A stretch of DNA of 63,123 bases, filler included, from Reticulomyxa filosa (taxonomy: Eukaryota; Protista; Foraminifera): the NCBI GenBank assembly GCA_000512085.1. It is 18 parts of 18 records of this genome, joined end to end, with 100 filler letters (N's around TTAATTAATTAA, not from the genome) between each part and the next. Parts side by side here need not be neighbours in the genome. Positions count along the whole stretch, not along the records: positions 30,959 to 38,647 come from ASPP01023705.1; 17 more parts are not named here. One strand, 5' to 3'. This document shows positions 1 through 63,123 of the stretch, piece after piece. The translations under genes and the position numbers were made by a program. A model generated the notes under the pieces. It was given only the letters and a program-made list of their open reading frames with translations, had not been told where the DNA came from and ran no database searches. The stretch's first letter is position 1; every line of letters begins with the position of its first letter.

Positions 1-1
1 A

Positions 2-3000
2 TACGATGGCTACTATACCGTTATTCCAAGATATGACTCAATAGACGAGTATGCAGAAAATGGGATATATTTTGATGGACTACAGTTGAGTGCACAAGAA
101 TCAAAGAAGAAACTTTACAAACATATATTATATAATATATAATATATGTTTGTAAACTTGCACACGCAGAACGGATCAACTACGTTATTGGGAAGAGAAG
201 ATTGAGGATGTAACTTGGGAAGGAGTAATGGGTGTGAAGAGTGGCATTTGCCAGAAAGTGAGTGCATTGGAGCAAACCAAGCCGATAGTGACTCATGGTT
301 TAACAACGGTTGGACTTGTGGAATCAATAACTCTAAAATTATATTTGAATTACAGTTATTGGCTATTACATGTGGCTACACCATCTCCAACCAGAGTACC
401 TACTAGCGCTCCGACTCGAAGTCCTTCTCGGTCTCCACATCGGGCTCCAACTGGCTCTCCAAGTAGTGCTCCCCACCGAGCTCCAACTCGGAGTCCTTCA
501 AGAGCCTCCTTCCGCTGCCCCACATCGTGCACCCACACGCTCTCCTAGTGTTGCTCCATATCTTCCACCCACTCGTTCGCCCAGTGCCGCGCCATTCAGA
601 GCGCCAACACACTCACCGTCAGTTGCACCAACACGTCACCCTGCGACTACTTCGCGTTACGTATAGCCTGTTTTTTTTTTTCCCTTATATATACGTATAC
701 ACATATATGTATATGTACATATATGTATACGTATATATAATACATGACATAGCACCAACAAAGAGACCGACAACCGCAAAACCTTCGCGAGCGCCAACAC
801 ATAAGCCATCTAAAGTCCCTAGTCGCCACCCTTCCAATTTTCCGACGCAAAGACCTTCGCGTGAACCAACCAAAACACCAACACGGAAACCAACCAATGC
901 TCCCACAGCCTATCCGTTGCCGAACCCAACAATCTCTCCAACACTCTCGCCCATCCTTCAAATTACTCCAGCTCAGGGTTATGGTAAGTGCGCAAACTAC
1001 TTTGTAATTGTTTTGTTTTGTTTTGTTTTTTTAAAATTTTTTTCTTTCTTTCTCCCAATATTGACTTTACTTTTTTTTTTATTTATTTTTTTTTTTTGTA
1101 GCAAGGAAAATTTTAAAAAAGACTTTTTCAAAATAATGAATAACTTTTTTTGGCCTACGAACTTTCAACAAAAACATATAACAACTCTTTTGATCACGAG
1201 AGTCGAAAGTACTGTTTCAACCAGCATACCGTCCGCTGCACCATCGTCAACTCACACTGTGTCAACTTCTCCAACACGACAACCATTTTTACCCCCAACG
1301 TGGCAGCCATCTTCATCCCCAACACACCACCCATTCGCACTTCCAACAAAATTGCCGTCCTCACTTTTGACACAACGGCCTTCCCCCTTTCCAACAGCAA
1401 CACTAGCGGATACGTCGAATTTTGCAACGTATACACCATCGATGGGTCCAACGATGGCACCGTTAGTACAACTGGTTACAACTTTTGAGCCCACCCAATT
1501 TCCACAACAAAGGCCATCGTCAGTACCCACCATCCTTCCAACAAAACTACCTACCGCGGATCCAATCCAATCACCAACCATCCGTCCCACAGAACTGCCA
1601 ACCGCTTACCCAACAAAATCACCTATCATTTATCCAACAAAATCACCTATCATTTATCCAACAAAGTCACCAACTATTTATCCAACAAAATTACCAATTA
1701 CTTATCCAACAGAATCACCAGCTGCTTACCCAACAAAATCACCATCTATTCACCCAACAAAATCACCAACTATTCACCCAACAAAATCACCAATCACTTA
1801 TCCAACAAAACCACCGACCTTTTATCTGACAAAACCACCAACCATTTATCCGACAAATTTGCCATCCTTTATTCCCACAAATGTTCCGACTAAACAAACT
1901 TTGCAATTTTCGACATCTCCGCCGACACAACTTTTAACTGTCGAACCGACCAAAGTTTCAACTCCAATGAGTTCCAATATGCCGACCCTTTCCCCCTCCG
2001 AGTCCCAAACCTCGGCTAATTTCAACGTATCCACCCCTACCACTTCTAACATTATGCCTACTATCAATACTTCGCCCAACCCAACTCAAAGCCCGACAGC
2101 TCTTCCTTTTCGTGATTTTTTTTGCAGCGAATGATTTGGTAGGTGTGTAATCAATATGTATACGTCTCTCACATCTTTTTCCATTTTTATTTTTTTTAAA
2201 AAATGTTGTTATCCTAAGTTTGACTTCTTTCGACTAAAAAAAAAAATATAATAAAAAATGCAAAAAACGTATAACTAAAAAAAAGTGTGATGGTCCAAGA
2301 CGGTTTCGCCCAACTAAGTGAAAGTATTTCTAAAAAGTGCTCCTGTTGATCTCTTTTGCATTGAAAATTTTCTTGCATGATGCCAATCATAAAACAAATA
2401 AACAAAAATTTTTCTCTTGACCAAAGCAACTTACTCAAAGTGTCAACATGTGTCACTTTGCAACCTCAACAGTCATTCCATAACTCATCACATACACACA
2501 TACACTTACACACGTCACTCATTGCACAACAGACCCTTATTTACAAAGATATTAAAAAAATATATGGATGTTTTTTTTTTGGAATAGCGACACGTGGTGA
2601 GTTGGAAATTAACGGAGTGGCAACATATGATCTGACAATTAGAAATCAAAACACCGTACGTCTTGGACTTGCAAACGCGTTGCAAGTCGAAGTAGATTAT
2701 GTGCGATTAGATTGTGCAGTTGATGTGAATATAACCGCAGATAGTCTGTTGCGATCACTAATTGTCAAGGTCAATATCACCATTTTCAGTCCTAACAAAC
2801 AGGAGCAAAGCTCGGTTTCATCGTTGATGTCATCGACAACAACTTATCATAATTTATTGGTTTATTTAATACATTACATGCCCCAGGTCACCGGAGTGCA
2901 TCTCATCGAAGTAATTCCAACTTGCTCCGCAGGTGAATCACCTTTTGACATTGGGAACGGCTACACTTGCACGAGTGTGTGCAATTACACAGCGGTAAGA

Positions 3001-3745
3001 TCGTATTTGTTTCTTATATCATCACAATAACACATAACTACTTGAATACAACATGCAACATATAGATTTACAACACCATCAGCAAATCTTGCACAAAAGA
3101 GCATGTTTATGGAATGTATAAAGCTCAAATGCCTACAAAAGTTGATTATGCTGTTAAGTCTTAAAAAAAAAAAAAAGATGCCAAATATCTTTCGGCAAAT
3201 GTACCTAAAAATTATTCTTATTTGCACATTTCACACATTGGGGGTGTTTTTTTGTAGCGGCGTTCGATGTTTTTCTTGATTGGCTCGTTAGTTGTTTGGC
3301 CAGTATCGTTGGTAATGTTTGTTTATTGTGTTCGCTGCTGCAAGGCATGGATCGCGTATAATCACAAAACTAAAAGCTCCACCCAAATCAACGTGCAGTC
3401 AGCACCCAATGCGCAAGTTAATAAGAAAAAAAATAAATAAATAAGACGTGAAAAACTTTATTTTAATTGTGTACAGAGGGCTTCAAGTGACAATAGTTTT
3501 GTAGTCAAGAAAGAAGTGTTCCAACAACCGAAAGGTACATTTTCAACACAACGCAGGAGCAGCACATTGGAAAAATCAGACAACGATTAAGCGAAACTCA
3601 GCGTAATGCAAAACGCAGAGCTGAATCCCAGCTGGTTGGTCAGGACAGTGACGCAAGCGAGAAAGGAACTTCCCACTATACGCATTCCAATGGCAGTAGT
3701 CGAGAATTAAGTGAGACAGATAACGAAACTAGTAGCAGTAATTGA
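2..3745 (+). CDS. Multi-exon Pro/Thr/Ser-rich mucin-like cell-surface protein (5' partial; exon boundaries approximate)
   Basis: PTxxP repeat exons (~385-655, ~752-984, ~1200-2130) separated by GT-AG introns. Then a globular exon (~2590-2995) ending in Cys-rich sequence, a hydrophobic segment MFFLIGSLVVWPVSLVMFVYCVRCC (~3267-3340) and a Ser-rich tail ending TGA at 3743-3745. There is a frame switch near 505. Confidence 0.7.
1610..1849 (+). repeat. 24-bp coding tandem repeat, about 10 units (PTKSPxIY)
   Basis: The unit CCAACAAAATCACCTATCATTTAT and variants repeat head to tail. Confidence 0.9.
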
Positions 3746-4219
3746 ACACAGTTCATTCAACAAATTGGAGGAGAATGAAACATTTTGACACAATAAACAA
3801 CAAATCCTTGATAAAAGTCATAATTTGTAGTCACTATCAAAAATTACATTATAAATTTTTCTATTTTTAAATAAGTTATATTTTTATGCTGCACAAATCG
3901 AAGTTTCGCAAGGATAAATTTGCAAAGTATCTCCAAACTGCAGCCAACATTTTTTTTTTTTCCTCCCACAAGTATTATAACAAAATATTTTCTTTTTTTA
4001 ACTGATAAAACAGTTTTTCACAGCTACAAAACTTTTTTTATTGGAGGCAAAAAAAAAAAAAAAAAAAAAAACACAAATTGAAAAACACATGTACCATTAG
4101 CACTTTTTATTGAAAGAAATCTTAAATCTGAAGTAATTGAACTACTTACAAAAAATTGAAGCAAGAAAAAAAAAATCTCGATTTAACACACAGCATATCC
4201 CTGTTTAAAAATTAAACGA

Positions 4220-7200
4220 TCACTCCACTACACAAATTCCAGCGACACAACTTAACATCTTTTCGTTACATGTTCTCGGATCGACATAGTCATTAGCCTC
4301 TCGTTGTATCGACTCTTTCAATTGATCTTTAGCAAAGCGCAAAAACACACTTTCCAAACTTGCAGCGCTGACGGCATAGTTTGCAATTTGAAGTTTATTT
4401 TTGGATTTTTCAATCTTCATGAAAATGGTGGCAAGGTTTTCTTTGCCAGAGCCCACTTGATAGCGAGCACTTCTGCCGTGTCTTTCGAGTAAAATGGCGT
4501 GATCAAACATTTTCTTGAATTTCTTTTGAGCGTAGAAAGTCATATGGAACGCGTTGCTCGTGAGATCTTCTTGAGTGGCTCCAACATTTTTTACTGTATG
4601 TTTGGCCTCGGCATAGGGATCAAAATGGATATCCAACTCATAGCCACTTCCAAATCTCTGTTTCAAATGCGACGACGTGCCAATGCATCCAAGTTGTCCA
4701 TTGACCATGATTCCGATACGATTGCACAAAGCCTCACATTCTTCCATGGAGTGAGTGGTTAATATCACACTGCGACCGCTCATAGTAGCCGAGATAAAGT
4801 CCCACAAAGCTCGTCGTGAGACCGGGTCACAGCCCGCGGTCGGTTCATCTAGTAGCACAATGGGTGGGTTTCCAATCAAAGCAATTCCAACACTTGCTTT
4901 GCGTTGATTGCCTCCACTCAAGCGTCCACAAAGTCGGTTGCGATAATGTCCCAAGCTCAAGTCTTCGATCAATTGGTCCACCATGTGCGGCACCTTATCA
5001 GACGGGACCCCTTTGATCTTTGCATAAAACTCAAAGTTTTCTTTCACAGTCAATCTCGGGAACAAAGCGTCAAACTGTGGACAATAGCCAATGCTTCGAC
5101 GCACAGTGTTTTGGTCGTCAATGCTCTGTCCGTTCAAATAGGCCGTTCCGACGGTGGGCGGGAACACTCCTGTCAGCATTTGCATTGTGGTGGTTTTCCC
5201 AGCTCCGTTCAAGCCCAAGAATCCAAAGATCTCTCCTCGCTTGACGCTATACCATAAATCTTGGACGGCAACAGTAGGCGGTCGTCGAGTGCTTCCTTTG
5301 TACACTTTTCGCAACCCTCGAATTTCGATGATATCTTCTTCGCTCACATTGCCAACCTTGCGTTCGCTCAGCTCAATCGAAGCCGGTGATTTTTTTTCGC
5401 CGAGATCGGCTACTTTGCCCGCCGACGACGTTTCGTCCTTTTCTCGCAATCGGTCTTGTTCATATCGCACATCATCGTCCAATGCATTGTACTCGGTCTC
5501 GTATGAAGCCTTGTAGCTCAAAGACAAATGTCTGTTCAGCCATCGCAAAAACACTGGCGATCGCGTTATATGCTCCAACGCGAGCAGTAGACCAAAGTAC
5601 AAAAAGCCCTCGACGAACATGACAGGTAAATCGACGCCCGTCACATCGCCTTCATTCAGGCCCTTGGTTCGTCCGTAAATCAAGGCCAAGCGTCGAGTGG
5701 CGACTGCTCGATAGGCATCCCCCATGCAAAACGGAGGCAACATATGATAGAATGGCGATGCAACCTTGGCGGCCGTGCGAGCCTTTGGGTCGGTGGAGAT
5801 TTCGCCGGCAAAGGCGGCGCCCATCAACAAGATGGAGCAAAACCAATACACGATGACCAAAAAGGCCTGGGCAAAGCCCGGCGATTTAAACAGCAGACTC
5901 AGCAAGTACGTGACCGGGAGCACGGACCAACAAAAGGTTAGGCCAATGGCAAACGTATATCCCAGAGCTTCTCCGGAAAACAAGGGGTCGTCAAAGAAGA
6001 ATACTATCAAGCAGAGCACAACAATAGGCACAAACGAGGTGGCCAAATCGAACAGATAGTTGCCGAGCCAATATGCGACAATATCCATTCCGCTTACTAA
6101 TTGTTGATGTTTGATCATGGATGCGCGCTCATCTACCAGCAATCCAATGACGGCCGCTGGGATGAAACACAAGGCCACGGCGAAGGCGATGGCATGCTTG
6201 ACGCCGTTGATACCTTCGTCTAATTGATTTTCAACCGCTGTTCCTGTGAACGGGTGCGACGCAGTATAAATGCCGACCGAGCTGTCATTGGCAATGCGTT
6301 TGGCTAGCCAATTACCACCCATGTTCAATCCTGTCGGGAACGAATGGTATGCACTCGCATTGCATCCGACAAATACCAATTGTGTATCGACATACTGATT
6401 CAAATACAGTGACAGATAGCGCGCCGTCACGTTGTCGTATCGCGTTCGCGATAGCAGGTTTTGCCATTGTGGCAATGAAAAGTTACTCCAATATGCTGTG
6501 GTGTTGTATGGCAAATAGGTTTGTCGCAAATAAGGATTGTCATTCCATTCCTCAATGTACTTCAAAGACTCGGGCGTTTGCCAATAGCTCACTCGTGGCG
6601 ATTCATTGTTGTAAGGGTTGTAAGGGATGACCATGCTTTGGCCTGGCTCTACCCAATCTTGTGTGTTAAAGTAATACTCAGGCTGACCAACTGACCATTG
6701 CAAGTCGATGAACAACATGGCGAAGAACATAAACATGCACGGGATGAAGACCTGGAATGCAAACCACTTCCAATCGCGTCTGCTGTTTAGCCATCGTTTC
6801 ATCATGGTTACGTATACGTGGACCCAAAACAGTCGACTGCGACAGCGATTCATGCGTGCCTCCATGTCGATTTGACTTGACAGATAATCTCTCGACGCCA
6901 TTGTTTCCTTTTTAATCAACTCGGCAAAGTCATCTTCCAGCGATTGCAATTTCTCCAAGTTACTGACATCCTTCGATTTCTGTTTTGAAGGAGGAGGAGG
7001 AGGGGGCCTAGGTTTTCTGTTCCCTGCTTTCATCTCTTCTTGTGCGGCCTTGCCCGATTTCAATTGCACTGTCTTCGACTCTTCACTCTTTTGGCTTCGC
7101 AACACGTCCAAGCCTTGTTCCAAATCCAAATCTATCTTCGGACTCTTTTGCGCAGACACTACTGGCGAGCCTAAAGGCGAGTTCATTCCACCTTTGGCAG

Positions 7201-7900
7201 CGGTGGAGAATCGGCTCCATTGGCGAATTGCATTGGGCGAGGTTGCAGACAACTCTTCGCCACTGCCTTTATTTTGGAGCTCTGTGAAACCTACCGACTT
7301 TTCTTCCTTGTCTTCTCCGATAATGGCCTTGGTCGACACCATTCGAAACACTTGCTCCAATGTCGTTGCTGTGATCGAGTACTCGCGCAGCTCCAAACTT
7401 TCCCGGTTTTGTTCCAAATGCTCAAATAGATTGTGAAGCAATGCATTGTTCGAGAAGGAAATACGGAACACCAGTTCGCTTGCCGCAAAGCTGGTGCATT
7501 TGATCGTTTCATCTTTCAACTTTTCTCGCAACACTTGCAAATAAGCGGCAATGCGTCCAAACGAGGCGTGCTGCGTCAATGTGACTGTCAAATGGTAACC
7601 TACGTCAAAGACGCGCTTCAAAAAGAAGGGAGAACCACAACACACCAATGTGCCGTGCTCCATTATTCCAATGCGGTCGCCCAAAATTTCCGCTTCGTCC
7701 ATGTAGTGCGTGGTCAAAACTATGGATCGATCTTTTTTATGTCGCGTTATCAAGTCCCATGTCGTTCTTCGAGCAAACGGGTCCATGCCTGTCGTCGGCT
7801 CATCCAATATCACAAGGCTAGCATTTCCGACTAATGCAATGCATACTCCCAATTTTCTCTTTTGTCCACCGGATAAGTACATTGCGTACGCATCTTTTTT
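4220..7900 (-). CDS. ABC transporter subfamily A (C-terminal ~1225 aa; 5' part lost at contig end)
   Basis: End of NBD1 (LSGGQKRKL, ILDEPTTGMDP, LTTHYMDEAEILGDRI), second TMD with a large exocytoplasmic loop, then NBD2 (GLNGAGKTT, IGYCPQFDAL, LSGGNQRK, LLDEPTAGCDP, LTTHSMEECEALC). AG acceptor at 7901-7902. Confidence 0.96.
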   Translation of the reverse strand, partial: KKDAYAMYLSGGQKRKLGVCIALVGNASLVILDEPTTGMDPFARRTTWDLITRHKKDRSIVLTTHYMDEAEILGDRIGIMEHGTLVCCGSPFFLKRVFDVGYHLTVTLTQHASFGRIAAYLQVLREKLKDETIKCTSFAASELVFRISFSNNALLHNLFEHLEQNRESLELREYSITATTLEQVFRMVSTKAIIGEDKEEKSVGFTELQNKGSGEELSATSPNAIRQWSRFSTAAKGGMNSPLGSPVVSAQKSPKIDLDLEQGLDVLRSQKSEESKTVQLKSGKAAQEEMKAGNRKPRPPPPPPSKQKSKDVSNLEKLQSLEDDFAELIKKETMASRDYLSSQIDMEARMNRCRSRLFWVHVYVTMMKRWLNSRRDWKWFAFQVFIPCMFMFFAMLFIDLQWSVGQPEYYFNTQDWVEPGQSMVIPYNPYNNESPRVSYWQTPESLKYIEEWNDNPYLRQTYLPYNTTAYWSNFSLPQWQNLLSRTRYDNVTARYLSLYLNQYVDTQLVFVGCNASAYHSFPTGLNMGGNWLAKRIANDSSVGIYTASHPFTGTAVENQLDEGINGVKHAIAFAVALCFIPAAVIGLLVDERASMIKHQQLVSGMDIVAYWLGNYLFDLATSFVPIVVLCLIVFFFDDPLFSGEALGYTFAIGLTFCWSVLPVTYLLSLLFKSPGFAQAFLVIVYWFCSILLMGAAFAGEISTDPKARTAAKVASPFYHMLPPFCMGDAYRAVATRRLALIYGRTKGLNEGDVTGVDLPVMFVEGFLYFGLLLALEHITRSPVFLRWLNRHLSLSYKASYETEYNALDDDVRYEQDRLREKDETSSAGKVADLGEKKSPASIELSERKVGNVSEEDIIEIRGLRKVYKGSTRRPPTVAVQDLWYSVKRGEIFGFLGLNGAGKTTTMQMLTGVFPPTVGTAYLNGQSIDDQNTVRRSIGYCPQFDALFPRLTVKENFEFYAKIKGVPSDKVPHMVDQLIEDLSLGHYRNRLCGRLSGGNQRKASVGIALIGNPPIVLLDEPTAGCDPVSRRALWDFISATMSGRSVILTTHSMEECEALCNRIGIMVNGQLGCIGTSSHLKQRFGSGYELDIHFDPYAEAKHTVKNVGATQEDLTSNAFHMTFYAQKKFKKMFDHAILLERHGRSARYQVGSGKENLATIFMKIEKSKNKLQIANYAVSAASLESVFLRFAKDQLKESIQREANDYVDPRTCNEKMLSCVAGICVVE

Positions 7901-7935
7901 CTAATTTATTTCATGTTATTTGGGTCATTAATTTG

Positions 7936-7973
<38 letters not shown>

Positions 7974-8073
7974 NNNNNNNNNNNNNNNNNNNNNNNNNNN
8001 NNNNNNNNNNNNNNNNNTTAATTAATTAANNNNNNNNNNNNNNNNNNNNNNNNNNNNNNNNNNNNNNNNNNNN
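7974..8073. other. Artificial contig-joining spacer (first of 17)
   Basis: 44 N + TTAATTAATTAA (stops in all six frames) + 44 N. Identical spacers lie at 11671-11770, 16845-16944, 20649-20748, 22244-22343, 24375-24474, 27696-27795, 29110-29209, 30859-30958, 38648-38747, 48302-48401, 49917-50016, 51885-51984, 54323-54422, 56106-56205, 57216-57315 and 61277-61376. Confidence 0.98.
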
Positions 8074-8124
8074 ATAAATATCTAAATATATATATATATA
8101 TATTTAGATATTTATTTATTTTAT

Positions 8125-8889
8125 TTATTCATTTGACTTCATTTCATTTCTGTACACTTGTTTGTTATCTCGAGAAAGATGCGCATAAGACTTGGAAGTT
8201 GCGGTGCGGATTCGTTGCATGTCGAGCTCTTCATCCCACAACAGCAATGCATCATCAAGGACACTGTCTTCTACCACTACGATTTGATCGACTGACTCGT
8301 GCAAGTGCAGCGAGTTTATTGTTACTCCGACCTCGCCGATGTGCGAATTGAATTTGTCACTGTACACGACTGCACTTATGTCAATGTTCAAGTGCTCGCG
8401 CTTTTTGTGCATCGTCTCATTCACAAAGGTCTTGTCTTCGTATTTCTTTGACAACACTTTCTTGAAATTTCGCGTGTTGTTGAAATCGCCGCGCTCCTCG
8501 GCTTTTGCGTTCGCTCGCCTTATGTCGTGACTGATCTTCATGTCTGAACGAAGTTTGATGCGTGCTTGTGGGATCGGTTGGAAGATTACATCTTTCGGTG
8601 CTGACCTCGGACAGTAGTCTTGGCAGTTTGTCTGTGACAATTTGTTACATTTTATAAACGTCAAGATTATCCCACCGCCTCCTATTATCAAGCATAGCAC
8701 CAGCACCCACACTATGCAAGGGATTTCGAACGTCGGCTCTTTACGACGCAATACGTGTAACACATTGTCATTCTCGAAATCCTCTGCTGTCGCTGGCGCG
8801 AGTTGGTACTCACCCTTCACTTGGGCAAACGCTCCCACACGACGCTTTCTTAAAAAGGGTTGACTTTCAGATCCACTTCGATGAGACAT
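8125..8889 (-). CDS. Hypothetical single-pass (type II-like) membrane protein
   Basis: Uninterrupted ORF with coding-like GC content and one TM segment (IVWVLVLCLIIGGGGIILTFI) followed by a Cys cluster. No family recognised. Confidence 0.6.
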   Translation of the reverse strand: MSHRSGSESQPFLRKRRVGAFAQVKGEYQLAPATAEDFENDNVLHVLRRKEPTFEIPCIVWVLVLCLIIGGGGIILTFIKCNKLSQTNCQDYCPRSAPKDVIFQPIPQARIKLRSDMKISHDIRRANAKAEERGDFNNTRNFKKVLSKKYEDKTFVNETMHKKREHLNIDISAVVYSDKFNSHIGEVGVTINSLHLHESVDQIVVVEDSVLDDALLLWDEELDMQRIRTATSKSYAHLSRDNKQVYRNEMKSNE

Positions 8890-9501
8890 CAACACTTGTT
8901 TGTTGTTTAATTAGAGGAATGTATTTTATTATTATTTTTTTGTTAAAAGGATAACTTTGAAGGAAAAATATTTTCAACTTTTTTAGTACAGTCATGTACA
9001 CACATATGTGTCATTTTTTTTTTTGACCGTATTTCGAAGGGTACATTTTTGTGTTTTTTTGAAGTTTAAACAACTAAATAAGATTAAATTAAGCTGACAA
9101 GAACCATCCTGTCAGATGATAAAAAAACACCATTTCCCGACAGCAAAAATAAACAAAAGATGCTCTCTCCTTTCCCCTATTTTCTCAGGTTCGTGCTCAT
9201 GACTTTTTTTTTTTTTTTTTTTTTTTCTCTTCCTCCCTCTTTCAACGGAAATCATTTCATCATCGACGAGTGGACCACAAAAAGCCAGCAAAAAGATCTC
9301 ATCCCCATGGATGATACCCACTTTTGGAATGCTTCCTTTGAAGTCGGCCAACAGATCAGGTTGCATGTTACTCGGTTGGTTCATGTTGGAAAAGTGACTA
9401 CTACCTATGAGACTAGCTTCGTTCCTATTCGAAATGGCCATCATCCATCATTGTAGTCACACAACAGATATTTGCCCAAAAGAGGACATATTTTGCGATA
9501 A

Positions 9502-11608
9502 TCAATAGAGTGACAAAAAAAAGCAATTAAACCTGATGGGTAGATATGCATTATGTTTATTGACATGGCTATGATTGTTATTGGTGTGTTGACTTTGATT
9601 TTGCGATTGATAAAAACGAGTCGATGGATATTGTTGATGTTGAGGTAATGAGGTATTGTTATTCGTTGGAACCAAGTTGGAAGGCCGTGTTATCAAAGGT
9701 AAGGGTGACTCTCCCAAACAAGGAAAGTTATTGGTTTTGGAACAGGTATCTCTAGAAAATGCCAAGTTCCAACACTTTGTTTGAATACCGTCAATCATTC
9801 GCACTGACTTTTGGATATTCCCATCAATGTCCATTTTCTTCTCAATCAACTTCCAAATCCTATCCCTTGGTTTTCCAAGTTTGTGTCGAATCCAATCGAT
9901 TGGGACAAATGGCTTGTCGGCCTTCATTTCCAATCGTTGTTCCAACATTTGGTATACACAAATAGACAATGCTATCCAATGTCCAATGTCCAATCCCCCC
10001 CCCCATCCCACCCCAAAGAGTTTATTCCATAGAAAATACAGTTTCTAATGTAATGCTATAAAATAGAAATGCAACTACGATCATGTGTAACACACCTTCG
10101 ACCTCTTTCAGTTCTCTGTGCTTTTGCCATTGCTTCATGCTGCAATAAGTCAACACTACGATCACAAGCGACCCGATGCTGATCTCGATTATGTAGTCCC
10201 AGGTCCACTGCGTGTGCGTGTTCAAGCCCATACAAACAAACTTTTTCCAAGTTGCAAGCAAATACAACAACTACAAACGAACCTCAAGCAATTGGCAAGA
10301 AAGTGGTCTAATTGGAAATCGAGCAGCAAATCGTTTGGTCTGTGTCGTATAGTTGATGATTTGAGGAGAGTTCAGCACATGCGCCTTGAAGTACTCAAAC
10401 GCCTCATTCAATTGATTTGGTTGACTTCTATATCATTACACATTATTACAATAATAATAATAATAATAATAAATATATTTATTATTATTATTATATTATT
10501 ATTATTATTATTATTAATATTATTGACAATCAAGACATACATTTGCACTAAGCGCTTCAACTCTGCTTCGGACATGTCTGATTCTACATCATACCCACAT
10601 ACATGCTTTCCTTTTCGTTCGCCCAAAAACTTTTTCGCCTTCCTCCACATGTGTCAAACACAAAAGCACAATACAATTTGATTATTATAATTACCTCTTT
10701 GGGGGGAAAAAAAAAAAAAAAAATATTGAAAGGCAGGACAAATCCATCCTTTACTTGAGCGTAAATTTCTTGTGCCATTCGAACAATGACTTGATCAACG
10801 ACGCATTCATATTCTTCCAATATGTAGCCCTTTTCGCACAAGGCAATACCATTCACCATTGCAAGGCATGGACGGGACAGGCGACGCAGCGCAAGGGATT
10901 TCCCTCGGCGTCCCTTTGTCCAAAGACAGTGTTTCGATTTGTGTCGCAAAACAGAGTTGAATCCGTGTATTCATCCGCCAAAAATCCTTCGAGCCATTTG
11001 TTCCAGTTTTCAATTGCATAGTTTGGTACGTTGACATTGTACACAACAATGGCCAGCACTACCGTCACGAGCATTACACTTATCGATGGCACCATACATC
11101 GGCCGCACCAACCATTATTTGTCTTGTTTTTTTGCGATTGCGACTTATTTCCTTTTGAAAAGCCGTCAGAAAGCAGTGCTGAGCTGTTCATTGTGCATTG
11201 TATTATATGTTAAGATTTGTTATATGTGTGCATGTATACATATACATATACATATATATGTATACATATATATTCCTCTTTAATTCAAAACTCTTCAAGT
11301 TCCTTGCTATCGGTATTACCAGTTGCAACACCTTTTTCTCGAAGGTATTGTTTGACTTGTTCCGCACAATTTTGTGATGCGAGTAAGTCGTTCATTTGCT
11401 TGTTCTTGGCACCACCAACACCACTGGCGCTGGTAATGTCCACGCCTTCTTGATCTTTGCCACTGTTTTGAACACCTGTCGACTTTGCTTTTGTTTCTCG
11501 CTGTGCATGGTCTTCAAGCGTGGCTGCTTGACCGTTTTCACCAGAGATTCTAGATGCGTTCCGAATCAAGTCTTTGTTCATTTTTATTGTTTGAACAAAT
11601 GTCTGCAT
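9502..11608 (-). CDS. MAN1/Src1 (MSC-domain) inner nuclear membrane protein, multi-exon; ends approximate
   Basis: TM1 (ISVMLVTVVLAIVVY), luminal Cys pattern FCDT...CVACPVHA..[C]VNGIALCEKGY...CVVD...RKGKHVCG...RPLSC, TM2 (IIEISIGSLVIVVLTY), then a winged-helix-like C-terminus (VPIDWIRHKL...RIWKLIEKKMDIDGNIQKSVRMIDGIQTKCW). A 1-nt frameshift lies near 10857. Confidence 0.8.
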
Positions 11609-11637
11609 TTATGATCACTTTCTTTCTTTCTTTATTT

Positions 11638-11670
<33 letters not shown>

Positions 11671-12384
11671 NNNNNNNNNNNNNNNNNNNNNNNNNNNNNN
11701 NNNNNNNNNNNNNNTTAATTAATTAANNNNNNNNNNNNNNNNNNNNNNNNNNNNNNNNNNNNNNNNNNNNAAATTTTTTAATCTTTTTGTTTTCATTTTA
11801 GGAATCTTCAAGTTGAGTGGATACTTTTTTAAAAAGATTAACCTTGTATCTCACAGTGGTTCAATTAGTTTTTTAGCTGTCGATTGTAATTTCGTTTGCT
11901 GAAATTTATTTCTTGGAACAAATTTCAGCAAAACAAAAGTGAATAAGAAAAGAAAAAACATACCAAAAGGAAGAACGAAACAAACAAGGAAAGTTTGTAT
12001 ATAAATTTTTAGAAAAAGGATTTTCAGAGCCACTTGAACTTTGAAAATACGTTTTTGTACCCGCAGCGAATATTTTAATAAAAATATTGACTTGATCAGT
12101 TCTTTTTACTATAAACAAAAATTTTACAAGTTTGCGAATCATCATGGCAATCGCTAACTCCAGAAAGTTAATTCTGCAAGGCCTCACAAATAAGGAATAA
12201 GATGTCTACTGGTTTTCAGAAAAGTATTTTTGCCTATTAACGTGTTCATCAAAACAAAGAGTAGAACACTTCACTTTGTGATCTACACAAAGGAGAATTA
12301 AGCTCAAGGAGCGGACACAAATCCAACGTCTTCTTTGGAATAAGGAAACAGTCACTAAGTTGTTTAAAAACATTATATTACTTT

Positions 12385-14308
12385 TTAGTCTAATTCAAGA
12401 CCATCAAATTCCGTCACCAAAGATTCATCTTTTATTTTGTCATCTGTAGATTCAATATTTTCCGCAAGTCCTTTTTCGTTATTGCCATCAGATTTATCAT
12501 ATTTTTCATCTTCATCGGCTGACTTTCTTTCGGTTTTGTTCTCCTCTTTCTTCTTGTGTACGCTTTTGCTACCAGTATCCGATTTCAAATACACCTCACA
12601 TTCAAAAGACATGTTGACAGGTGCATGTTCGTCAGTCATTTCTTTGCTCGGTGGTAGTTCAGGTCGTTGTTTCAGTGTGTAAGTTCCTCGATACACTGTA
12701 GGTGTCGATTTGTCTTTGTCCAGTATCCACTCTTCCTCTTGCACCAATATTGAGAGAGAGTCGGGTGATGGCATTCCAAATTGCATTTGTTCTTGGAATT
12801 TCAATTGTTCCTCTTCAGACTACCAACACATTAAAAAAAAAAAATGAAAAATAAAACCAAAAGTAAAAAAATATGTATAGATTTACCATCAATGGCATTT
12901 CTGTTCGCCCTTTGACATGGATTTTTTCATCAAACCAAGGGCCATTCAACATTATAGGATTTTCACCAAAGCTAACAGCTTGACACAATCCTCCCATTCG
13001 TTTGATGTGGACATGTTCACAATTGGGCACATCTTCCCATTCCGCATCGCCTTGTTTTTTAATTTCCTCCAACAGTTCTGTTCGTTTTCCTTCAAAGGGA
13101 CCACAATCAACGTCTTTAAATTTGACACGAACTTTTTCAACATTGAACAAATTCCTTTGATGTTTGTAGAGTGCATCCCCCAAAAAAACAGACAACTTAG
13201 CGCCAGTGGATAACAAACAGAGTAAGAGAGTGATCAGAAAAAAGGAACACAAAGCAAGCAAATAAAAAGTATAGCAAAAACAAACCATTCCATTTCTTGT
13301 GGAGATTTTCTTTTTTGATTGTGTAATTTGTGTTCCTTTGCCAACTCATAAATCAATGAAAAATCGGGAATCGGCAATTGTAAAGACATTGCATGAAGTT
13401 GCTGTTATCAACACATAAAAGTACATTCCCCATAAAAAAATTACGCAAATGTGGGAATATTCCCTCCTGCACTTCTCATTTCTCCTCCCACCCCCTTTTT
13501 TAAATTTTTTCCTTTTTTATAAAAAAAAAAAAAAAAAAAGAAGACAATCAAAACAAACCTCCAAACCTCCTGGAGTTTGCTCGACTTTATCACCCAATTG
13601 AAACATCGCCTTCCAATCACCTAAAAATGGTGCAGCTGTGAATGCCACCATGACTTCCTCTTCGCTCATTTGTCGTTTCATCAAGTCATCAAATGCTTCT
13701 TCCAATTTGAACGAGTCTTCCAGTCTTTGGGCAACTTCGATCTTCAAAATTCTTGCTGTTTGAGCAGCTGTTGAATTGCCTTTGACGTCCAGTAGTTTCC
13801 ATCCCAATTCCATATCCTGCCTCTGTGCAGCTTTAAATTCTTCCATCACATCCATGTCAAGTTGAGTGTTGCCGCCACCCATTCGCGTCATCTGTCCATC
13901 CATACCCGATGGATCTGAAGGCGTACCCATTATCATTGCCTTGCGGGTGTGGTACATTGTCATGAACTATTTTTTTTTTTTCCCAAGGGAAATTTTCAAT
14001 TTTTTTGTCTCCCTTTTTTTAAAAGAAAAGATTTCAGAAAGAGGTTGGATAATGGCCAATGATCTTATTTAGGAAGTAGGAATGAAAAGAGAAACAAAAA
14101 AAAACTCTAGAAAACCTCAGACTGCGCGCTGTTGCGAAACAACCGCATTCATAACGTGGCAAGAAGCAAGCTTAAGCTTATCATTCGTTTGGGCTGGGTT
14201 CAATGCTCGAATTTTCGACAGTACCGACTCAATTTTGCCTTCGTTACCTGCTGCTTCTTGGTCAGACATAATATTGGTTATTTCTGCTAGTAATTTTTCT
14301 TGGGACAT
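12385..14308 (-). CDS. Hypothetical multi-exon protein with acidic C-terminal tail
   Basis: ORF blocks 14117-14308, 13517-13963, 12815-13288 and 12385-12804 share a strand and are separated by homopolymer-rich introns. No family recognised. Confidence 0.6.
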
Positions 14309-14679
14309 GATGAGTTATTCTTCAGCTATTTGACAGGAATCGATCAATTTGTATAACAAGTTCAACAAATGGGGGAAGACGTCGGGTTGTTCGTAGCTAA
14401 AAATCCAAGTTGTGAAATAGTCAAATTTTCACAACAACACTGGATCGGTGTAAAAGACTGTATTACAAAAAAATGACACATTTTGAAAATAAGTCACTTG
14501 CTTGTTGTAACAAAGTTATACTGTGCTAGATTATTTTAAACCAATCGTACATGGCTTTCAAAAAAGAAAAAAAATTATTTATTTGCGTCTCATCCATATG
14601 ACACAAGGACGCTCGAAGAAAAAAAAAATTACGCAAATGAAGACAATAAAGAAAAAATCAAATTAAGTGTATAAGTAGT

Positions 14680-16735
14680 TTATTTATTTGCAAATTGATC
14701 TTCTTCGATCAAGGATTTTTTTTCAACCAAAGCAATTTCGAACATGTTTGATTCACCTTTTCCTTTACGCAGAATGTTTTTTGCGCATTCGCATGCAGCA
14801 AAAGCTCCCCAAAAGAGAAGAGCATAGATACAATAAGCATACAAATATCCTGCGTGATAATTGGACTTATCTAAGCCTAAATAAATGTTAAACATGCCCG
14901 CGATTACGAACACATAACCAGTAATATTATGCAAATATTTGAGTCGAAACTCGGTTTTGACGCGAATGGTGGAGTGGTTGTAATCCATTGCCGATTTGAA
15001 GCAATACAACCAGGATAATAAAGAATAAATACCAATGAAAAACAGCAACAACATACCAATTCTGGCATGGAGTGACCGTTTGATGTCTCCATGTAGCGCT
15101 GCCAATTTAATGAAAAATCCAACAATTGCCAAGAAATATCCAAGTGATGCTAATCCTCGATGTAATTGCAACGTATATTTGTGCCTATGACGTACACATA
15201 CAAATAAACATATGTATATGTTTACATATATGCATACATATTACATATATAAGAGAACCAGCAAATTTCAAATCGCAAAGCATATCGTTTGATAAATGTC
15301 GACATTGGCATTAGTACGCCAAAAGCCATGATCATTAAGATGGCATGTTCCGAGTCTTGAAAGCCTTCATACTCTGTCTCAACTGTTTTTAGCGATCCCC
15401 CTCCCGACGTCAGATCCAAGATAACAGTGCCGTAGTTGCTTCCGTGAAAATTAAGTTCCAACGAGGACGAGCCCCACGAATACATAATCTCCAACTCATT
15501 ACTGTTAAAGTCAATGGCCACGTCGTCACTATCGCCCGTGTCCAGCAGTCGAGCCACGCGAATATATCGACGCGTTACATTTCGAATGCTATCTTCCTCG
15601 ATCACATAGTCATTTTCGGAGTCTTTTGTCACCAGTGATGTCGTCTCTCCACCCAATTTGAAATCATAAGGGTTTTGAGGATCGTTTGTGTACCCTGTTA
15701 ACACGTACGTGAGAGAGAGAGAGCGAAAAGCACACACAAAAAACAATATACCAAGTTTGATTTTTAAAAAAATTCATTTGTGGCTCTTATTTATCTCTGT
15801 CTTTCTCCCTCCCTTTTCTTTTTTAAAAAAAAAAAGGGCGATGAAGGGACAGCAATAACATGAAACGTGCCAACATACCCACATACCCACCCAGTCACAA
15901 CCAATCAAATAAACAGACAAACAAATGAATAAACAAAAAAAGGACCGGTAGTATAAATGAGGGCATCTCCGGTAAAATGTCCACCCCATCCAATTGCAAA
16001 CCAACTGTCCAAAGGCCCATACACTTCAAATGTCACATGCGTTCGATTCATATATAACCCTAACGACAAAGTCCCTTTCACGATATCTGTCACACGGAAG
16101 CTCTTTTCGGTGGCGTTGGATGGAGGCGCAGGCACCGGAGTTGGGCTTTTGGTGGGCGAAATCGAAGGTGGCGTCGGACTTGAAGTAAGCAGCGTAGTTT
16201 TGTTACCAGTGACAACACTCCACTGCAAATTCACAGCGCCGCGCTGAGTGCTGGAGGAGCCATGGTCTGACAATTGCAAACTCGCTGATTGAGATTTCGC
16301 CCAAATCATTGGTAATGTCGTATCTCCGTAGTTCAAGACAAAGTCTCCGGAAGTGTCACCTAACATACATCACACATACAATTGACATATACGTATTATT
16401 ATTATTATTTTTTTTTTTTTTTTATTTGTTCCAAAAAAAAAAAAAATTATAAACAAAAAAAGGGTAAAAGATATATATTTATAAAAAAAAAATCCAGTGT
16501 CTAACGCTCTCCACGCCTCAATTGTACGTAAGCTATTAGCAACGGTGTTAGACAAAACGTTCCAGTCTTGTTTGGAATCCAAGACACAGTTTGAGGAATC
16601 ATAGCCATTAAAGTAATAGTCGTACAAGTTTTCGGTTAGGTCTCCTTGCGTTCCAGTTGTGTAACAAGCACCATCTGCTTTGGTCATCGTTGTGCCAAAT
16701 GCAAATCCAAAGTACCGATCAGATGGTCCACTTTT
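14680..16735 (-). CDS. Tandem DOMON + cytochrome b561 protein (CYBDOM / ferric-chelate reductase-like), 5' partial
   Basis: DOMON1: YFGFAFGTTMTKADG...WRALDTG...MIWA...SDHG. DOMON2: WFAIGWGGHFTGDALI...ARLLDTGD...MYSWG...NFHG. b561 with four His ligands: HAILMIMAFGVLMP, LHRGL, LHARIG, LHNITG. Confidence 0.9.
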
Positions 16736-16810
16736 TCAAAATTTAAGTAATTCCCAATTTTTTTTTTTTTTTTTTTTTCAAAATAAAAAAAAACTCATTG
16801 CTTTTTTTTT

Positions 16811-16844
<34 letters not shown>

Positions 16845-17169
16845 NNNNNNNNNNNNNNNNNNNNNNNNNNNNNNNNNNNNNNNNNNNNTTAATTAATTAA
16901 NNNNNNNNNNNNNNNNNNNNNNNNNNNNNNNNNNNNNNNNNNNNACATTAAAACAACATCCAACAACAATCAAGTACTTATTTTTTTTATTTTTTTTTCT
17001 AAAAATAAATAAATAAATCATACAACTGTTTCTAGATTCTATGCAATGATTTTTTGTTGCCAAGCGTTTTTCATACTTTACTCTCATATTATGTTTGTCA
17101 CATAACGTCAACGAGCAAGTATCCATTGTGTTGAAACGTATACAAATATGATAACACAAGATAAGTCGA

Positions 17170-20100
17170 GTTGTTTTTTTTTTGTCGTTATTGTAAATTT
17201 GGAAATATTTTTTCCATCGCAGTTATTGGTCCACCAATCATCGAGTTCGATTCCCAATATTTCTTTATCACAATTAAAATCAATCCAATTCAACTTTGAT
17301 GTTTTTGCTTCTTGTGTCGATCATATCATTGTCACCGTCGGCAACTCCCGTAACATTGGCTTTTCTGTCATGAGCCCCCTGCGAACATTGAGGAACTCCA
17401 AAACGACCACTTCTTCACCTTTGCTAAATTTCAATGAATTTGACATCGCTAATTTTGCCACGAGCTCAGTCCCAAGCAGTGAAGTCCATACTCAAACTTT
17501 CGTATCCATCTTGTCAATGTGAACGGGAAAAGAGTTCTTCAAATACAATTCTTTGCAGAGGGCTGCCGCTCATCTAACTCAATACCAATGACAATTTGAT
17601 CTTTGGAGAAATCGATTTTTTTTCTAAAAAGCCAACGGTTCCAATCGCACCGTTTCTTGTTCGGACATAGTCTCCGATTAAAGGTATTGATCGTTGGTGG
17701 CAGCATCTGATGGCATTTTCCAGTTAAATAATGGAGTCATGTTTTCTTCTTTCACTCACAAATGTCTATTTTCTTTCTTTTTATTACTGTTACAATTTCA
17801 CCTTCATCGTCGTTTGTCTTGTACGTATTCTGGTCTTTACCACTCACCGTTGAATTTCGTCATGCTTTGCAAATAGCCATCTTTTTTTTATGCGGATCCT
17901 CACGGTATTGGAGATTGCTTTTCTGTACGCAAAATATCCATTGGACATAGGATACATCAAACACTTTTTCGCCTTGCTTCCATCTTTTGTATTTTCATCC
18001 CACGAGTCGAGTCTTGACCACAAAAACAAAAACAAATTAATTATAAATAATAACAAGTATACATATAAACATGTACATATTTATTTTTTTGTTTGTTATT
18101 ACAAACCAGAAGTAACACAAAATCCAATGCAAATAATTTTATTAGTGCCAGTTGTTTTGGTGGTTACAATGAAACGAATGACACCATTTGGCGACGTGAA
18201 AACCGAATTGTATCTACGACTTTCAAATGAAGCGAGTCGTTTTGAGAGTTTACAATTGCAGTGTAGATTCTAAGTTTTCAACGAAGTCGGATATGAAATA
18301 TCCACGTCACTACATACGATCAAAATACGTAATGCCATTGACACTGGAGTTCGAGCTGGATCTGTGGAACCCCATTCAATGATGGAGGGAAGTTACAATT
18401 AGTATTCCTCTTCATTATTGGACGTATTCATTCCTTGATGTTATTGCGTGCCATAGTTCAACGATTTTTGATTAATACGCGATTTATGATTTAAAACTCA
18501 CATCGACTCGAATCCAACTAAGAAAATAAAAATTGTCGATCTTTACCCATTTTTCTCCAAATACTGGGAAAATGCAACGAATACAAAGTATTATCGCATC
18601 CAACACGTTGTCGTAGTCCGTATTCGATTTCAGAGACTGCCAGATAAGCGCCGATATCTTTTGCCGAATAATGTAAGTCACGAGACTCTTATTGATGATC
18701 GAAGAAAAAATATAGAGTGGCTGTTTACATTTTCTGACTCCATCATCAATACTTATGCTACTCACGAGATCACCATTCCTTCTATCAGCAGCACTCACGA
18801 CTCGAAACCCAAGTTGCGAATATGCGCACGCACACAAACAGTCTCGGCAAGAATAGTTTCATTTCTATAACAACCTTGTTCGTTGAAGCTGATAGGTTGC
18901 AGTTCGATACATGTCCGGAAACGTAAAGTCGCCACTCGCAGGCGTGAAGAGCCAATAACCGAACTCATCCAATCTGGTAAACCAGTTTTTTTAAAAAAAA
19001 TCCAACGCGACATGATTTCAATGTTCTTCATCCTCCTACTAATCATCTTTTCTTCTTGCTTGCCTATGTATAGACGGATTTCGCCACAACTTCTCAACTA
19101 AATTGAACCACTCTCACATGGAGCGGTTCTCCCGATGTGGTGGTTTTCTCGATCGTGATGTGGACATTTTTTAGCAACTTCTCCTCCTTCCACTTTTTTC
19201 TTCCTTGCATTATACTTTTTCTCTGCCGCCATTGCAACATCACAATGTCGGCATCATTCCTACTTTGCGCATATTATCCTATTTTTTTTTCTTCTTGTAA
19301 GTTTGATTTTGTCGTTTTGCGGCCAAGAGCTCCATCGTCCAGATTGAACTGATGATATCTTATCCACTAGAGCTGATGGACTTCGTACTTGATGACATCG
19401 CCCTTGAAATGACAAACATGATTTACGCGGATATTTCTAACGTTGCAATTGGCGATCTGACTAGCGATGGATTATCGTTATTATTATTTTTTTTTCATTC
19501 TTGGGCGCATTCACTTCTTCTATCGGCATATGCACGATCCAAACTTCAAAAATGCGGATGTGCGCACGCATACCACCAGTTTCCGTTGTTTTTTTTGCGC
19601 TTATAAAATTAGCGCAATTTCCATAACAATTGACTGAGTTTCGCTAACTCCTCCACCACTTTGCACGATATTTGTACCAACGACTCCTTCCATTAGCACA
19701 TGCACACCAAAGTTGCAAATATGCTCGACACATAACCATTTTCTATTGTTTCCCTGCGTTGATCAACTTAGCGCTATTATTATAACGACTAATTTTTACT
19801 TGTTTTTTGGCGCGTTAGATCTTATCTTGACGTTTTTGATTATTTGCCATACCAATAATTGTTTGTATGCGCCGACGTTGCTGGAGATCAAATTTTTCAA
19901 ATGTTTGTGTTTGCCAAACTCATTCTGCACTTTCATTGGGACGTAATTGGAAGGTAGTCCATATTTCAACAAGTCAACGGCGATTTCGTCGATCACTGAG
20001 CAAAAAATAAAGATATTGGATCTTGTTCGGCAAACTGAAGCACGAGATTATTACTATCACTACACAAACTAAAAATCAAATTCACGTATACGATATTGCG
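17170..20100 (-). pseudogene. Long decayed coding region with a CAP-Gly-like remnant near its 3' end
   Basis: About 3 kb of coding-like composition broken by many stops and frameshifts. 17200-17300 reads DFNCDKEILGIELDDWWTNNCDGK, resembling the CAP-Gly motif GIELD...xxDG. Confidence 0.45.
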
Positions 20101-20935
20101 ACCAGTCTATGATAATCGCTACCTTTCAATAAATAAAATTGGCGCAAATTCAACAAATGTCGGCTTCACTTGATATCTGCCGGCGCCAATGAATATGTTT
20201 GCTGCTGTTGCTTTGCTCTTCTTCATCACTTTTTCTTTTACTTTTTTCCTCTTTTTTTTTCTTTTTATCTTTCTTTTATTTTTTTTTCTCATTTTAATCT
20301 TTTTTTTTTTTCCACTTTGTCATTTTTTTAATTTTTTTTTATTTTTAATTTTCTAATTCTTTTTTTAAATTTTTTCTTTCTTAAATAAAATTTTTTTACA
20401 ATTTTTCCCACCTTTTTTTTCCCTTCATCCCACCCTTTTTTCCCTTCATCCCACCCTATATTTTTTCCCCAAGTTTTCCCTATCCCTCTCACTCAAATAA
20501 AAAATATAAAATATAAAATAAAAACAAAAAAAACTTCCAATTGATCGATCTTGACTCCTATCAACATATCGACAAAATAAAGAATTTTTCATTTAAAAAA
20601 AAAAAACATACAAACAAAACTTGACTTCGGAGCTAAAAGCTCCAATTCNNNNNNNNNNNNNNNNNNNNNNNNNNNNNNNNNNNNNNNNNNNNTTAATTAA
20701 TTAANNNNNNNNNNNNNNNNNNNNNNNNNNNNNNNNNNNNNNNNNNNNTCTTAAATGAATTGCTCAAAGATCAATTTGCTGTAGATTCTGAAAAAGGATT
20801 GACATATTTTATCCTGTATATTCAAATATTCATATATCTCATTTGTTTATTTTTTTAATAAATAAAAAAAACTCAAAAGATGAATTAAATAAATTTGATG
20901 ATTATGAAATAAAACCAAAAATATTTTAAAATTTA

Positions 20936-21212
20936 TCATTTAATGTATTTGATAATAATTTGATCAAAATCATTGATCCATCCTAATTTTATCATTTATT
21001 ACTTATTATTTATTATTTGTTAATCAGTGTTATACAATACAATTTATTTATGTTTCATTAAGATAAATAGATAAATAAATATGAATGATCACATACACAC
21101 ACTTTAGTCTTCGTATGGTTGGTATTATTTTCCTTTTCCTCCAATGATATGTATATCATTGTCTTCTTTATTCAACCTCTCAATGGACTGGGTAAAGTGT
21201 TTTCAAATGTCA
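20936..21212 (-). pseudogene. 3' remnant of a kelch-family paralogue
   Basis: Reads TFENTLPSPL~LNKEDNDIHIIGG~KTKVCVCDHS, then IKLGWINDFDQIIIKYIK*, collinear with the 3' end of the intact kelch gene at 42567-43875. Confidence 0.8.
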
Positions 21213-22057
21213 CACATATGTATATTCAAAGAAATTGAAAATTGTTACCACATTTTTACAAAACAACAAATGATTATTGCTTCAATTAATTACTGCACGC
21301 ACTCCTTCATAATTATCATTATCTCTTCTAATGATAATTGGATTGATTTTGTAATTGCTTAATTCATTTCATTTGAAAGGAAAAAAGTTAAAACAAATAA
21401 GTAATCAGAGCGAGAATATTTATTTGTATTGTATATAATTAAATGAATAAAGCAAAGTTTTAATTTATGATCAAAAAAGAAACTACTCACAAATGAGCAA
21501 AGTAATAGGTAATAGTTTCGAGAAATTGTAGAAACAATTTTATTGTAAGAAACAGCAGAAGACAAACAATAATTTCCTCTCTCTTAAAATGACTTTATTT
21601 TACTTCAGCATTATTCAGATATTTTAAAATAATATTGGATAAAACAAAAATTAAAACCCTCAAAATAAACTGATTCTATTGTTTGATGAATTTTTTATAA
21701 TTGTTTTTGATAAAAGAAAAAAAGAATTATACTTGATAAAAATGCAACTGTCTCCTTCTCCCTTAAAAGTATCTGTTTTAATTTTCGTATACAAAGGGTA
21801 TTTTAAAATACATACTTTTTATTAGTCCTAGAATGTTTTTCTTCTTGTGGCAATATCAACTAAATATAGTTGGCATTGTTATTGTCCTATTCAACACTAT
21901 TCAACAATATCCACACAATATGATATCTATCAAACGTCAAAATTTCACATTATTGTCCATTTTTTTTTCACCTTCTTGCTCGTCAGTTACGTAATTCAAT
22001 TTTTAAGCGCTCAAACAAAAAAAAAAAGGGTATTCTTTTGCAGTTGACTTCATCATC

Positions 22058-22186
22058 ATGCTTACACAACTTCAACAGACATTCCCCGAGATTAATCAAG
22101 AGATCATTTCAGATGTATTGGAAGTATCTGAGCAAGATGCTGGAAAGACAAAGGATGTCTTAACATGGCTAACAGAGAACACGTAA
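22058..22186 (+). CDS. CUE-like ubiquitin-binding domain exon (gene truncated by contig end)
   Basis: MLTQLQQTFPEINQEIISDVLEVSEQDAGKTKDVLTWL matches the CUE pattern L..mFP.l....I..vL. It is below the ORF-track length cutoff. Confidence 0.6.
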   Translation: MLTQLQQTFPEINQEIISDVLEVSEQDAGKTKDVLTWLTENT

Positions 22187-22343
22187 TAATCAATTTCTGT
22201 TCTTTTTTTACTAACAAAAAATATTTTTTAACAAATCATTGCTNNNNNNNNNNNNNNNNNNNNNNNNNNNNNNNNNNNNNNNNNNNNTTAATTAATTAAN
22301 NNNNNNNNNNNNNNNNNNNNNNNNNNNNNNNNNNNNNNNNNNN

Positions 22344-22378
<35 letters not shown>

Positions 22379-22390
22379 ACTGTTCTCAAG

Positions 22391-24351
22391 ATTATCACTG
22401 TCGATCTAGACGAGAATATCATAAGCGTAAGCGAGGACGGTGGACGTCGTAAACGTCCCATTCACACGCTGCAAGGCTCGTTGTGTCACTGCAACGACAC
22501 TCGTCACGTCCATATATCCGAAACCCATCATATCCCCAAAACATGGCGGGCAATGCTTCGTAACGATCTCGAACGGTGCGTTTCGTTAATGGTCGGCGGA
22601 GACTTTGCGAGTATTCGAGACGTTGCCACCGCCTGCGGGGGCGTCATCCCTTCGAGTGGCACCGGCGGCAGCAGCGGCGCAAGTGGCGGCGTGAGTGGAA
22701 GCGGAGACAGCTTTGGCGATGACGATGACGACGTAGGGGACGTGCTGTTGCTGGACAGTGCAGAAGAGCACTTTGATGTGCAGCAAGTGCGAATTGCTTT
22801 CTTGCAGTTCTTTGTGCGCATTTGTCGAAATTATCGAGCCTTTGTAGAGTACACGGAAACCAAAAATCTCACCATGCGATTTCGCTCGCAAGACTTTCTT
22901 GCGTCGTTCCCCGAAAACGAACGAGTTTATCCACTTTTTGCACATGATTTCTATTCAAACAAAGCTTTTTTTGAAACTTTACATTGTTACTTTTTTTTAA
23001 TTAAAAAAAAAAAAAAATTAATAATAATAATGATAGGTTTTCGTTGCAGATTTGCTGAGAACTGAACAATGGGCATCTTTTATTGAAAAGAGGTGATGTT
23101 ATTGCTTTGTTTTGTTTTTTTTTTTTTTAAAAAAAAAAAAAAAGAGGGTTAAATCGAAATGTCAATAAATGACGACACGACACAGAACCGGGAACAAACT
23201 ATCGACCAAGTTGTCCAGTGATGTGATCACGTTCGAGTACTGCATTGCTCGGACCGTGGAATCGATGACAGATGCATCACCAATGGCGACAGAGCGCCAA
23301 AAGACCATGAGTGGGGTGTTCCATCGATTGATCGGCTCGGATGGGGGCATCAATGCTGGCAGTAGTGGTAGCAACAGCATCACCAACAATAACAGCAGCA
23401 GCAATAATAATAACAACAATACCAATAGCAGCAGCAACACCGGCAGCAGCAGCAGCAATAATGCTCCCAACGATGGCGTGATCCACCACCACAATCACAG
23501 CAGCAGTCATTCCAATCTGTTTGCAAGTGCGTCGCTATTCAATATCGACGCTGCCTTGGCCACTTTGGGCACCAACTCGCCCACTCAGTCCAGTGCAAAT
23601 GATGTCGCCAATTTGATCGGCCCAATGGAAAAGCGCTTTCATAAAAAAATCGTCTACAAGCCTCTGCCCTTGACTCTGTTGCAAGAACTCAGACAACTGC
23701 ATTTCGAAAACTTGAGCTCCGAAATTTCGCCCTATTTCGTGTTGCCGGCCGATGATAAACCAACCGAAGAGGAATTGAAAGAATGTATGGATATTATGTG
23801 TATATTTGTTTTATGTTTGCTCATTTGCTTGAATCGATATGAATGTAACGCAAAACAAAACAAACATATAAAAAGCACCATATGTTTATGACTACTTTCC
23901 TCGGTTGAACCAGTCCTTATTGAAACAATACCAACGACATGCAAAGCGAAGATTCGTTGCACCCGACATGCCGTCGTTTGAATTGACACTCCAATACGTG
24001 TTTCCAACTCAAAGCGAAGCGGCGAATGGCGCGAGCACACAACAAACCGCAGCGACGGCGCCATTGAGTGCCGAGCAGAAAAAGAAAGAGAAAAGCAAGA
24101 CTCAGTGTATCAATGAACAGTACGACAAGCTATTGCAAGACATAATGGCGTCGTGCAATGTCTCGATCGACCGCATTAAAACATGGAAAGACAAAATCCA
24201 CATCTCTTCGCCATTTGTTCATCAGCGAATTGAATCCACGAGTATGGGTGATTCGATTAATGGGCTTGTCGATAAAGTTTATGAAATGTGGTTTGCTGTG
24301 TTTGGACATTATACCATTAATCGGCTCAGTATTCACACCATTTCGCCTAAG
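22391..24351 (+). CDS. DENN-domain (Rab GEF-like) protein, internal fragment
   Basis: cDENN end IITVDLDENII. dDENN: VRIAFLQFFVRICRNYRAFV...FRSQDFLAS...FVADLLRTEQWASFIEK. Asn/Ser low-complexity insert and GT-AG introns. Confidence 0.8.
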
Positions 24352-24545
24352 AGGTTATCTATATATATGCATATNNNNNNNNNNNNNNNNNNNNNNNNNN
24401 NNNNNNNNNNNNNNNNNNTTAATTAATTAANNNNNNNNNNNNNNNNNNNNNNNNNNNNNNNNNNNNNNNNNNNNTTATTATTATTATTATTATTGTTATT
24501 ATTATTATTATTATTTATTAAAAATGAAAATGATAAAAACAAAAC

Positions 24546-25370
24546 CTCTGCGTGCTTTGAGATGTAATCGGCAAATTCTTTGTGGATGGTTGTGGAGCTG
24601 CGGATTTCTGCGGGCAAATGTGTTCCCATGAAGTCTTCTCCCTCGACATTGGTAGGGGGCAACCCGATGTCGTTGATATTTGTCCCCTTGCGATTTGCGT
24701 CTTCATTTGCGTCGGACATTTCCACGTCTGCCATCGTCGACACAGGCCTATGTTTGGCCTCTCTTCGGATTTCATCCACATGTATTGCACTGGCCATATT
24801 TTCACGAGTTTCCGCAAGTCTCCTGTTTTGTTCAAATCACACATTCAATTATTTTGTTTATATCCCTTTAATGTGTATGTGTGTATTTTTTTTTTTTTTT
24901 TTTACTAAAAAAAAAAAAAAATTCGGAATTGCGGACTAGTATTTAATCTTTTCTCCCCTCCTCTTTTTTTGTTAAAGATCACCAAACGCTAATGCCTCGT
25001 CTCGCTCTTGAGTCAATCTGGCAATAACACGACATGCTGCGTCATATTGGTACAATGCGTGACTCAATTGTTGTCTTATCTCTTCGCAATGCTTTTTCAG
25101 ATTATAAGAATCCAACATCAATTGATCCCACTCGTTTTGAAATGATCGCAGTAATGCTGGAATTGATGAGGCTGTGGGAGGCCTTGGACGAGATGGTGCT
25201 TCGTATCCTTTCACCTCAATCAAATCCTCCACTGTCATGTCTTGTTCCGTCACTGGACATTTTCCGGTCAGTTTTAAATGTTTCCCAATCAAATCTTTTT
25301 CAAATATGTGCCCAGTTTTCTTGGATATAACCGGATGCGTGCATATTTCACGGCTAATGGTGCAATACAT
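24546..25370 (-). CDS. PRP19: Pre-mRNA processing factor 19 (U-box + coiled coil; WD40 part lost at contig end)
   Basis: MYCTIS...PVISKKTGHIFEK...GKCPVT...PRPPTASSIPALLRSFQNEWDQLML...RQQLSHALYQYDAACRVIARL is the diagnostic PRP19 N-terminus. Second exon at ~24823-24546. Confidence 0.96.
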
Positions 25371-26746
25371 TGTTTGTTTGAATAATTAACTCCCAAAATT
25401 TATGAAATTCATAAGGAACGCCAAACTCAGCAAAGCTTGTCTAACAGTATTTGCAACAAAAAATCATTTCATTTTTGCAACAAGAAAAAAAGTTTACATC
25501 GTTTGAACATCAGTTTACACAAAATAATTTTATGTAATATTTAGTTCTTTGTCTTTTCATTTAGATTAAAAAAAAAGACGTGCTCATCTGTAACTACATT
25601 ACAGTATCCTTTAAGCAAAATTTGGTCAAAAGCCAATAATACGTGAATGAAACATTGAATAAACTTGTCTGCTATTTATTTTTATGTTATTCCGTTTTCA
25701 CTTTTACTTTCTTGTAAAACTACAACACAAAAAGGACCTTTTTTTTCTTCGTTTTTAATGAAGATTTCTGACAGTTTTTCAAAGGAAGCACAACCATATG
25801 TACATGTTTTATAATTTCACTTCTTAAAATTTTTAACACAGTTTTGTTTTATTTTTTTTTTTTTTGTACTGAGAGTGACGAACTAGTGTTTTGTATTAGC
25901 CAAAGCAGAACAAAAAGAAATAATGTTTTTTTGTTGTTGAGAAAGAAACCAATACCTTTCTGACCTTTTTTTCCTATTCACAATTTTTTGTCGAAAATTA
26001 CTGTGGCAAATGGTTTTTTGATGTGCGAAATAGAAGTTGCGATTTTGTGGAACGGTTAAAATTTTTTTGATGAAAAACAGGTTTGTAAAAAAAATATTGT
26101 GGGCTTTAAGTGATGAAACTGCCATACTAATTCCATGATAAGTCAGACAAAGAGGACACTCCCAAAGAGGGTCACCCTTTGCTGGATGAAAGTGGCAATC
26201 TGATTTTGTTCTTTCGTCACAAAATTTTTCGCAAATGAAAGTATATTTATTATATCTCGTTTTTTATGATGCAAAATAGACATAAAGAATTACAAGCCAC
26301 ACACCAACCGAAGTTGCTACTAGTTGAATAGCACACTATTTTTTTTTTGTATGGAGTTAGTTGTTAACTAAATAAATGAACTATGCATTTTAAATGTTAC
26401 TTAAGAATGAAGAAATTTAATAACATTCATGTACCTAAAAATGTTGAAATTAGATTACAAAACAAAATAATTTTTATAAATAAATTTCAGCTATTAAAAA
26501 ATTATTCAAAAGATATTTTAATGATTTACAACTTATCTTGACGAGCATAAAAAAAAGTCACAGAATTTTAAATATTGACATATTATATACCTTGCACCCA
26601 TTAAAAATGTTTTAATTTATTATACATAAATTTTATTGACTTTTGACGCTTGATATTTCATTCAAGACAAGAATCAATATAGTGACATACAAAAGAAACA
26701 ATAATTTGAACTAACCTTCGACGTAAACGCCTTTAAATCTTGAAAA

Positions 26747-27608
26747 ATGGGTTGTTGTGCATCTTCAGAACAACGACAAACAACTACTGAAAATAATGAA
26801 AATGAAGTAAAAAAAGATGAGACGAACAAATTGTTATTTTTGGGACCAGGAGGTTGTGGCAAGTCTACACTGTTCAAGCAGTTGAGACAAACCTTTGGGT
26901 CTTCCTTTGACAAGACCGAAAGAGAATTGCTCGGGGAACATATTCACACGTACGTTATCGAAACTGTATCCTACGTGGTCTCACTAATCGACGACCGATC
27001 CAAGTTCTCAAAAGAAGTACAAGACGCAATAGAGTACATGGAATCTTTGAAAGTCAGGACAATTCTAGCAGAAAACACTATCGCCCACATCAAGATATTG
27101 TGGAATGACCCAACTTTTAAAGCTATTTTCGAAGAAGAGGTAAGCAATGAGGCCGAAGTATATACATTTTTTTTCACATTAGTTTTTTTTTATCGCAAAT
27201 CAAAACCAATCGACAAAAAAAAAAAAAGGCAAAGGTGAAGTTATTTCATTCCTGCGCGCACTTTTTGGATAGCATCGACCGCATTGGTAGTAGCACGTAT
27301 GTTCCAACCGATCTAGGTATTTAACAGTAACAAAAAAAAGTTTGGCCATGAGCAGCTTCTTTTATTTGCTGTAATATAAAAAAGTGTTTTAGACAGAATT
27401 AGAAAAAAGATGCATTCAAAACAAAAAAATTTGTTTTTTTTTTTTTTATAATTATTATTATTATTGTTTGATACATTCATTATTCGAGATATCTGCCAAA
27501 AATATGCACAGATATACTATTGCAACGGCGCCCGACGACAGGTTTGATTGAACAAAAGTTGTGCATAAACGGAACGTGGCTTCAGATTTTTGATGTTGGT
27601 GGACAAAG
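26747..27608 (+). CDS. Heterotrimeric G-protein alpha subunit, divergent (3' truncated)
   Basis: MGCC lipidation start and KLLFLGPGGCGKSTLFKQL. Later exons give HFLDSIDRI..YVPTDL|DILLQRRPTTG and FDVGGQR. Confidence 0.92.
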
Positions 27609-27662
27609 GTATGTCTTAATTTATTGACAAATTTAAGGATCATTATTGGCAAATTTATATTC

Positions 27663-27695
<33 letters not shown>

Positions 27696-27982
27696 NNNNN
27701 NNNNNNNNNNNNNNNNNNNNNNNNNNNNNNNNNNNNNNNTTAATTAATTAANNNNNNNNNNNNNNNNNNNNNNNNNNNNNNNNNNNNNNNNNNNNCACAA
27801 CGGGCACAAACACATCCAAACTCAAAATCAATCCAATTATCACTCCAACAGCAAATAAGCTCCAAGTCATGTTTATTTCAGTTAATTTCATTATATCTTT
27901 CTTTCAATTAAAAAATAAATAAGAAAAATGTACATATATATGAAACTTTGTCGATAGTAATACGTATTCAATTCCACATATA

Positions 27983-28890
27983 TATAAAAAAAAATACAAT
28001 AGTCAATATTGCAAGTGGGTGCAATCAAGCATCTGACTGCACATTTGCTAACAAGCAAGGTGTGAATGTGGCATTCTGCCCATGTACACTAGTGCATCAG
28101 ATGATGGTGCGTCCAAATTGCAAATGGAAATGGGCAAAGTAGTCTCAAAAAATGGCCAGTATGTGGCAAATGATATGGCCGACTACGACGACAGCGCCAG
28201 CGACACAAATAACGTTAGACAAGCACGATCAACTAATACAAAATTATTTGATTTATATAACAATTTTTTTGACATACGTATATGTATATGTTTTTTTGCC
28301 TTTATAAATTATTTTGTGGATCTTTTATATTATGTTATGTGCATATTAAACAAATAGGCAACAACGACAGTGATGGCAATGACAAAAAGATAAAGTGGCA
28401 TAGTCCACCCCCCCGTCTCCGAAAGGAGTATATATGGTTTGTTTTTTTATATTCTCTTTTTAAACATATTAACATGTTGTATGTATCGTGTATAGAATTC
28501 CACCGCCATCGAAGACCGTTATTTTTTTCACCTTCCATCCGATGCACATACAAAAAAAAGAAATGGGGTTGAATGCCAACCCAGTGTTCAAAAAAAGTGC
28601 CAACGGTTTGTTATGCTTATGTGTAAACTATTTTTCTTTTGTCAAATAATATGATTGTGTGTATGTTAATAAATAGGACTTCCCCCGACTACATAAAAAA
28701 AATTTGTATTTATTTTTATTTGTTTTCTTTGCACACATTCTATAAATAAATAAAAAAAAATGTTAAGTTTGCACTATAGGAAAAGTTGAAATTGTAGACC
28801 GAGCCCCGCGAACAAAGTTAATTGTATTCTTTTGATGTTCTTAAAAATATGTAGTAATTTTGTTTGTGTTGTGTGCAGGTACAAAAAGAT
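27983..28890 (+). CDS. Fragmentary multi-exon hypothetical gene (small exons)
   Basis: Several short GC-richer blocks, each preceded by TAG/CAG and followed by GT (e.g. ~28093-28213, ~28358-28428). Frame and product not resolved. Confidence 0.3.
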
Positions 28891-29239
28891 CCAAAGATGT
28901 TTATTTTTTTTGAAAAAATGTTGAAAGTGGGTAAGGGGAAAAAATTAATATAAAAAGGAATGTAAAAAATATAGAAAAAAAAAGGATAGAAAAAATGGAG
29001 AAAAAAAGAAGGATAAAAAAATGGATAGAAAAAAAGGAGAAAAAAATTGAGAAAAAAAAATGAGAAAAAAAAAAGAAAGGAGAAAAAAAATTGTTATGAA
29101 AGAAAAAATNNNNNNNNNNNNNNNNNNNNNNNNNNNNNNNNNNNNNNNNNNNNTTAATTAATTAANNNNNNNNNNNNNNNNNNNNNNNNNNNNNNNNNNN
29201 NNNNNNNNNTATATATATATACATATATATAATATATGT

Positions 29240-29764
29240 GTGTATGTGTGCTTGAAATGGAAAGTGGGATTTCCAAATGCAACACGAGATTATATTGTGG
29301 TGATCAATGACGAGGCAGTTGTCCCAGACCCAGGAGACAAACAAAGAATTGATGTATTAATTATGGGAAAAAATGATGAAATGTGGCTTGGATTGACACA
29401 GATAACAGGCTACACTCCATATAGCTCAATGCGTCGTCATTCCGATTCCGTGGCATATTATGGGGGACGTCAAAGTAGAATCGTTTTTGGTGGTTCAAGT
29501 TACGATGACGGCTGGGATGGCAAATGGGGTTCCATTCAAGCTTCGAATAACATTTTGGCGTTTCCTCTGCCCTTTTATCAACGTGGTGATTGGGTGTCCA
29601 TTCTCGCTCAAAATCACGATGGCAATGTTTCACTCTCTTTTTTTAAAAATGGAAGGCTCGTGTACTCACTCCAAGATTGGAAACCTAAGAGCGAACTGCG
29701 CTTTAGTTGTGAACTAGACACTGAAGAGGATATACTTCTTATTGACAGCTCCATTTATTTTTGA
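29240..29764 (+). CDS. SPRY/B30.2-like domain protein, C-terminal exon
   Basis: MWLGLT...VAYYG...YQRGDWVSIL...LSFFKNGRLV resembles the SPRY GDxIg...lsFxkNG signature. Ends in TGA. Confidence 0.6.
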   Translation: MYVCLKWKVGFPNATRDYIVVINDEAVVPDPGDKQRIDVLIMGKNDEMWLGLTQITGYTPYSSMRRHSDSVAYYGGRQSRIVFGGSSYDDGWDGKWGSIQASNNILAFPLPFYQRGDWVSILAQNHDGNVSLSFFKNGRLVYSLQDWKPKSELRFSCELDTEEDILLIDSSIYF

Positions 29765-30229
29765 TTTTTCATTGTATTGTTGTTTGGATCCTTTTACATT
29801 TTTAAAGCTTTGTTATGTTTTTTTTCTTTGGTGTTTGTGATCATTAACCCAATTCAACACATCTTTTTTCAAATTTTTTTTCAACAATTTTAGACTATCG
29901 ATACTTGGCGAATATAATGAAATTAGTCCTACTTTACGCTACTGTTTCCTCAATAAGTATTTTTTAGAAAGTGTTTCGATTCTGATGAAAGAGAAAAAAT
30001 TCCCTTGCTATCAGTTGTACAGCATTTAGTTGTGAAATGAGGATACAAATCTTTGTTGACTTTTTTTCCAAAGAATTGCATTGTAACAAACGGAAGTAAG
30101 TGCTTTCGTTTTTTAAAAAGTCCCTAAAATTTTTCATCCGCAAAAAATTCTTCAATCTTTGCATTATTGCATTTCTCTCGGCTGAATAAACTTTTGCTTC
30201 ACTCAAAAAAAAAAGTGAAAAATTAAATT

Positions 30230-30832
30230 ATGACATCGTCTTCTCGTTGGACGCCAAGTCGAGAAGGACTTGCGGCCGTACTTGAAATACTGCAGTTGTC
30301 CGATTCAAACGACAATAAAAAGCAACAAGAAGCATACAAAAGAATAGAGCAAATGGAAAGCAATGAAGAATTTCCAGCATATTGTGGGCGAGTGTTTATT
30401 GAGGCATCTCAAGACGTGGGACTCAGACAAAGAGCGGGACTGATGATGAAAACATGTTTGCAGAAGAAGATTCAGGATTTGCCGTCACTCATCCTTCGTG
30501 CGTGCCAAGAGATGCTATTAAAATGTGTCACTGATTTTAACGCTCCAATACGTAGAACAGCAAGCACTGTTTTGTATTTATTTTTTTTTTTAAAGAAGTG
30601 GAGGAAGAAAAGGGGGGGGGAGGACGAATGAAAGATAAAGAGAGGAGCACTTTCAAAAAAAAAAAAAAATTTTTTTTTTTGTAGACAATAGCTGCGATAG
30701 TGCGAAAGCAAGGACTATCCGAATGGCCGAATTTGATAGAAACTTTGTTGACCCAATTGAAAGAACATAGCGAAAATGAAAATGTCACACCCCGCTTGAG
30801 CGTGCTTTCCACTCTTGCGCTTTTATTGGAAG
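30230..30832 (+). CDS. TNPO1: Transportin-1 / importin beta-2 family, N-terminal HEAT repeats (3' truncated)
   Basis: WTPSREGLAAVLEILQLSDS...EFPAY...LRQRAGLMMK...PIRRTAST|TIAAIV...WPNLIETL parallels the transportin N-terminus (W.P...GL.QIL.LL). Confidence 0.8.
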
Positions 30833-30958
30833 GTTATCACTTTTTTTTTTTTTTTTTTNNNNNNNNNNNNNNNNNNNNNNNNNNNNNNNNNNNNNNNNNN
30901 NNTTAATTAATTAANNNNNNNNNNNNNNNNNNNNNNNNNNNNNNNNNNNNNNNNNNNN

Positions 30959-33080
30959 AACATAAGAGTGGCTTGTTCGACGTCCCTTTCCTTATCCTTT
31001 TTTTTCGACGGCTGCGGTGTGTCTTGACTTTGACTGACATCCAATTCGATCAAGTCATCCAAAATGCGCTTTTGGCTATCAAAGCGAAGCCGCGATTGGT
31101 TCACATAATTATATCTAGCGAGCAGCCCGCACATTTTGGCAAAAACGACTCCGGTGCAATACGCATCATAGCCGGCTTCATGAAAGCACGAGGAACGTGA
31201 ATCTGAGTAGTGATTGGGTCTGCCTCGACTGTGATACAATCTTCCATCTCTGTGCCATGTCACAACCGGCGAAGCCAAATTGCTGCGCAGTTTGAAATAC
31301 AATCGCTGCAATCCCGTTTTTCCATAGCGGTTATCAGTATTGTGCAACGTATACTTCCCAAGAGGATGCGGTAATACTTCGCACAAGTATTTGGTGTCGA
31401 TCACAATCGGAGGCATCAGTCCCTCCTGTCTTTTCTCTCTCTTGCTTTCTTTTTTATGATACATTGATCGTTGTGATTGCTGCTTTATCTGGTATTTTTG
31501 TTCCGCTTCGTCCAAATAGCCTTCGTCGACACCAACCTTGGCATTTGTGCTCGTGACCGAGTCGAAATTGTAATGACATGCCAGATACGCGTCAATGTAC
31601 TCGTTGCCGCCGTTCGCATCCAAACTCTTGGGGTCGAGCTTGCATCAAACGTATTGTACAAATGCGCCAGGTCGAGCATGCCATTGTGCATTACTATCGC
31701 CAGTTTGTGCTTGTGGCAAGCGTGCATTAAATCGTTCCACAATCGTGTCATCCCATAGATTTCGTCCAATTGTTTCAAGTATTGACGTTCTAACATTTCA
31801 CTGCATTTACACACATTACGTACTTATATATGTATATTTTAGAAAAGTGATACAAAAAAAAAAATTAAATCTCCCTTTTTTTTTTTTAATTAAAAAAAAA
31901 AAGGGGGGTATTACGTATAAACATAAATAGTGTTTATACATTATATGTGTATAATGTACCTGAGCTTTCGAAAAGCCTCCGTTTTGTTTGAAAAGCAAAT
32001 AAAATCGAACTTGCGACAAGGGTTTTGTGCAAAAACGAGGTTTTGGCAGCGCGCCAAAACGCGTTCGCGACTGTCGGGCGATGCGTTTTTGTACAGCTTT
32101 TGTAGACAACGGCCACACTCTTCAAAGATGAGACGGCTCACTTTCAATGATGGAACATCATCAAATTTCACCATTTCAAACTCGTTGTCCAAATCTCGCA
32201 TTTTTTGTTCAAATCGATTTAGCCATTTACCAACCTGTTCCTTATCCACATTCGTCGTCTGCATATTCAGTCCATTTTTTTGTGTCGCCATTGGCCAAAT
32301 GTCTTCTTTTTGAAAATATTTAAACAATTCTGGCATTTTCCGTGTCGCCATTTGTTCGATTTTTTTTTGTGATTTTAGCTTTTTTTTTTTGAAAAATAAT
32401 GTTTACATTAACATATACTTTTTTTTTTTCTCTCCCTTCGCTCCTCTTTTTCCCTTCCCCCCTTTTTTTTTTTTTTAAAAAAAAAAAAACATGGGACAAT
32501 TCAAAAAAGAATATGCGTGAAGCAACTCAACATCGAGATAGTTTTGATGTGGGATCCAAGAAATCCCCCCTTCAATCCACTTCTTCGGATCGAAGCCGTT
32601 CTCACATAAAAAACGCAATGACGACGCTTGAGAACCAAAGTTCCCGCTCAATTCTTTGCAAAAGTGAAACTCGTCGTGACACGGCGGAAATAATGTGAAA
32701 TTGAACGGGTAGCAAAACAGCTTTTCTTGCGTTTCTATTTGCATTTTTTGGCTTGTTGTATTATACATACAACTTCAGAAGAGACAGAGAGGGAGTGGGA
32801 ATATTGGGGGATAAAAAAATTTAAAAAAAAAATCTCAACTGTCGCCGGAAGAGATGAAAAATGCAATTCCTAGCTGTACCAGACAATATTCACCTCCTTT
32901 CTTCAACGATCTTCGCAATACTTCAGAGGGGCTGAGATGCAGCAGATCCATCTCGTTTTGTCCATGTAACCCAGTGAACTCACAGTCTATTGCTATAAAT
33001 GCAATATTTTGTGCATCCTCTTCGAGAATGCTACGAAATTTTTCGCAGGCATCATCAAAGTTGGAATTTGTTACGTCCAG
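30959..33080 (-). CDS. PARN-like CAF1/DEDDh poly(A)-specific ribonuclease (multi-exon, 3' truncated)
   Basis: DVTNSNF...FIAIDCEFTGL, VQLGIAFF, YPFNFTLFP, QASSLRFLCENGFD, VMHNGMLDLAHLY, IDTKYL and FHEAGYDAYCTG cover all DEDDh motifs. A 1-nt homopolymer frameshift lies near 31641. Confidence 0.92.
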
Positions 33081-34192
33081 GTTGTCGGATTATGTGATTA
33101 TTTGTCACAATAACAAAAAAGGTTCGTAATGGATTTAAACAAAAAATACGGAATATTGGATTATATTGCTGGTTTAGATAATTATATTTGCCTTTTACAG
33201 AAACTAACTGACAACGAATTGCTCTAGAGCAAAAATATTACAGCTCTTACGAATATAATTTTTGTCTGATGACTTATTTCATCTATTCTGCAATGAGTTA
33301 TAAACAACTATCTATTGCAAAAAATATTTCTAAACTTTAGCAAAAAAATTAAAAAACAAATTTTAACCAAATATCGAGCCGATATTGAACAATTGGATCA
33401 AAAATGCTAGGCACTGAATTTCTTATCGAAGGTGTACAAACGAGTTGAAAAATGGATGATTAAATATATTTTGTGATGTTTTGTACATTCTAAAATTGCT
33501 AACTGGATAAAATAACGGATTAAATTCCAAAATTATTACATAATATATTTTTTAGTCGATTAGTTTGCAGCACACCAGGAAGAGCCCAAGGTATGAAATT
33601 TTTCAAATTGATAAAAGGCCACGTGGTAGGCCACTGCACGTGAACTTGCCTTATTTTTTTAAGGTATGGACAAGCGCTTTGCTGTGAAGAATCACATACT
33701 TGTCTGATTGTGTTATATTTGAAATGAAATTATAACATATAATGCGTTCTGACGAATATGTTGCTCAATACAATAATAGTGTTGTCTACATCTCAACTGA
33801 AAGTGAGCGAAATAAGCAAGAGGTAGAAAAGAAAATAGAAGAAATTATTTGTGATAAGTTTTATAAGTGAGTTGGAAGGGAATGATAAGTAAATATTGAA
33901 GTATTCTTTAATAAATCTTAAGACGCAACGATAACAACAATCTAAATTGAATTTTTCTTGGGTTAATTGGAATAATGATTTTGATGCTTGCTTATAATTG
34001 GATGACAACAGACATTTTTTAAGCGTTGCACGTATTTAATTTTCTGATAAACATAATACTAAAAAAAGATTAAAAATAGTAACCCGAGTTCGTGGACAAC
34101 AGAGGAAAACACACGTTTTATAAAAACTCAAAAAGATTTCAGAAAAAAAGGGGGTAGAAGTAGATAATTTTAAAACATCAAAATAAAATATC

Positions 34193-34649
34193 ATGACTCA
34201 ACTTTCAACAGAGCCTTTGGAATCTCAAATCCGACGAGCAAATATTGAGCGCTTTCAATTTGGTCAAAAAGAAATTGAAGACCAATCGGGCAAGATTGTG
34301 GAATATGAAACCACTAAACGTGAGCACGAACAGGTATGCGTTTTTCAGTGATTCAAGCAAAACAAAAAAGTCATGACAAGTTTGTGTCACACCTTTCCGT
34401 GATTTTTCCATTGCATAGACAATGGAAATATTAAAATCAGTACCGCGAAGTCGCAAATGTTGGTATTCCAAGGACGGCATTCTCACTGAAATGACTGTGG
34501 ACGAAGTACTGCCAGTGCTGCACAACAACATCATATCTCTCCAAAAAGCCATCGATGACAATGTAAAAGAAGTGGAAATGAAGAGAAAAGCGTTGAGTGA
34601 ATTTGCTATCAAAAACAGATTAATTTCCCCTGCCGCTGCACCAAAATAA
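34193..34649 (+). CDS. PFDN2: Prefoldin subunit 2 (two exons: 34193-34333, 34419-34649)
   Basis: Spliced product ...SGKIVEYETTKREHEQ|TMEILKSVPRSRKCWYSKDGILTEMTVDEVLPVL...KRKALSEF matches PFDN2 (EH..V..TL....RKC...GGVLVERTVKEVLP.L). Phase-0 GT-AG intron. Confidence 0.85.
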
Positions 34650-35176
34650 TTGAAGTCCAATTTTGCTGACATTTTTAAAATAAGATTTAAAAAAAGCAAA
34701 GACATCAAACAATTTGTTCTGACAAAACATGTTGTTCACTTCTTGAAAATTTGTTTTATGTTCAAAATTTATGACAATGCAATCCTTTCCTCCCTTTTCT
34801 TGTCGCCTTGTCAGCTCTCTCAGTCTCTAATTACACAATTAGTATTTTTGTATGTGTGAACTCTTCAACAACTCCAAGAGAGCAATAAAATCAAATTAAA
34901 GAAGTTTTGGAATTATTTTGGAAAAAAAGGAGTAAAACGTAATATATTTTGTGTGTTAAAAATGAGCATATTCAAATTTTTTTATGACATGGCACACATG
35001 AAAAACCTTTTTAAAAGGAGTTATTACCTTTTGAAATTGAAAAAAAAGATTGTGAACGACTAAAAGATTACATTACCCTCAAGGGTTGAAAAAGATTTTT
35101 TTAAGAAAAACAACTGATTATACAAAATATTGACATACTCTCAAAAAAGGAGAAAGACAGGACAAGTAAAGGAATG

Positions 35177-37858
35177 TCAATTAAATCGAAATGGTGTTTG
35201 TGTACGTGATCCAAAGCTATTTTCATTATCTTTTGAGCTGGACATGTCCAAAGTAACAGACTGCAAACTCAAGTCACTTTGACTAACAACACTACTTCTT
35301 CTCCTTGCTGATTGTGAAAAAATCTCACCATAGTTTGCCTGCCGCATAACATTAATATCATTTACAGCTGCCAACGATGTTGATAACGTTTGTTGTCTGT
35401 TGAGTGTATAGTCCGTTTCTTTATCATTATGTTCAACATTTTTTGATCGTTTTTTGCTTTGTCGGAACAACAATGCGTGTTTTCCAATATCGAAACAATA
35501 TTTCAGTTGACGAAGGCGGAAAAACAGATAAGAGATCAATACGATCAAAAAAATGCCCATTTCGAAATTCCATGTCAAATGATGTGACTCCGCAAAGTGT
35601 CCCATTACAACTGCTATGAGCGCATGTATTAAGAAAAAGGCATAAGAAATGTTAAAAATGCGATCTAGCATAGTCAAATAAGGCACCTGGTTTTTTTAAA
35701 AAATTATTTATTTGAAAGCTGCATTCGTGTGAAAAAAAAAAGAGAAGGGGTCTTCCACACACAAAAAAAAACTAAAATAATAATGATCTCAACTGGAGGC
35801 AAACTTGCTCCCACAGTCCATTTAAATGTGAAGTAAGTCAATAATAGTGCCACAAGTCCATCCATGCGATCATAAATAGGTTCAAGTTCAAGAAAGTAAG
35901 AATTCATTGCGACAAAGTCAGTGATAAGCAAAGGGAACAAAACTTGGTACAAAAAATTTTCGGCACGTCTGTGAATCGGGATGTGTACAATTAAACGATG
36001 GAAAATGTGTCGTTTTTTTTTGAACTTTTTCAATTGGCAATACGGTTTGCCAATGTCCCAATTGACTCCTCCGAGTCCTAACAAAATGCTGTCTGTGGAG
36101 AACGCGGCACGTACATTCTTTTCGTCAAATCGCGCAAACTCCATGTCTTTGTCCAAATCGAACACGAGTTTCAACGTGTGAAAATCGAAAGGATACTTGT
36201 CCAAATGGAAGTATTGTGCAAATGTTCCGACCAAATGTGCTCTTTGGAAATATGCACCATTGTCCAATTTCATTATCGTCAACTCTCCACTTTTCGCGTA
36301 TCTGTCCTCCGCGCTGATCACATTGCTCACTTTGACGTTCCACGCCATGTCAAATGTTGAGTTGTCTTGTTGTTGTTTTTGTTGACGAAATGCAAACTCC
36401 TGAAGCGAGTTGCTTCCCGATGTGCAACATAAAAAATTAAAGTGACACCCAAACGACAGCGTTGCTGGCGCTATTGACGTTATGTGCTCGATTCGAACGT
36501 CCACTGCCAACTCTTGTGGTTCTGGTGGCAACTGTAACATCCAGGCTGCATTATACATTCACATATACCATTTTACACATATTTTGCTTGTTTTGTTGTT
36601 GTTCGCAAGTGGGAATGTTATCATGTCATGTATGAAACTTTTTTTGGGAAGGGGGAGGGAAGTCCCTCGCGTTCATATATTACCTTGTCGCAGTGGTATC
36701 AACATTAAACCAGTAATAAAATTCCACACTTTGTTCCAAGCTTCTTCCAGTTCAGCATCCCACGATGATGCCAATACATCTTGTAACATCGCAAAAAATG
36801 CTTTACGACCATAATGAAAGTGTTTTGGTTTCACACCTAAATCATAATGTCGCAAACCTAATTCATTTATGGCACGTACCATCGAATCCGTGTCGGTTTC
36901 TAATATTCGTAACACTTGTCCAAAGACCAACACAAAATGTACATTTGCTGCGCTTCCGAATATTTCAGTCATTGCCTTTTGTTTGTAGTTTGTTTTAAGT
37001 TTGAAACTTGGAGTAAGAAACCCTGTCAAAGGGGTACAACAACAAACAACGATTATTGATTTGAGTCAATCCAAACCTCATTTAATCGGAATAACACTTG
37101 AAAGAATACTTGTCCACATCGCTCAATATTTTGCTCAACCAAGTTCCATGAGCCTTGTGCTAAGGAAACCTGGTGAGAAGTGGGTTGGAGTTTTTCTATG
37201 CTGAAAGGAATTTCCTCGTGGGACACCAACATGACCATAACAAAAGCAGTATATTTTTCCCAAGCGGTTCGATTGGTCTCAGTCCACTGCGCTCCCAGTA
37301 AACTCCGAATCGTTCCTAACAAATGCTTACGGGTTTCCACTAGCTCTGACGAATCAATCCCTTGGGCTTCATGAATTTGCACAACGTGCCCCAAATACGA
37401 TGCCAACTCCATAAAGACGGGGTCTTTCTCAGTACCCTCCCAATTGTTTTCTTTGCTGTTTTGTTCGTTATTTTCGGCTATCTCCTCTTTTTCGGAGACT
37501 TTTTGTTTCAGCTCTTCTCCCATCTTTTTTATAACTATGTTCCACGCATCTATCACGGATGTCACGTTTAGTCCACGGCTTTGTAATGTCTCTTTTTTTT
37601 TTAATATTGCATTGTAGTTACACACAATGACATGACAAATTTTAATACATGCGGACACAACAAATAACCTTTTTCAACTCCTGAGTCTTTCGTAATACTT
37701 TCAGTAAATTCTTTGATAAGTTGTGCTCGCCTTGCGTACAGTTGATTCCAGGTTTTCATAACTATCTCTTTATCATCTTTTGTCAAGTTGTTCCAGTAGG
37801 TGAGAGCAGATAGTTCATGAGTTTGCATATTTTCTTTATTTGCATTTTTATTTTCCAT
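35177..37858 (-). CDS. Globin-globin-pentameric ligand-gated ion channel fusion (predicted 752 aa, 5 exons: 37858-37669, 37591-37077, 36975-36684, 36545-35794, 35686-35177)
   Basis: Two 3/3 globin folds (KTWNQL...QIHEAQGI...TAWEKY and GSWNLV...FFQVLF...EIF...LGLRHYDLGVKPKHF...EAWNKVW). These are followed by a pLGIC beta-domain with FHLDKYPFDFHTL, pre-M1 RR, M1 NFLYQVLFPLL, M2 DRMDGLVALLLTY, the M2-M3 loop SLPPVPYLTMLD, M3 and M4. All four GT-AG introns are phase-compatible and the exons total 2259 nt. Confidence 0.88.
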
Positions 37859-38165
37859 TTTTTCAATTGATTGTGAATATTGTTTTCAACAACCAAAAAA
37901 GACACGCCCAAGAACAGATTAGGAGTACATTTTTTTTTTCACAGCAATTAGATTTTTTTATTGAAATCATAAACTGATCTTGTTTTGTTTAAATGCAATT
38001 CTAATTTTCTCTGCAAACAAATTTTCGTGGCAAATAGTATAAAGATTCGTAAGAAATTTTTTCAAAAACTCTTCTTTTTTCCCCTTTTTCTCGTTTTGAC
38101 AAGGACATAAGTCTTTTTTTAAGGGTTAGTATATATAATCATCATCTGTCAAACAGAATCGCACA

Positions 38166-38579
38166 ATGACAGGAAAATCAAGGACTGATAGTCCTTATAT
38201 TGAAATTTATGAATATCAACGCAAGTCAGTGGTGTTTTGGAGGACCCCTTTTTTAATTAACGATCCCTCCCCGTTTGCAGTAGTGAAAGGGCATACGAAA
38301 AGTACCAAATCTTATCCACTTCAGTTTGGCAGATGTTTTTGAAAGATTTGCAATTGAAAAAATTGTGTTTGTGTCGAGTTTGGGATGTACTAAACAACAT
38401 ACACACATACACATGAAAACAAGAGCAATAGAAGAATATAAATTGCCAAATCATTTAGTTTGGGAAGGAGATTGGACAGTGAAGGTTGACTCCGCGACGA
38501 CAGATGATTTCGGATGGGTGTATTCAGCCAAATTCGATGGTACCTTTCACAATGATTTCAAATATTGTTACTACGTCAG
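38166..38579 (+). CDS. DysF (dysferlin/Pex24-type) domain protein, 5' part
   Basis: EIYEYQR...W..PFLINDP, then EEYKLPNHLVWEGDWTVKVDSATTDDFGWVYSAKF...YVR, the Trp-rich DysF signature. Truncated by the contig end. Confidence 0.8.
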
Positions 38580-38748
38580 GTCAAACAAAAAAAAAAAAAA
38601 AGGGGGAAGGAAAGGGACAAGAAAAAAAAAGGTTTAAAAAAAAAAAANNNNNNNNNNNNNNNNNNNNNNNNNNNNNNNNNNNNNNNNNNNNTTAATTAAT
38701 TAANNNNNNNNNNNNNNNNNNNNNNNNNNNNNNNNNNNNNNNNNNNNT

Positions 38749-39093
38749 AAAAGTGTTCGTTTGTGGGATATTCGATCTGATCAACAAATTCAAGTGTTCA
38801 ATGGACATACCCAATTTGTGTATGCTGTTGAATATTCACCATTTGTAATAAAAAATAGTGATTGTAATTCAAATGTGATATGTTCTGGATCAATTGATAA
38901 TACAATTCGTTTTTGGGATATTCGATCAAACAAGAGTGAATTGCATATCGTCAAAGGAGATGAGAAAGAAAGTGATGGGATATTATGTCTTAAATTTATT
39001 GCATTGAAAAAGAAAAATGAGGCAAAGGATGTCAAATATAATTTGAGTTTGTGTTATAGTTCATGGAATGGTCTCATTCGTATTTGGGGATAA
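38749..39093 (+). CDS. WD40-repeat protein, C-terminal part (5' truncated)
   Basis: SVRLWDIRS..QIQVFNGHT...ICSGSIDNTIRFWDIRS...IRIWG*. Confidence 0.9.
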   Translation, partial: KSVRLWDIRSDQQIQVFNGHTQFVYAVEYSPFVIKNSDCNSNVICSGSIDNTIRFWDIRSNKSELHIVKGDEKESDGILCLKFIALKKKNEAKDVKYNLSLCYSSWNGLIRIWG

Positions 39094-39767
39094 TTACTTT
39101 TTTGTTGAACAATAAATGAAAGCGTTTTTGTTTGAAAAGTTTGCTTAAAAAAACAGTAAGTTGATAATTCTTTTAAAAAGTATTTGACTTGAAGATTCCT
39201 AAAAAAAAACAAAAAGATTTAAGTGTTGATTTATATGCATTCCTGGAACATTGAAATAATATATTATTGTATTGTTTTCCAAAAACATAGCAAGATCAGT
39301 TTAAAATTTATTTTGCTTAAGTGCAGAAAAAAAAACAGTATATTGCGTGAGATTTAACAAAAAAGTTATTGATTACTCCATTCAGTAACTTCGAGCACTT
39401 GTTTTCAATTATATGTATACATCATTCAATAGACAATATCCAATTTTGAGTATTTTTAACTGTGGCATTAATCCTTTCATATCATTAATGGAATTGAAGA
39501 GCTACCGATTTTTACATTTTTCAGATTTAAATATTAAATTTGGAAGTATTAAATCCATTTATCATCATCAATGCTTACATCGATTTGTGTTCTTTGTCCA
39601 GTATTGCAATAAATAAATCTATATGTCCATTTAAATTTTGTGTCATCAGTTTCTTTTGGATAATCTCATTTTTTCATTAAAAAATAAATTTGTTGTTGAT
39701 AAGTATCAACGTGAATAGTGAGTTCCTCCTTTCATTTCAATATCACTCATTTATACACTTTTTCCAA

Positions 39768-40203
39768 CTATGATGAAGAACAAATGACATTTTGACGATT
39801 ATTATGATAATGATATGATGAAAATTTCACACAATACACAAATGATGAATGTCCATTGAATGATCGAATTTGTTTGTTGTTATCAATATCACATACACGA
39901 ACTGTATTGTCATCTGATCCAGAACAAATGAATCGACAATTACCAAATGTCGAATAATCAGTACTACACACATACTCGATACGTCCAGTGAATGTATTGA
40001 TTAACTTGGATGATGAACGAAATGTGTTAAATATGAAGACAGTACACGCCTATGTTATATAAAAATTTATTTTGATTGCTCAAATGAAAAAAAAAACAAA
40101 TGGGCTAACATAATTTACAATGATTTTGTCAAAATCTTTGACCCACCCAAATTTGATATGTAACATTCTAATCCAGTAGATAATTATTTGGACTTCTTCT
40201 TTT
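39768..40203 (-). pseudogene. Truncated WD40-repeat paralogue (N-terminal box exon + about 1.5 WD repeats)
   Basis: Exon KEEVQIIIYWIRMLHIKFGWVKDFDKIIVNY, intron 40109-40050, then FRSSSKLINTFTGR...ICSGSDDNTVRVCD...FNGHSS...VICSSS*. GH has become GR, WD has become CD, and there is an early stop. Confidence 0.82.
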
Positions 40204-42566
40204 ATTATTATTTCAAATAAATTACTTATTAAATGAAGTACAACATTTTTAAAAGTAGTTATTTAAAAAAGTTATCTTAAAAAACTGGATATAAATGAAC
40301 AAACGGAAAAGACAGAAATTGAGGAAACAAATCTGGGAATCAATTAATTTGTAAGGATATTGTAGTGATGAAATTTGTTGGGCATCAAAAGCCAAATTAC
40401 AAGTATATATGAATATTGGATTTGGTTATTTACATTCATTTCAGATAAGACATCTCTCAATTATCTTGATTGTAAATTTGATTGTTAAAACAACGTTTTA
40501 TAATTCTAAACTTTCTATTTCTTGAAGTAATGATTCCATACCTGTGAAGGATAACAATCATTAACGTTTTATATACCATCAAATCTGGATTGTCATATGA
40601 ATTGAAAAGACAATATGCTAAAAATATTGAAGATTCGAGAGAAAGGGTGAACACGCAATGAATAGAATTGAAATTAAGATTTTAGTGAGAGAGCTGCAGA
40701 AATACGAAATCACAGCTGTGAAACCACCAAGTGTAAAAGGAAATGAAAGATCATTGGAAAAGATTCAAGCAGATTATGGTGATGATTTTAATCAACATTT
40801 GCTATTGGAAGATTTACAATGTTATGTGATAATCCAATCAAATTATAAACTGCTGTTGCAATCATATGAAAAAAGGCAGAGTAATTTAACCTGACTGTAT
40901 CTGAAGATAAAGACCTCTTTGATAAACAATCACATTATTAAATTACGTGTTTTCAAAACATGATGTATATATTGAAATGCAAGTAACATTGAAGAAGTTT
41001 ACAACATTGGAAGGATATATTATTATTGAAAATCCAAAACTAAGTTATTTATGGACATGTTCTGGCACTAAAAACCTAATAATTAAATGGAAGAAGAAGA
41101 AGCAAAATAAGCAAGTGATGAAACATTGACTAAAATTAATGATATAATCTTTGAATGAATTGATGAAAAGAAATGAAAAAAACTGAAAATCATTACAATC
41201 ACATTCAGAAAGTCGAATGTTGAAACATCCACAACTAAAAGAAATAAATGAATAAGAAATCAACATTAAAAATGATTAAAATTCAATCCAAAGCAAATGA
41301 AAGGTATTATTTATGTAATTTTATTTGAATATTTCAAGAAATATAACAAAAATCAGCAATTTGATGTGGGCATCACATTGGATGAAATAAATAAGTATTA
41401 ATACTCATGATTATTCATTTAATGTTAATAATTTCAACTAAATTTTTGTATCTGATTGAAAGTAGTTGCTATGTTCTGTTGCAGCAGCAATTTTTGTAGA
41501 CAAATACATCTCACACATTTGTCTTCCTACATCAATATATTACAAGGAGAATGGATTTGTTTTCACTTTTTTTAAACTCAATTTTGATTCCTTTGTTTAA
41601 AAAAAAATGCAAAATAAGAGATTTTGCTTGTAATATCAATTTTGAACTGATTTCAATTGCATAAATTTGTATAATTCAAAATCCTTGTTCTAGTTTTTGC
41701 CTTTTAAAAATCTATCATCACAAGTAATTTTTGTTGGTGTGTCAAATCGTTGACATTTTCCCAAATGCAGCAAAAAAAATGGAGTTTTTTTAAAATTAAA
41801 AAAGACTATTCTAAAAGTTTTTAAATTGTTTTTACAATTCCTCCGAAGAATAACGAATATGCAATGTTTCTTGAATGCAAAAGTACAAGTTTGTTGAAAG
41901 ACAACATTTAACCCGGCTTTGTTTGTTTCATAAAAAAGACACAAATATCTTTTTTGGAGTCGCTCCAATTAATGGAAGTACAAGTCACATACGTAATCAT
42001 TTATTTTTTCTGTAATAGAAATGCACTTTAATCTTATATCTTACACATAATTGTTTTGATTAAAATGAAACTTTTTTTAACCTGGATTCGATGTTCTTCA
42101 AAAACACATTTGCACGAGTTCAAATAAAATAAAGAATAATAATTGACAAGTCGATTCATATATGTGGAATAGTTTACCTTTTTTTTTCCAAAATTATTTT
42201 ACAAAATATTGGTTGAACAGGGACTACAAGTGTAAATCATTTAAAATTCTTAATAGCTGATTTTTACCTGTCATTTTTAAGGAAACAAGTTAATTCAAAA
42301 AGAAAGGTATAACATCCGTGTTTCCAATGCTTTCTTTTTCAAGACTGCCACAATCTCAGTCTTGGTTGATAGATAACGATGTTTAACAAATGGTACTACT
42401 TTTTCTCCATTGCATTTCAATTTTCATTGTTCAAATTATGTGAAATTTTTGTGTTTCATTAACCAAATAAAAAATGTCCATGTAAAATATTTTTTGTTTT
42501 CTCAAAAAGGGTCGTGCACGTCCCTTTTTTTAAAAAATTAAATTAAAAAATCCTAACATTAACAAT

Positions 42567-43875
42567 ATGGGCAATCAAACTACAACACAAAACTCTCCGC
42601 AAAGAGAAAGTAAACAAAGTCAACAGCTTAGTAAACACTTTCAAACTTTGAAGGAGTTGCCCATTCCACTTTTTCAAGCTCAATGTGTGCTACACAAACA
42701 CGAACTCCTCATTTGTGGAGGTTATCAACAAAGATCTTGTTATTCTTATCATACACTCAAAAACGAATACAAGTTTATCTGTGAGTATCCAAGTCATGTT
42801 GAATTATGTGGACACTGTATAGTGCAACTGGTAAATAACAACAACAAAGGCAGTAATCAAATCACTTTGTTGTCTTTTGGGTCTGATTATTATGGAGAAA
42901 ATAAACATACATTGGTGATGAAATATCTAAGTGTTTGGAGTGATGCCAATAATGAAAATGAAATGAATAATTCAAAGGAATTGAATGAATTAAACAAATT
43001 AAACAATTACAATCAATGGATTCCTCTCACAGACAATAACAATCATCCAATTATCATTGGAGGAGATAATGATAAATATGAAGGAGTGCGTGCATTGATT
43101 GGTGGAATCAACAATCATTTGTTATTTCTCACTTATTTAGAAAATAATATTAGTGTGTTTGATTTAAATACATTTCAATTTATTAAACATGATATATTAC
43201 CAACTGAGAATTTAATATGGTATCATTGCTTTGTATCAAATTCAGAAAATGGACAAGGACAAGAAATGATGAAAACAAATAAACAAAATTATCAAATGCT
43301 GTTATTTTGCTTTAAGGCAGGACTATCAATTGAATATGATGAAGATAACAACATTTTTCAATTTCATCAACTACCTGTTTGTGACGATATTGCACCATTC
43401 TATAGATATGCACATGTGTATATCAATGATATCATCTTGTTCTTTGGTGGAAGTAAGTTCAATATTGTTTCAAAATTAGTGCACAAGTATTCAATTCGAG
43501 AAAACAAATGGATAACATTTGAAGACACTTTACCCAATCCATTAAAAGATTGTGTTGCAATATTGAGTGATGAAGACAGTCTTATACACATCATTGGAGG
43601 AAGAGATAATAAAAAGGCAATATTATCAACTCTCATGAAGACTAATGTGCGTGTATGGGATCATTCACAGTTGGTAATTTTTTATTTTTTTATTTTGATG
43701 AAACACAAATAAATTATATATATATATATATAACTGATTGACAAATAATAAATAATAAAATGAACAGTCAAAACATGAAATAAAATTAATTATTGAATAT
43801 TGGATTCGAATTTTAAAGATAAAATTAGGATGGATTGACGATTTTAATAAAATTATTATGAAGTGCAGTAGATAA
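42567..43875 (+). CDS. Kelch-like beta-propeller protein, apparently intact (exons 42567-43673, 43768-43875; 404 aa)
   Basis: Kelch-type GG motifs (LICGG, LIGG, FFGG, HIIGG) and YSIRENKW. A phase-0 GT-AG intron leads to the terminal exon SKHEIKLIIEYWIRILKIKLGWIDDFNKIIMKCSR*. Starts MG. Confidence 0.88.
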
Positions 43876-44762
43876 AATGAATTTTGAAGAAGCACTAAAA
43901 AAAAAGTTAGCAATCAAAACAAATAACAATATCAGTTCATCTTTTGAGTTTTTTCATTCACTTGCTTGCATTTCTTTTTTGGTTTGTTTTTCAAAAACGG
44001 AGATATACTGACAAGTTAAAAAAGTCTTCAAATGCGTAATATGAATGATATTATTTTTGAAAAAACTTTGTTTTTAATGAACGTATAATTAAATGGAGAA
44101 TGAGTTCCTTTTTTAATGCAAAAGTAGAAAATTTTTCTGTTTAAAAACAAATCCAAACTTACAAAAGTCAATCATTATTACTGTTTGTTCTTTTTTTCAA
44201 CCTGTTTTGCATTTGCAAGTGTGAGTAAGAAAATTTTCACTGAACCATTTCTGGACTTAAAATTTATCAACTCTTTTTTTTGTCTGAAGATTCATTATCA
44301 TCTGCTCTATTTCATGTGTTCCTTCCCCTTCTAAGAAAAGAGTCCTCGTTAATGGTGGAAACAATCGAAAAAAAATCAAAAACAAAGAGCTTTTAATGAC
44401 TACGTTTAAGCAATAAAAAGTGTGCAATTTTAAGTTTTTATTTTCACAATTTTGTTGAAAATAACAGAAAAAGAAAAAAATTTTGATCATTTGTTTTTGA
44501 GTGTTCTATTTGGAGAGGTGCATTTGTTTATAATCAACCGATAGTTATTGAACAACATACAATAACAAAAAGCAATAATATTGTCATGAATAATGAAAAA
44601 ACAACTGTCCAAAATTGCATCCAATGGAATATACAAAAAGGTTCTAAATAAATGAAACAAGCGAAATATTAAAGCATAATTAGAGAAGAAAGACATAGAT
44701 AAAGTATTGTTTAATTTAATGACATAGCATTGTTCGAGAAAAAGTCTACATTTGTGTTTATC

Positions 44763-45530
44763 AAATTGAAAATTATTGCTGTTTTCATCATATTCAATTA
44801 ATAGTCCTGTATTTTGACAAAACAGCATTTGATAATTTTGTTTCTTTTTTTCTTGATTTGTTTTCATCATCATTTCTTGTCCTTGCCCATTTTCTGAATT
44901 TGATGCAAAGCAATGAAATTGAATATAATTAGTTGGTAATCTATCATGTTTAATAAATTGAAATATATTTAAATTAAACACACTGATATTATTTAATTGA
45001 TAAGTAATAAATAACAAATGACTGTTGCTTCCTCCAATCACTGCACGCGCTCCAAGATAAAAATGATTTTCATCGCTTCCAATGACAATTGGATCATTGT
45101 TATTATTTGCAAAAGGAATCCATTGATTGTAATTGCTTAATTCATTTGATTTGTTTGATATATTACTCCAAACACTTACATATTTCATCAGTAATGTATG
45201 TTTATTATACCCACCAAAAGACAGCAAAGTAATTTGATTGATGCCATTGTTGCAATTGTTCTCTACCAATTTTATTACACAGTGTCCCCGTAATTTAATA
45301 TCACTTGGATACTCACAAATAAACTTGTATTCGTTTCTGAGTTTATGATAAGAATAACAAGATCTTTGATCATAACCTCCACAAATGATGAGTTCGTGTT
45401 TGTGTGACACACATTGAGATAGCCAAAGTGGCTTGGGTAACTCCTTCAAAGTTTGAAAAGGGGTAATAGGATATTGACTTTGTTTAGTCTCTCTTTCACA
45501 AGGTTTTTGTGTCGTAGTTCGATTACCCAT
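44763..45530 (-). pseudogene. Kelch paralogue truncated after about 255 codons
   Basis: MGNRTTTQK... is collinear with the 42567 gene up to IEYDENSNNFQF, then runs into unrelated sequence. Confidence 0.82.
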
Positions 45531-45950
45531 GTTGTTAATGTTGCTGAAGTTTTTCAAGTTAACTTTTTTAAAAAAAGCGAATTGATGTGACCCTTTGAAA
45601 AAACAAAAACAACAATGTATTCTTAAATTCCAAAAAACTTTTCTTTTCAAAAATTATTGTTGCATTAAAAAGAGTAGATACAATAACAAAGAAAATTACA
45701 ACAAAATAAAAACATTCATTTGAATTTACTATAATATGATCTTTAAAAAAAGGTGAGTGAAAAAGAGATTGACATTAAACAAAAAAAATAGTAACAACAA
45801 AAGATGTAAAAGTTAAGTATTTGAAGTCAGTTGTAGCAATACTATGTTTTTATTTTTTTATTTTAATACAAAGAGGATTTATGAAACATCGTCTTTTTTA
45901 AATAGAAAAATGGAAACAAATAATTGTGTTGCAAGAAAAAAAGAATGTAA

Positions 45951-46345
45951 ATGACAAAAACTGACTTGCAATCATTTTTAGTCGAATTAATTGCAAACCA
46001 TAAACTTTACAAAAATACTAAAAAATACGATGTATTGATAATAATAATTTGTGGACATAGACAGAAAGGAAATATGTTTTTGACAAGCGATAGAAGCTCT
46101 TTATCAATTGACAAAAAACGCACAACATTTAATTACCATGAAGCGGAATCTTTCAAAGATTTTCCAAAAATATTTATTTTGCTGTTTGTCGTGTTGAAAG
46201 AACAAATATAAACAAAGAGATGTCATTATATGAAAATAATGATGGATTTTTGACAATTTGGCCAATCACACAAGTACATCGAATTGCCGATTTTTCATTT
46301 TTGAGTAATTATATGACAAAGATTGTCAAATCCAAATACAAGTGA
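45951..46345 (+). pseudogene. Caspase-family (peptidase C14) pseudogene
   Basis: YDVLIIIICGHR (catalytic HG motif decayed)...LTSD...FKDFPKIFI, then a frameshift to xVCR (DxCRG-like), then NDGFLTIW (p10-like start). Confidence 0.7.
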
Positions 46346-46374
46346 AAGCAAATGTTGGACAGTATCTCTTATCT

Positions 46375-46571
46375 ACGAGTTTTATTACACAGTGTCCGTA
46401 TAATTGAACACTCTGATACTACAGATAAATTTGTATTTGTTTTTGATTGTACGACAAGAATAACAAGCTTTGTTCATAACCTTTGAAAGTGAGTTTAATA
46501 AGATGTTGATTTAGCTTAGTTTGTTCATTTTGTCTTTCACGGAGTTGCTGTATTTTAATTCGAGTAGCCAT
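46375..46571 (-). pseudogene. 5' remnant of a kelch paralogue
   Basis: Frameshifted DNA similarity to the CYSYH..KN.YKFIC.YP...L.GHCV.KLV segment. Same upstream motif as the other kelch copies. Confidence 0.75.
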
Positions 46572-48448
46572 GTTTTTAACGTTGCTGAATTTTTTTAAGT
46601 AGTTTTAAAAAAAGAAGGAACATGGTATGACCCTTTGAAAAAAGCAAAAACGGTATTTTACCTTAGAATAAATTATTCAAACAAAAACTTAGCTTTAAAA
46701 AAGTTTAAATTAGGACTAATAAAAAGGGTCAGATGATCAATTGGATATATGAATAACTTTAGTGTCCAAAATTAAATCAAAAATATTAACAAAAAGGAAA
46801 ATAAAAATAACTATTCATACATAGTTATAAAAATGATTAGATTTTTGCTCTTTGTACTGAAGTTATATGCCGAAAATCAACTTTTAAAATCAAACTTGAT
46901 CATTGACAAAGTGGTGCAATTGATCGTATGCTGGCCCAACAAGTGTGGTTGCGGTTGACAAGTTTCATAAGAGGGATCAAATACAAATTTTGTAAACAAT
47001 AAGATTTGTCTTATATGTTTACTTTGGAAAAAGAAAATATTTTGAATATTTTATCTCGTTTATTAGCTAGTTTTTTTTAAATCCCATGGGAAACACCGTC
47101 AAAAAAAAACAATAAAAAACAATCAATAAATACAATTTAAAGTAAAATATACCATTTCTACAACTTTTTTGTGATTGAACAAATGAACATTTTTTGATAA
47201 GATTATACCAAAAATCGAAGTTTTCGTTCACTTATTTTGTTTGATATTGGGAGGGCCCCCTTTGGGTAATGCCCGAAATGACGTGTTGCGGAAATTTTGA
47301 GGCCTTGCTATAGAAATCAATGGATCTCAAAGTGTTAGAGGTTAGTGATTTTTGATACGAAAGAAGATTTGAAATTTGCTTCGTTGACTCATTGCAAACT
47401 CTTAAGACCGTCGTCAAGTGTATGAGAGCAACGAAGAAAAAGAAAGAAATTGCTCAAGATACGAGCAATCGAAGAATGAGCACAAGAGTTTTTGTGTTGC
47501 ATACAAACTACGCAGTAGTCATGATCGGTATCAAATGATACGCGAAAACGGTTGGATGGAAAAAAAAATGTAATGGAAATATGGACGCTCAAGTGTGCGT
47601 CTCGTGATGGTATTGGACATATCCAAGCCGATAAAAAAAAGCGCTAATGAAGTGTGGATATTGTATTTTTCTCATGTCAGGAATCAAAGACGTGATGAAA
47701 AAGAAGTTTGGTTTCAAGTTTTTTTTCTTTTCTTTTTGGCGTGTGCAAGCAAAAATGTTTTTTTTTTTACGTATTCCTTATTTTTTTTGATAGGCTGAAA
47801 TCCTTAATTTCAAGACTCTTTCCGGGCTGCTTATAGAATGAGTGAAGTTGTGTAGCCTTGAATGCAGGCTAGCCGCAAAATCTTTAATGACGATGTGCAA
47901 CAAGTTCACTTATTTTAATGCTTAAAATTTGATGGAATGCTTGAAACAATAGAATGTTTGAAAAGGTGTCAATTAAAGAATTTAAGGGATCAACAAGCTT
48001 TAATTAAATAGTCAAAAAGGAAGAGGCGTCATTATCAACTTCTCCAACACAAATTTTTTTCTTTTTTTTGTAGAAGTTTATTAATGTTTAATTATTACTG
48101 CGACAATTCGTCTTTTTGTGCATAAGAGATTGCGTAATTAGATATTCATTGCACGCAAAATTCAAATATATCTAGTAGTGCCAAAGAAATATAGAAGTCT
48201 TTGAAAACATGTGACTACAAAAAAAAAAAGACAATGTCTTTGCCATGACTCCAATCTCTTCGCTACATCTATAAGTAAAAGTAAAAAAAAAATCATGCAA
48301 GNNNNNNNNNNNNNNNNNNNNNNNNNNNNNNNNNNNNNNNNNNNNTTAATTAATTAANNNNNNNNNNNNNNNNNNNNNNNNNNNNNNNNNNNNNNNNNNN
48401 NGACTATCTATAGAAGAACTCAATAAATTAAAAGTATAGAGAAGTTGT

Positions 48449-49324
48449 ATGAATAAAATCGGAATATTGGCTATATTAGTAGTCTTTTTCCCTTTTGTGT
48501 CTTTGGCATTGCCGAGCACAAATAGATTGGAAGAGCACTTAAAAATCGCTACGCAATATTACAAACAAGGGAAACTGGCATTGGCGGAAGCAGAATGCAA
48601 AAAAGCAGTAGAGCTTGATCCCAAAGATGCAATTGCACACGGTATCCTTGGGTCTGTGTATAACAACCAAGGGAAACTGGCATTGGCAGAAGCAGAATGC
48701 AAAAAAGCAATAGAGCTTGATCCTAAAAATCTTACATGGCCAGCTCCACAGAATATATATTCAGCAGACGAATTTGATCCGTCCCTAACGCCTACAGAAG
48801 AGCAACTTGGAGCCTATGATATGAACCCTAAGTTACCCATTTCTTCTGCTGAAAAAGTGGCTTATCTGGATGATGTAAAAACAGTAGAAGACTTCGGGAA
48901 AGAAGCGGAAGAAGCGAGAATAGAAGAGCTATCAATAATAATTTTGAAATCTAAAATTGGAAATTTACCAACTGGGCTTTTCTCTCCTGCTATTGATTAT
49001 GCTGATAGAATAGCTCAAGCTGTGGGGATAGGACGCGGGCTAGCAGCAAAAGCCACCGATGCATTTCGAGAGGTTCAAAAATACGAGATAAAAAGACTTG
49101 CTAAAATGGGCTCAGATCTTAAGACAGCTTACAAAATGGCTAGTGATACTAGAGATACTTTAAATTCTATAAAAGAAAGATTGGATGCACAACATGCTCG
49201 TGCAATGCGGAAACAGATTAAAGTACAAGCTAAAAAAGCTTGGGTGTCCCTATATGGCGATGCCAGGGATTTTGAGGGTCATTTTAATTTATGGTTTAAA
49301 AATCAAAAAGTATTACTAATATAA
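48449..49324 (+). CDS. Signal-peptide + TPR protein on a bacterial-looking contig
   Basis: N-terminus MNKIGILAILVVFFPFVSLA and two near-identical TPR motifs (QGKLALAEAECKKAxELDPK). The contig is intronless and lacks homopolymer tracts. Confidence 0.7.
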   Translation: MNKIGILAILVVFFPFVSLALPSTNRLEEHLKIATQYYKQGKLALAEAECKKAVELDPKDAIAHGILGSVYNNQGKLALAEAECKKAIELDPKNLTWPAPQNIYSADEFDPSLTPTEEQLGAYDMNPKLPISSAEKVAYLDDVKTVEDFGKEAEEARIEELSIIILKSKIGNLPTGLFSPAIDYADRIAQAVGIGRGLAAKATDAFREVQKYEIKRLAKMGSDLKTAYKMASDTRDTLNSIKERLDAQHARAMRKQIKVQAKKAWVSLYGDARDFEGHFNLWFKNQKVLLI

Positions 49325-50329
49325 GAAATAAAGAAGGCAGACTGCTTAGAAGGAAGTTTAATGAGGATAGCTTAGATACATGGCCTGAGATATTTAATCC
49401 TACTTTTTTAAAGAAGTATGCGAAACAACCAGGTGCTAATAATTTAGATGCTAACAAACAGCTGGATGTATTAGAAAAGAAATTAGAAGAGAAATTAGAA
49501 TATGGATTTTAGTAAATTAAAAAATGAAGAATTAGCATTAATAGATATAGATAAGCTTTCACCAGAACCGTTATAAAACTTTTTCTTAATCCCAAGAAGA
49601 ACGGATTAATGCTATAGTGTCATAGATAAAGTTTGTAACATTAACCTTTCTTCTTACGAATGCAAGCAAATCCTACTGACATTAATCTTGGCATACGATA
49701 TTTTCGCCGAAAATGTATAAGCAAAATTCGGTATTTATGAGGACAAAAAGTAAAAGGCACTGGAAACCCTCTATAGTAGACGATACAGAAAACCTTAAGA
49801 ACAGAGAACAATCTAAGAATAGGGAGCGTTTAAAGAACCATACGCGTCAAGTTAAGGGTTTATGACAATCAGTTTTATGGCAGAGAGTGTGGATATCCTA
49901 GTGTGTCTATACCTATNNNNNNNNNNNNNNNNNNNNNNNNNNNNNNNNNNNNNNNNNNNNTTAATTAATTAANNNNNNNNNNNNNNNNNNNNNNNNNNNN
50001 NNNNNNNNNNNNNNNNTGATAATGGACATAAATATTCTTTTGGAATATCATGTGGAACACATTCATTAGAATCAATTGGATATTTAGAACAAATTTGATG
50101 AAATGAATCATATATTCTTATTTTCTTCAAGCTATTTTTGTAATTTACAATTAAAATCTTTCAATAATTTGTTATCAAAAGTATGAATTTCATTAATTGT
50201 TATTAGTTTTTTCTCCTTTTGTTGTTTTTCAATTAATAAATCTCTTCAATAAAACAAAGATTATTATATTGTTCAATGCATTTTGTGCATTTTGAAATTG
50301 CTTCATCAACTTGTTTTTTTAATTTTATC

Positions 50330-51330
50330 TTTTCCAAAGACCAACTTCAAAATTTTTTTCACTGCAATTTGATCTTTGAGGAAAATATACAACACCAATA
50401 CATTCTTCCTTTCAATTCAAATTCTTTTTTCATCTTGTGCCTTAGCATATCTCTCCATACACTGTCATATGCTGACAAAATATCTAGTAGAACCTCATAT
50501 AAAACTCAATCATTATCAAAGGATGAATAAACGGATTTTGTTAATCCCAGCAAAACTCCAATGTATTGTGCCAAGATTGGAATATTACTTAGCATTGCTG
50601 CAATAGCTCATTTTCATTTAAATACCACATCAGTATCATTGTAATGATTCTTTCTAATAATTTCCCAACTCCAGATAATAATGAGATTGGCATGTAATTC
50701 TTGCAGATGCTATGGTCTATATCTGGTTTTGGAACAATATTTGCTCTTTTACATAGTCTTGGAACATATACAATCTTGAAACTCCAATTAAATAATATCA
50801 CCAAGAATCAATTAATGCTGTCCACCATTTTTGATCACTTGATTGTAAATATTATCTGGTCCTTGAGCCTTGTGGGATGAAATATAACTTAACGCATCGA
50901 TTACTTCCTCTTCACTGATATCCATTTAATGATTTCATCACATAATGGATAAATACTCATTTTTTCATCTATGTCCATTTCAATCATCGATGTAATTTCA
51001 TCTTCCACCAAATGATAATGCTATTTCGTTTCTTCAGAATAGCTCGGCGGTTGTGGGGATTGAGAAAACAACGATACCAACATTTCCGCCTTATCTTTGT
51101 CTTCATGTTGTCAGGAATAACTGAAATCTTGTTTGAGTTCGTCGATTTGAATTGACAAAATATCTTTATTGTATTTTCCTCTTTCAATGATTGAATACTC
51201 TTAATTAAATATTCTTGTTTCTACTGTCTCAATTTCCTTTTTAGTTGCATTGCTGTACGTTTGTATTTCTTGTATTTGTTTTAGTTCTGCATTTTCTATA
51301 CTTCCTTTCAATCGATGGAATTGCTTTCTT
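50330..51330 (-). mobile_element. Degenerate non-LTR (LINE) retrotransposon reverse transcriptase relic; limits approximate
   Basis: ISEEEVIDAL...KAQGPDNI...ILFNWS...ANIVPKPD...NYMPISLLSGVGKLLERII. These are LINE RT N-terminal motifs (KAPGPD, YRPISLL...KllEr) with stops and frameshifts. Confidence 0.85.
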
Positions 51331-52042
51331 TTTCTGTTAAGTGATTACCCTAAATTGAAGTTAGATTAACATATTTCGTCGTATTTCGAAATCGTCGAAA
51401 AGTCAACTAGCTTCAAACAAACAAAAATCTTCAAGACAAAGTCCGAACATTTTTTAAAATTTTTTGTAATGATAAAAATTTTTTTTACAGTTGGATTTTG
51501 TGATATTGTAACTGTAATGTTGTTTTTAACCTTTTTACTCTCTTTTACTGGAAATGAGCAACTTGTGTGATAGGGTATCGATCATTGTTTAGCCTTAAGA
51601 GTGTTCGACGCTTTCAGGGAAATTATCATTATCGAGGCAAATAACAGTCTTTTGTGTTTGACAGAACTCAGAGGGTCGGGTAACTTCTAATGGACTTCGG
51701 GCAAAACTGAAAACCATTCGCTGATAACAAGGCTTGTAAAGGCGATCCGGACGGTCGAGCAAAATATTTTTACACCAATCGGCTATACTGCAAACCATGC
51801 TGGGACAAAAAACCCAACATGGAATTGGATCAAGAACCCAATCTAATGGTAAGACAGACATGTTAACTACACTTCCGAACATGTNNNNNNNNNNNNNNNN
51901 NNNNNNNNNNNNNNNNNNNNNNNNNNNNTTAATTAATTAANNNNNNNNNNNNNNNNNNNNNNNNNNNNNNNNNNNNNNNNNNNNTTTTTTTTTTTTTGTG
52001 GTTCTTTTTTCTTAAAAAAAAAAAAAAACTGAAATGCTTAAC

Positions 52043-52501
52043 TCCCAAAACAATACACACCACACCAGCTGTGGTTAAAAGGGCAACAAATTTATCAAAG
52101 ACTTCGATCATTTTATGCAGCACATTACATGTGCTTGGAGACAAAGTACTATTACTACTACTGCTGCTGCTACTGCTTGACGAATTGGTTGAATTGTCAC
52201 ACAAAGCATTATACGCGTCTTGATATGTATACGTTCTCGTCTGTGACGAGTCGTTTATGAAAGGCTCTCCATTGGAAACCTTGCAATCAAAGAAGAACGA
52301 TTGCAAGTGCATCTTCGCGTCACAGTTAATGGTTGCGTTTGTTTTTAAGGTGATGCCGGCATATGTGACATACGCAGTACCTTTGGCGGTGGTTGACAAC
52401 AGTTCGTCTACTCCAAGACCAACAAGACCCAAAATACCGGCGATAATTTGTGCCACGCCGAGGACGAAAAAAATAATATTTTGTGGACAAGATTTGCACA
52501 T
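52043..52501 (-). CDS. Claudin/tetraspan-like membrane protein, 5' part
   Basis: N-terminal TM, a Cys-containing N-glycosylation-rich loop with poly-Ser, and a second TM (FVALLTTAGVVCIVLG) before an intron and the contig end. Confidence 0.5.
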
Positions 52502-53266
52502 TGGACCCACTACAGAGAAGGTACTAGAACAAAACTTAAAACGTAAAAAAAAAAAAAAAAACTACAAAAAAAAACCCGTATTTTTTTTTTTCCTCTTACA
52601 CTAAAAACTTGATGTCAACAAAAAAAATAATATTTCCTAATCAATTTTTTAAAGTGTTTTATTTTTGAAATTTGTTCACAAATGCTAGTGCAGCACGCTT
52701 TTTCTACTGCTAGAAGGTTATCCTCATTATGACTTTTTTACAAAAAAAAGTAAATGAATAAATAAAAGTTGTGTTTTGATATTTTTTCTAATGTAATTAC
52801 CTTTGCGACAAATGCAAAATTATTAATTTTGTGATATCAAATCACAGCAAAAAATATTGGCTGTTCATGAATATCTGTAAAAACTCGTTTCAGTGGGCGA
52901 CTGCATTAATCTTTTGTAACTTGATCAACAGATTGAAAACAAAGCAAATAAGCTAAGACATTAAAATGAAAGTGAAACATCTCAGAGAATTTTTTTGAAA
53001 GTGGTATTCGATCCTGAAAAACAACCTCAAAATGTTGGGCCCTAGTTATTAAGAAAGGATTTTGGATGTAAAAATTTTGAAGTATGATGTGAAAATTTAT
53101 ATATTTTGCAAACCATATTGACCAGTTGTTTTTTTTTTTAGGTGGTGTGTACAATTTCGAAAAGAAAAGTTCTGCACATACCAAAACTGATGATTAATTT
53201 TTAATTGGAAGTTGATTTGAACAAAAAAAACACCCTTTTTTGTTTTATTTTTTTAATTGTATAGTT

Positions 53267-54200
53267 TTAACGATTAAGTAATTCAGCTTTTTTCAGATTG
53301 GTTTCAATAGAGCTAACGACGTCGATATCATAACCAGCTTCATGAGGTCGGGAGACATACAAAGAAGTTTTTAATCTTGCACGTATTTTCTTTTCGAGGT
53401 CGTCAATTCTCTTTTGTGTTCTTTGCGTGTCTCTTTCATTGATGATTTTTCTACATTTGATATACACCACACCAAATTACATGTTACATAAGTGCCATAT
53501 ACATGTATGTATGTATACATATACATATATATATATATATATATATAAGTTTACCGATGTTCATTTTCAGCCTTTCTTGATTTGATCTCTTTCAAGTGTT
53601 GCCTCAAAGAATGCAAGTTATCGATATCTTGTTGCAAAACTCGTTTTAATTCAGTGGCACTCCACTCAACGGTAAGCTTTTCCTTGTTCCATTTTCCGGC
53701 AGGAACACGACTGCGATAAGGATACATGGTGGGTGGGATGGGTTTAGCATTGCTGGTTTTGCGATCAAATGGGAAATCTTTGGGATAAAATTTGTCCCAG
53801 AAGGCGATATTGTTTTGGTGATGTTGGAACCAGTACAAGGCAATGTTTTGCGAGTGTCGGAACATGCATTGCAAAATGGCCCATTCTTCAAACTCGACGC
53901 TACCACGAGGAGGGATATACTCGAACGCATGTTGCAACGCCAACTGTTCAACTTCCGTTCTCGCCTTTTCCATGCCGTTGGCAAGGATTGACGATGGGCA
54001 TACAGTGCAAAAGCTGGCCGCCTTGATCACCTCAATGAATTGATCGCGCGACAATTTCTTGCTGTCCACAAAGTCTTTCAATCCGGTTCCGGTCAGCAAT
54101 TGTTCGTACGTCTTTGTGTCCGGAGTTCCTTTGAGTATGTCCACATACTGTTTGTCCAACTCGGCAATATTTGATGGCACGTTTTTGCGAACCTCTTCCA
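53267..54200 (-). CDS. Hypothetical protein, last two exons
   Basis: A ~215-codon exon, an intron with a (TA)n tract, and a terminal coiled-coil-like exon ending at 53267. No family recognised. Confidence 0.6.
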
Positions 54201-54851
54201 ACTTACACACCACAATCCAAGCATATTTTATTTATTTATTTATTTAAATGTAGTTTTTTGATAATCAAATAATAAACAATTTACATATATTATATATATA
54301 TATATATATAATATATGTAAATNNNNNNNNNNNNNNNNNNNNNNNNNNNNNNNNNNNNNNNNNNNNTTAATTAATTAANNNNNNNNNNNNNNNNNNNNNN
54401 NNNNNNNNNNNNNNNNNNNNNNGCTGGTAACAAAGCTTTCTGCAACGCTTGAAGCATCTAACCTTTCTGAATTTAGGCAATATGAAATGTATTGCTCCTC
54501 CTCAAAATTTTGACTATAAACTTTGAAGTTTCTTCATTTCATTCTAAAGGGGTTGCTCTTTATTTTTTCTGAGTTCGGCAATAGTTTTAAATTCATGCAT
54601 TATGATTCTACGAAATTCTACGAAACAAAAAAATTGGCACCTATAATTTTTTTTAAATAACGTGTACCACATCAAATCAATACATTATTGTGGATTTATT
54701 CCAAAAGAATAATTCTACATAAAAAAAAAAGTATATGTACATATATACGTATGTCAAGTAAATTTTGAGATATAGCAATTGATCATATCAAAGTTAAGCT
54801 TGTTTAACTATTGTTGTTGCATGCGCAATCGTCGTGGTCGGCTGCCCTTTG

Positions 54852-55779
54852 TCATCTCCAATTTGCGAGCAATTTTGGGCAACGATAGGGGCTCAACATT
54901 ATCAATGCATTGAATGCCCCGTTGGTCAAATTGAAGCCGATTGTGGCCGAAGACAAACCAACAACTATCTTCCAACTATTTTTTGTGAGTGCACCAATTG
55001 GCCAATAATTACAATCACCTGGAGCATTAGTGTGTATGGATATTGCATCACATTCACACTGGCTTATTATAAGCCAATCTGCTGCCAGGATCTTGAAATT
55101 ACCCAGGCTATAATTCTTAGCACTTGCCACAATACCAAAAGCGCTACCAGTTCCATCTCTTGTGCTTATCTTGTCTTGGCTGTTTGCATCACTATTTTGT
55201 ACTTGGCTTGGGCACCACGTTTTGTTTGGACTCCTATTATTGTCTGTTGTATATTGTACATATACACACATACATATGAAATTGAAATATGTTATATTAG
55301 TATCAAATTTTTTTGTTCGTACTTCTATCAATATTTTTACTGTTTATCTAATTTTTTAATAGAAAGAAATCTAAATCGAAATTAATTGGAATTCATACTC
55401 TTTATTTTTGTGGATTGATCACGAGTTTTGGAGTCCATATTTTTATTCGCGATTTATGTAATATTAGTTGGCGCGATAGCTGATGCAATAGTTGGTGTGA
55501 TATATGATGCGATAGTTGGTGTGATAGCTAGTGCGATATTTGTTTGGTTGGTGTATTTGTCGATTTGGTAGTGGCTGGTCTGGATGTACCAGTCGAAAGT
55601 GGCCTTGTATTACGGAGTGACATTGTAACGCCAACTTTGAAATGAAAGACGTGCGCGTCACTTAAAATAAAGAATTGAAACGGCGTGATCGTATATCCAA
55701 CGCCAGTGCCAAAGAACTCCAACCTCGCCAAGAAAAGGAAAAAAGAATTTTTACTGCTGTCTAACAGCACAATCTTCAT
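54852..55779 (-). pseudogene. Disrupted Thr/Pro-linker + Cys-rich extracellular-like gene
   Basis: Short PTIASxI repeats (~55470-55540) are out of frame with the upstream ORF. The Cys-containing exon is interrupted by a stop at 54852. Confidence 0.3.
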
Positions 55780-58700
55780 AAAAATAACTTCTTTTTTATC
55801 AACATATTTTATTAAAAAACTGATAACTCTTTTTCATGGTAAAGAGGAAAAAAAAAGTTGATTTTTAAGAAAGATCTAAAAAGGAATGTGCAATTATGTC
55901 TAAATCTTTCCTTTTTTCTCGAACAAGCAGTATCCTTGGTGTTGGTTCAAAGACTCCCTCTCCTTTCCAACATGTGAGAAGTTTGGTGTGACAAATGGGA
56001 ACATGAGGAAAACGAGTAATTCTCGCGAAACGTAAACAAACTGAGTTGAATTGATTGAATTGTATTGAAAGGTTTTATAAACAAACCGAAAATGGAAAAG
56101 CCACCNNNNNNNNNNNNNNNNNNNNNNNNNNNNNNNNNNNNNNNNNNNNTTAATTAATTAANNNNNNNNNNNNNNNNNNNNNNNNNNNNNNNNNNNNNNN
56201 NNNNNGCGTTCAGTTTTCTTTGCAACATACTGTATTAATGTTTGATAGGCTTCCAAATATTACTTATTTTACACCATTTTGATTAAAAAATGTTATTTTA
56301 TTATTTATTTGTCAAAAAATGTAAATTGTTATAGGAATTGTACATGTACTTGTGCTCTAACTACAAAAAAAAAAAAGCATTTATTTTAAAAAATTGTTTT
56401 GGATTATGTTGTCCCATACATGTACAAAGAGACTCAATCAATATGAAACAAACACAAAAATTCTAGAATCCTTATCTCAAGATCAGAACGTGACCAAAAA
56501 AAGTCTTTAATCATTCTGAGTTTTTTTTAACTTTTAAAGTGTTCGATAAAACAACTACCTTCCTTTTTTTTTTAGTATTATTCTTTCATTTAATTTAAGA
56601 ATGAATAAAAAAAAAAGAAGATAGAAATTTGAACAGTTTTTTTGATCAATCTGATAAATATACATTTAATCCCAATTGGAATTGTTAAATTCGATCACTT
56701 CTTTTTTTATCGTCTTTCATGTATGAAATTAGATAAAAAGACATTTATATAGAATTTTTTTTTTTTATAATTACTTTCGTCAATCTAATTTTTTGTTTGG
56801 ATTAACGAATTGTCGCTCTTTTGTTCCGACTTAGCGTATACAACTCTTTTCTTTTCAGAATTTATACAATCTTTACAGATAAGAGTTATTACGTGTGATT
56901 CTTCAAATTATCTATTACCAAAGTTAGATCTTCTCACTGTCATTTCTTAAAAAAAATTTCAAATAATAAAAATACATTATGGACTGCTGCTATAGAAGAG
57001 AAACAATCGTATTCACGAAAAGTATGGCTATTGCATTTGAATCAATTATTGAAAAAAGTAATATCCACAAAAATTGCTTCTATTGTATCTACGAAGGGGA
57101 GGGGTGCCTTTTTTTTTCCCCTCTTTGAAACAAGAGACTCCTTTTTTTTTTTTTTTAAAAAAAAAGAATGATTCATGTACGTAAAAACAAAAACGTACAT
57201 ATAAAAATAATAAAGNNNNNNNNNNNNNNNNNNNNNNNNNNNNNNNNNNNNNNNNNNNNTTAATTAATTAANNNNNNNNNNNNNNNNNNNNNNNNNNNNN
57301 NNNNNNNNNNNNNNNCTCTAAATATCAAAATAATTCTTTGAATTTACTTTTTTTTTGTGATGTCGTTATGATTTCCGAATCCATAAGATTGGTGTGCAAT
57401 CTTTTTTTTCTCATTTTATTTCTCGTGATAAATGAAGAAATTGTTAATGTCAATGTTAGCCATTTAATTCAACAAGTATTGGCTCTTTACAAAGTTTTTT
57501 TTTTAAAAAATAGAATGTCTCGAATGACAGTTTATATTTCACGGAAAAAAAATTAAAATGTAAAAATGCTTTGTAAAAAAAATCAAAGAAACAATTGCTC
57601 GGAGCAAAAAAAATAATTTTCAATGGCAAGTTATTGTAACCCAAAAAATCACTTTAAAAATTAGTGCAACGCATTTCAGGCATTTGTCACTTATCAAAGA
57701 AATAAGCAAAAAAACATTTCATAAAAAAACAAGGTGATTTATGTCAATTGCCAAGTGAGAAAAGTTTGCTCCGAAAGATTGCTTAGTTTCTTCAATTTTA
57801 GTTGTGCCACTGTTTGTAAAGTGATACCGCAGAATTCATGTGTTATTCAGATTGGTTTTTGGTCCACAATACGATAATTGATTATATTTTCTTTAATAAA
57901 TTGTAGCAAAAATACTTTTAAAAAATATGAAAAGAAAAAGTAAAATATATCTCCTAAAAAAGTGTAATCCTTAAAAAATCTAACTTGACAGAATCCTTTT
58001 AAAATTAAAAAACTCGTACAAATGCATCAAAACAAAACAAAGTAAAATTGCAAGACAACATATTTAAGACGTTTCGATAATTTGTCGTCGACAATAAGAT
58101 TATGCTAAACTTGAATCCGAAAACAAAAAAATGCTTTTTCAATTTCTAGTCAAATTAGGGGTATCAATTCTATTCAGTTTGACTATTATTTACTAAATAC
58201 ATAATTAAAAAGTAAATTATACTATTAAATGAAATAATAAAAATTAGTTCATTGTGAATGTTTCTTTTTCTAAAATCACATAACTTTTGTTTGATAAACT
58301 ATATTTCAAACTAAAGGTTTAGAAAAAAAAAGTGTGATATTCCAATGCTGACTTTTTTATATGAGAAATATATTTCAAAAAGTCACAGTTGCGTTACAAA
58401 ATATAATGACAAAACAAAATGTGTTTGTATGAAAAAGTTATTCTATTCTAATTCGCATCAAGTTTTTTTATAGTATATTTTTAGGATACATTTTTTTCTT
58501 TTTAAAGGATAAACATTTGTATATATTAAAAGAGACCTCACATTCAATAAAAAAAATTTTACTGACATTGTTTGGAAGCTTACATTTTATTTGTCATTTT
58601 TCGTATGTTTTGACATGTACTTTTCATTCTCTTTCCAATTTGAAAAGGATATTTGCTTTTTTTTAATGTGTTTTGTAAAAAATGAAAAAGAAGACAAAAG

Positions 58701-59559
58701 CAAAAGAAATAGTTTGTTTCGGGCGCCACCTGAATCAAACTTTTTCTTTTTCGCTTTTCCATTCTTTTTCTTTAATATTTATGTAGCAACATATTTGTAA
58801 TTTGAAATTTGTTTTGCTTTTGCCAATTTTTTTGTAATATCAATATTTTCTCCAAGAAGAAATTTATAGCATAAAAAAAGAAGTGCATGAGATTAATTTT
58901 TCATTATTTGTAATTTGTATTTCAATTTAAATTCTTCGATTGCAATATTTCAAATTTTTTATTTGGAGTTGCTTATTTTTTTAATTACTATTGTTGTTAA
59001 TTTTGATCTGCAATTTGAATTATAATTTTTTTTATTACCAACACAAAGAAACGCTTTTTTATTGGAATTATTCTTTGTGATGTCCAAGATTTGTTTTTAT
59101 TCGTTTTGATTTTTTTGTTAGATATTAATGTAGAAAATTGTATAAGATTATGTTAATGGATATTTTGTTAATTATGTCTTTACATTTATTGTTTTTTACA
59201 AGTTTTGCTTACGGTAGTTATTTTGTTTGATATGCTTTGGATAGAACAGTAACTTTTTTATAGTATTTCTGAAGGAGATATATATGTTGTTGGACTGCGT
59301 GTATATTAGTAAATGCAGTAATAGTTTTAAAATATACCTAATTCATTTATTGGTCATATTCCAAGAATCTAGTTTTGATGTTTGTATAATCATTCTTGAT
59401 ACCGAATGAATAGCTTCATCTTCAACAGTTTTCCGTAGTTGTGAGTTGTTGTTATGGCTTCATCTCCCACTTGATCGAAGTCTTAGGCTTGGAGATATTT
59501 GTCTTTGTTTGATTTATTCACTTCATTGTCATTACATATTTAATCACCAATGTGTTTTT

Positions 59560-59830
59560 TTTTTCCACCAAAGACAACAAAGTGATTTCATTTTTGTCTT
59601 TATTGTGTTATCCACAAGTTTAACTACAATAGTATCCTAATAATTCAATGTCACTTGGATACTCACAGATAAACTTGTATTTGTTTTTAAGTGCATGATA
59701 AGAATAACAATCACTTTGTTTAGAGCCATCACAAATGAGGATTTCATGTTTGTGTAGCACATATTGAGATTGGTAAGTCCTTCAAATTTTGGATCAGAAT
59801 TGATTTTTGTGTTGTGTTTTGATTGCTCAT
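59560..59830 (-). pseudogene. 5' remnant of a kelch paralogue
   Basis: ATG AGC AAT CAA...VLHKHEILIC...CYSYHALKNKYKFICEYPSDIEL...EITLLS with frameshifts. Confidence 0.8.
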
Positions 59831-61946
59831 GTTGTTAATATTAGAACTATTATGTGGTTTAGACTTTTATAAAAAAGGGATAACATGAAAGAAGGTTGTC
59901 TCTTTTGAGAAAACCTTACTATTACATTAAGGAAAAAAATATGATTTGTTGTATTTGGTAAATTTGTTTGTTTATTTTTATCTGTACATTGCAATCGTTA
60001 AAAATCTGACTCCATTTTTGTTATTGTTGTGCATGTAATTGTTGCATGGTGGCAATGGTGTAATAATGCATATGAACTGGCTCTATTAAGGGCGTGAAGT
60101 ATATGTGTATTTTTTCTTTCTTTCTAATAAGCAATCATATATGTCATTTTTTTTGTCTTTTTAAAAAAACTGTTTGTAGGGATAAACTCTTTGACGCATT
60201 TGGGATGTGATTAAAAAATTGGACTAGAAGGAAATTAACCGTATTATTGAAGAAGAAAAATAGTAAAGAGAATACGGTGGTAGTGACAAGACAGAACAAG
60301 ATGAAGTGTCGTTCTAAAAAAAAATATTTTTGTAAGGCATAAGTGTTTGTTTTCTCTGCTTACGAGTGCTTTTTTTAAAGCAAGATTTTGAAGGAAACTT
60401 GTTTTGGATTGACAAAACACGTGAAACAATGAGGTACGTTTGTTGCCTCAAAATAACAGCAATAATTGGAGAGGTGAATATTATCCAAAAAAAAGCAAAA
60501 AGGGTTCAAATAAACGGTATTGTTTTCTTTTTTGAGTAATTCGTGAATCAAATCTAATACTGACATTTACCCTTCAAAAGAATTTTTTCCAAAACATCAA
60601 ACTAGTAAAAAAGGAGTTACTGCGGATAAATGTTTTCATGCATATAAAAAAATTCTACTTGTTTTATTGTATCCTTTTTTTTATCAAGGAAATACTTCCT
60701 GAAATGATACTTTTATAGTATGATTTCAACAAAAAGTTCATTTTATGTAAGATTCGAAACAAATGTTGATTACAGTTCGTGGCAAAAAAACTCATCTGTT
60801 CAAGTGTTAAGGACAATACTCTCTTCAATTTTGATGCAGGAAATATTCATTTGACTACCAAGAGTTAAAAAGAAAAACAAAAAACTTGATGTTTTTTTTC
60901 TTTTGTGTAATGTTAAAATATTTTTAAATTTTTTTTGTAATTAAACTTTGATTGATTTATTTTTTGCCATTTGGTTTGTTTTGTAACAAATAATTTTGTA
61001 ATAATTTTTTCTTTCATTGCATTGTTGTAACTTTTCAAGCTTAAAACTTTGTACATTTATACCTGTATTCATAAAGTATCGTGATAGTCCATTGCAAATA
61101 ATAATCTAAATAAGGCTATCTATAATGTCTAAATTGTATTTGATCATAAATGAATTTTTCATTACATGATTTACCACAATTCAATAAAATTGCACAAATT
61201 TGATATAATTGAAGTGGATATCCTATTTGTTTATATCTTCAATTCATTTAATATTGTTAATATTTTATCATTTAATNNNNNNNNNNNNNNNNNNNNNNNN
61301 NNNNNNNNNNNNNNNNNNNNTTAATTAATTAANNNNNNNNNNNNNNNNNNNNNNNNNNNNNNNNNNNNNNNNNNNNAAATATATATCACAAGAATTTTAC
61401 AAATAGTCATTCAAATCTTTGCTTTTTTCTTTAAAATTACAATTCATGTAATTTGTTTCTTTTTGTACAAATTGTATTGGAAATGTCAAATGCAATTTAC
61501 AATTATTGTTTTGTCAATCGACTTTGATCATACAAGCAGTTCTCATGATGTTAAACTGGACAACATAACCCTTTTGCGAACAAAAATTACTTATTATGTC
61601 GAATTTCATAATAACTGTTTGTATTATCAAACCGGGTAGATCATTACGAATTGATGACTTAAAAGTTATATTTGCACATCATTTTGTAATTATCTTTTAC
61701 ACATTGCAATTGTTTAATTTTTCATTTTTAATAAAAGTATAATATAACCGAAAGAGCAAAAAGTAACTTGGGAGAAGATGAAGTAAAATGGATCGTAAAA
61801 AACTGTGCAAAAAATGTAAGGAAACAAATGCATGTTTGGCGAGAAGGCTCTTCATCAAACAATTATTGTTTTTATCTACACAAGCCAACTTCAATCTTGA
61901 CAAATCACACGTTATCAAAAAATCACAAAAACACCCAAAAAATATT

Positions 61947-63010
61947 TCAATGTCCAAAGGAAATGAAATCAAAATGACACAAAGCAATCCAAACAAAAGA
62001 AAAATCAATTATGCTGTGCATCGGTATTTTTTGATGGTTCAGTAGTTTTTGAAGATTCGGCAGCCTTTGAAGGTTCAGTAGTCTTTGAAGATTCAGCAGT
62101 TTTTGAAGATTCTGCGTTTTTGAAGATTCTGTCGTTTTTGACGATTCTGTCGTTTTTGACGACTCTGTAGATTTAGATGGATCTGGAGTTTTTAGAGCGT
62201 CGCTCGATTTTGGCTTGTGCTCTTTTGGCTTGTGCTCTTTTGGTTTGTGCTCTTTTGAATTGTGCTCTTTTGGATTGTGCTCCTTTGGTTTGTGATCTTT
62301 TGACCTGTGCTCTTTTTGCTTGGGGTCTCTCGATTTTGACTTTTCTTTTGATTTAGACTTCTCTCTTGATTTGGATTGTCCTCTTGATTTAGATCTCTCT
62401 TTCGATTTGGATTTGTCTTTGGACTTGGATTGATCTATTGATTTTGAAGATGTCGTTTTTGGCAGTGGCGTTGCATTTTTATCTGCAGGAGTTTCATCTT
62501 TTGGTTTGGGTGGCTCTTCTCGCATAATGACTTGAGAAAATCGACAAGCGATTCCAAATTGTATACTTTCAATGCATGAATATCGGCCATACGTTGAAAA
62601 GACTTGGATTTTGAACCAACGGCTGGACTGCTGGACGGTTAAATTAGTTTTGAATTCTTGCCATTCCTTGGTCTGTTGACTGGTGAAAGTAAAGCATTCC
62701 ACCCATCCTTTTTCTTCGTCCTCCTCCTTGGAATTGGGGAAACTCACACTGAGATTTCTCCAAGAAAACACTTTGAGTTCCTTCACACAGTCAATATCGT
62801 CAAAGTGATTTTTCAACTTAATTACTTGTGGATAAGAATAGAACGGTATTTCCGCGACAAAATATTGATCAGCAACTTGTTGACATGTACGATACGACCA
62901 ACGAGAGCCTTTGGTCAAATCGAATAACGTTTTTGCGTTCTCTTGTTCCACATTACTTTTGAGTACTCGACACCCGGCGGTATAACCTTAGGAATAATGT
63001 CAATTATATG
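61947..63010 (-). CDS. Discoidin/galactose-binding-like domain followed by a charged low-complexity repeat tail (5' partial, frameshifted)
   Basis: NAKTLFD...RWS...VKELKVF...EWQEF...RWFKIQVFSTYG...CIESIQF resembles an F5/8C/APC10-like jelly roll. The tail has KSK/KSR, KEHKP and TTESSK repeats. Confidence 0.55.
62030..62320 (-). repeat. Coding tandem repeats: 18-bp (TTESSK) and 15-bp (KEHKP)
   Basis: An ACAGAATCxTCAAAAACx-type unit occurs about 7 times at 62030-62170. An AAAGAGCACAAxCCA-type unit occurs about 6 times at 62210-62320. Confidence 0.85.
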
Positions 63011-63123
63011 TACATTTATATTATACTGTATTTGTTTCTGAATTGTGTCACCATTAAAAAAAATTGTCTCTCCCTTTGATGCAAAAAAAAAAAAAAGTGT
63101 GAAACCTGTTTCTTCGGTCATGT

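What the first reader, a model, noticed from the sequence alone, without database searches (positions are those of the whole stretch)
35177..37858. Globin-coupled pentameric ligand-gated ion channel: candidate O2/NO/CO-gated channel
SEEN: five ORF pieces that the track lists separately join through four GT-AG introns (37668-37592, 37076-36976, 36683-36546, 35793-35687). Phases match (1,0,1,0) and the exons total 2259 nt = 752 aa + stop. The key junction CAAG|GTAATA...ATGCAG|CCTGG reads ...GLMLIPLRQ-A-WMLQLPPEPQELAVDVRIE, joining the H helix of globin 2 directly to the channel beta-domain. The gene lies wholly inside one contig with ATG and stop. KNOWN: 3/3 globins bind haem via His F8 and act as gas sensors when fused to output domains such as MCPs, diguanylate cyclases and kinases. 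YPFD + pre-M1 R + LP..PYLT.LD defines pLGICs. INFERENCE: a pentamer would carry up to ten globins on the gating domain, coupling gas or redox state directly to ion flux. That suits a sediment-dwelling protist facing oxygen gradients. I do not recall this architecture being described, but cannot verify novelty.
Basis: partly seen in the sequence, partly recalled or inferred. Interest (0 to 1): 0.95.

Follow-up and report, generated by a model that had tools for sequence, protein, structure and literature searches.

The report
Haem-globin fused to pentameric ion channel
One spliced gene of the foraminifer Reticulomyxa filosa encodes two haem-type globin domains joined directly to a pentameric ligand-gated ion channel, a conserved fusion I found in no paper; it may be a channel gated by O2, NO or redox state, though no experiment yet tests that.

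Summary
On the minus strand, 37858-35177, five exons join through four GT-AG introns (phases 1,0,1,0; 2259 nt; 752 aa). The contig is Reticulomyxa filosa ASPP01023705.1. Its public annotation splits the locus into a 156-aa fragment and a 425-aa "hypothetical protein" and misses exons 1 and 3.

The fusion is real. In the R. filosa paralogue the globin-to-channel junction lies inside one exon. Two marine metagenome homologues carry two globins plus the channel in single uninterrupted ORFs. Proteins of 827-947 aa listed for Bolivina and Nonionella have the same architecture.

The C-terminal half is a Cys-less pLGIC: family profile against ELIC, sTeLIC and DeCLIC gives E 1e-17, the AF2 model has pLDDT 90.6, and Foldseek gives TM 0.75 to GABA-A and GLIC. 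Both N-terminal domains are 3/3 globins with invariant proximal His F8.

No member has a signal peptide, and the lysine/arginine bias is reversed compared with canonical relatives. The "extracellular" domain, the globins and the tail are therefore predicted to face the cytosol.

Gas or redox gating is inferred, not shown. No paper describing the fusion was found. No RNA run was listed for this gene.

The parts
37669..37858 (-). Exon 1. It holds the ATG at 37858-37856, a hydrophilic N-terminus without a signal peptide, and the A-C helices of globin 1.
   Evidence: Open frame of 63 codons plus 1 nt. The ATG is the first start after a stop. tblastn of the single-ORF homologue P0005 hits 37855-37685. 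No hydrophobic segment is present.
37592..37668 (-). Intron 1 (77 nt, GT..AG, 27% GC).
   Evidence: it holds the only AG in the stretch, and read-through stops at 37603-37601. The spliced product is only about 3 residues shorter than P0004 in this loop (counted by hand from the rows of A4).
37077..37591 (-). Exon 2. It holds the E-H helices of globin 1, with a low-complexity insert, and the A-B helices of globin 2.
   Evidence: Pfam Globin at E 1.8e-5, 25.7 bits, above the cut-off of 22. Translation. Alignments A4 and A3.
37371..37373 (-). Codon CAT: the proximal His F8 of globin 1 (in ...VQIHEAQGI...).
   Evidence: This column is His in all ten rows that cover it in A4. It aligns with the haem-ligating His of 3s1i.
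36976..37076 (-). Intron 2 (101 nt, GT..AG).
   Evidence: The junction ...FRLNE|AMTEIF... is collinear with P0004 and P0005, without a gap.
36684..36975 (-). Exon 3. It holds the CD region through the H helix of globin 2.
   Evidence: Pfam Globin at E 2.4e-9, 38.1 bits. PDB 3wfw at E 2.2e-5. Family profile A3 against 3s1i at E 7.5e-24.
36847..36849 (-). Codon CAT: the proximal His F8 of globin 2 (in ...LGLRHYDLGV...).
   Evidence: His in all 11 rows that cover the column. Phe CD1 is also invariant in globin 2. It aligns with His F8 of 3wfw and 1gdi.
36546..36683 (-). Intron 3 (138 nt, GT..AG, with an in-frame TGA at 36675-36673). This is the key junction between globin 2 and the channel.
   Evidence: The spliced junction RQ-A-WMLQLPPEPQ is collinear with P0002 (KE-S-WMLHLPSEPAE) and P0006. 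In the paralogous locus L006 the same junction is uninterrupted coding sequence.
35794..36545 (-). Exon 4. It holds the linker (36545-36517), the beta-sandwich 'ligand-binding' domain (36516-35968), M1 (35964-35893) and M2 (35877-35809).
   Evidence: Translation. ELIC matches. Profiles A1 and A2 against PDB pLGICs. AF2 model with strands and helices at these residues. Foldseek.
36184..36195 (-). The YPFD motif of the Pro-loop. This is the Cys-loop equivalent, but without the cysteines.
   Evidence: P117 and D119 are invariant in A2, and P117 is invariant in all 36 rows of A1.
35687..35793 (-). Intron 4 (107 nt, GT..AG). The public model uses a donor 21 nt downstream (GT at 35772).
   Evidence: The 7 residues VEIIIIL that the public model adds are absent from all 10 homologues. 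They are also the only stretch of the AF2 model with pLDDT below 50.
35177..35686 (-). Exon 5. It holds the M2-M3 loop VPYLTMLD, M3 (35671-35582), M4 with a basic helical extension (35572-35450), a Ser-rich tail of about 90 aa, and the stop TGA at 35179-35177.
   Evidence: Translation. AF2 helices 262-291 and 295-335 of P0001. Hydrophobic segments. Six K/R in the 19 residues after M4.

Best explanation
Window 37858-35177 (minus strand) is one five-exon gene of Reticulomyxa filosa. It encodes a 752-aa subunit with these parts in order: a hydrophilic N-terminus, globin 1, globin 2, a conserved linker of about 8 residues (WMLxLPxEP), a Cys-less pLGIC beta-sandwich, M1-M4, and a basic, Ser-rich tail.

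Shown here:
- The exon structure.
- Conservation of the fusion as one reading frame in a paralogue and in other foraminifera or marine eukaryotes.
- Membership of the channel half in the pLGIC superfamily, and of both N-terminal domains in the 3/3 globins, with proximal His F8 kept throughout.

Inferred:
- Subunits assemble as pentamers, as all pLGICs do, giving up to ten haem sites.
- Binding of O2, NO or CO, or a change in haem redox state, in globin 2 moves its H helix. That helix runs almost straight into strand beta-1. The movement biases the twist of the beta-sandwich and so the 9'-Leu gate in M2.
- There is no signal peptide and the positive-inside bias is reversed. The globins, the 'ligand-binding' domain and the C-tail are therefore predicted to lie in the cytosol. 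The protein would report intracellular gas or redox state by ion flux across the plasma membrane or an internal membrane.
- Asp at -1' and 2' in M2 of this copy hints at cation permeation.
For: Gene model.

Organism and public annotation.

Fusion:
- Nine relatives of 700-941 aa, plus the 509-aa paralogue model, place Globin sequence N-terminal to the channel region.
- P0003 (724 aa) and P0005 (707 aa) are single uninterrupted ORFs on eukaryotic metagenome scaffolds.
- In the R. filosa paralogue locus L006 the globin-2 to channel junction lies within one exon, and exon-1 and exon-2 matches lie upstream.
- The junctions are collinear without gaps.
- The 11 globin-coupled channel domains form one clade, SH-aLRT 99.

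Channel:
- A profile built from the globin-coupled members alone hits ELIC, DeCLIC, sTeLIC, GLIC and GABA-A at E 1.9e-17 to 1e-11.
- The broader profile reaches E 6e-52.
- AF2 gives pLDDT 90.6 and pTM 0.85.
- The 50 Foldseek hits listed are all pLGICs and at least 500 reach E<=0.001; TM reaches 0.76.

Globins:
- Pfam Globin passes its cut-off.
- Family profiles against PDB globins give E 7.5e-24 for globin 2 and 1.2e-14 for globin 1.
- His F8 is invariant in both globins, and Phe CD1 is invariant in globin 2.

Coupling geometry: in the AF2 model of full-length P0005, the globin-2 H helix (320-347) is followed after 6 residues by beta-1 at 354.

Topology:
- No N-terminal or upstream hydrophobic segment exists in any full-length member.
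- K+R counts are 4-9 before M1 and 4-10 after M4, against 0-1 in the M1-M2 loop and 0-2 in the M3-M4 loop.
- Relatives with a hydrophobic N-terminus show the opposite bias.
Against: - No RNA evidence exists for this gene: no RNA run was listed. Splicing of intron 3 in R. filosa therefore rests on comparative evidence.
- There are no data on haem binding or ion currents.
- Globin 1 of the R. filosa/metagenome clade has no clear Phe CD1.
- The distal pocket is not conserved. E7 is Gln in five of ten members with E7 covered (all four Bolivina rows) but aligns to Ala in the window copy, which has His at E10. That is unusual for a tuned gas sensor.
- Pfam's pLGIC models do not detect the window's own channel sequence.
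- Loop C is only a two-residue turn in this copy.
- Ion selectivity residues vary between members.
- The topology argument is indirect.
- The trimer prediction gave no verdict.
Confidence: 0.6

Rival explanations
1. The fusion is real, but the globins do not gate the channel by gas binding. They might act as tethered enzymes or buffers (NO dioxygenase, O2 or haem store), as haem-availability sensors, or as structural or assembly domains. Another cytosolic ligand or ion would then open the pore.
For: - The best PDB matches are single-domain globins of Methylacidiphilum and neuroglobin, not the sensor globins of classical globin-coupled sensors.
- Distal residues vary between members, and globin 1 lacks Phe CD1 in this clade.
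- A conserved GGTDWD motif and other invariant residues in the beta-sandwich could mark a separate binding site.
- The globin-free sister clade shows that the channel works without globins.
Against: - The globin-2 H helix is joined to beta-1 by a short, conserved linker in every member. That fits mechanical coupling better than a loose tether.
- His F8 is invariant in both globins across deep divergence of about 25-35% identity.
- The host organisms live across steep O2/NO gradients (PMC8153729).
Confidence: 0.28
2. The public annotation is right and there are two genes. A small globin protein would end at the TGA at 36675-36673, and a separate channel (RFI_27346) would start at the ATG at 36540.
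For: - The public models are a 156-aa and a 425-aa gene.
- In-frame ATGs exist at 36558 and 36540.
- No RNA data were available.
Against: - The public models leave exons 1 and 3 unannotated, although both have significant globin homology.
- The conserved Trp and linker start before the annotated Met.
- Only 115 nt would separate the stop from the next ATG.
- Homologues, including the paralogue in the same genome, encode the junction as continuous coding sequence.
- The public model adds 7 residues that no homologue has.
Confidence: 0.04
3. The orientation is canonical. The beta-sandwich and globins would be extracellular or lumenal, exported by a non-classical route or by an unrecognised upstream signal exon, and would sense external O2.
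For: - All characterised pLGICs have the beta-sandwich outside the cell (established knowledge).
- Extracellular globins exist in annelids.
- N-termini of gene models in fragmented assemblies can be incomplete.
Against: - Ten independent full-length members, including models listed for Bolivina and Nonionella and intron-free ORFs that start with Met after upstream stops, lack any signal-like or TM segment before M1.
- The K/R bias is opposite to that of relatives with a hydrophobic N-terminus.
- The basic, Ser-rich tail after M4 looks cytosolic.
Confidence: 0.15

Closest known systems
Prokaryote-type Cys-less pLGICs ('Pro-loop receptors'): ELIC, sTeLIC, GLIC
   Same: They share a beta-sandwich plus four TM helices and a Pro-loop (F/Y)PFD without cysteines. 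They also share the pre-M1 Arg, the M1 Pro, an M2 with 0' Arg and 9' Leu aligned without gaps, the LP..Y.T..D M2-M3 loop, and a very short M3-M4 loop.
   Different: - 470 residues of tandem globins lie N-terminal to beta-1.
- There is no signal peptide.
- The charge bias is reversed.
- A basic tail of about 100 aa follows M4.
- Loop C is reduced to a turn in this copy.
- Identity is only about 15%.
DeCLIC (Desulfofustis pLGIC with a two-lobed N-terminal domain; PDB 6v4a, 7q3g, 9ftg)
   Same: It is a pLGIC whose subunit carries an extra two-module domain N-terminal to the beta-sandwich, and that domain modulates gating. It is among the top sequence and fold matches (PMC12664993).
   Different: The DeCLIC accessory lobes are periplasmic, Ca2+-binding domains (per PMC12664993). 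They are not haem globins. Here the accessory modules are all-helical globins and are predicted to be cytosolic.
Globin-coupled sensors (HemAT, DosC, AfGcHK; Methylacidiphilum HGbRL, PDB 3wfw)
   Same: An N-terminal haem globin with His F8 is fused to an output domain. 3wfw (a globin fused to Roadblock/LC7) is the best single-sequence PDB match of exon 3.
   Different: - The output here is an ion channel, not an MCP, a cyclase, a kinase or a Roadblock domain.
- There are two tandem globins rather than one.
- Protoglobin/sensor-globin Pfam hits are only sub-threshold.
- The host is a eukaryote.
Haem- and CO-modulated channels such as BK/Slo1 (my own knowledge, not tested here)
   Same: Haem and gases modulate ion flux.
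   Different: In those channels haem binds short motifs on tetrameric K+ channels. They have no globin domain and no pLGIC scaffold.

Membership tests
Pentameric ligand-gated ion channel superfamily (pLGIC / Pro-loop receptors) | Fold: an N-terminal beta-sandwich followed by four TM helices | tested here: met
   The AF2 model of P0001:1-336 has pLDDT 90.6. The 50 Foldseek hits listed are all pLGIC chains, at least 500 hits reach E<=0.001, and TMq reaches 0.76.
Pentameric ligand-gated ion channel superfamily (pLGIC / Pro-loop receptors) | Significant sequence-profile match over the full length to solved pLGICs | tested here: met
   The profile of the globin-coupled members alone gives E 1.9e-17 against the ELIC chimera, and it matches sTeLIC over positions 2-318. 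The single sequence gives only E 0.023.
Pentameric ligand-gated ion channel superfamily (pLGIC / Pro-loop receptors) | Signature residues: Pro-loop (F/Y)PFD, pre-M1 Arg, M1 Pro, M2 0' Arg and 9' Leu, M2-M3 LP..Y.T..D | tested here: met
   P117, D119, P203, P248 and Y259 are invariant in A2. R191, R225 and D264 are at least 90% conserved. M2 aligns to GABA-A/ELIC without gaps.
Pentameric ligand-gated ion channel superfamily (pLGIC / Pro-loop receptors) | Pfam Neur_chan_LBD / Neur_chan_memb above the gathering score | tested here: not met
   There is no hit on exon 4, exon 5 or P0001. Close relatives give only sub-threshold Neur_chan_memb hits. More distant hits of the same search pass both models, namely P0032 and P0040. 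This is a limit of model sensitivity and not a contradiction.
Pentameric ligand-gated ion channel superfamily (pLGIC / Pro-loop receptors) | Pentameric assembly around a central pore | tested here: inconclusive
   The three-copy complex prediction gave no verdict. Assembly is inferred from the family.
Cys-loop receptors (metazoan type) | Disulfide-bonded Cys pair flanking the loop; signal peptide and extracellular ligand-binding domain; long M3-M4 intracellular domain | tested here: not met
   No cysteines flank YPFD. There is no signal peptide. The M3-M4 loop is about 11 residues long.
Globin, 3-on-3 fold (Pfam PF00042) | Pfam Globin above the gathering score | tested here: met
   Exon 2 scores 25.7 bits and exon 3 scores 38.1 bits, against a cut-off of 22.
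Globin, 3-on-3 fold (Pfam PF00042) | Proximal His F8 | tested here: met
   The codons are 37373-37371 and 36849-36847. His is invariant in both domains in all members and aligns to F8 of 3s1i, 3wfw and 1gdi.
Globin, 3-on-3 fold (Pfam PF00042) | Phe CD1 | tested here: inconclusive
   It is invariant in globin 2. In globin 1 it is present in the Bolivina clade only, and the window's clade has a gap there.
Globin, 3-on-3 fold (Pfam PF00042) | Haem b binding | not testable with these tools
   This needs spectroscopy of the expressed domains.
Globin-coupled sensors (sensor-globin / protoglobin lineage) | Sensor globin of the protoglobin-related lineage fused to a signalling output | tested here: not met
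   Protoglobin hits appear only at E 0.004-0.01, below the cut-off, and only in Bolivina-type members. The best matches are single-domain globins and neuroglobin. The protein has the same sensor-to-output layout as a globin-coupled sensor (function untested) but is not shown to belong to that lineage.

The most novel reading that the evidence does not exclude
This would be the first ionotropic receptor gated directly by a diatomic gas or by haem redox state. It would also be an 'inside-out' pLGIC, with its ligand-binding domain facing the cytosol. It would belong to a wider rhizarian clade of pLGICs without signal peptides that have picked up different cytosolic sensor modules: globins here, and possibly PH or PDZ elsewhere.
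Probability: 0.35. Interest if true: 0.95.

Novelty: new variant of a known kind. Interest (0 to 1): 0.85.

Why it matters
pLGICs are the textbook fast neurotransmitter receptors, and globin-coupled sensors are the textbook bacterial gas sensors. A natural, conserved fusion of the two would show that the pLGIC gating machinery can be driven by a haem domain. It would also give foraminifera, which thrive across oxic-anoxic and NO-rich sediments, a millisecond-scale electrical read-out of O2, NO or redox state.

The predicted cytosolic orientation would overturn the assumption that the pLGIC 'extracellular domain' is always outside the cell.

In practical terms, the intron-free homologues are ready-made constructs for electrophysiology and cryo-EM, and could become gas-controlled channel tools.

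The result also corrects the public R. filosa annotation, where one gene is split into two models at each of two loci.

Tried and rejected
- RNA evidence: the look-up of sequencing runs listed no RNA run, so read laying could not be used.
- Pfam on single exons gave no pLGIC hit. Single-sequence PDB search was only marginal, E 0.023. Profiles were needed.
- Complex prediction with three copies of the channel half gave no verdict, score 0.01, and did not use the alignment. This is neither for nor against assembly.
- I considered an alternative acceptor for intron 1, because tblastn extended 12 codons into it. I rejected it: the intron holds no other AG, and the spliced loop is only about 3 residues shorter than in P0004.
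- I rejected the public donor for intron 4 at 35772.
- I considered the two-gene reading of the public annotation and rejected it (see rivals).
- Nine literature searches and three papers read found no description of a globin-pLGIC fusion or of a cytosol-facing pLGIC. Hits with 'globin' in pLGIC papers looked unrelated by title and were not opened.
- Everything was done exon by exon by reference, with the public model P0001 for the channel half and homologue P0005 for a full-length fold.
Full report
**Source and public annotation.** The piece 30959-38647 is the whole 7689-bp contig ASPP01023705.1 of Reticulomyxa filosa (GCA_000512085.1), a freshwater naked foraminifer. The public annotation places two models on the finding:
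- a 156-aa gene, window 37523-37053, which is part of exon 2 read through into intron 2;
- the 425-aa 'hypothetical protein RFI_27346' (P0001), window 36540-35177.

Exons 1 and 3 are not annotated.

**Gene model.** On the minus strand the exons are 37858-37669, 37591-37077, 36975-36684, 36545-35794 and 35686-35177.
- They total 2259 nt with phases 1,0,1,0. All four introns are GT..AG, 77-138 nt long, and poorer in G+C than the exons.
- Each exon is open in its frame.
- Each intron, if retained, meets an in-frame stop.
- Intron 1 holds a single AG. No other AG in intron 3 keeps the frame.

**Is the fusion real?** No RNA run was listed for this locus, so the test is comparative.
- A library-wide HMMER search with exon 4 alone found 60 relatives. 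Nine are 700-941 aa, and with the 509-aa paralogue model they carry Globin sequence N-terminal to the channel region.
- These include proteins listed under the EukProt sets of Bolivina argentea and Nonionella stella. I take those sets to be the poly(A) transcriptomes of PMC8153729. That link is my inference.
- Two members, P0003 (724 aa) and P0005 (707 aa), are single uninterrupted ORFs on eukaryotic scaffolds of a TARA marine metagenome.
- R. filosa has a paralogue (RFI_11007, P0002). In its locus L006 the globin-2 H helix and the channel beta-sandwich are continuous coding sequence (...CRALKESWMLHLPSEPAE...). Matches to exons 1 and 2 lie upstream, inside a separately annotated gene.
- All four junctions of the window model are collinear with the intron-free homologues. 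P0005 hits all five exons in order.
The seven extra residues of P0001 (VEIIIIL) occur in no homologue and are the only stretch of the structure model with pLDDT below 50.
- The 11 globin-coupled channel domains form one clade with SH-aLRT 99, and the window pairs with its paralogue. This fits a single origin of the fusion.

**The channel half.**
- Pfam does not recognise the window's own sequence, and a single-sequence PDB search is marginal (ELIC chimera, E 0.023).
- A profile of the globin-coupled members alone matches ELIC, DeCLIC, sTeLIC, GLIC and GABA-A receptors at E 1.9e-17 to 1e-11. A broader profile reaches E 6e-52 over the full length.
- More distant hits of the same search pass both Pfam pLGIC models.
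- AF2 of P0001:1-336 gives pLDDT 90.6 and pTM 0.85, with a beta-sandwich and four helices.
- The 50 Foldseek matches listed are all pLGIC chains and at least 500 reach E<=0.001; TM reaches 0.76.
- The signature residues are all present: Pro-loop YPFD, pre-M1 Arg, M1 Pro, M2 0' Arg and 9' Leu, and the LPP-VPYLTMLD loop.
- The protein is Cys-less, has a very short M3-M4 loop like bacterial pLGICs, and in this copy has a two-residue loop C.

**The globins.**
- Pfam Globin passes its cut-off on exons 2 and 3.
- Family profiles match solved single-domain globins over their whole length. Globin 2 gives E 7.5e-24 and globin 1 gives E 1.2e-14, best to the Methylacidiphilum haemoglobins 3s1i and 3ubc, to the Roadblock-fused 3wfw, and to neuroglobin.
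- Proximal His F8 (codons 37373-37371 and 36849-36847) is invariant in both domains in every member. Phe CD1 is invariant in globin 2.
- The distal side varies. Three of the four Bolivina rows have Tyr B10 with Gln E7 (the fourth has Phe B10 with Glu E7), while the window copy aligns Phe B10, Ala E7 and His E10.
- Globin 1 of the window's clade has no clear Phe CD1. Haem binding is therefore likely for globin 2 and less certain for globin 1.

**Orientation.**
- No full-length member has a signal-like or TM segment before M1.
- Lysine plus arginine counts are 4-9 just before M1 and 4-10 just after M4. They are 0-1 in the M1-M2 loop and 0-2 in the M3-M4 loop.
- Relatives in the same hit list that do have a hydrophobic N-terminus show the opposite pattern: 3-4 K/R in M3-M4 and none or one after M4.
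- The closest globin-free sister clade also lacks signal peptides.
- The tail after M4 is basic and Ser-rich.
- Taken together, the globins, the 'extracellular' domain and the tail are predicted to be cytosolic. This is an inference and has not been measured.

**Mechanism (inferred).**
- In the AF2 model of full-length P0005 (pLDDT 79, pTM 0.57), the globin-2 H helix (320-347) is followed after six residues by beta-1. The linker is conserved (L/W-L-x-x-P-P-E/D-P).
- Ligand or redox changes at the haem of globin 2 could therefore be passed mechanically to the top of the beta-sandwich and on to the M2 gate. This parallels the way the N-terminal lobes of DeCLIC modulate that channel (PMC12664993).
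- Asp at -1' and 2' in this copy suggests cation permeation, but these positions vary in the family.

**Novelty.**
- Nine full-text searches and three papers read found no description of a globin-pLGIC fusion.
- The pLGIC inventory of Jaiteh et al. (PMC4795631) mentions neither globins nor Rhizaria.
- The foraminiferal transcriptome paper PMC8153729 mentions neither globins nor ion channels.
- The library is incomplete, so this is absence of evidence only.

**Limits.**
- The 752-aa product itself was neither searched nor folded as a whole.
- The channel half was studied through exon references and the public model P0001. The full-length fold was studied through homologue P0005.
- The three-copy complex prediction returned no verdict.

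Noticed in passing
L006 (R. filosa contig ASPP01008059.1) 252-3301: The paralogous gene is also split in the public annotation. Matches to exons 1 and 2 of the window gene lie inside a separately called 384-aa gene (252-1501). RFI_11007 (1651-3301) starts in the middle of globin 2. Its 22-residue insert in M1 (QENLKKRKINTLKVVKFFFFPF) is absent from all homologues and is probably a retained intron.
   Followed up: partly
window 36540-35177 (public model RFI_27346) and 37523-37053: The public gene models for this contig miss exons 1 and 3. They start the channel at an internal Met and add seven residues (VEIIIIL) by using a donor 21 nt downstream of the homology-supported one.
   Followed up: yes
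P0046, P0047, P0057 (Paulinella chromatophora transcripts) and P0071: Other relatives of the channel carry long N-terminal extensions of 350-930 aa. These give sub-threshold hits to cytosolic modules: PH at E 0.0016, TPR at E 0.007 and PDZ at E 0.0066. This hints that pLGICs without signal peptides have recruited various cytosolic domains.
   Followed up: partly
P0016, P0018, P0020, P0029, P0034 (metagenome proteins, 357-402 aa): These form the globin-free sister clade of the globin-coupled channels. The three N-termini I read (P0016, P0018, P0034) are short and hydrophilic with no signal peptide. The unusual orientation may therefore predate the globin fusion.
   Followed up: partly
P0006, P0010, P0013 residues 1-140: The Bolivina-type members have a third N-terminal helical domain ahead of the two globins. 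It shows faint globin-like similarity: in P0013 it matches the region of globin 1 with a domain E-value of 0.0056. It may be a degenerate third globin.
   Followed up: no
P0010 / P0061: P0010 (Bolivina argentea set) and P0061 (Nonionella stella set), both 827 aa, fall in one 90%-identity cluster and gave identical phmmer rows. This may reflect carry-over between the two data sets rather than true identity.
   Followed up: no
window 32768-31039 (-) and 34422-35063 (+): The neighbouring genes on the contig are a CAF1-family deadenylase (443 aa, PF04857) and an uncharacterised 166-aa gene on the opposite strand. Neither has an evident link to the channel gene.
   Followed up: no
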